This document shows positions 1 through 64,000 of a stretch of DNA of 64,000 nt, one piece after another (the stretch's first letter is position 1; each line of letters begins with the position of its first letter). Both the position numbers and the translations under genes were made by a program. The notes under the pieces are model-generated. The model did no database searches. It saw nothing but the letters and a program-made list of their open reading frames with translations, and was not told the origin of the DNA. Origin of the DNA: Lama glama (taxonomy: Eukaryota); contig CM052816.1 in the NCBI GenBank assembly GCA_028534125.1, positions 13,704,001 through 13,768,000 of the forward strand, given 5' to 3'.

Positions 1-262
1 CTGGGTCTCAAAACGACAGAAGAGGTCCCTGTGCGCCTCATATTTGGGTCTGGCTTCTGTCAGGTTAGATTCCCTGCCTTCCCAGGCTCTCCTTGGTCTC
101 ACGTCAGTAATGAAGTTAAAGTCATCCAGACCTTAGGAGGCCTTCTGTCCCTTTGATTTCCCTCCGCTGAAGATAAGAATAACTTTGAGTCTCTGTGAAC
201 AGCTCACTTTCCTTTGCTCCCCATTCAGGCCCAACAGCACCATATATCTACTCTGGCAATAG

Positions 263-400
263 TTCATTCATTCACCCTTTACCTCTCCACTGAGCGCCTC
301 CTATGTGCTGGGGACTGATGGCCACAATGAAAATAGCACGCTGTTCACAGTTCTGTGCTCCCCAATCTGCAGCCTAGTGTGGACAGACACTCAACAAAGA
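263..400 (-). mobile_element. L2 3' end
   Basis: ttcattcattcac..ctgagcgcctcctatgtgctggggactg. Confidence 0.7.
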
Positions 401-1936
401 CACAAGCACACACTACAATCCTCTAAACTTCAGTGGAAAGAATGCTGAAAATGCAGATGGCAGCAGGAAAGGAATGACATGAAGAGGACAGAAGCAGACC
501 CTCTCTCCCCATGAGGCAGTGAACCACATGCAAGGCAGAGCAGGAAGCGGCTTGTCAGTCAGGAAGAAATAAAAGACTTCTGAGACAGGCATTAAGAATT
601 CTCATAATACAGTCGTGATGGCTTCACAGGTGTATCCAGATGCCAGAATTTACCAAATTGCACAATCTAACATGTGAGGTTTTCCGTATGCTAATTAAGT
701 CACGTAAAAAAGAAAAGAATTTCCCCCTCCTAACTCCATCGAGCTCTGGAAGGAGGTCAACCAGCAAATCCAAACTATTGCTAGAGTACAATTCCTTTTC
801 TAGCTTTCTAGCCAAAGTGAACCATAAGATGGTTCCAAGGTCAGGGAGGGGGCATCTGCCTATGCAGAATGGACTTTAGAAGTATACATGAGTCAGGCAG
901 ATCTCCTGGCTTCTCTGGACCTCAGGATGATGGAGATCAGGAGAGGAGCCAAGGCTGCTGGAGAGACGTCTGGGAATCATGTCCAGTGGTGACGGCTGAA
1001 GCCAGGAACTTGAGAGATGAGCAACAGAAAGAGCCTGGCCCTCTGGTCTGGGAAGCAAAGGCGGTCAGGAACCCCAGGAGACCCATGGGACAAAGACAGT
1101 GAGCTAGGAAGGGATGCTCAGAAGGAATAATGGAAGCCTGGAGAGCACATGTCAATGAAAGCAAAGGAGAGCCTGGAGAAATAAGAACGCTACGAGTCAT
1201 CGCTGGCTTCATCACCTGGGGGGTCCCGCGGACCTTTGTGACTACAGGCCCAAAGAGAACTGTGGGCAGAAGCTGGATTTCAGGGCTTTGGGTGGTGAAG
1301 GAGTAGAGGCAGTAAACACAGAATACTCTCAAGCAGTCTAGCTATGAAAGCAGCAGCAGCAGCACAGAATGGCACATAATCAGGAAAAGTACAAAGGGAA
1401 GTTCTATTGGGATTGCCCACCCCCCATATTTTAAAGATAGTAAAGACTTCAGCATGTTTGCTGACAAAGAGGAAAACATGCCACTGGGAAAGGAGGAGAG
1501 TCTGATGATGCCCCAGGGGAACCGGGGTGCTCTGGGCACTAAAGTAACAGAGCGAGCATCCAGAGAGGCTGGACTACTACTGCAACCAAGAGGGCGAGGT
1601 TTAAGAGCACCAGCAGGTTTTCCCTGGAGAGGAGGGTGGCTGTTCTCGCCACTGATTGACTGTGTCACTGATTAACCATGTCTTCAACCACAGAGCATGT
1701 GATATTCAGAACCATGTGGCGGGGAATACTTGAAAATGAACACCTTCCAGAGCACCGCTCACCTTTCTGGAAGACAAGCCGACACAAATGTGAGTGGGGA
1801 GGGGAGAGACAAAAGGTGCGGCTGCACCTACTCTGAAGCCGTGTGGTTTTTTTGGTTGTTGCTGTTGTTGTTCTGTACGGGAACCAGACTTGCTGAAGGG
1901 TGAGGAAACTAGAGAGAGGAGAGAGCCCACACCTAC

Positions 1937-2046
1937 CTCACCATGAAAACCTGCTTGAATTGCCTCAGCAAAGATGAAAGCTCCTGCCTTCTTAAAGGTT
2001 TCGATCTTTTGTAACACTCTTCAAAACTGGAGACCTTCATTCCCAT
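1937..2046 (-). CDS. Candidate alternative first coding exon (MGMKVSSFEECYKRSKPLRRQELSSLLRQFKQVFMV..) of an unidentified host gene
   Basis: In-frame TAA two codons upstream; strong Kozak (aggATGG); 36 open codons; overlapping donors ATG/gtgagg and GAG/gtaggt; repeat-free context. Confidence 0.4.
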
Positions 2047-2549
2047 CCTTTACCCCGTTTTCAAATGCTGTTTGTGGCTCAGAGAAGACGGTGATAAATC
2101 ATTTTTTGTAGATCCAGCTGGAGTTGGGGGTGGAATCGGCAAGGGACCGATAAATGGCACGGCGAGGACGATTAGTAAAGGATGAGCCTGGATCATTACC
2201 TCCAGTTTAAAACCAATTTAGTGCAAAGATAACTAATTGCTCCTGGGACCTATAACACACCAATATTTATCTTCTGACAGTTGTTTCTTAATAACACCAA
2301 GAAACCAAACAGGAGGGAAGGAAGGCCTGCTGGCCCATGGATCAGAAATACGTTGGTTAAGTCCCGCAAGTCATGGCTAGACCACAGACAGTGACGGGGC
2401 AGATCCCTGTCTTGGAGCCTGCTCTAGGAAAACCCAAGGTGAAAACCTCACAAAGGACCAGATGTCAGGGCAAAGATGCTCAAAACTAAAGTCATTCTTT
2501 GCTTAGCAAAGGACTCATTGTAGGCAGGATTCTTTCACAAGGGACTCAC

Positions 2550-2608
2550 CTTGGCAGCATCCACACCATCTACACAACAGAGATTTGAACATGACCTTTG
2601 TCCAACAC
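2550..2608 (-). other. Candidate 59-nt exon
   Basis: Consensus donor AAG/gtgagt at 2544-2549 and a modest acceptor (ctttatgtcatgtag). No recognisable peptide. Confidence 0.2.
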
Positions 2609-3524
2609 CTACATGACATAAAGGGAGGAGCATCTGCCTTGGCTGATGAGCTAAGTCTTGAGAACCACCTATGGTGAGAACTTGACCATGGAAAAGAAGG
2701 AAAAACAGGAAGAGAGTAAAGAAGGGAAACATGATTGGGAAAACCACAGGACCACCCATGATATTTACTTCAAACAAGTAAACCTTGGCTCAAGGTTCTA
2801 TGGTCTCAAATTTAAATGACCCTGGGGAGACAGGTGACCACCCAGTGCTACAATCTCCTATTACCATCAAAATGCTGACCAACAGCTTAGGGAGTATCTA
2901 TGTACAGTCCAGGTAAAACAAAAACTAGTGTCCAGAGTGACTTACAGTTTAGGTACGGTGGCTGAGAGAGCTGGCGTTTTACAGCAGGAAAAAACAATCC
3001 CAGGTCGCACCGTGGGCAGAAATCAACTTCTCCAATTGAGTTTCAAAATTCCTGTCTCCCAAGTCACTCCTCTGTACTAACTGAAGCTTTACCCTCTCCA
3101 GATGCTGCCATTCAGCTGGACTGAACAACTCTGTACAGAGCCTCTCCCAGGTGCAGGCACTATTCTAGGTCAGAACGAACCCAGCCCAGGCCCCACCCTC
3201 CTAGGGCTGACACAGCCCTGCTTCTGCTCTGAATCAGAGGGTTCCCAGGGTTCCCGAGCACCTGCCCTTGCTGGTCCCTCCACCAGCAATGTGTAGCTTC
3301 CCCGTCTCCCATTGTCCAGATGGACCAATCCTTCCAGTGCATCACCTCCACAACGTCCTACCCGATGCCACGCCAGCCTGCCTGCAGCATCTCCCTCCAA
3401 CCACACAAAGCAAGTCCCACTGCCCTCCCTTGAACCTCTCCGTGGCACTCTGTGCATTTAATGGCAGCTAATACATTACTGTATATTACAATACATATTA
3501 CTATATACTGTATCCTGCTGTGTT

Positions 3525-3920
3525 CAGTGTGACCTGGGCTGGGACAGCCTCCCTAAGGCTTAGTTTCTGCATCTTTAAAACAAGGAGATAAGAATACCTA
3601 ATATAATAAAAGAAGAAATAGCCACCTTTTACTGAGTTCTTACAGTGAACCAGAGAAATACTGTGAAATTTACAACCACTGTCTCACTGGATCCTCAAAA
3701 TCCTATGAGGCAGGCACTGTCATCCTTCTTTCACAGACGAGAAAACAGAGGATCAGAAAGGCTGAGTGATTTGCCCAGGCAGCACAGCAGAGGATCTCGT
3801 CCTACACCCAGGCCCTCTCTGAGTCACTAGGCTCTGCTGCCCCTCTTGCCTTCCGTTTCCTACCGACCTCACAGGGCTGTGCTGAGATAATACAGGGAAA
3901 GTCCTTAGCACGCTGGCTGG
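3525..3920. mobile_element. Nested MIRs: a minus MIR (~3615-3830) inside a plus MIR
   Basis: The plus MIR core (cttagtttctgcatctttaaaa..aatacct) resumes at 3865 (acctcacagggctgtgctgagataa) after a minus copy (acagacgagaaaacagagg..agtgatttgcccagg). Confidence 0.7.
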
Positions 3921-4504
3921 GTCTGGGCCTTTCTGTCCCCAGAGAGGTAGCTTCCTTTAAGGGGGAGCTACTGACACATGTGTATGCTTTAATCATACTA
4001 ATGAAAGAAATGAAAAGAACGAAGGGTATCAGCTAAACTACCAAATAAGAGAGGGAAGTGTCCAACAAGTGGCTACTGAGCATCCATATATAGGTCCTCA
4101 CAAGACAGCACAAAATGTAGCCTCTTCTCCCCAGCGTCTTTCCGACACAGCGTTCAGTGTGGATATAAAGGGGACGGCGGGGGAGGTCACTGCGGCGGGG
4201 CAGCAGGAATGACCCAGCGCCTCCCAGGAGCAGCAGCCCCAGCTTTGAGGCCTCCCTCACTAAGTCAAAATCCCCACTGGAGGGAAATCCCATCCAAATC
4301 CTCTTTGTCAGAGCCGAGAAGGTCAACGAGACCAATCCTCAGGAGGACCTGAAATGCCAGCTCACCTGTGCCACACCAAAGGACAGCCTCCTGGGAGCAG
4401 TAAGACGGACCTCCAGGTGGCACACCCCACCCTTCTTGTGCTCTGAGCTGACTCATCCTTGCCTGGCACTCTCACCTCAGCTCCCATCTGAACGCCGGCA
4501 CGAC

Positions 4505-4680
4505 CCTAGCCCATGACCTTGGGCAGGTCACAGCCCCATCCAAGCCTCAGTCTTCCCATCTGGAAAATCCAGATGGTCCCAGAACTACCCTCAGAGTGCT
4601 GATGGGAGGAGCGGACAGATAATCCACGGAGCCACCGCCTGGCACGTACAGAGCATTTGGTGTGTGCCGGCTATAAATGT
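4505..4680 (+). mobile_element. MIR
   Basis: tgaccttgggcaggtcac..gcctcagtcttcccatctggaaaat. Confidence 0.8.
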
Positions 4681-5444
4681 GGGCAGACAAGGGGGACACA
4701 GAGGCACCCCAACATTGCAGTGCACTGCCCTTGCTTCCAGGAGTGGCAGCTTGGCCCTGAGAACTCCAAGCAACCCAGTGCATGGCTCTATATTTAGATT
4801 AGGGGGCCAATTTCAGTGTGGCACATGAATTACACCTCTTTGACAACAAGAACTCAAAATCAAGTTGATATTATGGGGGGAGGCGGGGAAGGCCAGTGAG
4901 TGGGGAGATACAAAGGGGAAAAATGCTAACAGGGAAACGGAAGAAAAGGACAGCACCTAACCAGCTGCCGACAAGCCAAGAGCTGTGCTGGTGGCAAGCC
5001 CAGACTCAGGGGAAAGCAGAAACAGATCCTTGTGGGGACTCAGCGCTCAGCCTATCAAGAAAAGAGACCCGAGGGTCAGTCCTGTCCCTCAAGCCATCAC
5101 AGCAAATATCGGCCAGCCCGGAGCCCAGCCACCAGCATCTGCACATCAACCAGGGCTGACACTCGGCTGATTGAGCTGGTTTTAGTATTCAGAAGCTGGT
5201 ATGTCTCTATACGTAAACAGTAGACACAGAAGTCTCTTCCTTTTCTAAAAATACACATGTGCAGCTCAGCACTACGGAGGCCACGGAGAGCACATAACAA
5301 AGCCGGCATGCGCGGATGTCTAGCCCCCAGGAGGAAGAGCATTTCCTCTGGCAACAGCGAAGGGTGCGAAGCTGCCCTTTACCCTGGAAGATGACTCTGT
5401 CTCAGGAAACAGTACAGCACAGAGGCGCTCCATCACCAGGACAG

Positions 5445-5625
5445 AGCAGACCCGACTCCCACCTCTGCCGCGTGCCCTTCTCAGTTAACGCCTCTCAGCC
5501 TGTCTCCTCATCTGTAAAGCGGGAGTGAGAGCAGCATCCACCTGGTAGGGTTCTTGTTCGGGCTGGAAATCAGGACTGCGAAGCACCTAGGGACAGTTCC
5601 TGGCACAGAGCAGGCCGTCAATACC
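5445..5625 (+). mobile_element. MIR
   Basis: ttaacgcctctcagcctgtctcctcatctgtaaag..ctggcacagagcagg. Confidence 0.75.
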
Positions 5626-6150
5626 CAGGATCCCAGAGTCTCCTCCCTCTTCAACCCTCTCTCATCCCTGAAATAATCCAGCCAGGAAGACAAGGACCAA
5701 CTTTCCCTGCTCCCCAGGCAGCTCACTCCTGAAGGACATTCCTGCCGTGTGTCCCGGGCAGCACCGCCAGGGCCGTGACAGCAGGAGGCTGCTTGTGAGC
5801 ACGTGGGGCAGAGGAGGAAAAGAAAGTCTACCCACAGTCTTCAGGGAGGGCTCCTCTGCACGTCGGCCTCAGCGAAGGTCCAGGGCTCAGAGGGAAGGTA
5901 GGGAAAGGTCCCTCGGAGAGGGGGTTTCCTTCTGGAGTTCACAGACAAGGAGCTTTAGAAGGTCCTGAGCCCTCTGAAACCGAATATGATTTGGGGTGAA
6001 CATGCACTTTCTTGGGAAGGGAATCCAGAGCACCTGCCAGACTCTCCACAAAGTCTGTGACACTCCCCTCAGAAAGAAAGAGCTTTAAAACCACCAACTC
6101 ATTAAGGGAAAACAAGAATGTCTGAGAAAGAATAACATAAATGATCTCTA

Positions 6151-6289
6151 TTTTTTTTTAATTTTGGTGGGGTTTTTTTTGAGGTGGGGAGTAATTAGGT
6201 TTTATTTTCTTTAATGGAAGTACTGGGGATTGAACCCAGGACCTCACAAATGCTAGGCATGTGCTATACCACTGAGCTGTACCCTCCCC
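6151..6289 (-). mobile_element. tRNA-derived SINE, camelid Vic-1-like
   Basis: Reverse complement begins ggggagggtacagctcagtggtatagcac...ggttcaatccccagtac (pol III A/B boxes), with an A-rich tail; TSD core gatctcta (6143-6150, 6295-6302). Confidence 0.85.
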
Positions 6290-7479
6290 ACTGCGATCTC
6301 TAATTCTTAGCTCACATGTAATGATACTCACCAGGTACTTTACCATGTGTTATGTCACTTGGTTCCCACGACAGAGGAAGGGGACAGTTACTATCCCTAG
6401 GTAAGGGAAGTGAGGCTCAGAGGAGGACATCCCTTCCCAAGGCCCCTGGATTAACAAACAGCAGAGCCAGGAGAGTGTGTGAGGCCAAAGCTCAGGAGCC
6501 TAGTCACCACATCACAGTGTCACTTTCTCCAGGCCAAGCCCCAGATCTTCTAAACTAAAAGGAAGGGTGGGAGGAAGGGCGGAAGGGAAGGGGGGTTAGA
6601 ATCTGACTTACAGTTCAACACTCTTTCCACTACACCCATCCTGCCTATGTCTTCACACACTGATACTGAGAAATTTTCTACACACCAGGAAAGAAAACAA
6701 GAGGTCGTAAGAAGTAGACAGAAAGCTGGGCGTGTTCTATCAGTACCAAAAGCCCCAATTTCCTTACTGGAAAAAGGAGGGTTATAAATGACTACTCCAT
6801 GCACATTTGGCATGTAGTAAGCATTCATGAATGGTAGGCATCGTTGTAATTATTAAAATTTGGTGAAACTGCACATCCCAAGGATGAAAGGTGCCCTCTG
6901 TACGTCAATGAACCCCACACTGTGTGCTTCAATGAGCCATCTCCCTGCTTCCCAGAACTCACTCAAACGCTGGTGAGAAGGGCCTCACTTTGGCTCCCAG
7001 GAGTGATCACACTCTCCCCTCCAGCTGCCTGCTGGGGAAGCCAGCAGTGGCAGCCAGCAAGACTTGGGAGCAAGCCTGGGTCCCAGAGCCAACTCTCCGA
7101 CATCATCTGAGGTGCAGAAAGGTCCTGGAATCCTCTAGGGTGATTACAGAGGTAGGGAATATTCACAGCAAGCTTCTCCAGATGCAGAGAAGAAAACGAG
7201 AAAATAAGTGTAACAAGTTATCAAAGGTGGGGCAGGTCCACCTCTGAGGAGGATATGCCAACTGATGAAAAGGCCAGGATTTTGGCGGAGAAGGTTTGGG
7301 AGAAAAAGTTTTGGGAGAACAAAAGTTTAGGAGATCTTTGACGCAAAACTCCTACATCTCCACCTGAAACGCATCTAATGCATGCGATTCTTCAAGGAAT
7401 GTAATTGTCATGAGTTGAACCCACTCCTCATATTCTATCTCGAGCACCATCAACGAAGTCTCCACACATAAGACAACTA

Positions 7480-7690
7480 CTAACAATAACAGCTGCCATT
7501 TAGTTATTAGATAGTCATTCTATGTGCTAAGTCCTTTACATATACTATCTCATCTAATCCTCAAAACGAAATTTTGAGGGAATTGCCATTCCCACTGTAC
7601 AGGTGGGAAATCAGCCTTGGAAAGGTGAATAGCCTGTCCAAGATCACAGGGCTGGTAGGTGACAAAGACAGATTTCTAATTCGCCTGCTC
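7480..7690 (-). mobile_element. MIR
   Basis: tgtgctaagtcctttaca..atctcatctaatcctcaaaac..cctgtccaagatcacag. Confidence 0.8.
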
Positions 7691-10219
7691 TTACTACTAT
7701 GTGTTTTCAGACAAAATATTGGGTTCCACCCATGGGGTCTCTAGACGTCTTTTTCTCCTAGTCCTTCCAGAGACTGAGGAACTAACTTATTCCACTCTAT
7801 CCTAAACCAAAATACTTTTTACGCCAAGATAAATTCCTCGAAGCTGAGTATCAGCTATGCTCAGAAGCACACAAGACAGGGGCTTAAATGACACAAAGTA
7901 TGTGTGAGGTGAGGAGAGTAACAGGTAAGGGAAAGGGAAATGCAACCACGAACCTTCTGTCCCACAGACCAACATACCCAGAACATTCCACACCCCTCTC
8001 TTCTCAAGAACAATTTTGAGAAAATATATCTTCTCCAAATGCAACAAAATTCCGGAAAAGTTGGTGGACTCTCTCTAGAATAAGGGAAGGTGACTGAAGA
8101 CACAGGCAGAGGAAATACTGCTTGAAAAGAAGAGCCAACACATAACGCCCTCCAAGTGTTCTCCATTAGATTTCCCAGAGCGAGTCATGACTTTGGAACC
8201 AACCCACTAACACAAATCAAACTAATAGGAACCAAATGTTCCCATTTAAAGGCCCTTTTCCCCCTTGAAGAGTTCTACAACGTTCTACCAGGGGAAGTGC
8301 ACTCTCACACACCAGGTCACCTCGCCCCAGTAATTACCTGAGGCCTGAGGTTTGCATGGCTCTGACCAAGCCAGCAAAAGTCTATGAACCCCAAAACCGA
8401 AAGCAGAGGTCACAAGAGAGGTGGGAAGAGGTAGACACGATGAACGTGGGAAATTCTGCAACAGGACCTCCCTCTGGAAATGAAACTCTCTCTCTCTTTC
8501 TCTCTGGATTTTTGTTCCTAGAAGTCATCCCTCAAAAAGATTCACACCCTCTTCAGTTGGCCATCTCCTTTGCTGCAGCCAGAGGGATCTGTCACTTAGC
8601 AACTACTCTCCAACAAAAAAACTAGGAAACCAAAAGTAGGAAGCCAAGATGAAGTCAGGCTTTGGACAACTCTTGCTCCCTAGCACTCATGCGACAAGCT
8701 TCAAGCAGAGCCAAGAAACCCACAGTTTCCATCAGACCTGGGCTCCGAGTGAGAGAAGTTCTGCAGAGGTGCCCTCACTCGGTGTCACTGAAGAGTCACC
8801 CTGGACCACTCAGGCCAGGACAAAGGGTTCTTATTTAACTTCAAGGACTCAATACACTGCAGGAACCACAGCATCCTCCAGCTCTCATCCAATCTGTCCT
8901 CAATTACAGAATAAGCACGACACCAGTGACGTCCTGGATTTGGCCCAATACATCTTCAAGCCTAGACAGCTGGCTTAGCACCACAACAACTGACACCACT
9001 GACCACCTCCTCAGAGCCTGTCTTTGACACCTCACCTAAAGTCAGATCCTCTCTGTCAATCAGAAGTTGTCTCTTTCCTGGATATTTTTATCACTTACAC
9101 TTACTTTGCCTGGTTGCTTTCTTTTTTGTTTGCCTCCAAGAACATAGGGACCCTGATGACTCTTTTATCCTCAGTCTCCAGAGAAGGACACAGAGGAGGC
9201 ACACAACTAATATTTATTGTATGGTTGGGGTAAGACGGGGAGAGGAAAATCACACATGGTTCCTTGAAGATCCTTACGTGGTAAGAGACATAACCTCATA
9301 TTACTAACTTCCCTCAATACCCTGTTACAGATCCAGTTTTCAGAAATTTATCAAAGCTATTCTTACGACTTTTCACACTTTCAGTCTCAGGGAAAATAAA
9401 TGAATTACATGTGTTTAGTATCTACCGTGTGAAAGTAACATTTCTTTTTACGTTCCTCAAATTACCTCTATTGAACCTTTTTTTGGAGGGGGAACGGAAG
9501 GAAAGCAAAACTGGCAAGACAGACATTAAATGGCTGGCTAATCCAACCATTATTCCAGGACCTTGTGAACAAGTCCATGCTCACCCTAGCCATTCCTTGA
9601 CGATTTTCTCTCAGCTAACGAACGTTGTACGTATTCGGGGAGCCCGAGAAGAGAGCTACGTGAAACTCTGCAGGTACCTTTTCTGATGACTCCACTGGCC
9701 AACTCACTAGGCTCCAGTAACGTCAGTGCAACTACTGCCCACCCCAGGCTCTCCCATCTGTTCACCTAGGAACCTTATAACTCTCTGGAATTTCTATCCA
9801 TTCACTTGTCTATTGTCTGCCTTTTCCACAGGAGTCTAAATTTCATAAGACTACAACCTTGTCCGTCTTGTTCACAAGGAACGTTTTAGGCCCCATTAAA
9901 CAATTGTCAAAAGAACTATGTGCTTTGTGAGGTTGCCTAGGCTTCTGAACAAAGACTAAGGTTTGTTCCCTCCTCAAAGACAGAAATACTCTACGAATTA
10001 TTCCTCCATCATGAGGTAAGGCTTTGCCGGCCACTCCCCATCATGTATATTCACATGGCTCTGAGTAAACTCGGTTCGGGTTCCACCCAAAGACTGCTTG
10101 AGCTAAGCCTCTTTAAAATCTGCAAATTTATAAAACACACTAACCATGATGATAAAGGAACTCAGTCAACTACTCAGATCCTGAATGAGCCTATTAAGCA
10201 AGAGCAGAGTCAACACATA

Positions 10220-10770
10220 TGTGGCAGATTGTGTTTTCCAAAGATGGCCACACCAACACAGCCCATCCCACATGCTATCCTTACAATGAATGAGACACAG
10301 ATGCTCCTCTATGAAGCGGTGGGGCCTGTGTCCCCCCTCCCCCAAGCCCTGAGCCAAGGGGGCCACTGCAAGGCCTCAACCAACAGAACATGGCGGGAGT
10401 GACCCTGCACGACTTCAGAGGCTACATCATGAGCCAAGAAGGCATGTGCCTGGTGTGCACTCCCCTCCTGCCCTTGACACATGGCTTTGGAGCCACGTTA
10501 TGGAGGTGAAGCCACCATGCTGGAGAGACCATATGGAGAGATCATATAAAGAGATGGAACAGCCCAGAAGCCAGACATGTGAATGGGCCAAGGAGTCAGA
10601 AGATTCCAGCCCCAGCCCTCCAGTCACCCTGGCCGATGCTGGGTAAAGCCAAGACAAACTATCCTTGATGAGCCCTGGCCACACCGCAGATCCGTGAGTA
10701 AAATAAACCCTGTTGTTTTAAAACCACCGAATCTGAGGTAGTTTGTCTTTCCGTCACAGTAGCTGGAACA
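10220..10770 (+). mobile_element. MaLR solo LTR, MLT1G/F-like
   Basis: TG...CA ends, tgtggcagattgtgttttccaaagatggcc start, AATAAA near the 3' end, exact 5-bp TSD acata (10215-10219, 10771-10775). Confidence 0.9.
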
Positions 10771-11319
10771 ACATACAAAATCAGGAATAATTCCTCGTTT
10801 GTCGTTCTCACCGCCACTGTCTTATGGAGAATGGGGGTGGGGGTAACTTTAGTCCACGTGCAGCTGGGGGGCTTAGTACATAAAACCCCAAAATTTCTGG
10901 GCTGAGGAATGTCATGAAATAAGGAGAAAAAAAATACAAAACTGCACAGCACACAAAGCTTCTGCAAGTTCTGAGGTCCTTGAACTCTCCGGACTTTAAG
11001 AAGCTGGCTGTGGGTTTTTGGGGCAGCTGAGACTTCCCCCTTCGCCATCCATTTCACTTGCACGAACAGAGACTGAAAAATGAGAACAGTTTCCTTTTCA
11101 ACAAGTCTGTTGCCTGATTTGTTCACTCTCAGGAAAGAAAGCCTCACTCCAGAACGTTTTAGATTGCTCACCTGTGTGAGATCTCTCTTAAATCTGTTTT
11201 GGCAGGCTTGAATCAACCAAATGTGGAGGGATATTCTTTTAAGGAGGAAAAAAAATTCTTTAAATGTCAATATTTATTGAGAACATTTCACAGGCATGTG
11301 TCCACTATCCCACATGGAT

Positions 11320-11490
11320 GTCAGCATCAGATACACGAGTTCAAATACCAGTTCTACCACCTCCTAGCTGCGTGGCCTTAGGCAAGTTATTTGACTTCTC
11401 TGTACATCAGCTAACTGCACCTCTAATGGAGACAATAATAAGCCTCGAAGGGGTGCTGTAAGAATCACATGAGGTTAGTGTAGCTAACAC
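11320..11490 (+). mobile_element. MIR
   Basis: gagttcaaataccagttctaccacctcctagctgcgtggccttaggcaagttatttgacttctctgt. Confidence 0.85.
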
Positions 11491-11699
11491 TTCTAAAATG
11501 CTTACTACACGCCAGACACTATTCTAAGTGCCTGAAGGTGCTCAGACCATACCCGGGCCACACTGGGTACTCCAAAAGCATCATTATTACTAATTAGATG
11601 ACTGAGGCCCTAATGTTTCAGGATAACTCTGTATATATCAACTCTTATTATAGCACAAGAGCGATGAGGCTCAAATTTATAGTCAGCTCATCTAACTGT

Positions 11700-11870
11700 A
11701 AACTCATAAAGTGTATAAGAATCATCAGAGGTGTCTGTTAAAACAAAGATTCCCTGCTACACCTCCAGAGATTTTTCACTTAATAGTCCAGGGTGGAGTC
11801 CAGAAAGTTGTTTTGTTATCACCCCCGCCTTCCCCAGGTGATTCCAACAAACCCTGCCCTAGAGATGCTG
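11700..11870. mobile_element. MER5-like hAT fragment
   Basis: agaatcatcagagg..gttaaaacaaagattccc..ccccaggtgattcc. Confidence 0.7.
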
Positions 11871-12048
11871 GTGTAAATATCTGGCCTGGGTCAGTCATGA
11901 TGCCATAGAAAGATCATAAGCTCAGAGGTAGCAGTTCTGGCTTCCAGTCTCAGCGTTGTGCCTAACTAGTTCTACAGCTGTGACATAATCCCTTAACTTC
12001 TCCAGGTCTCAGTAAAATGATGGCTTCAGACAAGATAATCCCAAAGGT

Positions 12049-12548
12049 NNNNNNNNNNNNNNNNNNNNNNNNNNNNNNNNNNNNNNNNNNNNNNNNNNNN
12101 NNNNNNNNNNNNNNNNNNNNNNNNNNNNNNNNNNNNNNNNNNNNNNNNNNNNNNNNNNNNNNNNNNNNNNNNNNNNNNNNNNNNNNNNNNNNNNNNNNNN
12201 NNNNNNNNNNNNNNNNNNNNNNNNNNNNNNNNNNNNNNNNNNNNNNNNNNNNNNNNNNNNNNNNNNNNNNNNNNNNNNNNNNNNNNNNNNNNNNNNNNNN
12301 NNNNNNNNNNNNNNNNNNNNNNNNNNNNNNNNNNNNNNNNNNNNNNNNNNNNNNNNNNNNNNNNNNNNNNNNNNNNNNNNNNNNNNNNNNNNNNNNNNNN
12401 NNNNNNNNNNNNNNNNNNNNNNNNNNNNNNNNNNNNNNNNNNNNNNNNNNNNNNNNNNNNNNNNNNNNNNNNNNNNNNNNNNNNNNNNNNNNNNNNNNNN
12501 NNNNNNNNNNNNNNNNNNNNNNNNNNNNNNNNNNNNNNNNNNNNNNNN
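12049..12548. other. Assembly gap (500 N)
   Basis: Run of exactly 500 N. Confidence 1.
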
Positions 12549-13191
12549 GATTACTAGACCCAAGTCCCTCAGACCCCATTGTTTTCTGCATCTGTAGCAA
12601 ATAAACTAAGAGCTCTCGTTTACTAAGCCCCCACTATGTGCAAGACCACGGTCCAGGATACTTTATGCACTGAATTATTCCTAATGTTCACAACCAACCG
12701 TGGGAAATTCAGTAACTGCCCAAGGTGTCACAGCCAGTAAGTGGCGGAGCCTTGACTCTATTCCAGGTTTACCTGAGCCGACACCTGTGCTCTTATACCG
12801 CTATGCCTTCGACTGTCTCACTACAAAATTCACTTCCTTTGCATTTCTTTCTTTTGTTGTTGTTGTTCAGTTGAGAATCAGAGGTAATGAAGCCCCTCAG
12901 CTGTGCCAAGAACCAAAGGACAAGAACAGGGCAAAGGGGGCGATAAGTGACCCAGCTGGGGACCACAGCTGCAAAAGTGGGTCTTCTTATCATTCCAAAA
13001 AGGAAGCTCAAATGAAGCTTAAAGAACAAGATACTACGTCAGAATGATGTCTTCAGGAGGAGCACCTGCAGGAGAGGTGGGAGATGAGGAAAGCAGAGAA
13101 GTGAACACAAAGCACTGAGTCTGGTGAGCAGGAGAGGGTGAAAAAACAGAACTTCACCAAAATCGTTCCTCCCTTTCTTAATCCCTCTCAC

Positions 13192-13259
13192 GGGAAGAAC
13201 AGAACTTTCCGGCAGAGTCTCCGCCGCCGTGCTGGAGATATAATGGGTAAGTTTCTCAT
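13192..13259 (-). CDS. Candidate alternative first coding exon (MRNLPIISPARRRRLCRKVLFF..)
   Basis: gccgtcATG context, retained CpGs, phase-2 donor CC/gtgaga, non-repeat sequence. Confidence 0.25.
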
Positions 13260-13489
13260 GACGGCCACTCCTTTGTTTTCTCTTGCCCAGTAACTTAAAG
13301 GGAACCTAATCCCAGGCTTCTCGCCTCCAAACCTCATTACTTCATCTCAGGGACTCAGAGGGAAAACAGAAAGCTCAGAGGAGAAACATCGGAGACAGCA
13401 AGTTCCAGAGAAAGGGTTTTATACAAACCCTGCTTTGTTTTCCACATTTGTTCTGTACGAGATTTAAAGGGTGTTTGAAGGACAGGCAG

Positions 13490-13720
13490 CATGGAGGTAA
13501 GTCACCCAGGAAAAAGCACAGGACTTGAAATCTGAAAACCCTGAGCTCTGACCCTGGCCCACATGGGATACTTCCTATCTGACCCGGGGCAAGTTACAGC
13601 ATCTTCCTCCAGGTTCCACATCTGTAAAATGGGCACAATAACACTGCCATCACAGATCTGTTTTAAAGAAGAGATGGAATCATGTATATGAGATGCCTAA
13701 TATGGAATCTGACCCAAAGT
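13490..13720 (+). mobile_element. MIR
   Basis: tgacccggggcaagttac..catctgtaaaatgggcacaataacac. Confidence 0.8.
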
Positions 13721-14434
13721 TGTTATAAATTGGGAAAGAGGTAAGAAAAAAAATGAGCTATGAAGTCTCATTTACATATGTTCAGTTTCAAACATCTTCA
13801 AACTACTCTGTGGGAAGACTAAAGTTGGGGGGACCCTTACATTGTCTTCCCATCTTCACCCTTCTACGCAACCCAGGGACAACGTCTATGAAAACAAATG
13901 CCTTCTAGATGTGTCAAAATACCCACTGACGCCAAGGAAGACCATGGTGATTACTTCAGACTGGGTACGTAAGAGATTCGGTAGCATCTGAGACCCAAGA
14001 CGGAGCAAAGAGAAAGGGCAGCCTGATAAACGCACCCAGGGGAGGGCATCCAGCTCCTGCCTTACAGATTGCATTGAATTCCAGTATTGAAAGAAAGGGA
14101 AATTTCTTTAACGTTGTAAATGACTTTCAGGACCAGTTCATCACAGAGGAAAATGCTATCAGGCTTGAAGGAACCCAGCACCTCTCCACAGGGGAAGCAC
14201 AAATCCTAGATTCAGGGAGAAGCCAAAACCCCAGAGAGAGGTCGTTAACCGAGTGAGGCAGCGACCCGGGCACAGCCAGTTCAGAGCCCCCATGACTTCA
14301 CCACCGGCCAGGGTGCCTGGCCCTGGAATGAAACAACGGAGGAGGGTGGGGTCTGTGGAACAGGGTCAGATATCCTGCCTTGGCTCTCTAACAATCCAGA
14401 CCTCATGTCAACGTGTGCAAGGATTCCGCTCCTG

Positions 14435-14665
14435 AGAGGAGCGGGCACAGGTACCAAGGCGCTGGACTGAGACGGCGGGGGATTAAATCCTGGCTCTGCC
14501 ACGAATGAGCTCTGGGCCTGGACTCTCTGGGCCTGGATTTCCTTGTGTGCAGAACAGGTAGAATAACAGAAGCAATCTCCGTGAGTGCTGGGCGGACTGT
14601 GCGAGTTAGTACGAATAAAGAGCCTCGATCACAGCAAGTGCTCCATTAAATGGAAGCTACTATTG
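14435..14665 (+). mobile_element. MIR
   Basis: ggattaaatcctggctctgccac..caagtgctccattaaatggaagctactatt. Confidence 0.75.
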
Positions 14666-15570
14666 CCTACTCATTGTGATATTAGCCATCCACTACTGAG
14701 CTTTCCTTATGTACTAAGTTCTAACCAGAGGTTGCCTACTTCAGGCCCCCGCCCCCACTAAGCCCCATGAGTCAATGAATGTAAAGCACTAAGTTCAACG
14801 CCCTCCCTGAACAGAGAAAATGCTCAGTGAAGGGAACCCACCCTATCATTACCAAATCAAACCCCAAACACCCCTCACTCAGTTCTGAAAGGACACCTGG
14901 GTAAAAACAATTCAAAGAAAATCACCCATTGGGCATCTGTTTGGTAATACGCAGATCAGGTATTTCGGATAGTCAGGGCCTCTCCTTGTATCGCATAGCA
15001 TCAACGTCACCTTGAGTAGTTCATTTTAATACAGATTCCAGGACCCAGGAGTTAAATGAATAAAGCCTCCTGAATACTCTGACGCTGGGAGTCTACGGCC
15101 AGAAGAAACGAGATGGGGTCTCTATACCATCAATTCTACCTGTGATGTTTCAAGGCACAATGTGCTTTGAGAATACCTCTTTCAACTCCAGAAGAGGTTT
15201 CGTGTTGGTAAAGCATTAGCTTTATATCACTTCACGGATAAGCAGAGGCCACCTCAACAATGAAAGAAATACCAAGAAAAGAAAAAGATGTGGTTAAGCT
15301 CAAACTTGGTTCAAAAAGGAAAAAAAAACTCAATCCCTAAAAGCAATTCTATTTCTAATCTAATCCTTTCATATCAGAGGAAGATCAAATTGATCCCCCA
15401 CCTGCCCCTGGCTACTCTGCTCTGACAGGTGGCAGTATTCACACAGGGACCGGGTGCAACAGAGCCTCAATACTGTAAATAAAGTTCTGCATTAACAATA
15501 ATCTTAGTTCGCACAGTAGTAATATCACCCTTCAGGTGGCATGACACACTGTTTATCAGCTACAAATCTG

Positions 15571-15659
15571 TTTTTCTTTAACGGAGGTACTGGGGATTGA
15601 GCCCCGGACCTTGTGCATGCTAAGCACACCCTCTACCCCTGCACTATATCCCCTCCTCC
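15571..15659 (-). mobile_element. tRNA-derived SINE, camelid Vic-1-like (short form)
   Basis: Homologous to the copy at 6151 (ggtactggggattgagccccggacc); TSD ctacaaatct / ctacgaatct. Confidence 0.8.
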
Positions 15660-15689
15660 CTACGAATCTTTTGATGCGAGCTTCTCTGC

Positions 15690-16066
15690 AGTGTGCCTTT
15701 GCTGTTCCTCTCATCCAGAGGTGGAATCCACTCCCTTGAATCGGGGCTGGCCTTGTGCGTTGCTTTGGCCCGCAGAATGTGGCGGAACTGATGCTGTGTG
15801 AATTCCAAAGCCTAGGCCTCTGGAGGACCTGAAGCTCCCACCCCTGCCCTCTTGGAACACTGTCTGGAGACTGTCATTCCACGACGAAGCCCACGATGAA
15901 AGATCACGTGGGGACAGGCCAAGCGTCCAGCCAAACGCAGCTGCACAGGTGAGCCCAGCGGAGAGGCACCCAGCCACAGCACTGAGTTGCCGGAATAGAC
16001 GGTGTTGTCACCTGCAGTCTCACAGGTCTGGGGTGACCTGTCACACAGCAAGAGACAAGGGATACA
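15690..16066 (+). mobile_element. MaLR LTR fragment (MLT1H/I/J-like)
   Basis: cccttgaatcggggctggccttgtg..gctttggcccgcagaatgtggcggaa core; 3' end tgtcacacagcaagagacaagggataca. Confidence 0.75.
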
Positions 16067-16134
16067 GGTAAATTAACTGGAGTTTATTCAATTTTTCCAA
16101 TGAGTTTCCAAAACAATTTCAAACCTCTCAACCT

Positions 16135-16360
16135 CAAGAGCAGGCAAAGTCTAGGCTGCTGGAGCTCGGGAATAGTGGTTTCCATGGGAGACGAGGGGTG
16201 GGGTGGAGCTAAGGGGGCTTCATAGGACGCTGATCGTTTTATTTCTTGGCCTGAGTAGTGACTACATGATTGCAGTCACTGTCTGATAATTCTCAAACTT
16301 AACAATTCTGAGCTGCGTACTTTCCTGGATATGTGCTAAACTGACATTTTTAATTTAAAA
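16135..16360 (+). mobile_element. Old L1M (L1MC/ME-like) 3' end
   Basis: atagtggtttccatggg..gggggcttc..ttttatttcttggcctgagtagtgactacatg. Confidence 0.65.
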
Positions 16361-16949
16361 TAAGCGTCTCTTGGCAAAATCTCTTTGACAAACAAAGGTA
16401 TGTGGCTAAAAAAAATAAATGATCATGCTCACAATTTTTTATCTGTTGATCAAAATCTCCTTAGAGAAGCCAATAACACACACAAGTCTAGTTTTAAAAA
16501 CTGAACATCACTTGTTAATTATGAGCGTGTTTCTTCCTTGCCAAAAATATGACCCATTTATATGAGTCTAAAAACATCCCCGGAATCTCAGGAAACTTTA
16601 TAATGCCTAGGTCGAGGTACTTAAGCGCTGGTTTGAAATTTTCATGTCATTTCAGAAAGACTGTGTAAGTCGCTTACAGAGTGAAGTGTCCTCAAGAGCT
16701 TCTGCGCTCACAGGTATGTCTCCCTTGGCAGGTCACACAACTAGCAAACATTTGGTCCTGCCCCAGACATCCACTGAGACATTTGGTCCACAGTGATCCA
16801 TGAGTATATTTGGTCCATGCCAAATGGTCCTCGAAATTCAGTCCTGCCAAAAACACCCATGCTTGGAAAATGTCCCTGGATTCAAATAGCCTATGTTTGT
16901 TTACTGTTACGTTTACAGAATTAATACATAAAGAAAAATCCTACCATGT

Positions 16950-17617
16950 TTTATTGGTCCAGTAATTGTATCGAGGCTTTCTTGCCAATATTAACCCTTC
17001 TAGCCTCAGCAGTCTAGCTAGTAATGGCTCGTGGATTTAGGCAGATGGGTCAGGATTGGACTTCTGTAAGAGCGCAAGATTTATATTAACTATGTATACC
17101 CAGGAAGAATCCTACAGTTAGAGAAATGCACAGAGGGCAACAAGTTGAAGATGGAATCTCGCCATGCATGGTGCATTAATATGTCACTGGACACTTGGTC
17201 AGATGTGGCTGGGTCATTCAATAAGGGCAGAGTTTGAAAGGAGGAGCTTGGGCAAGGAGTGAGTGTTATGTTAAGACTTTACAAAGCATCTTGCTTGTAC
17301 AGGAGGAGTGAGAACAGGTGTGGCTCTCCTACCACACAGATACCTGGTGTAAGAGCGACCATGAGGGGAACACCAGGCATCTAATTAACCTCCATACAAC
17401 TATCCCATCACCCTCAGTTAATGGGCACTGTTTCCCTTGAATCAACATCCTATAGAGACATGATCACAGTAGCCTGCAAAAGTGTCTGCCACTATTTGAA
17501 GAAGTTTTAGTGGGTATGACTCCCACATTTACCTGTCCATTAACAGGGACCACAACACCCTCCATGAGTGCCTACAACTGACTGACTCAGCCCAGCCAAG
17601 TCAGGCGTTGAATCCAT
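16950..17617 (-). pseudogene. Putative decayed passenger gene of the transposon, resembling a vertnin-type OTU cysteine-protease domain
   Basis: Minus-strand fragments in collinear order: LQIVADTFA; PLTEGDG..WR.I..LVF (GDG at 17404-17412); LNDPATSDQVSSDI; QLVALCAFL/NCRI (17121-17147); ILRSY; IQL-WT (16953-16971). These parallel recalled vertnin motifs DSVAL, PLVCKGEG, PPATLEAIFDADV, HLYALASVLQRNI, KIRPY, LHIMW. Several frameshifts are needed and the alignment is by eye. Confidence 0.5.
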
Positions 17618-17712
17618 CAGACATTAATAAGGTTTCCTCTATCAGTAAACCAGCGACCACTGGTCAGACAGCTGCAGAAGAAAAAATAACCCTTCTCCTG
17701 TTGCTTGCCAGC

Positions 17713-19647
17713 ATGACCTTTTCATTGAAAATTCTCACTAGAATATCACAGAAAGAGCAGAATTTCACAGTAGAAAAGCCAATGCTGCATTAGAATGTTT
17801 TTTGTTATTATTTCCATCTTCTTAACAGAGACGGGAGTGAAAGGTACAGGCACTGTGGAGACAGGAGAATCTGCCCGACATGCAACTAGTCCTGACTTGG
17901 ATTACAGGACAATCATTCGAGACGGACAGGAAAACATCAGCAAAATGTTGGTGTTGAAAGTTAGGAAGGAAAACCCTGAATAGGTTAAAATGGCATGTAG
18001 ACGAACCAAATGCAACAGCATAGCAGGTACTTCAAAGCACTCTCCATGACATCATGATGAAGAGGTCCTATTCTTGCTACCAGAAAGAAGCTCACTGACA
18101 AGACAAGCAAAAAGAAATCAAAGCAGACTTCAACCTCCAAACGCAACTTCATTGCATGGAACTGAAACTCCAGAGAAGCATAAAGTGACCAGACACAGAA
18201 AATCATTTCTTATGCATGATGTCTGTGCTCAAGATGACAAAAGAATTCTTAGTTACACAACTGATGACAATGTTGGGTATTTAGGTGCCAGGACCATATC
18301 ACACACCTTCAAGGTGGCACCAACACAGTTCACTCAGTTATTCACTGTACAGGGTGTAGTACTGGGTTATACGATGCCATGGATTTAGGCACTAACAATG
18401 AAGAGGTGAGAAGACACTTAGAGTTACACACAAGAAAGTACCTACATTTGCAAGGGAAAGAAATCTCAACATTAGCCCTTCATCACGCATGATGGATTTC
18501 AAGACTGCACTTACGAATGCAATTAGACTACTCCTACCAAATGCACATGTGAGAAGATGCCTGTTTCACTTTTCACAATCACTGTGGCAAAAAATATCTT
18601 CTTTGGGTCTAACACGTGAGCACATAACAGAAAGTAACACCCGTAAGTGTGCAACCATGTTGTTCGGACTTCCATTTGTGCCTTTGGAAGACGTAAATGA
18701 AACTTCAAAGCACATTGTAGAGAATGCAGAAGAAAACTTAGATGACTTAATGGACTATGTTGAGAAAATGTATGCCCATGGAAGGCATGGCAGAAGATGA
18801 CCAGAAGCTCCAAGATTTCCATCAGAAACTTGGAATGTTTATACATCGGTGCTGAATGGCGATCACAGGATGAACAATGCACTGGAAGGCTGGCTTAGCC
18901 AATTCCAAAAGCTGAGGGTATTTTCATCTTAAAAGAAAAGGTAATAGGCCATTTTGTGGGAGCCCGTTTCTGCTGTCCTGAGCTGGGAGTGGGGGAAGGG
19001 AGAGGGTGGAATTCTGTAGAAGAAGATGGCATCTTTGCTTTAAATTGCTCTCGTTACTGGGAGACGGAAAACCAAGAGGGAGTTCCCTGCACATTTTTTG
19101 TAATACTTTTTAATGTTTCTCAAGCTGGAACAGGGTTCCTCAGGCCGGATGAGTTTTTAAAGACAATCCTTTACCACTGTCATTTTGGCTGACTGCTTAT
19201 TAAGTGCATTTGACAGCTGGAAAACATTCCTAATTGGCTTTGTCTCCTTTTTACACTGCCTTCCCCCTTCCTAGTTATTGAAAAAGAAGCATTTTAGTAT
19301 CAGGTTAGAAATTCAATTGCTGAATCTGAGTTTTTTTAAAGTGTATCTTTTAAATTAAAAACTCCAAATGTTTTTTAAAAAGCTGATGGCAGTGCATCAT
19401 CCTTCAATTTGTAAATTTATTAACATGTTAAAAGACAAACAGGAAAGCAGTGAACAAGTTATTACCCAGGCTCTTGGTGGTCACACTCAAATACAGCCAA
19501 CAACTACATGATGTTCAGATTCATAATAGTGAAACTGTTTACACGTATAACACATATAAAACCAATAATCAGGTCAACATATACCTGAAAACAGTTGCTC
19601 ACTGACTTAAGAGTAACCCTGACAAACTTTACGATGAGGAAGAATAA
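17713..19647 (+). pseudogene. Decayed FLYWCH + MULE DDE transposase, with frameshifts, stops and an insertion
   Basis: Manual translation across frameshifts gives: FLYWCH-like CYYFHLLNRDGSERYRHCGDRRICP (~17800-17880); LPERSSLTR...FLMHD...DKRILSYTT...TFKVAPTQFTQLFTVQG (ORF 18074); MMDFKTALTNAI...RCLFHFSQSLWQKI..LGL (ORF 18489; second D and CxxH motif); in frame after a TGA, PRFPSETWNVY...RMNNALEGW (catalytic E); after the insert, KLMAVHHPSICKFINMLKD and YLKTVAH. The first catalytic D (DGTF motif) appears deleted. Confidence 0.92.
18916..19377 (+). pseudogene. 462-bp insertion, probable 5'-truncated retrocopy of an mRNA 3' UTR (L1-mediated)
   Basis: Exact 9-bp TSD aaaagctga (18907-18915, 19378-19386). 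ATTAAA at 19354-19359 lies ~20 nt before an A run. Removing the insert plus one TSD copy restores the frame EGWLSQFQKL|MAVHHPSI. Confidence 0.8.
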
Positions 19648-19944
19648 AATCAATATGAAACCCAAAATTCATTATAAATTACAATAAAAATAACATAATG
19701 AAAATTTTAAATGTTTGTATCATTTACAAATCATGAACCAAATGTCTCAATGGACATTTTGAACATTTTCAAGGACCTTTTGGCATGGACCAAATATCCT
19801 GTAAGGGTTCACACAGACTCCATAAGGCCACATCTCTTTCTCATCTCTCTGTCCCAATCACAGGATCCTAATGCCAAAGCTAAGCAGAGTCACTTGTTAA
19901 CACAGAAAGAACTGAACAAATGTCTGTGGTTGGCAGGACATCCC

Positions 19945-20240
19945 CAAAGAAATTGTCCATCAAGTTTTTTAATATAGCAGAAGTCAAAGAATGGAAACAT
20001 TCAATATTTAAAGTTAGGAAATTCGATAAGGAAATTATATTATATCCATAAAACGGAAATAGTACACAGACATTTAAAGTGACATTTAAAAAACAACATT
20101 AAAAGAAACAAGAAGTTCTCTCTTTGTGATAGGATTATGAACGCCTTTCTTCCTAATTTTTACAATTTTCTGTACTTTTCAAATTTTCTACAAGATGAGG
20201 GTATTCTTTACTTTTTACTTTTGCAATCAAAAGAAAAAAG
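19945..20240 (+). mobile_element. Old L1ME-like 3' fragment
   Basis: aattatattatatccataaaacggaaatagtacacagacatttaaa; ttttctgtacttttcaaattttctacaa. Confidence 0.6.
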
Positions 20241-20647
20241 TGAAAACTGGAAAAAATGTGCTGAACTGAAGATGATTAACATTATAATCTACTGCTCTTT
20301 TAGTATCCATTTATGACTTTATCCATCACTTACATTCCTTGCCTGGAATGATTACTTCAGCTGTTTACATATCTTGAACATCTTACCAGACTCAACTCCC
20401 ACTGAATCACAATAATCTATTTATCTTTCTTTCTTTCCCTCTAGGCTCTGAGCTCTTCAGTATCTTTGTAAACCCAATGCTCAACACAGTGTCTTGCTCA
20501 TAATGGGCATTCAGTATAATTTGACTGAAAGCTGCTGGATGTCACGGTAAGAATAAGAGGATTTACCTCAACTGCATGGCAGCAGGAGTCACGTATCCCT
20601 GCATGTCCCATGCCTGGGACACAAAAGATCTAAAATAAGTGTTTGTT

Positions 20648-21072
20648 ATTTCTGTTAGCTTGAGCTGCCATGACAAAATCCCATAGATGGCGTGGCTTAA
20701 ACAATAGATATTTATTTCTCACAGTTCTGGAGACTGAAAGTCTGAGATCAGGGTGCTGGCGTGATTGGGTTCTGGGGAGGACTCTCTTCCTGCCTTGCAG
20801 GCAGCCACCTCCTTGCTTTGCACTCACATGACCTCTTCCTTGTGCACGTGCACAGGGAGAGAGATGGAGGGAGGGAGAGAAGCAGAGAGAGAGAGTGCAT
20901 GTGCCCATGCATGTCTCTTCTAAGGACACTAATGCTGTCTAATTAATCCTACCCTTATGATCTCATTTAACTTAATTACCTCCTTACAGGCCCTATCAAA
21001 GTCACACTGGGGATAAAAGCTTCAATGTATAAATTGGGGGAGTGGGGGTGCTGCACATTTCAGTCTGTATCA
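20648..21072 (-). mobile_element. MaLR solo LTR (MLT1A/B-like)
   Basis: ggcttaaacaatagatatttatttctcacagttctggagactg..aagtctgagatcagggtg signature. Confidence 0.88.
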
Positions 21073-21269
21073 TTATTAAGTGAAAACTGACGTTTCACCT
21101 CACTAGTGGACCACTAAGGTAACACCAAGTATAGACTATTGCCTGAGACCAGAACAATGGCTGAAAAGCTTAATGCCATTTGTCAACTGATAAGGTGCAC
21201 CAAAGTCAGGTATAACATTTTGGTCTCTCTTCATAATGTCATGCACAACAGAAAGTCAATAAAGATTTT

Positions 21270-22165
21270 GGGGAAAAACAAAAGACCCCAAATAGCCAAA
21301 GCAATCTTGAGAAAGAAAAACAGAGCTGGAGGAACCACGGTCTCTAACTTCAGACTATAGTGCAAAGCTACAGTAATCAAAACAGTATACTATAGGCACA
21401 AAAACAGACACCTAGATCGATGGAACAGGATAGAGATCCCCAAAATAAACCCACACATGTATGGTCAATTAATCTATGACAGAGGAGGCAAGAATATACA
21501 CTGTTAGTAGGAATGTAAATTGGTGCAGCCACTGTGGAAAACAGTGTAGAGGTTCCTCAAAAAGCTAAAAATATAACTATCATATAACCCAGCAATCCCA
21601 CTCCTGGGTATATATTCAAAAAAACCAAAAACACTAATTCAAAAAGACACATGCACCCCAATATTCACAGCAGCATTATTTACAATTGCCAAGATACGAA
21701 AGCAACCTAAGTGTCCATATCAATAGATGAATGGATAAAGAAGATATGGTCTATAAAAACAATGGAATACTACCCAGCCATAAAAAAGAATGAAATTTTG
21801 CCGTTTGCAGCAACATGGATGGACTTGGAAGGCATTATGCTAAGTGAAATAAGTCAGACAGAGAAAAGCAAATACTGTATGTTATCACTTATATGTGAAA
21901 CCTAAAAAATACAACAAACGAGTGAATATAACCAAAAAGAAGCAGACTGACAGATAGAGAGAACTGGTAGTTACCAGAGAGGAGAGGGGAGTGAGGAGGG
22001 GCACTATACCCGTGGGGGGTGGTGGGAGATACAAACTGTTGCGTGTTAATAGGCTACAAGGATGTACTGTACAACACGGGAATATACCCAGTATTTTGTA
22101 ATAACTGTAAATGGAAAGTAACCTTTAAATTGTATACGTATTTTTTTAATTTTCAAAAAAGAAAT
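21270..22165 (+). mobile_element. 5'-truncated L1 (ORF2 C-terminus + 3' UTR) with an internal deletion
   Basis: ORF2 peptides KRPQIAKAILRKKNRAGG and DEWIKKIW..TMEYYPAIKKNEILPFAATWMDLEGIMLSEISQ; 3' UTR and A-rich tail; jump at ~21500. Confidence 0.95.
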
Positions 22166-22224
22166 GAAAGGATCTGGGCATGGACGTGATATATCCAAAT
22201 GATTTAGCACAATTAATCAGGATC

Positions 22225-22960
22225 AGTAAGTCTGGATCCAGACATAGAAACACAGGAGGTAAGAACTACTGTTAGAATTCATTGCAAGAGTCAGCGGAGC
22301 GCTGTGGGTGCTGCTCGTAGGAATACCTATGGTACTAGCAGTAGGGAGAGAGAGGAAGGAGCAGATGCAAGGGGTATCACCCAGGTCAGAGCCACAGAAA
22401 ATTGCTACCAAGTGAACACTGAGAGACACAGAAGAAAAAGCAACAAAGGCAGTTATAAGGGAAAGGGAGGAAGTGGGGAGAGGACAGTGGACCACCCAAA
22501 GACCTAGTAATGGCAGGAGGAGAATATGCTTTGGAGAAGGGGAGGGTGATTTGCATTTGAGATATGTTGAATCTGAGATGCCAGGAGACATCCAGGCAGA
22601 GATGCTAGTCAGTCAGTTGGAAATGGATGCATGGAAGCCCAGGAGAGAAGTCAGGCCAGAGGTGGGTACATGAACATTATCCATAGAAGTAAATAAAGAT
22701 GGCTAAGGATACGTAAATGAACTGAGCATCCTCTTCAGACAACAGAGAAAGAGACCAAAGAACTAAGGAAAGGAAACGAGGAAAGGCCAGAGAGGCAGGA
22801 AGAGAACACAGTGCCATGAGCCAGAAAAGAAATGTTTCCCAGGTTGGATGGAGTGTTCAGTACCAGCAGGAGCACACAGACATCAAATGGCTGAGACAGA
22901 GCATCTAGATCTGGCTCCTCTGTGATCAGTGGGACCCTTGGACAGGTTGTTTCAACAGGT
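22225..22960 (-). mobile_element. L2 fragment
   Basis: gagatatgttgaatctgagatgccaggagacatccaggcagagatg..cagttggaaatggatg..aggagagaagtcaggccagag. Confidence 0.75.
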
Positions 22961-24784
22961 TAGGGAGAGCAGAGCCCCAGCCCTGGAAAGCGAGAAAGAG
23001 ACAAGAAGCTAAGAGGCTGAGCACCTATGTGTGTGCCAGGCATTGCAATAGGAATTCTGTGCGGGGTCTCATCTTTCATCCTCACAAACCCCCCTCTAGA
23101 GCAGGTGCTATTATCATTTGTATTCAGAGCATTTCGTGTAAAACTTAATAATGAAAGGAACATATCTACAAGGTCACATTTGCCTGTCTGCAAAAACAAA
23201 CCTCCCATACATATTTTGATGTAGCTATGGAGATTTGAGAGCAGGCATGTAGGTGGAAACAGATATCAAGGAAGCTGATACAAATTGAGAGAGGCGGAGT
23301 ATGGAGTGGTCTGGCTGGGTGACTAATCACAGTGGTAAAAATGTTTGTAATGGCAAATGGATTTAACTCCCAGTGGCTCAGTGGCTTCCATGTACGTGTG
23401 CGTGTGTGTATGTGTGTGTATCTGTTTGTCTGTCTCTGGCTCCCACAGGAACTGCCTGGGAAAAAAACATACAAAACCATACTGATCTGGTCAACCAGCC
23501 CTAGTGCAAACGTATTAGTAACAGTTTTTGAAGACTATTTTTTTTTCATCTTCTTGCACAGCTACATTAATTAAAGTCTTGAGTTCAGCAGACCACTAAT
23601 TGAAAAAGATCAATGTGATGACTAACAGGTCACCATAGTTATGAAAAAACAGAGTAGAAAATTATAGAAAAATATTATAACACTCTCAGAGACATCTTAA
23701 ACTTGTGGAAATTTAACACAAATGGGAAAATTGGGGGTTTTGGAATCCTTCACTTCCCCTTGCTACCCTCTACCACAACTCATCATCACCATAAGATAAT
23801 TTTTCATCATCACCATAGCTGTCCTCAGTTGTGTTAATTTAAAGATACAAAAAAAAAAAAAAAACCCTTGCTTTCCTGGGAGAGATACTTAAACCATACT
23901 TGTAGTAATGAGCTGCTTTATTAGAGTTGTTCAAAAAAAAATGTTAGCAATTCAGAGCTTGCAAGAAACCCTAATAATAGCAGCTTTTTTGGATTTACAA
24001 ACCCATAAGTCTGTGGACACTGTTTGACATTTGTTCAACATGAATAACATCCCCACGTGCTGTGTTCCTGATGCTTCTTGGCCAGCATTCTAGGGAAATG
24101 ACTTAACTCACACAGATAGGCTCAAAAAGGTTCACCCTGGACCAATATATCCTAATACTAATTGCCTCTTCCCACTGTTCTCATCAGGCCAAAAACATCC
24201 ATCATTTGTACCTCTCCAAGGTAACAATGGTAAAAAGCCCTGAGCTTGAATGCTGCCTCTGCCACTTCCCAGCTGGAACTGCGGCTCATAGTCTGAATCA
24301 GTTTCATCCCCTGCAAGATGGAAATATCAGAGCCATGAACTGAAAACGCTAGGCCAACACGGCAGACAGCGGAGAGAGCCAGACACACCTGGGCAACCAC
24401 TCTGGAGTCACCCTAACCTCCTGGGCTGGGTGACACTGGGTAAGTGCATCATTCATTTCCTTTAGGTTTCATGCTCTTCCCAATTATCACACCCGACTTA
24501 AGCCAATTATCCTTGAAGTTTTGCTTTCTCAATCCAGAGACCTCAATAACATCACATTGTACCACTCCTTCTCCCACAGTAAGGATCGAAAGTGCCCTCT
24601 GCACTAAAGGTCTGTAGCTTTTTTGAAGTTAATAAGGGTAGAACTTGTAACAACCATTTCTAGAACCATTCTTTCTTGCTGCTTTGGGTGGAGGAGGCGG
24701 CGGCCTCACTTGAAAACCCCCACTGGAAGCTGACATTCATTCCTACTGACAAATGTTTCAAAGAAACCTGATGTGATCCATACA

Positions 24785-24880
24785 TAGAGTGACCATACCC
24801 ACACTGGGGCAGTTTTGAGAAAAGGGACACTATAAAGAACTATTCTGACCCAGGACATACAGTCCATCCCGGCTGGGTCA
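24785..24880. mobile_element. hAT-Blackjack MITE remnant (MER94/MER81-like)
   Basis: tagagtgaccata..ttttgagaaaagggacactat..gggtca. Confidence 0.55.
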
Positions 24881-26124
24881 TTTGCAGAGAGGACCCTTCT
24901 CTCCCTTCAACCTAGTTTCAATCAAGGAAATCTAGAGGTCAGAAAGTTCCAGTAACGGCAAAGCCTCCTCCCCTCCTTTTCAGGACCAGCCTTTCCCGGA
25001 CTCAACAAAAGCACATCCCTAACCAACCTACATAAACCAGGCTTTTCCCTTGAGCACAATGGCCAACTTCCAATAACACCAAGAGCGAGGACCAGCGGCA
25101 CGGGAAGCACTTGGGTAAATAAGCAGACGTGCTGTCAGACTAGCTGGTTTGGGCTGAGGACAAGGTCAGGCTGGTGGAGGAATGAGATGCACCTGCTGTT
25201 TGTCAAAATCGCCTAGCCCAACAGTCCATGTCTTGGTAGGAGAGGCAAAGGCCAGATCTGGGCAACTCCAAAAGAGCCACGTGGCAGCTCTCCCTGAAGA
25301 CAGCTGGGGGTGCTGCCAACCCCCCAAAATCAGAGACGATCCCCTACACAAGTCCTTGTGAAATCAGACCATCCCCAGCTGTCAGTCACCAGTCCCCTGC
25401 ATATGAAGGCAAAACCTTTCTCCTTAGATCAACCCAAAGACACAGTGTTTTAGTTACAACTAATTATCCAGAAAAAGAAAGCAAATTTATATCAAAACAG
25501 CCTTTGGGAAAAATAATAACATGTATTTTTCGTTTTCATTTTCATTTTCCCAACCATTTTAGAATTGGCCAGGAAGGACCCTGGTTTATATGCTTGGCTT
25601 AAAAGAAACAAAAAGAATAATTATCTTAATTCATAACGACTTGTTTTATGATGCATTGTCTATAAGCCAAGACAAAAAATTAAATTGGTAAAAGTGGAAT
25701 AGAACAGAATGCAGGAATAATCCTTCCACTACAGTACACTCAAATATTTTTCCATAGGAAAGAGCAGAGATGTCAGAGAGGAAAACATTTTCCATTTTTT
25801 ACAGATACTTGTCTCCTGAGTATCTCCAGCATTTCCGACAACTTGCCAGGAGTTCCCAGGGAGTTCCAGGCTGAGAAGTCAATAAGGAGAAGGAAGAAAC
25901 TTCACAAAGCAAAGCATCTGTTCCCCCAGAAGAGGGTATGTAACTGCTTCCAGAAAAACCATCTACAAGTCCTATCTTTGGTAGACTGAGAAAAGCCAAG
26001 GGAACAAAGACCAGGAACAGTGATCTTGAAATTAATTACACCACTGGGAACGAGAACAGAAACTACCACACTCAGGGAATAAAGGGAGTATCAACAGTTC
26101 CCGGATGCCGGGGGGAGTCACAGC

Positions 26125-26345
26125 TGGTAACAATGGACATTTATGGAGCTCTCACAGGTGCCAGGCACTATGTGAGGCACTGGATATATGCACCAAGTTA
26201 ATCTCCCCAACAATCCTGAGAGGATTCTACCACCATCCTCATTTTGGAGACGAGAAGCCGGAAGCAGCTTCCAGATTCGGGTCAGCAGAGCTAGAAATGG
26301 ACCCCGACATTAACCCAAGAGCCCACTCTGTTGACCTCTACATTA
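26125..26345 (-). mobile_element. MIR
   Basis: catttatggagctctcacaggtgccaggcactatg..catcctcattttggagacgag. Confidence 0.75.
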
Positions 26346-29300
26346 TAAACGTCCTTCTATTATTGGTCACCCAGCTGGTGAACGTGGAGGTAAGGGCTGA
26401 ACCCCAGGCCTTCCTGGCCATAAGCCCACTCTCTTAACCCATACTCTACAGAGTTACCTGAGCGCTGTCACCGGTCACTGACCCAGCCCCCACCAATATG
26501 ATAATTCTACTACTGCCATTAATAACAGAGGACATCATTTGTTGAGGGCTTGCAGTGCCAGGATAAGAAAACTTTGGCTTAGAGACGTAAATTGACTCAG
26601 GTTCCAAATATGCGGAGGAGTCAGGATTTGAGCCAGGTCCACTGGACTCCAAAGACTGAGCTCTCAATCCCGCCAGCCGAGGCCAGGTCTGTAGCCAGAC
26701 CACAACCACAGACCAGGGGGCCGTGATAGCAACAACCGCGGAGGCCAACTGCAGAGGTGGCTGTCACAACGTCACGGACTCTTATTCCTCAAGTCTTCTT
26801 GCCTTTCATTACACACACACACACAGAAAAGCCCAGAAGCTGTTTCTTCCTTCACAACAGGTTAGAAACAATCAACCCAAAGGGAGAGAGAGGCAGTCAG
26901 TGACAATCTCAGTGACTGTAGGTGAGGTGACAACTGACACGGAAAGGGGAAGAAAATGAAAAACTGAAAAAGCAGACGCAAAATTATATGGCACATGAAT
27001 GAAGCACATAATGACAGGCCTGAGTCATCGAGAAAAAAATTGGTCTCTGTTTAAGCATCCTCTGTTTTTAAAAGCAGGGAAAGGCCTAACATTTCAGCCA
27101 GGTTTTGATCAAGTATTTAAAATTTTTTCAAGTCTTGGCATTTGAAATAGTAAGAGGCAGGGGTGGGCGTGTTGCTGGTGGAAACAGGCGGAGGGTAGAG
27201 GACGGCCCTTGGCGTCAGTGCTGAGAGCTACACGACGCCCAGCTACGCATGTGGCCAGGGCCCCGGGGAGGTCACCGCACCCAGGGGCCCGGGCGAGGGG
27301 GTGGGCCTCCCTGTCCCTCCCAGCACTAGAATTCTGTGGGACAGAACATGATGTGGTGACCAGTTGTGTGCCCTGGAGCCAGGCAATCCTGGGGTGATTC
27401 CCAGCGACCCCACTGGCAACTCATCTCTGGTTTGCTCCTGAGGATAATCTTCATATTCAACACATAGCGAAAATCACCAAAATGGTGATTCAGTGACTGA
27501 ACGAAACCACGCAACCCTGAATAAATTACTTTACTGTCTCTGAACTTTGTTTTCCTGCACTGCAAAGTGGGTGTGATAATTCCTGCGTTCTGGGATTGTG
27601 AGGATCAAACAAGTTAATTCTATAGAAGCACCTCATCCAGGGCTTGGATCTGAGCCTTGCTGGACTGTGACAACTGCACAGCTTGTCTTCCGTTACCCGG
27701 ACATCTGACCTGCAGAGCAGCCTCCATTCCCCTACAGTGATGGACAGAAGAAGCCCAGGTTCCTCAGCCTGTCAAATACACGAACTGCAATTTGAACAAA
27801 TATCTACACGCTTCCTCTGAAAAAATCCCCAAATTCAGCACTGTCTCACTGGTCATTAATACCCTTGTGAGCTCGAAAGATGTTCTAAAATCGACAAAGA
27901 CACAGAGCACAGCTGTAAGTTTCCCCGGGTTAACAAGCAAGTGGATAACAAAATCTAGGTCTTCCGACTCTGCTGTCTGCCCCTCCATCTCTGCTCAGCC
28001 CCTGGAAATGGAATACCCACAGGCATCCTGTGCAGAATTCCACAAATCCCAGGCGGGAGGAACTGCAGGAGCAAAGCAACACTATTGCAAGCAGATTTTA
28101 AAACTGTGTTCTGAGCACTGATTGCATCAAGGACACCTATAAATATCCTTTCTGCCTCAAGAAAGGTTTCCTCCTCTCTCATCCAGAATCTCTGCTGGAC
28201 AGAAAGACCTTCTGAGAACACTGGCTCCGAAGTACTTCTTGCTTTACCCTTCAGTCAGTGTTGCCAATTACACTTTTCAAAAAAAGAAAAAAATGTCCTG
28301 AATGTCCCAGAAGGAATTTATCATCCCTCTAAAGAATTACAATAGAAAAATGAGAAGCCTTTGAACTTTCGGTGGCCTGTGGGCAGGGAAGAGATTACAT
28401 CAAAGGCGCCGAGGCTGCTCCAGGCTGGGGTGCCAGGGCAGTCTCCAGGAAGAGGCTGCTGACCTGGGCCCCGTCCTGGGCTGGGCAATGGGGAGGGACC
28501 AGCCTCCGGGGCCTCCTTCTTGGCCTCCACATTCCCATCCTCATGTCCACCTCCAGCAGGAGGGGCAATGAGTGAGAACCCCAGACCCTTTGGCAGTGGG
28601 TGGAAGAGGGCAACGAACCACCCCCTTCCTCCAGAATGACTTCTCCTTACTCAATAATGACAACAGTAGCAATAATAATCACAGTTATTATTACTAACAC
28701 CAGTATGTGCTATGTGCCAGTATTGTGCGTAATGCACTGTTGCCATCGCTTTAAATATATGAGCTGATTTAAATTCTCACAACTATCCTACGAAGGAGGC
28801 CGTGTTACTATCCCCAGGATCACACAACTAGGGAATGATACTGTTCGCCCAGGCCCACTTCCCAAGCTTGAAGGAGAGAGGAAGCCTCTTGTTCTTGTTG
28901 GAGAGAAGGCAGAACACAGATCTCGCATATAGAAGACAATCAATAAATACAAATGAATTAAAAGAGCAGTTGGCCCATGCTCACATGAGTTATACCTGTA
29001 AAAGTTACCAGCCCCCTTTCTCCCTTCCCTGCCTGGAGTGGCAGAGGGCAGAAGACCCTCAATAAATATTTAACATGTGCCAGATTCTCCCTAAGTCCTA
29101 AATCATAGTTCCTGTGCATCTCGCTCAAAGCCCAGCCCCTACTGTGGCACTCCTGATGCCCTGTCCCGTTAGTAAGGCCTCCTGGGAAGTCCTTTTCTAG
29201 TCAATGCTTAGTTCCTGGATCCCTCATTTATTATATGCTCTGAAGCCCCACAGAGACACAGCTGCTGGGACCACTTTCTGTGGGCGTCTTGACAGTTAAG

Positions 29301-30694
29301 CACGGTGGCAGCCGGCAGTCTCACCTCCCACCTTTGCTGGCTGTGTAATCAGCCTCCTTTTAATCCTGCCAAGCTCCGTGCTGCCTGGCACATGAGGCCA
29401 GAAGCTGCACATGGGTAATAATTTAACAAATCACCTGTCTGGCTCTTCTGCCAGGACACCCACTCAGGAGCTTACACGGCTGCTGATGCTAGGGTTCCAG
29501 CCCTGCGGGATGTCAGATAAAAGGCAGGCACCAGGGCCTCGGGGCGCACACACTTTCCAGCTCTGTCCTGCCAAAGAAAATCCAGGTGAGGTGTTTGCTA
29601 AGAGGGGACCCTCAGAGATTGGGCCTCCTGCCCCACACCTCCTCCTTGGGGATTTTTAAATACTTCTATTTTGCCAAATGCAGGACTAACAGAGCTCTGC
29701 TCAAGAAGCAACGGCACATACTCTCAGGAACCAGGATGGCAGGGACACCCCAGGACACACCTGTAAGACACAGAGAGAGACGAAAACAAACTGCCAAGTC
29801 CACCCAAAACACTCTGAAACCTCTACAGACTTCCACAACCAAACAACCAAAAACACGAGACGTGAAACTAACTATGGTGCTAGCTCCAAAACGTGTGACT
29901 CATCCCCTGCCCGGGACCGCGGGAAGACAAGTGAACTGGTCCGCAAACCACATGCAGTACCCCCTCATCGTGTTGGCTGTTTATCTGTAAACCACTGAAA
30001 GAGAAGATCTGTTCAAGGTGACAAATAAGATGCCCGTTTTTAAAGAGGGACAATTCTGCTGCGACAGGCCTTACAAAAGGACAAATCACTCTGCCCACTG
30101 CAGTGGCAGGGGGAAGTTAACCCAAGGAGACATTGCCTTTAAATAACCATCAGCAAGCTATAAGCTGTCACAAGCAATTACTGCTGTCAAAGACATGTGA
30201 ACACGCATATTATGGCATTCACATTAAAGACAGTGGAGCATAGACTTTTAGGTTAATCTAAAAAAAATGTTCCAAACCAGACTGTCAATCCGATGCCTTG
30301 AGAAGGGAAACGGGTTTTTTAAACCACAATACTCGCTTATTACCAGTGCTTTGAGATTGGTTTGCCATTAACACAAGGTAACGGCAGGGTGACATGGTTT
30401 GTTCCCCCGAAAAAACAGAGCAGTGTCTAAGGTCACAGAGGCCCTCTAACCAGGCTTCAGGGTGGGCAGTGGGAGAACTGGAGCCGCACTCACCACTCTG
30501 TGGCTTTACTTCTGCAGGGAGGAAGGGGAGCTGCATGGCGAGTGGGAACTTCCATCAGGTACCCAAGCAGCCAGCATCTTCTATCTGCTATCATTTACCA
30601 TTTTAAAGGCACCAGGCAGAAGCCACGGCCCCACGTACCCCAGCTTTCTCTGCAGGTCAGTGCCCTTATCTGACAGAGTTAAATGCTTGGGTAT

Positions 30695-30935
30695 TTAGCA
30701 CAAGCTTCAGAGCCAGGTGGCCCAGGGTCTAATCCCTGCTCCACCTTCAGCAGCTGCATGACGCTGGCCAAGTCACTTTGTAAGTTTCCTCAGCAGTTAA
30801 AAAGGCAACAGTGAGACCACCTGCCTCATAAAGTTGTTGAGAGGAATAAATGACAAAGCGTATTGGAAATGCTTAGCACAGGGCCTGTCTCAGGAAGCAC
30901 ACCCGGTGAATGGCAGCTGCTGTTATCAACAGCAG
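30695..30935 (+). mobile_element. MIR
   Basis: gggtctaatccctgctccacc..cctcataaagttgttgagaggaataaatga..gcttagcacagggcctg. Confidence 0.85.
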
Positions 30936-32093
30936 TAACATTTCCATAAACTGAGGCTCACCTGTGACCAGGACAATAAAGGTGCTTCATCTACTCAGTT
31001 ATTCAGCAAATATTTACTGACGGCTCCCACAAGTGCCAGGCACCGTGCGAGAGGTCAGAGATCCAACAGTGAAGAGGGCGGGCTCAAACTTCAACAATTC
31101 CAGTCTGCTGGGGAGACGTGCACGAAACCAACATAGTGGCCGGGGTTCCAGATTAAAAAAACAAAACGAAACAAAATACACAACAGAAGAGTACAAATGC
31201 CTGTTCATAATTTAGAATGGATTTTAATTGTGACGTGGGTCAAAAAATCTATATATCAAGAATTATGTGATACTTTTTCCTTAAATGGGAATTACACTAA
31301 GTTTCAGCCGCTTTTGCCAACACACCTGTGGAGAGTTAATGTTCAACAGTGGGCTAAAGTTCAGCACCAACTGGAGGAGCCGCCAGATCAATCTACACCA
31401 GAAAGAAGACAGCCGGCCCCTTCGGAGATGAATGGAGTCCAGCGTATATGTCACCAGAAAACGCACAATCACAAGACTAAAGACGCATGGATATCCAGCT
31501 GGCTGCATTTATTAACTGTGGGGATGAGTCATCAGGCAACTCTCTAGGCAAATGTAAGTTAAGACTAAACTGGCTTATTGTTGACAATTCATGAAACAGT
31601 GCAACAGAAAGATGAAGAGCAAGCCAACGCTAAGCAACAGGTAAGAAGGCAAAGAAAATGAACGAGCAAAGATCTCTCTCTCCAAGATACCCGTGACCAG
31701 CTGAGAAGTCAATTCCATTACTTCCTTAAAGCCCATGATGACACTCTTAGAAGAAATTCCTTACAGGGAATGAAGTTTGTTTAGCAGATCAATAGGGTAT
31801 CACCTCCAATTTATGTGCCTCAAAGGGTTGGGTCAGAAACCACTTTATGGCCAACATAAAAGCTCATATCAATTCATCAATGCAGGTCAAAAACCCCTTT
31901 ATCTAGATCTAAGTCAATTGATAATCAGCTGAGCACCAGTCAGCAAAGGACAAAGATGAAAAAACATTACACATAAAGGAACCCTATCTCCTAAACAAGA
32001 TTTTAAGGAAATATGGCTTCTTAATAAAAGCTCCTCCACAGCACAGAGTTAGCATTGGAAATTGACTCACCAGATGGAGAAGGATATCTAGAC

Positions 32094-32255
32094 CAGTGCT
32101 TCTCAAGTTTTAGTGTTCATATAAATTACCTGGGTATCTTGTTAAACTGCCAGTTCCATTCCATAGGTACCAGGTGGGGCCCAAGATTCTGCATGTGTAA
32201 CAAATTCCCAGATGCTGCAGATGCTAGGGGTCCACAAGCCACACTGAGAGGTGAG
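32094..32255. mobile_element. MER5A-like hAT-Charlie element
   Basis: cagtgcttctcaag..ttacctgggtatcttgttaaa..ggtggggcccaagattctgcat..aacaaattcccag. Confidence 0.85.
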
Positions 32256-33138
32256 GTCCAGCAATGAACATCCCCCTTGCTGTCCGGGGTTACAGATGGC
32301 TCAGAGAGTAGAGCGGAAGCCAAGAACTCCACTACCAGAATGATGCATGTGTGTACCTGCAGACATGGGCACATACGTGCAAAATTTCAAAATTCTACTC
32401 CAGGCAGTGAAGGCGCCTCCCCATCTCTGTGAGGTGGCCCATGGATCCCCAGAAAGGAACCTCTGCCTTAGGAGCCTGAGGGTCACTGATACCAACACCA
32501 GGCAAGCTGGGGGTGGGGTGGAGGGATGTAACCCCTTTACCACTTTGGCCCACGTGGGAGCAATTCCTGCTGTCTTCCCTTGGTCCAAGGTAACACGGAT
32601 AAGATGCTTTAAAGATGATAGATAATAAATAGGAAATTTTTAAAAAGAATATCAGGGAACTCCCTAATCTGTCTCCAAGATACAGCCGACTCATCTCTCG
32701 AGGAGCCCTCCCTTCTGGTGTTCTCACCGCTTTGTGGCATTGCCTTCCCAGGTCATTCCATTTCTAGTCAAGACCCAGGAGCAGCAGGCTGTCCTGAAAT
32801 CTCAATTTGCTCACCTGTGAAATGCAGTTAGGAACAGACACCACTTCATAGCATTCTGGGGAAGAACAAGAAAGTGTATCCAAGATGTGCCTGGCACACT
32901 GCAATTCCTTTAAAAAATGCTTCCTCACTACTGTGTCTTTATTATTATGGCCTTTATGGACATGCAGAGATCAAGATCCATTCACATGACAAGATTTCTT
33001 TCTTTCCTAAGCAGAAGAGCTTAACTGCTATGCCGCGACTTGGGGCAAAAGCCAGCTCCCACCATCCCGCTGCTGCACAGATACACACAACCACACAACC
33101 GTCTGAGAACCATGCTGGTGGCTGCTGCTGCCACTCAC

Positions 33139-33254
33139 AAACCCTGTGGTTGTCTTTTCTGCTGTTTTTTTTTTTTTTGCTTTTTTTTTTTTACAGTGGC
33201 CAAATGCACTGTGATTGTCTCTTAACAATCCTTGTGGCCAGGCAGGTTTATATA
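33139..33254 (-). promoter_or_regulatory. Candidate TATA promoter plus short non-coding first exon
   Basis: TATATAAA on the minus strand at 33247-33254, an A-rich leader, then donor TTT/gtgagt at 33133-33138. Confidence 0.3.
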
Positions 33255-33263
33255 CCGCTGGAT

Positions 33264-33321
33264 CTAAGATCGTATTGAAAGCCTTCAGCTCTGGGCTGGC
33301 ATCATTCAATACGATCCTTAG
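33264..33321. repeat. Short hairpin / inverted repeat
   Basis: gatcgtattgaa (33268-33279) / ttcaatacgatc (33305-33316) is a perfect 12-bp match, extended by ctaa/ttag past a 1-nt bulge. Confidence 0.9.
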
Positions 33322-33571
33322 TTTTCATTATAGCATCTTGAACTAACAAGGCCAAACCCAAACACGAAATGGCTGTTCAGAGAAAAGAGAGCTGTAGTGC
33401 TAAGAAATCCTTAATAATTTGTGATATAAATTGATCCTGCAACCTTCTGTCCACAGACCTCAAGAACTCTTAACATGAAGATTTTGCCAGTTTGCACAAC
33501 AATCCTCAGGCCCCTGAGGTTGGTAAGAACTGGATTCTCAATTTTGGGGTCTCCCAGAGCTCTTTAAGCTC

Positions 33572-33750
33572 CAGTGTTCCTCAATGCAATGTCCAAGAAT
33601 CACCTGCTTTTGTAACCTAAATCCTCATGAAAATACCTGTGCCTGGGTTCCATTCCAACCGCTACGTCAAAATTTCTGGGGACAGAAACTGCAATTTTTA
33701 ATAAATCATCCCCAGAAAGTTCCAATGCACACTAATTTTTTAAACCAAGC
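33572..33750. mobile_element. MER5-like hAT fragment
   Basis: cagtgttcctcaa..agaatcacctg..aaatttctgggg..ctgcaatttttaataaatcatcccca. Confidence 0.6.
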
Positions 33751-34419
33751 TAAGACCTACCCCCCAGGGAAAAAGGGGTAGGAAATACAAGTAAACACAC
33801 TCAAAATTTTGCCTACCGCCTCAAGGGATTCACAGACCTCCTGAGTCTTCTCAGGCTCACGGGTAAAAATTCCTGGTCTACACATCACAGTCACGTTCCC
33901 CAACTACAGTCATTCACACAGACATCACCTTCACTTTCTTTCTCCAAATCCGTATCATTTAAAATTTTTAAATAAACTCACTTATATGTACATGCCTTAT
34001 GAAAAGAAATGCTGTATGTAATAGCTGTGAAACTGTGGGTTTGATCCTTAGGTTTAAGTTTTCCAAATAAAAAATATGATTATCAATACAAAAAAGTTTG
34101 ATATTGTATATCCTAAAACCATCGCCCATATCACCTAACTGACATAAGCACTACTCCACTTCAAGAAACAGTTTAGTGTCATCTACTGGGGCATTTTATG
34201 AGGCACCGATGGCCTGTGACATGAGGGGCTGTCTATTCTGGCAAACCCCAGATGATACTTAGAGCCGGCTAGGGGAGAAAGAAAGAGGGCTTTCCTTCCA
34301 GCCAGAAGGCCAGGAGATATGACATGCTTGGGGTCACTGACCTGTTCATATGCCCTTTCTGTGACTAGCCTGTCCCCATCAGTGAGGTGAGACACGCCCA
34401 GCCTAGTCCCAGCCCTGCC

Positions 34420-34805
34420 TCCTTACCGCAGGGACAGACGTGGGCATCTGAGCTAGCTGGGCCTATCTGCATCTCTTCAGGGAATCTGTAATTAGGGCAC
34501 AGAGGAGCCAGTTCATTGATGCTAAACATTCAGACCAAGGAATGTTTCAGAACTGGGCTGGGGCAGCCCCGTTCTCCCCTGTGTGCACGCTGAGTGGAGA
34601 AAGATGGTCTGTGGAGGCAAATGAGAGGAGACACAAGCAGCCTCAGAGGGAAAGTACAACGCAACCCAGCTCCAGACTTCCCAGTTCCTGGTTCCCGGCC
34701 AGGTGCACTTCCTGCCCTCGGGGTCCATGGGACATCCCAGCAACCCAGCAATAAATTCCTCCTCTTGGCTTCAGCTGGTTTAAGCTCCTTGCCCCCAAAT
34801 CACCA
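34420..34805 (+). mobile_element. Old MaLR LTR fragment (MLT1K/L-like)
   Basis: 3' part caataaattcctcctcttggcttcagctggttt; internal agatggtctgtggag..gagaggagacacaagcag. Confidence 0.6.
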
Positions 34806-35089
34806 CTAAACTGAGAGTCCCTGTGCTGCACAGCCCAGGCTCAAATGAGCAGGTGGAGATGAAGGAAGGCCAGGGGCCGAGAGCCAAGAGCCGGAGCCAG
34901 GGAGGACACTCTTCCAGACACGCCCAGAGAGAGGATGGGGCTGGAAGCTTATCACAGGGACACAGAAGGGGGATTCTAATGGCATCCCCTCCACATCATT
35001 CCAGGTGAGAGGTGACCCAAGCAGGAGTTGACACAGGTGCATGGAGCTCTTCCCCCATGGATGGTGGACAATGAATTAGAAAGTTGACA

Positions 35090-35300
35090 AACACAGCTGA
35101 CATTTACCGAGTGCTGGCATATGAGCTAGGCTGTCACAATTATGATCTCATTTATTCTTCCTGAGAGCCCACGGAAGATGGTAATGTCATTTTCCCAGCT
35201 TTATACATGAGGAAACTGAGACTCAGAAAAATTAAGTGACTTCCCAGGTGATAACGCTAATGAATAGAAGATCCCAACCGCAGTGTCTGAGCACTTACCC
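35090..35300 (-). mobile_element. MIR
   Basis: atgaggaaactgagactcagaaaaattaagtgacttccca. Confidence 0.85.
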
Positions 35301-36471
35301 ATCACGCTATGTTGCTTTATGAAATGATATTAAAGGACAGTACAGAGACGCCAGGGACCGTGAGTGTCTGCGTGGCAGCAGAAGGTTCAGCCACCAAAGA
35401 ATGCTCCCTCCAGCAGCCCTGCCTCCTGAGCCAGTCCCTGACCCCAGCCAGCAATGCCACACCTGTGGGCACAGCACCAAGAAAGTAAGAGGGTACAAAG
35501 GTAAGAAGCTGGAAGAGGGGTGCCGCCTGGCTGGGACGTGGTTCGGCTGGCCCGAACAAGGTCCAGTGGAGCCCAGGTCACTGATACACAGTTAGAGTGA
35601 TTTTTTTTTTTTTGACGTTAACTGGTACCTGGCATCTCCTTTGTGGTCCCACAAGGAGTGGAAGGGAAGATACACTCCCAGGTAAGGCAGATCTAAGCAA
35701 ACCTGCCAAGAGCCGTGCTGTCAGAACTCCTAACAAATACTGGGGCAGGAATCACTTTCCTGGGTTTGGGGCTGGATGATGTGCTAGGGGAGAGGAGGCA
35801 GAACCTTAATCCTTGACCCCAGAGCCTGTTCTGATACCCCTATTATTCATATCTCATTTCTAAACCCTGGAGCCCAGAGCAGGCAACTAAGCTGTCACAG
35901 TTTACAAATCAGTTACAACTAAAGCGCTGATTCCCCAAACTCCAAGTATATCCCAAGTCTAGTCAGGAATTTTAAACAAGGCACCTGAACTTTGCAATGC
36001 TTGTGCAGCTAGTTTTCCTATGACAACAGTGCTGACACATCCACTTCTCCCCATCTTTACAGTCCAACAAGGCAATTTGACAAGGCTTGGGTGTAGTGAC
36101 TGTTCTGGGCAAGGCACTGAGCCAAGGACAGAAGTCACGCCAAGCAGTCCTCACCGTCTCACGAGAGGTGGGTGCTACAGACGGCTGCCAGGGTTAGGGG
36201 ATGCAGCCTATGGTCGGGGAACCAGACTAACAAAGATGCTGGCTTGGGTGGAACCCGACCCAAGATCCAATGCCACCCACAGACCACCTAAGATCCCCTG
36301 AGCCTTCATCATGTGTCCATCAGAAAAACCCACCTTACAAATCAAGGCTTTCAAGGCACCCGCCCCTCAGCATCTTACCCCCTGTATGTCTGAGTCTTCC
36401 TCACTTGGCTCCTTGCTTCCTTCTCTTACCCTCAGAGGGAGACGGTCCCCCCAAGTGCTGCCCAAACTCCT

Positions 36472-36848
36472 TGCTACAGACTGCATGTTTGTTTCCCTGC
36501 CAAAATTCACATATTGAAACCGCACCTCCCAAGGTGATGGTTTTAGGAGGCGGGGACTACAAGAGGTAACTAGGATTAGGTGAGGTCATGAGGGTGGAGC
36601 CCCCATGATGGGATTAGCACCCTTCAAGAGTCATAAGAGAGCCTGCTCTCTCCCTCTGCTCCTTGCCATGTGGGGATACAACAGGAAGTCAACCTGCAAC
36701 CCGGAAGAGGATCCCCCCCCCGAGAACAGACCATGCTGGCACTCTCAGCTTGGACTTCCAGCCCCCAGAGCTGTGAGAAATGAATCTCTGTGGTTAGTAC
36801 CACCCAGCCTATGGCAACTTGTCATAGCAGCCCGGATGCACTAAGCCA
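36472..36848 (+). mobile_element. MaLR solo LTR (MLT1A0-like), nested in an L2
   Basis: tgctacagactgcatgtttg..aaaattcacatattgaaacc..gaggtcatgagggtggagcccccatgatgggattag; TSD ctcct/cccct. Confidence 0.9.
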
Positions 36849-36859
36849 CCCCTTCTCTC

Positions 36860-37830
36860 TCCCTTCGCTGCAGCAGTAACTCTGCGAAGGTGGCACTCAC
36901 TCCTCTCCCTTGCCAACTCCACTCCCGCTTTTCTAGCCACCTGCCGAGCTCTGTCACCTGAGTGCTGTGCTGGCACTGCCATCCTCTCCCTCCCCTCCCA
37001 CCGGTTTCTCCACCAGAGTTCCTTACTTCTGGCACAGGGAAGAGAACTAACATCTCCTGAACCTCCAGCACTTGCCAGGCACCGTCCTGGGTGCTCTCCG
37101 CACTCCTGCATCTGAAAGAATCATTAGTATCCGGTACGCAAGATGCAAAAGCCCATTGTCGCCGATGTCTCCAGCTGCTGATCAGTGATCACAGCCTGTC
37201 AATGTTCCCCCTCATCTCACTGTCCAGACTGCTTCTCCCCACCCTGTGAGTGTCTCCTAGCAGCCTCCCCACCCCAGTCCTGCCTCTGTGCACACCATGT
37301 TAGACACCATCTTCTTAGAACACAGCACTCACCCCATCACCCATGTGCTCGGGACCTTCTAGGGCGCACCCCCTTTTCCTCCACACCAACCCCAAGTGCC
37401 TTGCCTGGCCCTGGAGGTCTGCCACAACCTGGCTCTCACATACCTTCTAACTTACCGCCCACTGCTTGCCCGCCAGCCTGCAGGGCTCCAGCCAAACCTT
37501 GTGACTCCCGTCCCCGAAGCCGGGCTGTGCTTTCCAAGCCTGTGCACACAGTTCCCCCCATCAAGTGTGCCTTTTCCTCCCATTTCTTCAGACTCAGCTC
37601 CGCTTTCTCCCAGGCCTGGTGCAGACACGGCACCTCCCAGAAGATGTGCTTGCTTAATCCCCTGTGGAGAACGGCTTTGTCCTCACGTGAACTCAGGTGT
37701 TCCTGATGTACACCCCTGATTGCATTACTGAACTGCGTTCTCATCTGTGAGACGGGATGTGCCTTAGGAGCAGGGACTGAACAGGATTTATCTCTGAAGC
37801 CCCCACTGTACCTAACACAGCTCTTTTCAC
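36860..37830 (+). mobile_element. Degenerate L2
   Basis: C/T-rich L2-like body ending agcagggactg..tttatctctgaagccccc..cctaacacag. Confidence 0.6.
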
Positions 37831-38609
37831 CAAAACAATATCCATTTATTCATTCAATACATATTTACCCAATGGCTACTGTGCACCAAGGTGCTACAGG
37901 GTACTCGGTATACAACAATGAACAAAAAAGACGTTCCTACTCTTACGGGCTTCCCATTTAGTGAAGAGACAAACTTTAATCAGTCCTTACCTAGATGAGC
38001 ATGCAGTCAGCAACAGCTCTGTGCTGCAGAAGGCAAGAATCAGGGTCCTGCAGAAGCACAGAAGAGCCAGGAAAGCCAGTCCGAGGCCAAAGGATGAGTA
38101 TAAAGAATGAGTGGTAAGAAAGGGAAGCGGCAGAAGTACTCCAGGTCTAGGCCATGGCCTGTGCGGAGGCCCTGTGGTAGGTGAGAGCAGAGGGTCACAG
38201 CGATCGAAGAATGCAAAGGAAGCAGGGAAAGGATGCAATGTGACTGAGACATCTCAATAAATGTGCAGAGTGAGTGTAAATATATGACCTTCACCTAATT
38301 AGCATACTTTTTTTTGGTCAATAAAACCAACCAACCTTAGCTCTACAGCAGAAGACCAAATATACAAAAAAAAAAAAAAAACTTCTTTTCCATTTGCAAG
38401 AAATTTCCTCCTTAAGTGTGAGTATAAGTGTTATTCTCAAAGATTCAAGTTCTCCTAGCTAGATATGGAAAAGCAAGCAAGGCTGGAACCTGGTAAAAAT
38501 CACGTAACTCCGTAAGTAACACGATGCTGTATTATTCTTAATGAGAAGCTGGCCACCGGGCTGGGGAAACAAACAGCCTGTCACTCGCCCTGCACTGATG
38601 ATAAGGGCA

Positions 38610-38840
38610 GAGGCTAACAACTGGCTGACAACTGTTGAGCATTAAGGGTGACACATGCGTTTTCTCATCTGGTCTTCACAACATCCCATGAAGCTGGTAC
38701 TAATATCACTCCCATTTTACAGATAAGAAAACTATAGCTCAGAGAGATTAACTGGTCCAAGGTCACACAGGTGATGAACAGTAGAGCCAGGATCAGTGGC
38801 ACTCAGAGCCTCACCCTCAACCCCTGCTACACTGCCCTGC
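38610..38840 (-). mobile_element. MIR
   Basis: cccattttacagataagaaaact..gtccaaggtcacacag. Confidence 0.85.
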
Positions 38841-39617
38841 AAGCTGGTTATCATGTCAGCACTTCCGGAACTGTATTTTCTTTTCTGAACCTTCCCCCAT
38901 ATTTAAGCTGCAAAACACTGACAATGCAAATGAAGACAAATGATTTCTGGAGGGATGCAGTGAAACTTCTGGTGTCGGCTCCCCTTCCTGTTCCAGGTCT
39001 CCCTCAAAACACCCCAACTCTTCCTCCAATTTTAATAAAGAAAAGGCTTCCAGTTCATTGCGATACTTAATATCCTGAGAGAACAGGAATTGGAAACCAA
39101 TGAATCTTCTCAGGCTACATCTCAGCCAAAGTCAACACTCTCCAAACCCCTCTTGTAGGCAGCCGCTGTTTACAGTACACAGAACCGGAAGGACAGGGGG
39201 GTTCAGATTACTGGAAAGCTCTAGCCACGGTTTTCCCAACTCTTGACAAAGTTCTGAGTCTCGTCCGGAGGACAGTTATCATGTGTTCCCTGTCAACAAA
39301 GCCTTCCCGAAACTTTCTCCTCCTCTCTTTCAAATCCTGTCTGAAGTAGCCAGGACACAGGGTGAACAGTTTACCTACCTGTGGTGGAGAAAACTGCCCA
39401 CCTACTCGAGGCCTGGCCAACCCTCCTGAGGAGGGAGGGTGGGGGCCCAAGTCACCAGCAAGACCTTATTCATCAGTAACCATGGCCACCATGGAGCCAA
39501 CGCCCAAGCCTGGAGCTGGCTCACCTTCAGATCCTAACTAACCCCCTCAAAGACCCATCTGAGCAACTCAATTTGAGTTGTGCGAGTGTATTTTAGAACT
39601 GCATCCCTGAGCCACAC

Positions 39618-39975
39618 TGTCATGGGCAGAACTGTGTTCCCCACCCTGCAAATTCGTAAATGGAAGTCCTAACCCTGAACACAGAATGGGACTATATTTG
39701 GAGATAGGGCCCCTCCAGAAGTCAGGAAGGTAAAATGAGATCATGTGGGTGGGCCCTAATCCAGTACCACTGTGTCCTTATCAGAAGATGTTAGGATTTA
39801 AGCAGTTAAGAGGGAAGACCATGTCAAGACCCAAAGAGAAGACGGCCATCTACAAGCCAAGGAAAGAGAAGAAGAAACCAACCCTGCCCACTATGATCTG
39901 ACACCGAGCCTCTAGAACTGTGAAGAAAATAAATTTCAATCAGTGGTACTTGGTTACCGCAGCCCCAGCAAATTA
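39618..39975 (+). mobile_element. MaLR solo LTR (MLT1B-like)
   Basis: gaagtcctaaccc..gactatatttggagatagggcc..ggccatctacaagccaagg..cctctagaactgtga..aataaatttc. Confidence 0.85.
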
Positions 39976-42900
39976 TTAAGCATACTGTTCACGGTGCTCA
40001 AACTCCAAGTCGCTGCCTGTCACCCTCTCTTGGCAGGGCACAGGCAGGCTGGTTTCACCTCTAAAGCAGTCAGCCACTGGGCATATACAGCAGGGCCTCT
40101 GGGCACAGAAGTCACAATCAGAGAGTCCACTAAGAGCTCGAGTCAGTGGACACTTTTGCCATTAGAACTGGGGACCCAGGACAAAATTATATTTGTTTAA
40201 TTACAAAGGTGATAAAGAGAATTTTTCTTTTTGGAAATGTATAGACATCAAAGGCAGTCAAACCCCTCCACGGACAGGCGCCAAGACCCAGCACCCAGAC
40301 CTCTGTTTGAGACCAACCATGCTAAGGTAGGCTTTTCCCGTATGCAGTAATGAAGAATCTTGTTAAACAGATCCTGACAGCACACTGCAGGGGGAGGATT
40401 TCTGCCCAAACCCTCACTCTACAGGAAGAGAGCAGACGGCACTGGGGCAGAAACCAGGGGAAAGGGGAGCCTTTCTCGGTTAACAGAATAGCCAAAGATC
40501 CCTTCCCAAAAAATGTCACCCAGGGCATGAGAACCTCAACTCTTCAGGGCAGGTGGTGATGAGTAAGCTGATTTCCAGAGGGACCAGGAGTTTTTAGAGT
40601 CCTACGATTAGGTGAGGAGGCTCCAAGAGGCAGCGGGGCTTCCAGAATTACTTAAAAACTAGGAAATGAGAGACTATTGGAGTGGGGCGCTGCGGAAGCT
40701 AAGGCAGGCTGGAGTGTGGTCAAAGGGCTCAGAGCCTGGTACCGTTCTGGGTGCCCGCGCACCACAATGAAACAGCCGGCATTTTTGAGGCAATTGCAAG
40801 AACACTTTCATAGCAGCTCATTGAAACCTCCCAGTGGAAGTATCACTACTCACCCACTTCCCCATTCAACACACGAAAACAAGGCCAGATTATAAACTCT
40901 GCGAAAGCATGAGGTTTTTTTTTTTTTCCTGTTTTGTTCCTTAGTACATCCCAAGAGCCTAGAACAGTGGCTGGCACGTAGTAGGCACACACTGTTTATT
41001 GGTTGAATAAATGGAAAAAGAGGTTACTTTTCAATGTCACAGAACGAGCAGGCCCGGGGTTTGAACCCATGCTGTCGGCACGAGATGCCACACTCTCAGC
41101 CTCGGCCATGACACACAGGGTGGGGAAAACGTGCTGAACAGCTGGGGAAGGCGCCTTGGGTGAAGACAACTTGGTCCACTGCATCTTTCAGTGCCTGCAC
41201 CTTCTGCTCCTCAGCACAGGCGATGTCGCTGCACACCCAGAGTACAAAGCAAAGTTCACCAAGGGGTCAAGGTCCACAGATGATCAGAAAAGGGGCAGCC
41301 AAGGATGTGCCCGTCCCTCATACCTGGGACACTCCCTGAGGCCTCACACACCAACCTGTGCTGTATCCTGTGCCTCACTCTAGGGTGGGACAGGGAGCTG
41401 GGGTCGGGCGCAGGGAGTTACTGGCAGGGGGAGATTTATTCATCTGACTCTCCAGGAATCTGCCGAACAGAGCTGGTACAATCTGCAACACAATTTCCCC
41501 AAGCGTGGTGAGCACACGACTCTGCAGTATACAAAATCAGCCTCCGTGGCATATAAATAAACAGCAGAGCTGATACATTGATCTCTAAGGTTACTTTGTA
41601 TTTTGACCAAAGTATACTGGTGCTTTATTTATGGCCAAATTATAAAATGCCCTTTTAAAACAAAGAATGACTTTTCAAAAGGAACAAATACTCTCATTTA
41701 AATAGACATATTAGATAAACAATCAAAGAGGCGTTGCGTTGTGACAGAAATTCATAATGGAAGTACTGGAACAACTGAAGTTTGGGAAATATGGTTTCCT
41801 GGAACTTTGGAAGTTTTCTGTGTCAAATGTTCCCAACCCTGCACCTCACACATCCACCCGGATATGCTGCAGCTCAAAAGGAAGAGAATTTACAGAGACT
41901 AAGTTTTAAATTTTCCATCAAAATCCTTTAATAAGTGACCACACGTAAGAGAGACGCAGTGACAGAGAGATTAAGAGAGAGACACAAAGACAGAAAGAGA
42001 GAGAGAGGGCGCACAGACACAGACACAAAGGCGTGTTCATTAAGATACTATGAAGCTGACCGCAGGGCTTGACCTGGGGCTCAGGTCCTCCCCGCGGCCT
42101 GGAGAGCGCTGTGACACAGAGCTCCCTTTGATACTCCCCTCAGTTCCACACCGATCCTTTCAGCTATTATTTTATGGCATGGGAGCTGAGCTCGGCCCTG
42201 TCCGAAGAACCGCACTGAGGTCTCTGGGACCCGTTCCAACAACAACACACAATGAGGCCTTCTCTCTCTGATAAAGCCAGGAACCCCTCCCTCTGCGACC
42301 TGCTCCCCTGCTCCTCCCAGACAAAAGTGAAGTCCCGCTTTGAGACGAATTCAGCCGGCCACATGCGGCCTCCTCCTCCTCACCTTCCCTGGCAGGGATG
42401 ATCAAGTTTCAGGCTGGTGGTGGGTCTGAGGTCAAGCTGAGCTCCAGGACAGAGCCCAGGAGTCTGATCAGCTCCAGGGGAGAGAAGAACGCCTTCAAGG
42501 CCATGGAAGGAAAAGACTAGAGGGAAGCAGCGGTACCACAACCTGCTCCAATCCGGCGTGGGCCCCACGAGGGCAGGGGTTGTCCGACTCACACCGCGTT
42601 CCCAGAGCCAAACACAGTGTCTGGTGCTCAGGGGGCGCACGATAAATAGGTATTAAATGAATCGATGAAGGAATGAATGAATGAGTGAGCTGCGTGAGTG
42701 AATGAGTGAGGGAACGGACGGATGGATGGATGGGAGGAGCACATGAAGAAGCACGACTGTGAGATTATTTTCTCCCTTTCTGCTTGAGAACTAGCAACTG
42801 TATAAACAGGAGACCCCAAAGGACTAGTTTTCCCTTCTCACAGCCACCCCTAGCAGGTGGTGGGTTAACAGCAGGACCTTTGACCCCCGAACCATCTGGA

Positions 42901-43235
42901 CTCATAGCAGAATGAAGCTAACTGAGTGCAACCTTGACTTTCTCCAGGACGTGCTCAGACACCCCAATCTGTGCCTTGATCTCTGGACCAAAGGAGAGAG
43001 GAGCGATTTTGAGACTGATACTTAGACTGATGGACTCAACCCCTCCTTCTGAAAAGTTCGAAGTCCTTCATATCCTGGTTTCTCTTGAGGGACTTTTATT
43101 TAGTATTTTTTTTCTTAACTTTTCCTCTTTCTCTCTTTGCTTATCTGAATTTTCTAACCATTCTACAATGAATGTAGATTATAGGAGTTATAAAAATGTC
43201 TAACACAGACTGATGAAATATACAAATAAGACCAT

Positions 43236-43477
43236 TCAAAAAGGACACTGAACATGCGTATTTTATAGAGATCCATTTTAATGTTTCTACATTGCAAAAT
43301 GTAGCACTGCCATTTCATGCAATTACACTCAGCTAAGTCCTTTGAAAGGCAAATTGTAAATATCTGATAAAAGTCAAAGCTCATGACTTAAAATCAGAAC
43401 ACCCGGTTCAAGATTTTGTAATGTAGAAACATTAAAATGAATCTCTATAAAATATGCACGTTCAGTGTCCTTTTTGA
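43236..43477. repeat. 65-bp inverted repeat with a 112-bp spacer
   Basis: 43236-43300 is the reverse complement of 43413-43477 with 4 mismatches, all transitions. Confidence 0.95.
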
Positions 43478-43981
43478 GGTCAGACAGGCACTTACCTTAT
43501 AAAAGAGACAACTAACTGATGGGCGGGGTGCCAGAGAATTAGACAAATTCAAGGACACAAGCTTAATAAGTAACGTGCCTTATATGGATAAAACATATGT
43601 TCTGAGTTCCTCCACAGCAAGAAACACTGCTCGGCAACTGTTTCCTGGGGTAGAAATCTCCAGAAGCTAATAGGGGCCAGAGTACCCTCCACAGTGACAG
43701 AAAAGCTTGCCTTTCTTAGTTAGAGGGGGTGGTCGGTCTATTCTGGAGCCCAACCCTGGCCCCAAACAGATGGCAGCTCAGCCACCAGCTAAGAAGGGCC
43801 TCCAGTTCTGCCCAGTCCTTTGGCCCCATTGTCAATGGCAAACCTGTTCCACACAATGGTAACAGGCAGCTGGGCTAGCAATAAGAAGACCTAACTTCTA
43901 GGCCCCATTCCAGCCAGACCTGTCCCACTCAAGCACTGTATGCCTTGGTCACTCCATTTTACCAGAAGTTAGTAACATCAG

Positions 43982-44481
43982 NNNNNNNNNNNNNNNNNNN
44001 NNNNNNNNNNNNNNNNNNNNNNNNNNNNNNNNNNNNNNNNNNNNNNNNNNNNNNNNNNNNNNNNNNNNNNNNNNNNNNNNNNNNNNNNNNNNNNNNNNNN
44101 NNNNNNNNNNNNNNNNNNNNNNNNNNNNNNNNNNNNNNNNNNNNNNNNNNNNNNNNNNNNNNNNNNNNNNNNNNNNNNNNNNNNNNNNNNNNNNNNNNNN
44201 NNNNNNNNNNNNNNNNNNNNNNNNNNNNNNNNNNNNNNNNNNNNNNNNNNNNNNNNNNNNNNNNNNNNNNNNNNNNNNNNNNNNNNNNNNNNNNNNNNNN
44301 NNNNNNNNNNNNNNNNNNNNNNNNNNNNNNNNNNNNNNNNNNNNNNNNNNNNNNNNNNNNNNNNNNNNNNNNNNNNNNNNNNNNNNNNNNNNNNNNNNNN
44401 NNNNNNNNNNNNNNNNNNNNNNNNNNNNNNNNNNNNNNNNNNNNNNNNNNNNNNNNNNNNNNNNNNNNNNNNNNNNNNNNN
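43982..44481. other. Assembly gap (500 N)
   Basis: Run of exactly 500 N. Confidence 1.
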
Positions 44482-44569
44482 TGCTGGCTAATCCAAACCT
44501 CATTCCCACTTTTAAGCCTTCATGTAAACCCCCTTTTCACTCTCCTTCCTCAACAATCTGCTCAAGTTA

Positions 44570-44925
44570 AGGAGAAATTTCCCACATGACCCAGCAACTC
44601 CACTTCTGGTTACCTACCTAAGAGACATGAAAACGTATGCCCACCCAAAAACTTGCAGAGAATGTGTGGAGTAGCAATATCCATTATAATAACAGCCAAA
44701 AACCAGAAATGACCCAAATATCTATGAAAGTGAATGGAAAAACAAAATGCAGTGTCCACCTGTAGTACGGAATGACACATGGTACTGCATGGATGGACCT
44801 GAAAAACAGTGTGCACAGTGGACAGAAACCAGGCACAAAGGACCCCACAGTGTATGACTCCATCTCTATGAAAATGTCCAGAAAAGGCCGGCATACAGAA
44901 AACAGATCAGTGGTTGCCTAAATCA
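44570..44925 (+). mobile_element. Old L1M (L1MB-like) 3' fragment
   Basis: catgacccagcaactccacttctgg..atgaaaacgtatgcccacccaaaaacttg..atggatggacctgaaaaac. Confidence 0.85.
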
Positions 44926-45167
44926 GTGAGTTTCTCCTCGGTGAGTGCGCAAGAGAGTGAGTGGGAGAGTAGGGGAGTGAAGGAATGAAACCAATTTGCA
45001 GAAGCCTCTCTGGTAACCTGACCCAGCTCCACGAATTTCATCCACTCCTGTCAGCCTCAGCAAGTTGTGTGTGATAGCTACGTAACAGTGAGTGTGTTTA
45101 TATGTGTGTGTGTGTGTAGGTTTATGTGTGTACATATATGTGTGTAACTATCATTTAATTCTTTGGA

Positions 45168-45250
45168 TTAGGTGGAACTATATGAAAGTGGCATTTGTGA
45201 AGGTCAAAAATGGTTGGTAAGATATCGGTAATTTCACGTGATTCAACTAC
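45168..45250. mobile_element. MADE2-like mariner MITE
   Basis: ttaggtggaactatatgaaa..ggtcaaaaatgg..atatcggtaatttcacgtgattcaac, palindromic. Confidence 0.8.
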
Positions 45251-46056
45251 ACATGCCAGTTTTGATGCAAAGGAGACAAGACAGAACAGAGGCTTCTAAG
45301 GCAGACCAACCTACGTGAGGCTCCAGGCTCCAGCCCATATTCTAAGCTCCAGTTTCCTCAGGTGGCTCCGCCAGCTTCCTAGGATCCTGCTCACGGGGCT
45401 GCTGTGAGGATCCCTGTGACCATGCATGGAAAACCCCTAGCAGTCCTGAGGCAAAGTCATCAGGGAAGTGCTCGGTAAATTACAGCAATCATTGGGACAT
45501 GCTGGTCCCCTCTCCCCGTGAAACTACACATTCCTCACTAATCAAGGACCAGGATTTTTCTTTCTTTTGTATTCATGGGTTCCCTAGACCTGCAGACAAA
45601 GAATGCTCATTGCTGGAGTCCTTCCCAGGGGGAGGCTTTCAATGGCTCCTGAAGCCTGAGAATACAGTTCCCGAGATGCCCCTGGAGCCCCTGACTGTGG
45701 ACCCCCAACTCCTCAAAGGTGAACCCCAAACATCGCTGCAGGACTCTTACGATACCATTTCCAACATCCTCCTCACCACAAGCTCAGTGATACCATGAAG
45801 CAGAGGAATTGCTGTCAGAGAGGTTTCCTTCTGGCTTATTTCTCAGCAAAGTTGTTGGGCTGCTACGCAGCCAGCGTTTTAGTGGCTGATGGGGCTATTC
45901 GGAAAAGGCCAGGTTTCCACTGGCAACAACAAAGGACGGGGAGTATGGGGTAGAAGCAAATGAGGTCAGATCCCAACATCCTATTTAAAATTCCTCATTT
46001 GCAGGGATCAGAAAGATAGCCAAAGCTTCCAAACAGGGCAAATAGTGGGATTAAAT

Positions 46057-46212
46057 TAGGGTTGCCAGATTTCAGAGGTAAAAATACAAGACAATCAGTT
46101 AAATTCGAGGTAAACAACAAATATCTGGGGATTGACTGACACTACCAAATTTTCATTGTTTATCTGAAATTCAAGTTTAACTGAGCATCCAGAATTTTAT
46201 CTGGTGACTCTA
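46057..46212. mobile_element. MER53-like hAT MITE
   Basis: TIRs tagggttgccagat / atctggtgactcta, palindromic body, 8-bp TSD gattaaat/gattaaag. Confidence 0.9.
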
Positions 46213-49200
46213 GATTAAAGTGATACCACCTAACTGTTTTATTTCCCTAACATAAGACAATATATATCTTCAGTTCAATTGACTACCCTTTAACCACAGA
46301 AAGACTGTGCAGGCCAGAAAAATAAGGTTTCCAAATTTAGTGCGAGTCTGTGTATGAAGCTGGAATAAGGGGTCTATACCAGCCACCATTCACTGAGCTT
46401 GTAACCAGCACGATGCTAAGCACTTTATGTGCACTATTGGCTCATCAAATCCTCAAAGTAGCCCTATGTGGTAGGCCCATGTACTACTATCTCTATTTTA
46501 CAAGAGAGGAAACTGAGGCTTATGGAAGGTGAAATCAAACTCAAGTTTGGGCAACCCAATTTGAACCTAAAAATTAAATCTAGGGGTCTCTCCCCAGAGT
46601 CCCAGACTCCATCTACAACCTGTTCAGGTGTCCCTGAGCTAATTCCACATTTCCAGTGTTCTCAGGTAAGTGAATTATATTTCTGTTAAAAAATGTTCTT
46701 CCAGTATCTACTTCTCCAGCAACAAAACTGAGCAACTTCAATCCACAAAATACTCGAGAGTCACTTCAGTTGATGATTATAGTTGCTTTTCCTTGCTTTT
46801 ATTCTGCTGCCAGCTCTCAGCCATTTCACTTCTCATGAGCCTTTCTGCTAAAATGCAGGACAGAAAAAAACAAAAGGTGACCAAATCTTAACTGAGTTCA
46901 ATCCTTCTAACTGGGTACAGCTGTTAAAGGGTGCTCTGAAAATAAGACTAGAATCAAAACGAAGTTTGAAAAACGTCACCCTCAACACATCCATTTATCT
47001 CCTTCATCCCCAGTGATAATGGAGCTGGGCTACAACTGAGAAAATTGTAGCCATTACTGTAACAGAGAAAAAAATTCCCTGGACATTTGTCGTCAACAAA
47101 TGCCTCATTCATATAGAAAGGACCACAGAACAGTTTTTCTTATCTCAATGCTCACAGCCTCGGGAGCTGCCAGGGATTTAAGAGGGAACAGATCTTCTTT
47201 GATGTTCCTCTTTTCAGCCCAGTTTTCACCCACTTTCTGCAAGGTGACTGAATCTGACCCACACCTACTCACCAGACAGAAGGCAAATGCTCATATGGAC
47301 ACTCTAACCAATGGCTGACATCACAGACGAGCGTGGATGGCATGGATTTAATTCATTTTTAAAGTACGCAAGGTTTCTCTGAGAGACGTGGGCAACTCTG
47401 ATCACCAGAGTTCAGGACAAAGCCTTTTCACCCTTACTGCCTGTAAGGAAAAGAGCTGGGTATGGGTGACATTCTTCAGACACAAGAGTAGCCAAAAGCA
47501 GGGGGAATTCTTTATCGTATTTGCCTTTCGGAGGCAATATATCTCCTTGGTAACAGTTCTAAAAAAGAAAATGGGAATAAAAAAAACTCTCTACTAAATC
47601 TTACACCTTAGCAAGCAGCCTAGAAAATATGCCTGTGATTCAGGCCAGGTACCCATTCCTATTTCTCAACGGGATGCTTGGATTTTTGGGTTTGTTTTGT
47701 TTGTTTGCTTTTATCAAAAAGGGGCATCTAACATCCTTCCAAGCGGATCGCATGGCTCTCCGTATCTATAAAATGGAGACGGTGGCAGTGGCGACGGCAC
47801 CAACTACCTTGTAAGGTTGTGCTGAGGATTCAGTGAGTGTGCACCATATTGCAAAAGGTCTGCCACACTGGGCGTCCCCGAGAGATGTGACTGACGACTG
47901 TCACTCTTCCCCAGCACAGCACCAGCAGCACGGGTGTTAACTCGGAGACGACAGGAGGTAGAATGGGGTGATGTGTAAAACACAATTCAAAGGTTCCTGT
48001 GGGAATTTCACAGCTTAAGACCAAAGAAAAGAATCAAAGCTGTGTCCAGAAAGCAGTTTTAAAAACAAAGAAAAAGCAATTAGCCCTGTGCCCCAACCAA
48101 CCAAACCACACAATTAAAGGTGCCTCAAGCACAGGAAACAGCACGTACAGTGAGCTGATGACTGAACTGTGTGCACAAACACACACACCCCACCCAGAGC
48201 CCATCCGTGCCTGATGTTCCTCATCAAGAAGGATTGGGAGCCACAGGATGGGGAGGTCTGGACACGTGCTTGGACTGGAACACGAAATGAGCCTGGCCTC
48301 ATCTCCATCTCTCTCTGCCACCGCCCCCGCTTCCCTCCCACCCTGATGCCAAGACCTTCCAGCGTGCAGACAGACGCCATGCACCCAGGAGGTTCAAAGC
48401 ACACGTGAGCCCTGGAAACATGCTGCTGGGTTCCCGAGAAGAGCTGTGGAAAGCCGGGAAATCACTGCACTAACACCACAAGCAGGTCTGTCAATGAAAC
48501 ACAAAGAACGGGATGAGACAAGAAAAAGAGCTTGGCCTTCCGCAGGCAGTTTAGTGGAAGAGAAGCCCAGAATAAAGAGGTGGGGGAGGGAGGGAGATGC
48601 CAGTGAGTCATGAACAACAGACGTGAAAAAGCTGGTGTCTCTGTGGTCCTCCCCAGCTCAGCACCCCAACCTTTAAGTTAGGACATATGTATTCATCACT
48701 CATCCACTTAGTCTGAGTATTTTATAGCTATTTATTCTGCAGTCAGTGCTTTCTGGATCACCATGCCAGACAATGGGAAGATAAGCATGGCTCCTCTCAG
48801 AGCTCAAGTTCAAGGATAAGAGGAGGGTAACAATGTACCACCTGGAGGTTTGCCCCAGTAGATGAGCCGTTTCGTTTAACAATATGCGTCCCACTGGATT
48901 GGCCAGTGAGTCAAGCAGGGGAACAAGCAGCCATGAAGCCAATGACAGTGATGCTCCTGGAGCATGTCACTCCCCATGGCTCCTGGAGCAAAGCCTATGC
49001 AGGAATTCACAGGCACAAATACTCTCAGCTTCAAAGCATCACTGGCAGAACTGCTGAAAGATGGGGGTGGTGGTGGTGGAGTAGCCCACCACATTGCAAA
49101 TTAATAAGTTTCTCCTTATCACATCATCTGTGCAGCGGCTATTATGTGCCAGTCACTGTGCGACAACTGAGGATACAGTCCCAGACCCTGTCCTCATGGA

Positions 49201-50059
49201 GCTTGGAACCTAAGCGCGCTTTTCAGTCTCAGTCGTAGTAAGCTATGAGAAGGATCAAAGACACAGAAGATAAATTACCAAAGGAGGGGGAAACATAAAA
49301 ACAGGCCTCTAGAAACCCCAGAGTCATTACTCAGGATAGCATTCACTGCCGTAAGGGCTGTGACACAGCAGGAAAGGTGACCACATTACTGGGGTCTCTT
49401 AGGTTTGCCGCAGAGCCCACTCAGGGCATGCCTGCGAGGCATTCCAGTCTGGGAGAGAACAGCCTCATGTCAGCAGGGCCGCTGGCAGGCCCAGGGAGCT
49501 GCCCAAGGGCTGCTGGGCTGCGAGAAGGACCCCCCCCCCAACGTACAGGACAGCGCAGCCCAGAAGATGAAGAGGCCTGGGGCCATCCGACCTGGACTCT
49601 TTTCCCAGCTCAGCCCCATGTGCTACAGCCCTCTGCTCGGAAACTCCTTTGTTTGGGATATAGTTTCTGCATTTATAAAACTGCAAGAACAGTAGGAAAA
49701 AGAGAAGCATGGGGGCAGAGAGGGCCAGATGACTGTTTCACCAAGTGCATACTCACAAACAGCCCCCAAAGCAGGCTTTAGAAGACAGGATTTGGTTCCT
49801 GGCGGAAACTCTTAGCTCTTCCCCTTCCTCCTTCATACTATGAAGTACACTTTCACCATCACCACCCTGCCAGGCAGAGTGTTTTGTAAGGCAGCTCTTG
49901 GGCAATCTACAACTTCCTAATATGATGCATGATGCTGGAAATGAGCAGACAGTTGGAACCTAATATCCAGCATTTCACAGGCTAAGCCCCTTACTTCCCT
50001 GCTACTGACCCCAGCTAGAGACCAGAGCTAGAGACCAGACCTCTTCTGGCAACGGCAGA

Positions 50060-50500
50060 AGAGGCAAAAGCCGAAGGTCACTAAACGGGGAAGCCCGGGG
50101 CAGCTTCCAGACGAAATAGCACTCGAGCTGAGATCTGAAGGAGAAATAGGGGACAGGAGGCAGAGGAGCACAGCACCAGAGAGAACCATATGCCAAAGTA
50201 CTGTGATGAGAGGCACATGAGCATCAAACAGAGCACAAAAGAGGCCCTGTAGCTGAAAAATGCAAAGATGGTGCAAGGTGAAACCAGAAAGGCATATGGG
50301 CCAGGCCAAGAGGTGGGGGTGCACTGTGGGCCACTGAAGGGTTTTAAGCAGTATGGTGACATGATCAGATTGTCACTCTGAAAAGACCATTCTGGCACAA
50401 GCTAAACAGTGAGTCCTGGTGGCAAATACTAGCAGGGATGAAATGGGGACAAGTGTCTGAGACACTAAGAAAGAGAAAGGCTGGGGCAGAGAGGAAAGGA
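50060..50500 (-). mobile_element. L2 fragment
   Basis: ccactgaagggttttaagcag..gtgacatgatcagattgtcactctgaaaagaccattctggc. Confidence 0.8.
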
Positions 50501-50534
50501 AGAAAGTTCAGGCAAAGGGAGATCCAGGTCTTTC

Positions 50535-50652
50535 GCCTGCAACTCAACAGCATCCCCTGGGAGCTTGTGAGAAACGCAGAGTTCCAAGTCCCACCTCAGA
50601 GCCTGATTTAATGAGGCCCTCAGGTGATTGGGAAAGTTTGAGAAGCACTGCT
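50535..50652. mobile_element. MER5-like hAT fragment
   Basis: cagcatcccctgggagcttgtgagaaacgcaga..aaagtttgagaagcactg. Confidence 0.8.
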
Positions 50653-52254
50653 CCAGCCCAGAGTGGGAACTAGTCATTGGAGATCATCAGTGGTATACAC
50701 TGAAGTCTTGCATTCCTAAACCCAACTTTTAAACAGTCTGTAACAATGCTGCAAAACCCAATACCTCCCTTAAAGTTTAAGTAAAATGCGATCACAGATG
50801 AGGCTTGCTGTGAAAGAACTCTCTTCCCAAACTAGCCAGCAGAGGAGATCAGCTTCTATCTGCTCCTGGATCGCACTAAATCCGCACATATAGCAACTGT
50901 ATAGGGTGACAGCAGCTATGACACAAAGAAGCATCCTTTATCCATCCCCAGAAGGATCCGCTATCTCCTAAACAGAATCCAAGTCTCTGCCAAAGCTTCC
51001 AGAAGCATCCATGAGTCAGTCCCCTTTGAGAGACAGCCTCGCAACACTCACACAACTATTCATCTTGCTACCCACTTAAAAAATGCACGGAGCCACCTGC
51101 AACACTCATCAGTCTTGCAGGTCACAATTCTAATTATAAAAACCCTTGTTGGCTCAATCGCTGCTTTTCTGTGACGCCTGAAGTAAGTCCTTTAATCATT
51201 ACGTGTCCCAGCTTTTCGCCAACTGCAAAACAGGAGCCCTAGCATTTATCCCACAAAGTATGCTTTAGGGATTAGGGAAATGATGTTTCCAACACTCTGA
51301 GATGTGCATCTGTGCTATTTAGTTCATAAAGCTTTGATTATGTCACTCTGCTACTCGAAAAACTTACAGTGGCTTCCCAGTACCCACTGAATGAAGACAG
51401 TCTCTTCACTACGGCACCCGAGCCTTCTACAATCTAATCCCCCAGATCCTGGCATGCTTATTTCACAGACGCTCCAGCCAACCCAGACCAGTCACGGTTC
51501 TTGAGCAAATCAGGCCTTTTCAGTCTTCACTTTAGCTAGTGAGATTCCCCGTGGAACTGGAACCCCGTTGCCAATCCCTCTCTAAGTCCACACCCATTGT
51601 GTATTGATAACCAAAGTATAAGTAGGCATTTGCCGAAAGGGGGTGGGGAAGGCACCCAGGATACCAGGTAAAAGGACAAGAGATATTCAGTGGGCTGAAC
51701 CCATCATTCATTGGAGAAACCAAAATAAATTCAGAAGGACCGAAACACAGAGCACAGACACAAAGGCAATGGAGGAACAGGCAGGGACCAGAGTACGCGG
51801 GGCTAGTAAAGCACTATCAAGGCATCTGGACTTTATCCTAAAAGGGCTAGTGGAAAGGTTCTTGAAAGCAATCACACTATATAAAACTTGAGAACTGTTT
51901 TCGTGAAGGCAGAGGTACTTCTGAAAATTTTTTTCTGAATCTCTCTCAATCCACTTTGCCCACCAATGAAATTCAAACTGTTTTTAGGAAATATCTGTGG
52001 CAATTTTAATAGTAGTACATCGGCTCTTTTAACCAGAGATTATAATCACAGAACTGTAGCCCTAGTAGGAAATTTAACAATCATTTACTCCAACCCCTTA
52101 TTTTAAAGATAAGAAAACTACAGTCCTGACAGATTAAATGATTTGCTCAAAGACAGAGGCAATTTGTGGCAGAGTCAATATTCAAACCCAAGTCTCGTGG
52201 ATTTCTAAGTAACACGGAATAGGACGAAGGACACATTCCAATGCAGGAATCAAA

Positions 52255-52550
52255 GCATTCATTCATTCATTCAGTAAATATGTATTTATGTACCAGATGC
52301 CATTCAAAGCACTGGGAATACAGAAGTGAACAAATATCCTTGGCTTTGTAGAATTTCCATTCTAGTAGGGAGAGACAGACAAAAAAAGGAAAACATAGTA
52401 ACTAAATTATATAGTATGTTAGAATGAGAAAAATACTACAGAAAAACGTAGAACAGAGAAGTGGGAGGGAAGGAGGCTGCCGGGTTAGACCTCACTGAGA
52501 AAGTGTCACCTGAGCAAAGACTTACGGAAGGTGAGCACCTGCAGGATACT
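52255..52550 (-). mobile_element. L2a 3' end
   Basis: cattcattcattcattcagtaaatat..gcactgggaatacagaagtgaacaaa..cctcactgagaaagtgtcacctgagcaaagact. Confidence 0.85.
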
Positions 52551-53256
52551 GAGGCTTTGAAAGGTCATGTGATTTCGACCCATCCCATCATAATGAACCT
52601 GCATGAAGTGCAGGTAATAGGTTGACATCCACCCACCAAGTTCGATGAACAAAAACCCACAATTCTAACATTCTCTCTGATAAAACAGGGGGAAAATAGT
52701 TCTCCTTCTGGCTTTAATAAGAGGCCTCGATAGGCTGATGAATTGGAATGCAGTGGAAAAGTGGATAAGGAGGGAATTTCAGGCTGGAAGCAAAACAAGT
52801 ACATAGTCTGCATTTTGATGATGAACCAAGCCAATTTATTTCAGTTACTGCTAAATATGGACTCAAATGTGGGTCACTTCCTGAACAGACCAGAAATGAA
52901 ACTGAGACTGGCACCAAGTTCCCCAAACCCGATGAAGACCTGCCCAGAACGGAGACAAAGAGGGCATCGAAAGAGGAAGAACAAGGGACATTACAAAGGT
53001 GCTTAGAGCTCAACCCCATCCTCTCCACAGAGCACACTGTGCAGTGGGGTAGAGGGTCAACGGGATGATTCCAAGGGGACAGTACTTTGGGAGCCATCCT
53101 CACAATAACCCAACAAGGTGGGTACTTTTATCAGACTCACTTTACAGATGAGAAGACTCGGACAACGGAGCCTCTGAGAGGTTAACACGCCCACACAGTT
53201 GACAAGCAACACAGACAGGAATGGAACCGGGGCCTATCTGATCCCACAACCCATAC

Positions 53257-53418
53257 TGGGGCTCAGCAGACTGTGGCGCTTGCGCTGCAATGGTTTTTAC
53301 CTTATTAAAGGGCTGTACACAACAAAGGCATGAGAGAAGAAAAGAGACCCTCTGTGGCCCACAAAGCCTAAAATATTTACTATCTGGCTCTTTACAGAGA
53401 AAGTTTGGCTGACCCTTA
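53257..53418. mobile_element. MER58-like hAT-Charlie fragment
   Basis: tggcccacaaagcctaaaatatttactatctggctctttacagagaaagtttggctgaccc. Confidence 0.8.
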
Positions 53419-53854
53419 TAGTCTAATCCACCACACTAGCCATCAGCAGATTCAAAACAAGCTCTACAGGAGGTACGTTGTTTCCCAAATCATACAGGGA
53501 AACAGGATCTGGAAGATGGAGAACTAGTTCTCATACTGGCCAGGCTGTGAGATAATCGATCATTGGCTGGGGGTTATGGAGCGGCTGCATTACTTAATAG
53601 CTCACACACCGCATCCTGTATTTTTCATCACTTATCCCAGCAGGGACAGTCCCCTCTCACCCTCCTACTCACCGGACACCCCCGTCCCCTGCTCACTAGG
53701 CACGTGGCTCCCAAACACTGTTCTCAGGCTGCCCACCGTCCGCCCAATCCTGGTGGTCCCCAGTGCTTCAAAACTACCTCTTGTTTATCCCACTCCAAAT
53801 CTGAATTTCCAGGGTTACTTTGTTTAAAACTAGCCTGTAGCCCAGATTAACTTC

Positions 53855-54365
53855 TCCAAACGTGGACAAGAGCCATGAGATTGTTATTTGTGGGGCAGAG
53901 CCCTTTCTCTTCCCTGGATGACCCTGTTCGGTCTACTCAGGCCAATGTGGAGGAGTTGTGCTGCCTTGGCCTCCTGGCAGCCAGCCTCCCTTCTTCCGAA
54001 TTTACAGCACTCGAATACTTCTCTAGGAAACCATCCCTCCCTGACTCTCGGAACACAGATTCCATAGGCTGCTGACTCCACTCTCGGCTCAGGTCAAGCT
54101 AGCTTCAATGGGATTCAACAAAAAGCCGACGAGAACCACGCTCAGGGCTTCCGTTCCAACTCGTGGCCACGAGACCTCTTGCCAGCATGAAGGGAGAGGC
54201 TGTCTGGGAATGGCACCGACTTACAGGAAAGCAGAGGTGGAGATGCAGGGAGGCTGCAGGGGCCTGCAGACGCTGTGCGTGCCACAGGACCTGGGCCAGA
54301 CCTGGGCTTCCCAGCTACATACCACGATACATTCCCTCCCTGCTCAAGCAGCTTGGAGTGGGTCT
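53855..54365 (+). mobile_element. Old MaLR LTR (MLT1-type)
   Basis: cttgccagcatgaagggagaggctgtctgggaatggcaccgac..aagcagaggtggag and 3' cattccctccctgctcaagcagcttggagtgggt. Confidence 0.6.
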
Positions 54366-56017
54366 TCCCTCCCTCCCACTCAACAGTGGCCTGTCTGGCA
54401 CCGTCAGAGTGGAACTGTGTCCACAGTGAGAGGATGGTGATAACAAATGCTGCGGCCACTGTCACACAGCTCCTCCCCGATGCTCCGTGTCCATGCTGAC
54501 TCCAAGGGGAGTTCACCTCCCTTCTCCCAGCTGCTGGGGGAACCAAGGGCCCCCCTAGAGCTGTCCTTCTCATTAAACTCTGGGTTATGCGATGAGAGCT
54601 GGGACCAGGAAGACGAAAACAGTGAGACTCTCACAATCAGTATTTCAAACCAGTACATCTGATCTCCCACCCGAAACTAGTGTCCCTGCAGCCTCCAAGG
54701 GATAACAGACAAAAAAGGCAAAGGGAATTTAACAGTCAGTGGACAAATTCTCTGGCTTCTATTATGTCCAGGGTTGCCTGGCAACCAGCCTCGGCCTGGT
54801 CGTTCCCGTGGACAAGCAGAGGAACGAGTGTCAGGCCTCCAGGTCAGGCAGCATGTCCTGTTTATGGGCCCGCGACTCGAGGGCAGGGGTGGGGTCGTGC
54901 TGTTCTACAAAAGCGGCCAAATCCAGCCCACGGAGCACCTGCTGTCCCCAGGGGCTTGCCCACACCAGCCTCTAGCTTTGGCCTTCAATGAACGTAAGCT
55001 GTGGACGTTCCCCCAAAACAGATGAAAAATACTTTAAAAAATAGGAAAGGTTCTGACTCGGAAAGAACTCTAATATTATTTATAAGACAGTAGAAACCAG
55101 TAGGGAGCGGAGGGCATAGCACACAGTCAGGAAAACACGGGCCAGCATATGTTTCAGGCTCTGGATTTTCTGGAATCCTCCACAAGCCAGCTAACTCCGC
55201 AGCCACCTCCAAAGATTCGGGCACTGAGCACATGGCCACGGGGCTCTGTGTCTCTAGGTCATAAGCTCATTTCCAACAACTGAGAAGTCTGTGAGGACGG
55301 AGATTTCTGCATTTGGCAACACATTTGAGAAGTGACTGTGGCACCAGACGCAGGCACGGTCAGGACACCGCAGGGGAAGGAGGGCGAGAATGTGGGTCAG
55401 GGAGTCTCCAGTGTTCAGATGTCACCAGGCAGGGCATCTGTGTGTGCAGAGAGAGACGTGATGCTCATTCCTCTCTCTCCCTGCCTGCTTCTGAATTAAG
55501 TATCTAAGAATGGTGGCCTTCCACACAAAACAGAGCCCAGAGCCCAAGAGAGACAGGGACAAGAGACTGACTCTTATGCTTAAATTCTATGTAGCAAGAC
55601 AAGCAGTCCTAAAAGTTAGGGGCTGTATAGAAAGCATTGACTTTTGTTGGCTGATTCTTGTTAAGACCCGTGTGTCCACATAAAACTATCCAAATGAAGT
55701 CCTAATATCTTCTATAAGATATTAAGTCCTGTAGAAAAAGTCACTACAGGGTTTCAGCAAAATTCTGCACAGAAACCATGCCTTGGGGGTAGCCCCTGGA
55801 AGAACAATGTGGTCCCAGCTGAGAACACTGTCAGCAAACAACATACAACTTGCAATATGAACGAAAGAAATATCCTTTAAATCTTCTTAGAGGAAAATGA
55901 AAAACAAGTCTTTTATAATTGATTATGAAGCTTATCAAGGATGTGTGCCCATTTGTGCTGCTATAACTAAAATGATTATTAAAACTTAACACCTTTAAAT
56001 GAGAGGGCATGGAGGAG

Positions 56018-56605
56018 AATTTTTTTTTAACTACAGTATAGTCAGTTTACAATGTTGTTTATTTCTGGTGTACAGCAAAGTGATTCAGTTCTACATATAT
56101 ATTCCTTTTCATAATCTTTTTCATTATAGGCTATTACAAGGTATTGAATATAATTCCCTGTGCTGTACAGTAGGACCTTGCTATTTATTTATTTTCTATA
56201 TAGTAGTTAGTATCTGCTAATCTCAAACTCTCAATTTATCCCTCCACCCCCACTTTCCCCCGTAGTAACCACAATTTGTTTTCTATATCTGTGAGTCTGT
56301 TTCTATTTTGTAAATAAGTTCATTTATCTAATTTTTTTTACATTCCATATATGGTGACATCATGTAATATTTGTCTTTCTCCCTCTGACTTACTTCACTT
56401 AGTACAACAATCTCCAGGTCCATCCATGATGCTGCAAATGGCATTATTTTATTCTTTTTTATATCTGAGTAGTATTCCACTGTATAAATATACCACATCT
56501 TCTTTATCCAGTCACCTGTCAATGGACATTTAGGTTGTTTCCATGTCCTTCTTGGCTATTGCACATAGTGCTGCTATGAGCACTGGGATGCATGTATCTT
56601 TTTGG
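56018..56605 (-). mobile_element. 5'-truncated L1 3' end
   Basis: WIKKMWYIYTVEYYSDIKKNKIMPFAASWMDLEIVVLSEVSQ on minus; poly-T at 56019; ggagaat on both flanks. Confidence 0.95.
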
Positions 56606-57249
56606 AGTTTGGAGAATACTCTAATATGCAAAATCTCTCTTTTTAAAGAAAGAACAGAAGCAAACAGTCTTGTTAATTTAAGAGTCAGGTATAAGTCTCT
56701 TTCTTCTTGTTGTGAAGATTATGGAAGAAATCGATTCAGAGAAGGCAAAATGGCCCAGCCAAGAAGACCTGGGCCCCCTACTTGCGCTACTTATGACACA
56801 GATTTCAGAATGTTAGATACGCTTTCCTTTTCTCTGCCTGATGAAAGTAAAGATAAACAGAGGAAGATCTAAGAGAGAAAAACAGCAAGCACAGGAGAAA
56901 GCGATGGGCAGCGAGGACAAGGCTGGTGAAGCATCAATCAACTCCCAGTTCTTGATTCTTACTTTTTCTAGCCCACCGTCATTCCTTGTGCTACCCCAAG
57001 GGTAGACTGGACTGCCATCCAGTCAGAGCAGTCACACCTGATCTGTCCGAGATGGAGGCTTTAAAGAAAATGAAATCTAAAGAGAACCAAGGGATGCCTG
57101 AGGCCATGAACATTTTGAGTTGCTTTTAGAACACACAGTCAAGTGGTCGAGATGGGCTTGGAAAGGACTTTGACATCATTCAGTCAACACGTACTGGAGA
57201 GTTTAAAGGGTGGGACATGTGCATTACCTACAAAACAAGGTAACGGCAT

Positions 57250-57630
57250 AGAGAAGTGGGTCTGGTGGTCAGGAGAGGACTCTTGGAGGGAACCTTTGCC
57301 TGAGACCTGAAAGACAAGGAGGAGCAGAACACAGGAAGATCTGTAGCAAAGGTATTCCAGACAATGAAAAGGTCCTATGACTGCAATGTGCTCAGTATGC
57401 TAGCGGAACCTGAGACCAGCAAAGCCGAAGCACAGTGAGGGGGAAAGAGACTAGTCAGAGAGGAGAGCGACCAGGCAGGCAGGAGCCTGATCATACATCA
57501 GCCTGATAAGGGGTTAAAATTGCATTCTGAATGACATGGGAAGCCACTGGAAAATCTGAGGTGACAGCGACTTGATAAGGCTTCTATTTTTTACAACATC
57601 AGTCTGGCTGCCATGTGGGGAATGGATTCT
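57250..57630 (-). mobile_element. L2 fragment
   Basis: ctgagacctgaaagacaaggaggag..atgggaagccactggaaaatctgag..agtctggctgccatgtgg. Confidence 0.75.
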
Positions 57631-57859
57631 ACCTTACCAAGAACATTAAGGCTCTGGCTGGTCATGATTCCAGTGAGTAAGAACGGTTCTGCCTCTGAAA
57701 ATATAAGGGGAAGATATAATCCACCACACAATGTATCCAGCTGGTGACAGTTTACAAGTTCCAACGACCACGGTCACCAGGTGCAGACCCAGAATACAAG
57801 GTCATTCAGCTCCCTGACCACATCAACTCAGGTTGCCTCCACCCTCCACTGCCCACCAT

Positions 57860-58060
57860 TCTTGATGTTATTTTATTTCCATCGTGGTACCTCTGACTAT
57901 CTAAAAGTATCCTGTTTGTTTATTTGCTTACTTTGCCCACTAACATACAAGCTCCAGGAGAGCGAGCACTTTGTCTTGTTCAGAACTGTTCCCCTCAATA
58001 CCTAGAACAATGCCTAGTACACAGCTGGAGTCCAATAAATATTTGTTGACTGAGCTAATG
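57860..58060 (+). mobile_element. L2 3' end
   Basis: aagctccaggagagc..cctagaacaatgcctagtacac..caataaatatttgttgactga. Confidence 0.85.
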
Positions 58061-58879
58061 AAGTAAAGACTCTATCTTTACTCCTATTCAAGAGAAACAA
58101 AATATCTTACCAGTCCCCAAACCTGGATTCCTTTCTAGGGCAATCAGCTTCCCACATGGGTTATTATGATTAAAATGACTTCAGTATTCAGCAGACCTAA
58201 GGACAGAGAAGAGTTCCTTTGTCCCGGATCCCCAGATAAACCAGCCTAGATATGTTGCCAGAATGCCCCGTGCTGCTGTTTTCCTCAGAACCGCCCAAGT
58301 GGTCAAGTTGTAGAGAGGCAGGAGTGATGGGGTCAGGTGAGGTGGGCAGGAAAACTACTAGAGTTGGGAATGACCAGAGGATGGAGATCACCGTCCCCCA
58401 CCTAACACCAACACTTATCTACACGGCAACTTTTTGCCCAACACTGCAACCGATACTCAGGTTAGACTCAAGGAAGAATTCCCTGTTAGAAGTCAGCTGC
58501 CTACTCAAGAAAGTGGCAGTGTTTATTTACCTCTGGGTATGAAGCTGGGGGTGGGACGGCAGGGGAACTCATGGGATGTGTCACTTTTATAATGTTTTTT
58601 GACAAGTCAGCATCCCAAACGGTCCTGAAGACGATGCAGAATCTTGTGACTGGACGTGTTGAAAATCAAGACATTTGGGACTAAGTTCACTATAATAATG
58701 GCAAGAGTATGAGGCCCAGTCTAATTTCTAGAGATAATTCCAAATATGTGGGCTCATCTCCAGGGAGAAGGCTAGAGACTCCGCTACAGAGACCACACAA
58801 AGTTAATGTTTAAAATATCTGTATTATTCCTACCTTATAAAAGGTGAAAACAATCCACCATGGGTGTGGCAACAGCTCC

Positions 58880-59245
58880 TGTGCTTTTGTGCCAGCGGCT
58901 TTTCACACATGACCTCATTTAACCCTTACCATGCTCTCCAGAGAGCACTACCATTGCCATTTTGTAAATGAAAAAACAGAAGACTTAAGGGACTGGGCTA
59001 GGATGACAGCAGCATGGCACTGGTTACGGGCAAAAGAGCTGGCACTGAATCAGGGTTCAATCCCGGACTCCAATACTTTTTGGTGGGACGAGTTACTTCT
59101 GCTTTCTGTGCCGCAGCTTTCCAGTCTACTAATGGGGGTGGTAGCCCACACACCTCGTAATATTGCTGTGAAGGTACAATGAAATAAAGTTTGTAAAACA
59201 TGTAACAAAACAGTTAAATGGTGATAGATACGCTACCACTACTAT
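58880..59245. mobile_element. Two adjacent MIR fragments in opposite orientation
   Basis: Minus: ccattttgtaaatgaaaaaacagaagacttaag. Plus: gggttcaatcccggactccaatact..ctgtgaaggtacaatgaaataa. Confidence 0.7.
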
Positions 59246-59499
59246 TACGGTTCAAGTAAATATGACCTCACATGTTCAATACATGGGACTCCTTATCCTG
59301 TGGTACTCTGAAGAGACATCTCTTTGTCCGCAAGGTTCTGCTCCACCGGTAGGAAGAAGGGAAAAAGCAGAGAGGTGGGAGTTGAATCTTAAACATATGA
59401 AAAGAAACAGGGCAGCCCATGTAAACTTGCTTAAGGCGATAAAGATGGCATATCTCTAAGAACATTCAGTATAGACTGGTTAACGATCATGGAGAAAAG

Positions 59500-59775
59500 A
59501 GAGAAATAACCAAACTATCCAAAAATAGGTCACGGGTTCAGTAAGTCTTGACGCAGCACACCTGGCATATCACACAGCCATTGGAAATGATCTGAGAGCG
59601 TGGTTAATGACACGGGAAGATGACCACATTCCCCTGAATAGAATAGATGATAAAACCAAAATGAGTATCCCTAATCAGTACGAACGGCAGGATTTGCATC
59701 TTCTTCTTTTATTCAGCTGTCATTTCTAAGCTTTTTCTAATCAACCTGCATTACCTGTATAATCAGAAAAAAAAT
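59500..59775 (+). mobile_element. Old L1ME-like 3' fragment
   Basis: Degenerate L1ME 3'-end motifs, ending cattacctgtataatcagaaaaaaa. Confidence 0.5.
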
Positions 59776-61289
59776 ACAAGTTTGTTCTGGACTGCTGGAT
59801 TTTTTTTTAAATGATTAGCCTATGTGATTTAAAAAAAAAATGGGGGGGGGGGATACAGGCCCCAGAAGAAGGTAGAAGGGGCATCCTGCTATTTTTATGC
59901 TAGAAGCTTTGTGGGCCATGGAGCTGGCAGCTCGAGGGAGGGAGATACAAGCTATCTTATCCAGGGCTCATTGACATGTGTCCAGAATATATTATTTCTG
60001 CAGATTCTACTGGTAAAGACTCAGATTTCATATCCAGTTTCCTGACCTATGATAAATAGGTTTCTAGGTCTCTAACTGGCATTATAAATATACATAATTA
60101 TATTTAGACCTGTTCAACTAACCCAAAAAACATGCTCTCATTCAGTGTCCCCAAATTTATATATATATCTTCTTGAAATATAAATCACTGACCTACTTTT
60201 GTTAAAGACAATCTTAACAGCACCCCCACACCTCAGTGATAAAAATGAGACTTGCATCAGGTCCCACTAGAGAAGCAGAAAATAAGCTCCCCGTCAGAGC
60301 AGCTGACCAGTGGGCCAGATGTTCTGTACCCACACTGGTTCTGAGCATCCTTTTCCCTCTGGAACCTAACGCAGCCAGGGTACCAGGAAAGGGGACCCCA
60401 CACAATGTCTTCTACAAGACAGGAGCTACTCGTAGCCCACACTTCTTCCTGGTTCTGTGGATTCACAGCCTTCTCAAATCTAGAAGTCTTTTTTACAATC
60501 CTAAAATTCCACATACTGCCTTCAAGTCACTCCCATTTACAAAAGGCTTTGTTCTTCCTGAAATCAGGAGGTCAGAGATCAGTCACTTTTGGGGCCCTTT
60601 GGCAAGGTGACATGGAGTGGGGAAAAGAATGAAAGGAAAAAAGAAGGAAAAGAAAAAGGGACAGAAGCAAACAAGGGAAAGAGAAAGCACACAGATGGTA
60701 GAGAACGTGTCCTCTACATTCGAGCTGGAATTTCCTGGAACAATTCAAGGTCTTTGACAGGGAAGGCCTGAGACAAGGTATCACCATTCATTTCAGCACA
60801 TGAGAAATGTACTTCTTTATCAGGAGTTCCTAAAACGGTTAAAGCTAAGACCCTCCAAAGGCAATTATCTTAATCAGAATATCACTGAAATTTTTTCTTC
60901 TGTAGAAACAAAAGTTCCTCTCTTCTGCTCAAAACAACGCATCCATCTACCTACTGAAGCTGGGTCCTCCTTCCCACTCACACAAGATTACTTTCTCCAA
61001 AGCAAGATCAGAACCGAGAGAGAGACAGGATAAAAGGAGTCCTAACCAGAGACCTCACGCACTCAGGAATGAGGCTGAATTAGTCCTGCTGCACTAGCAT
61101 ATTTGTCAGGGGGTGAAGAGAACAGAGAAAAACTGAGTTCCAGATGCAAATGCCCTGGCACTGAAACTGCAGCATTTGGAGAGCTACAAATTGTTTGGAC
61201 GCACCCAAGGAAAGGATATGGAGCTTAACACGATCAAGGGACAAAGCAGACAGGAGAGCGCCACACTTTGGGCTATGGGTTAAAATCCT

Positions 61290-61470
61290 AAGGAAGTGGC
61301 TGGGGGGGGCAGGAAGGTTGGGGATGATGGCTAAATGGGTGATGAAAGTTTTCTAAAATCACTCATGGAGATGGATGATGTGAATACACTAAAAGCCATG
61401 AACTATACACTGTATAGGAGTGAACTGTGTGGTATGTGAATTACAGCTCATTAGGCTGCTTTAAAAAAAC
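61290..61470 (+). mobile_element. Old L1M 3' end
   Basis: gtgaatacactaaaagccatgaactatacac..gtgaactgtgtggtatgtgaattacagctcatta. Confidence 0.75.
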
Positions 61471-63089
61471 AAACCCTAAGGCAGGACCTCCGAAGTCTCT
61501 GGCCACCGCTGCCTAACCCTGTGCTGGCACATGTGAGGAGCTCCATAATCCGACTGCTTGAGGTGTCACAGTAAGAGAGACATGAGTCATTCTTCTCCTC
61601 CATAACATGTCACACGTTTCTCATTTAAGATAACCATCGAAAAACAGTTCAGTCTTCTTTCCTAAAGAGCCTCAGTTATCCGGATTGGAAGGCAGAGGGT
61701 AGATAAGACCCCAACATTCAGAACTGAGACTTGGGAAGACAAGCGAATTTTACATTATCATCATCTGGTGACCATCTTCACGCTTAAACTCCGTGCCTCC
61801 CACCACAAAACCCCAAGCCCTGTGGTGCTGTCCTTTCATCCCAGTGTGGTGTTAACTCGTGCCCGGCCAGAAGACAGGGGGGAGATGGAAGCAAGTTAAA
61901 GACAGATCCCAAAACTCACAGGGGCCAAAAGCTCTCAGTTCCACTCCAATTTTTTATGCAATGGAGCAGAGCTTCCCTGCCGGGGAACTGATTCCAAGCA
62001 TGCTGGCTACGTAGAGAGGGAACAGGATTTCTTCCCAGAGAGAGCCCATCTTGCTGCTCTGAACAGAGCTGGCAATATGGGAGACAGCTGACCTTGCACA
62101 CTGAGTTCAGGGCGGATGCAGTCAGAGGGCCGGGAGACCACAGCAAGCAAAGCCATCTGCAGTCTCGAAGGCCTGGTCAGCAGACCAGATGCAGGGAGCG
62201 AGGCTGCAGATGCTAGGGCATCTGTGCCCAGGGCCAGCCTGGCCTCCGTATCGCCCACAGCGAGTTGTGAGACTGATGCTCTGCTGGATGAGCCGCCCAG
62301 GGTAGGCCTTGTGTCAAATGTCTCAAGGCACTAACGCAAAACCCCCGTCTTCGGAAGAGCAGCCCCCAGAATTTCTTAAGAAGCAAACCTCAGGGATAAA
62401 GCACCGGTCCCACCAGCAGCAGCTGTGGTCGGCTTGTCACCCAGCCCTCCTCAGAGGGCTGAGAACCAGCTGAGATCAGAACAGAGATAGGGAGGAGCTG
62501 TTGCCAGAAATGAGTTGCCCGAGGGCACCGCTGAGGCAGGAGGTGAGATGAGCTCTCTCTGGGTCTGGGGCACCCCACCCTCCAGAGCCATCAGCCAGTC
62601 TCCCTCCTGCTCTCCCCAAGACAGAGCCCCCTCTAGCTATGCAACAGCTCAGCCAGCTCATTATGCCTCTGGCAGGTTTTTAAAGAAAAAAAATGTGCAA
62701 CATAATTACAGGCTCTGATCCCAAATGACTTTAACCCTGACAGGACTCACTGTGGGAACACCGGGAACACGTGTGCCCTGTGACTGCCCATGGGCATCAG
62801 GTTTCCTTTCAGGAGCTCCCCTGCCAACCCCGGGATTCCCCCCACCCCATGCTACAGAAGGGCCCTGGTTCACAGGCCAAGGTCCTGGGACAATTGGATC
62901 CCAGGTGTGGAACCACATGCTGAGATGTTCTCAAGTCGGTAGAACTTGGACCCTTTGGAGCCAATCCTCCATCATTCCTTGACCTGACCTTCCAGGTACC
63001 TGAGGCTGGCCGGTACCCCTGTGCACGGTAAGTGGGGGACAAAGGATCTGAGACAGGTTTATGTAGAATCTCTTCAGGCTTGATTGATT

Positions 63090-63260
63090 TAATGTGGGAT
63101 CCGGGGACCTCCTCCATGCAAACCACCTGGGGGCCCTGCAAGGAATGCAGATCTCCAGACCTCACCCCAGACCCCGGGCACCATAATCTTCTCGATGGGA
63201 GCCCGAGAACCTGCAGTCAGGGAAATTCGTCTGACACACATTTACATTTAAGAAACACTT
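63090..63260. mobile_element. MER5-like hAT fragment
   Basis: aaccacctggggg..aatgcagatctccagacctcaccccagacc..ttaagaaacact. Confidence 0.75.
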
Positions 63261-63601
63261 CCTTACAAGGATAATCTAGAAATGGCAATCAGGCACTTTC
63301 AGTTACAGGGCACTTACCACCGGCCTGCTTCCTCTGCTAATCTCCATACCTACAGTAATCTCATTTATTCCTCACAATAATATTGTAAAGCGGGTATTTA
63401 TCATCCTTGCACTTTCTCCTGTTTCATCTCCAAAGGCAAAGTCCAAAGGCCTTTGGGCAAGCCTTCCCCCCCAAAACTGGCCAGGATGAAACACCTCGTA
63501 CTTAACCAGAGCAAAGGTCTCTCCATTTGTCTTCTCCCCACCTCTCCTGCTGAACGTTCCTATGCCCCATGGTCTCCGGTCCCACTCTCTCCTCTCCGTG
63601 C

Positions 63602-63759
63602 CGGTGGTTCTCCACCAGTGCTGCACATTAGAAGTACCTGGGGAGCTTCTAAATTCCCCAGGCCTGGGTTGCAGCCCAGACAAATTATATCAGAATCTCC
63701 AAGGATGGGTCCCAGGCCCCTCAGGAGATTTCAATGGGCAGCTGAGGTGGAGAACACTG
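63602..63759. mobile_element. MER5-like hAT element
   Basis: cggtggttctc..ctgcacattagaagtacctggggagctt..gagaacactg with inverted ends. Confidence 0.8.
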
Positions 63760-64000
63760 CCTGAGCCTCTAATGAACAGCTCCTGGTGAGCCCCAAACCT
63801 ACACCAGTACCCCCACCCCTCTCCATAGTACCAGACCTATGCTTCCCACTGCATGGTACGTGTCTCTGTCTGTAGGTCCCATGGGAACAACTCAGCAAGG
63901 GCACTTAGCCCCGTAACCCCCATCACACACCGTGGTCCTTCTGTGGTGTACAGTTCAGCCAGCACCCCACGACCTAAGACTTCCTCTTCAGCCACTCCAG

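Follow-up and report, generated by a model that had tools for sequence, protein, structure and literature searches.

Within the window analysed here, a 64,000-nt stretch of llama DNA, positions 16740-19806 very probably represent a single full-length dead copy of a DNA transposon that belongs to an ancient mammalian family within the MULE (Mutator) superfamily. The family combines a MULE domain, a DDE triad and a CxxH motif (both in its consensus), a duplication of about 9 bp and terminal inverted repeats (TIRs). A sequence-only reading had seen at this place the fossil of a Mutator-superfamily element whose transposase combines FLYWCH and MULE parts, and Pfam bears it out, with MULE detected in a reading frame of the window and FLYWCH in a sister copy (L011). 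The features of the element are collected in Table 1.

Table 1. Anatomy of the llama element and its flanks, in window positions
Feature	Positions	Strand	Details
Target-site duplication, left copy	16731..16739	.	9 bp; GGTCACACA; 8/9 match to 19807-19815
Left TIR and subterminal array	16740..16870	+	~31-bp units with core ATTTGGTCC; left ends of six further long copies align with it
5' leader	16871..17742	+	~0.9 kb; no detectable coding similarity; DNA conserved between copies
Decayed N-terminal FLYWCH zinc-finger region	17743..17960	+	tblastn: consensus residues 11-74 at 17773-17958, 3 stops
Decayed linker and MULE DDE catalytic region	17961..18918	+	Pfam MULE matches, motif coordinates, conserved columns
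Later insertion: 5'-truncated processed retrocopy of a transcript 3' end	18919..19377	+	459 bp
C-terminal transposase remnant	19387..19665	+	HHPSICKF from 19395; YLKTVAH 19582-19602
3' untranslated stretch and right TIR ('long form')	19666..19806	-	Reverse complement aligns to family right ends
Target-site duplication, right copy	19807..19815	.	9 bp; GTTCACACA; 8/9 match to 16731-16739

Ends of the element and remains of its gene

At both of its limits, 16740 on the left (ACTAGCAAACATTTGGTCC) and 19806 on the right (GGACCAAATATCCTGTAAGG), the element agrees with the family ends, ATTAGCAGACATTTGGTCC ... GGACCAAATGTCCTGCAAGG, which were derived from seven left and nine right ends, and the left boundary lies family-wide immediately 5' of A(T/C)TAG. 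The boundaries drawn in the earlier reading therefore stand, and the copy is full length when measured against the family consensus. The 9-bp target-site duplication, which that reading had also described, was seen again, and the further copies and miniature derivatives that it suggested seeking were found in the same genome. Read by eye from the flanks of those elements with two clear ends (n = 9), 55/81 positions of the 9-bp duplications agree, compared to 25% by chance; the long copies match at 8, 7, 7, 5 and 4 of 9 positions and the miniature copies at 9, 7, 5 and 3. The long copies L014, L020 and L022 gave no duplication reading, since their right ends continue into further units.

The exact ATTTGGTCC core occurs four times in the 64-kb window, on the plus strand at 16750, 16781 and 16808 and on the minus strand at 19787, and all four occurrences lie within the two ends of the element, in agreement with the repeat-structured inverted termini noticed earlier. 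When one mismatch was allowed, 19 sites were found in the window against 19.2 expected by chance, so that only the clustering of exact cores is informative. The best inverted pair between the ends of the window copy spans 34 nt (91%); these ends do not simply mirror each other, since the right one, the long form, has an extra ATGCCAAAAGGTCC unit, which is common to L020, L028, L014 and L022. The long-form right end comprises three units over about 79-83 bp (counted by hand). In the short form, the consensus TIR matches at 47/48 positions, plus terminal bases, giving ~52 bp in total, and the TIRs of individual copies show 31-41 matches over 34-46 nt. The first ~130 nt of the consensus reappear in the miniature copies.

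No significant coding similarity was found upstream of consensus nt ~1030 when 21 related proteins were compared to the consensus by tblastn. Pfam MULE (PF10551) matches the window reading frame at 18402-18800 (E = 3.3e-6) with a score barely above its cut-off (27.9 against 27.6 bits), and FLYWCH lies below Pfam detection in this copy, with a stop and a frameshift across 17773-17958. The domain check proposed earlier was thus positive for MULE in the window copy itself and, for FLYWCH, in sister copies only. A hAT element or another superfamily was rejected on the Pfam matches and the 9-bp duplication.

The window copy retains D259 (MMDF, 18489-18500), CLFH (18558-18569) and E391 (NNALEGW, 18873-18893), and has lost the first catalytic aspartate, D193 (ISHTFK, 18296-18313). 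The C-terminal remnant, detected by tblastn as consensus residues 397-441 and 420-490, lies in two frames, and includes YLKTVAH, the last of the four peptides (with MMDF, CLFH and NNALEGW) that had been named from the sequence; all were found. The stretch formerly set aside at 18916-19386 is a real insertion: an L1-type retrocopy inserted later, splitting the transposase gene, and is flanked by 12-nt direct repeats, AAAAGCTGA(G/T)GG, at 18907-18918 and 19378-19389. It has one other genomic match, on the minus strand at C6:49658994-49659444 (85%). The homology between the two loci ends ~17 nt past AATTAAA, after which the window copy runs on with A's and then the repeat. In summary, the gene carries at least six in-frame stops, at least three frameshifts, the loss of D193 and the 459-bp insertion, so the description as a near-complete, autonomous-type copy holds for its length and overstates the condition of its gene.

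Copy family, consensus protein and age

DNA searches of the same genome gave at least 54 internal matches (68-79% identity), which fall on a minimum of about 24 distinct chromosomal loci and on some small contigs; the long copies, at least 24 in number, stand at 70-79% identity. A search with the terminal 22-mer, allowing three mismatches at most, gave 313 matches, compared to 40 for a reversed control. Sites with the terminal motif number several hundred and are mostly miniature derivatives of 100-330 bp, which made up 19/20 terminal loci in one sample and 5/8 in another. A domesticated gene was rejected, as stops run throughout every copy. The N-terminal FLYWCH finger, a feature of the Phantom group, is present in the family and, by Pfam, absent from the window copy: PF04500 is above its cut-off in L011 at 2056-2244 (E = 1.9e-5; 25.1 against 23.6 bits), and scores 17.6 bits in L019. 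Of seven further long read-through fragments, taken from sister copies, six had no Pfam MULE match.

The ancestral protein, whose reconstruction the earlier reading had thought feasible, was recovered as a consensus of 496 codons (a protein of ~495 residues) with five stops remaining, built from 15 copies only and with a home-made CpG correction. Among 49 homologues, 36 positions are conserved at 90% or more, and all but one of these (35) are retained in this consensus. D193, D259 and W373 are found in all 49 homologues, E391 in 46 and the CxxH pair C280/H283 in 47; the zinc-finger histidines H67/H69 are conserved in 46, and the consensus keeps both of them, as well as D193, D259, E391 and CxxH. 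We take D193, D259 and E391 to be the catalytic residues from the MULE motif pattern (D, D, E, with C/D-x-x-H after the second D). The PF10551 label is carried by 66/69 homologues, among the matches listed. Solved structures gave no match at E<=1 to the A2 profile, which was made from a region-limited fragment alignment; 60 tiled fragments taken together had stacked non-homologous pieces.

The 15 copies differ from their consensus by K2P distances of 0.142-0.216 (mean 0.173). Distances of 0.14-0.22 suggest an age of roughly 70-100 Myr for the family, a date set by a neutral rate and not by an orthologous empty site. It was probably active in that period and has presumably decayed neutrally since. 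The family spread in early placental mammals.

The live element would have been ~2.65 kb long, with one ORF encoding a single transposase of ~495 residues. The repeated units with the ATTTGGTCC core in both ends are a simple candidate binding site, which its N-terminal FLYWCH finger may have recognised. FLYWCH fingers and the DNA-binding domains of MULE transposases have a common WRKY-GCM1 fold (PMC1702500). By analogy with the biochemistry of Muta1, the MULE DDE domain (D193, D259, E391, CxxH and the conserved W) would excise the element, which would then be pasted into a 9-bp staggered target cut. The same transposase could have mobilised the 100-330 bp miniature copies, which consist of the two ends only. 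The window copy would then have decayed by stops, frameshifts, the loss of the first aspartate and the arrival of the L1-type retrocopy within the gene.

Relatives in whipworms

A search of 1.84 billion representative proteins gave 5532 library matches to FLYWCH-MULE proteins at E<=1e-3, and the nearest intact relatives are Trichuris suis proteins (P0159, P0160, P0161 and P0151), with 66-70% identity over the full length. Other full-length library proteins have about 50% identity or less to the mammalian consensus, with the Trichuris FLYWCH-MULE proteins P0002 and P0162 at 48-55%. The Trichuris proteins and the mammalian consensus form one clade (SH-aLRT 99) in a tree made of library matches only. 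From residue 1-2 onwards, the consensus aligns collinearly with the 516-aa T. suis P0159 and with a T. trichiura protein of 481 aa ('FLYWCH and MULE domain containing protein'), and the full-length architecture of the T. suis and T. trichiura proteins (KFD47203, KHJ40130, CDW58273 and paralogues) is collinear with that of the mammalian family. The Trichuris genes are open and multi-copy, whereas the mammalian copies are fossils, and the likeness is read at the protein level.

An artefact, with host DNA in the worm assemblies or worm DNA in the mammalian assembly, would be one way to explain such a likeness, and cross-contamination between parasite and host assemblies is known from the Trichuris/Trichinella-like contamination of a shrew assembly (PMC6542046). 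However, T. suis has open reading frames (317-566 aa) for these proteins, carried on contigs that measure from 112 kb up to 2.8 Mb; more than one assembly contains them, and there are several paralogues, which share 50-99% identity. The mammalian copies, in contrast, have a stop every few dozen codons and lie in contigs of 50-109 Mb, 14-22% decayed, one of them carrying a retrocopy. With intact, multi-paralogue reading frames in T. suis and decayed copies in large mammalian contigs, contamination was rejected as extremely improbable.

Vertical descent of the mammalian family from early animals would agree with the widespread occurrence of FLYWCH-MULE proteins in animals, but we consider it very unlikely, as the copies share one burst-like divergence level, human MULE-MuDR fossils have never been found to be older than amniotes (PMC9004415), and the identity of 66-70% is to one nematode lineage, compared to about 50% or less for other full-length proteins. 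This gap, together with the 99% branch support, suggests a horizontal transfer between whipworms and early mammals. We tentatively propose, as a possibility well short of an even chance, that the family reached early placentals horizontally, by a host-parasite route common to them and Trichuris. No report of a nematode-mammal exchange of Mutator-superfamily transposons was found in the open-access literature, and Paulat 2023, which treats mammalian DNA transposons acquired by horizontal transfer, makes no mention of MULE, Mutator or nematodes. The clear identity gap and the presence of the relatives in whipworms of the mammalian gut make an old host-parasite transfer directly testable.

Comparison with Ricksha, Phantom and Muta1

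The published literature argues against the novelty of the family and, as repeat annotation, the element is ordinary. The family is probably already in Repbase or Dfam, either as a Ricksha_0-type relative with the same ends and a different interior or under another DNA/MULE-MuDR entry. The human MuDR entries are RICKSHA, RICKSHA_0 and Ricksha_a only (Kojima 2018, PMC5753468), and RICKSHA_0 has Ricksha TIRs with a different, non-retroviral interior (PMC1431705). Human MULE-MuDR protein fossils number 437, of which 374 fall within same-strand RepeatMasker DNA-class annotation (Frith 2022, PMC9004415), and this total is of about the same order as the fragments expected from the about 24-40 long copies here. 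The age of the family suits a eutherian-wide repeat, and the long-form end, at about 79-83 bp, is near the 79-bp TIR reported for RICKSHA and RICKSHA_0 (PMC1431705). However, none of the three placental MuDR entries in Repbase is listed as autonomous, and no MULE transposase was found in them (Dupeyron 2019, PMC6446971), and the short-form TIR is ~52 bp against the 79 bp reported, Ricksha being compared by description only. The RICKSHA interior is the 3' end of ERVL with MLT2B (PMC1431705), but no ERVL/MLT2B-type cargo and no shared foreign interior were found at the 27 terminal-only loci (0/27), a result obtained without an ERVL reference sequence and bearing on the RICKSHA composite, not on RICKSHA_0.

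The absence of a Ricksha-style composite among these 27 loci and the TIR of 52 bp rather than 79 bp would also fit a distinct mammalian MULE family, missing from curated libraries or only partial in them, as the sequence-only reading had proposed. Repbase had no autonomous placental MuDR in 2019 (Dupeyron 2019, PMC6446971). According to Dupeyron 2019 (PMC6446971), a 2010 study reported a FLYWCH/Phantom element from horse and published a horse FLYWCH alignment; Dupeyron 2019 found no transposase in the horse sequences. Nevertheless, most human MULE protein fossils lie within existing RepeatMasker annotations (PMC9004415), and dozens of 2.6-kb copies of this age would hardly have escaped 25 years of mammalian-repeat curation, so we regard a distinct family as unlikely and favour one that is already catalogued. 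Ricksha and Ricksha_0 are like the llama family in their placental hosts, their DNA/MULE-MuDR label, their ancient age and their long TIRs. The Ricksha entries in Repbase are listed as non-autonomous, whereas the llama family encodes a transposase, and the two are set apart by description only.

The Phantom group (Marquez and Pritham 2010) is similar to the llama family in its animal hosts and in having a MULE transposase joined to a FLYWCH finger; its duplications are of 8-10 bp and its TIRs are variable and often long (table in PMC6446971). The likeness drawn here is one of shared features. Muta1 of Aedes aegypti, which Dupeyron 2019 (PMC6446971) places with Phantom, is a single-ORF MULE with a terminal motif and subterminal repeats, as in the llama family, and requires its DDE triad and conserved W (PMC5499845). 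Muta1 is active and biochemically characterised, whereas the llama family is dead and its mechanism is one that we infer, the two being likened by architecture.

The Mutator survey of Dupeyron 2019 found no MULE transposase in vertebrates, considered the eutherian and zebrafish entries to be probably mis-identified, asking whether MULEs are truly absent from vertebrates, and doubted the horse Phantom report. In contrast, the llama data reveal a real transposase in a mammal, in a family that has miniature derivatives, TIRs and 9-bp duplications as well as the FLYWCH finger and the DDE triad, the full set of hallmarks. These data also settle the doubt, raised in print, as to whether genuine MULEs ever existed in vertebrates.

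Terminal arrays, target duplications and an inserted retrocopy

In the window, GGTCACACA (16731-16739) adjoins the left end of the element, ACTAGCAAACATTTGGTCC, and the right end, GGACCAAATATCCTGTAAGG, adjoins GTTCACACA (19807-19815). These flanks match at eight of nine bases, supporting the 9-bp target duplication proposed in the sequence-only reading. The repeat-structured inverted termini that it described were also found, as arrays of related units at both ends with exact ATTTGGTCC cores and a 34-nt inverted pair at 91% identity. Exact ATTTGGTCC occurs at only four sites in the 64-kb window; with one mismatch allowed there are 19 sites against a shuffled expectation of 19.2 and, since these two values agree, we give weight only to the clustering of the exact sites. 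The repeat finder returned a second inverted pair in a different register, which implies that the ends are arrays of related units with no single clean mirror image.

To define the family ends, the terminal unit was mapped onto every locus. Seven copies have left ends of the form A(T/C)TAG(C/T)(A/G)GACATTTGGTCC, and nine have right ends whose reverse complement reads C(C)TTGCAGGACATTTGGTCC. In a majority-rule consensus of the window copy, minus its insertion, and 14 other long copies (2669 columns), the ends pair at 47/48 positions plus the terminal bases (~52 bp), and more units of ~31 bp lie inward of this stretch on the left. Several copies, including that of the window, have a long-form right end of three units (about 79-83 bp) with an extra ATGCCAAAAGGTCC-type unit, which explains the odd register of the second inverted pair. 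Duplications counted by eye from the flanks of nine elements sum to 55/81 matching positions; the long copies L014, L020 and L022 were left out of this count, as their right ends extend into further units.

The dead transposase gene of the window copy is itself interrupted by a 5′-truncated processed retrocopy of a transcript 3′ end. Its sole other genomic match (85%), taken as the parent, is locus L054 on contig C6 (G000:C6:49658994-49659444, minus strand), and the homology stops ~17 nt past an AATTAAA signal; in the window, the 3′ end of the retrocopy is a short A run followed by the second 12-nt repeat, the two repeats being the target duplication of this insertion. Since the insertion with one repeat measures 471 bp, a multiple of three, the reading frames run on across it.

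Features of the element, its family and its protein relatives (C, contigs of the llama assembly G000; L, other loci in that genome; P, database proteins; protein identities by local BLASTP)
Feature	Location or members	Value
Duplication, window copy	16731-16739, 19807-19815	8/9
Duplication, C32 copy		7/9
Duplication, C26 copy		7/9
Duplication, C36 copy		5/9
Duplication, C2 copy		4/9 (one-base shift: 6)
Duplication, miniature copy	L036	9/9
Duplication, miniature copy	L047	7/9
Duplication, miniature copy	L039	5/9
Duplication, miniature copy	L037	3/9
Exact ATTTGGTCC, + strand	16750, 16781, 16808	
Exact ATTTGGTCC, - strand	19787	
Inverted pair	16803-16836 with 19767-19800	34 nt, 91%
Retrocopy	18919-19377 (outer limits 18907-19389)	459 bp; flanking 12-nt repeat AAAAGCTGA(G/T)GG
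Miniature family	L033-L050, L052, L055, L056, L060-L062 (e.g. G000:C37:22011300-22017400)	
T. suis vs mammalian consensus	P0159	69.9% over 489 residues
T. suis vs mammalian consensus	P0160, P0161, P0151	66-67%
T. suis vs mammalian consensus	P0162	54.8%
T. trichiura vs mammalian consensus	P0002	47.6% over all 481 residues
Thrips vs mammalian consensus		42%

The transposase gene and its genomic copies

The Pfam MULE domain (PF10551) scored 27.9 bits, against a cut-off of 27.6, in a 132-codon open stretch of the window copy (18402-18800), and 26.5 bits in a read-through translation with X at stops; of seven further long read-through fragments taken from sister copies, six had no match to it, and so the domain call is marginal in single decayed copies. 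The FLYWCH domain (PF04500) was not found by Pfam in the window copy, and scored 25.1 bits (cut-off 23.6) in the stop-free sister fragment L011:2056-2244 and 17.6 bits in L019. Of the transposase described in the sequence-only reading, the window copy retains the MULE match and the MMDF, CLFH and NNALEGW motifs; a FLYWCH finger was recognized by Pfam only in sister copies. The in-frame blocks of the window copy show at least three frame changes and at least six stops, and the D193 aspartate is lost, as the region reads ISHTFK. The gene is much easier to recognize in the consensus than in single copies. From nt 1036, the consensus reads through 496 codons with five stops remaining and a FLYWCH-type finger at the start. 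In an alignment with 49 homologues, 36 positions reach at least 90% conservation, and the consensus carries the common residue at 35 of them, including D193, D259, C280, H283, W373, E391 and H67/H69. The ~0.9 kb that separates the left array from the start codon (16871-17742; consensus nt ~130-1035) is conserved among copies, matches no protein and lacks a long open frame in the consensus; it may be a leader, a promoter or a lost second gene.

Match counts in the 2.35-Gb genome were at least 33 for the left-end query, at least 36 for the right-part query and at least 54 for the interior query (68-79% identity), the last representing at least ~24 separate sites on large contigs, along with a number of small contigs. 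The 22-nt terminal motif gave 313 matches with up to three mismatches (reversed control, 40). Many tiny contigs (C535622, C538611, C539544, C542488, C771030, C812898 and others) carry it at the same offsets, which suggests redundant or haplotype contigs in this assembly of 1.07 million contigs and inflates raw copy counts. With ~13 right-edge consensus columns assigned to flank, the element measures close to 2.65 kb. K2P distances of the 15 copies from the consensus are 0.142-0.216 (mean 0.173) and, with a mammalian neutral rate of ~2.2e-9 per site per year, the family would be roughly 70-100 Myr old, a rough figure drawn from divergence and rate.

Terminal units are clustered in both orientations within about 130-450 bp at 19 of 20 loci around terminal-only matches. 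The other, L051 (G000:C33:992000-997700; ~1.66 kb), is a long copy with an internal deletion, in which consensus nt ~266 is joined to ~811, and ~1567 to ~1817, and thus larger non-autonomous forms exist too. Eight further loci comprised four terminal-unit clusters, one mini-element of ~100 bp, two lone ends that run into unrelated sequence and one 22-nt match only. The loci include a miniature family of 100-330 bp, made of terminal ~31-bp units only, in both orientations and in numbers differing between copies; the duplication of L036 is perfect. No foreign interior common to any two of the 27 terminal-only loci was found.

Whipworm relatives and proposed entry into mammals

A family profile (A2) of 22 in-frame fragments, searched against 1.84 billion representative proteins, gave 5532 matches at E≤1e-3, of which 1538 pass 1e-10 and 54 pass 1e-30. 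Many of the matched proteins have 460-500 residues and are matched in the C-terminal half. Of the named matches, the best were hypothetical proteins of Trichuris suis and, from T. trichiura, a 'FLYWCH and MULE domain containing protein'. A word-based search with a T. suis protein returned 69 matches, led by T. suis paralogues (50-99% identity; contigs of 112 kb to 2.8 Mb) and followed by proteins of T. trichiura, whitefly, thrips, one fungus, one shrimp and a further nematode, with no named vertebrate protein among the 69. The T. suis set is diversified (P0151, P0159, P0160, P0161, P0162, P0177, P0179 and P0182; 50-99% identity to P0151), and P0182 bears a DDE-1 annotation, possibly through gene-model fusion; only a more distant FLYWCH-MULE type was found in T. 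trichiura.

The best 150 representatives include 18 short proteins without names (68-175 aa). Their identity to the consensus is 57.6-76.5%, higher than to the worm protein, the pattern that open fragments from decayed mammalian copies would show; the remaining ones reach at most 49.6%. Two sets of short open pieces of this mammalian family (P0017/P0223 and P0021/P0229) are found in unaltered form on as many as 34 and 26 contigs from metagenome-type assemblies, probably as host DNA, a hint that frequently sampled hosts carry the family. In a quick maximum-likelihood tree of the consensus and 51 proteins, chosen from 222 as mostly near full length and excluding short fragments, the consensus and all six Trichuris proteins form a seven-row clade (SH-aLRT 99), within which monophyly of the worm proteins reaches only 80.

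Cross-contamination as the cause of this link was rejected from both sides, since the worm genes are long open frames with several diverged paralogues on large contigs, and the mammalian copies are fossils, 14-22% decayed, on chromosome-scale contigs. Vertical descent of the mammalian family is unlikely given the burst-like age of the copies, the identity gap between Trichuris and other proteins and the result of Frith 2022 (PMC9004415) that human MULE-MuDR fossils were never seen to predate amniotes. With contamination set aside and vertical descent unlikely, horizontal transfer into early placental mammals is the natural reading of these comparisons, and the best candidate at present is a route shared with whipworms. 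Direct whipworm-mammal transfer between parasite and host is nevertheless rated as rather unlikely: protein libraries lack the transposon proteins of most animals, only the more distant type was seen in T. trichiura and the comparison with the worms covers proteins. Precedents for nematode-vertebrate transposon transfer include retrotransposons and the hookworm bandit element (PMC6542046), and no paper linking Trichuris with mammalian MULEs was found in the open-access literature.

Comparison with Muta1 and Ricksha

By analogy with Muta1, the active Aedes aegypti MULE (PMC5499845), the live transposase would have bound the terminal motif and subterminal units, introduced double-strand breaks, with hairpins formed on flanking DNA, and joined the element ends to a staggered target, which would account for the 9-bp duplications. 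The ATTTGGTCC units would probably have been recognized by the FLYWCH finger, which has the WRKY-GCM1 fold common to MULE transposase DNA-binding domains (PMC1702500).

Several reports suggest that the family is already known. Human MuDR repeats comprise RICKSHA, RICKSHA_0 and Ricksha_a (Kojima 2018, PMC5753468); both RICKSHA and RICKSHA_0 carry 79-bp TIRs, with ERVL/MLT2B cargo in the former and another interior in the latter (Zhi 2006, PMC1431705), and the Dfam paper gives the same description for Ricksha and Ricksha_c. A 2010 paper, as cited in Dupeyron 2019 (PMC6446971), reported Phantom elements in horse and gave a FLYWCH alignment, and 374 of 437 human MULE-MuDR protein fossils overlap same-strand RepeatMasker DNA-class annotation (Frith 2022). 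Against this, none of the vertebrate entries held a transposase in the survey of Dupeyron 2019, which considered them probably mis-identified, and a Ricksha-style composite was seen at 0/27 terminal-only loci of the llama family. Judged from the published descriptions, it is likely that the family already stands in repeat libraries, probably as a Ricksha_0-type element, and we therefore file it as already known.
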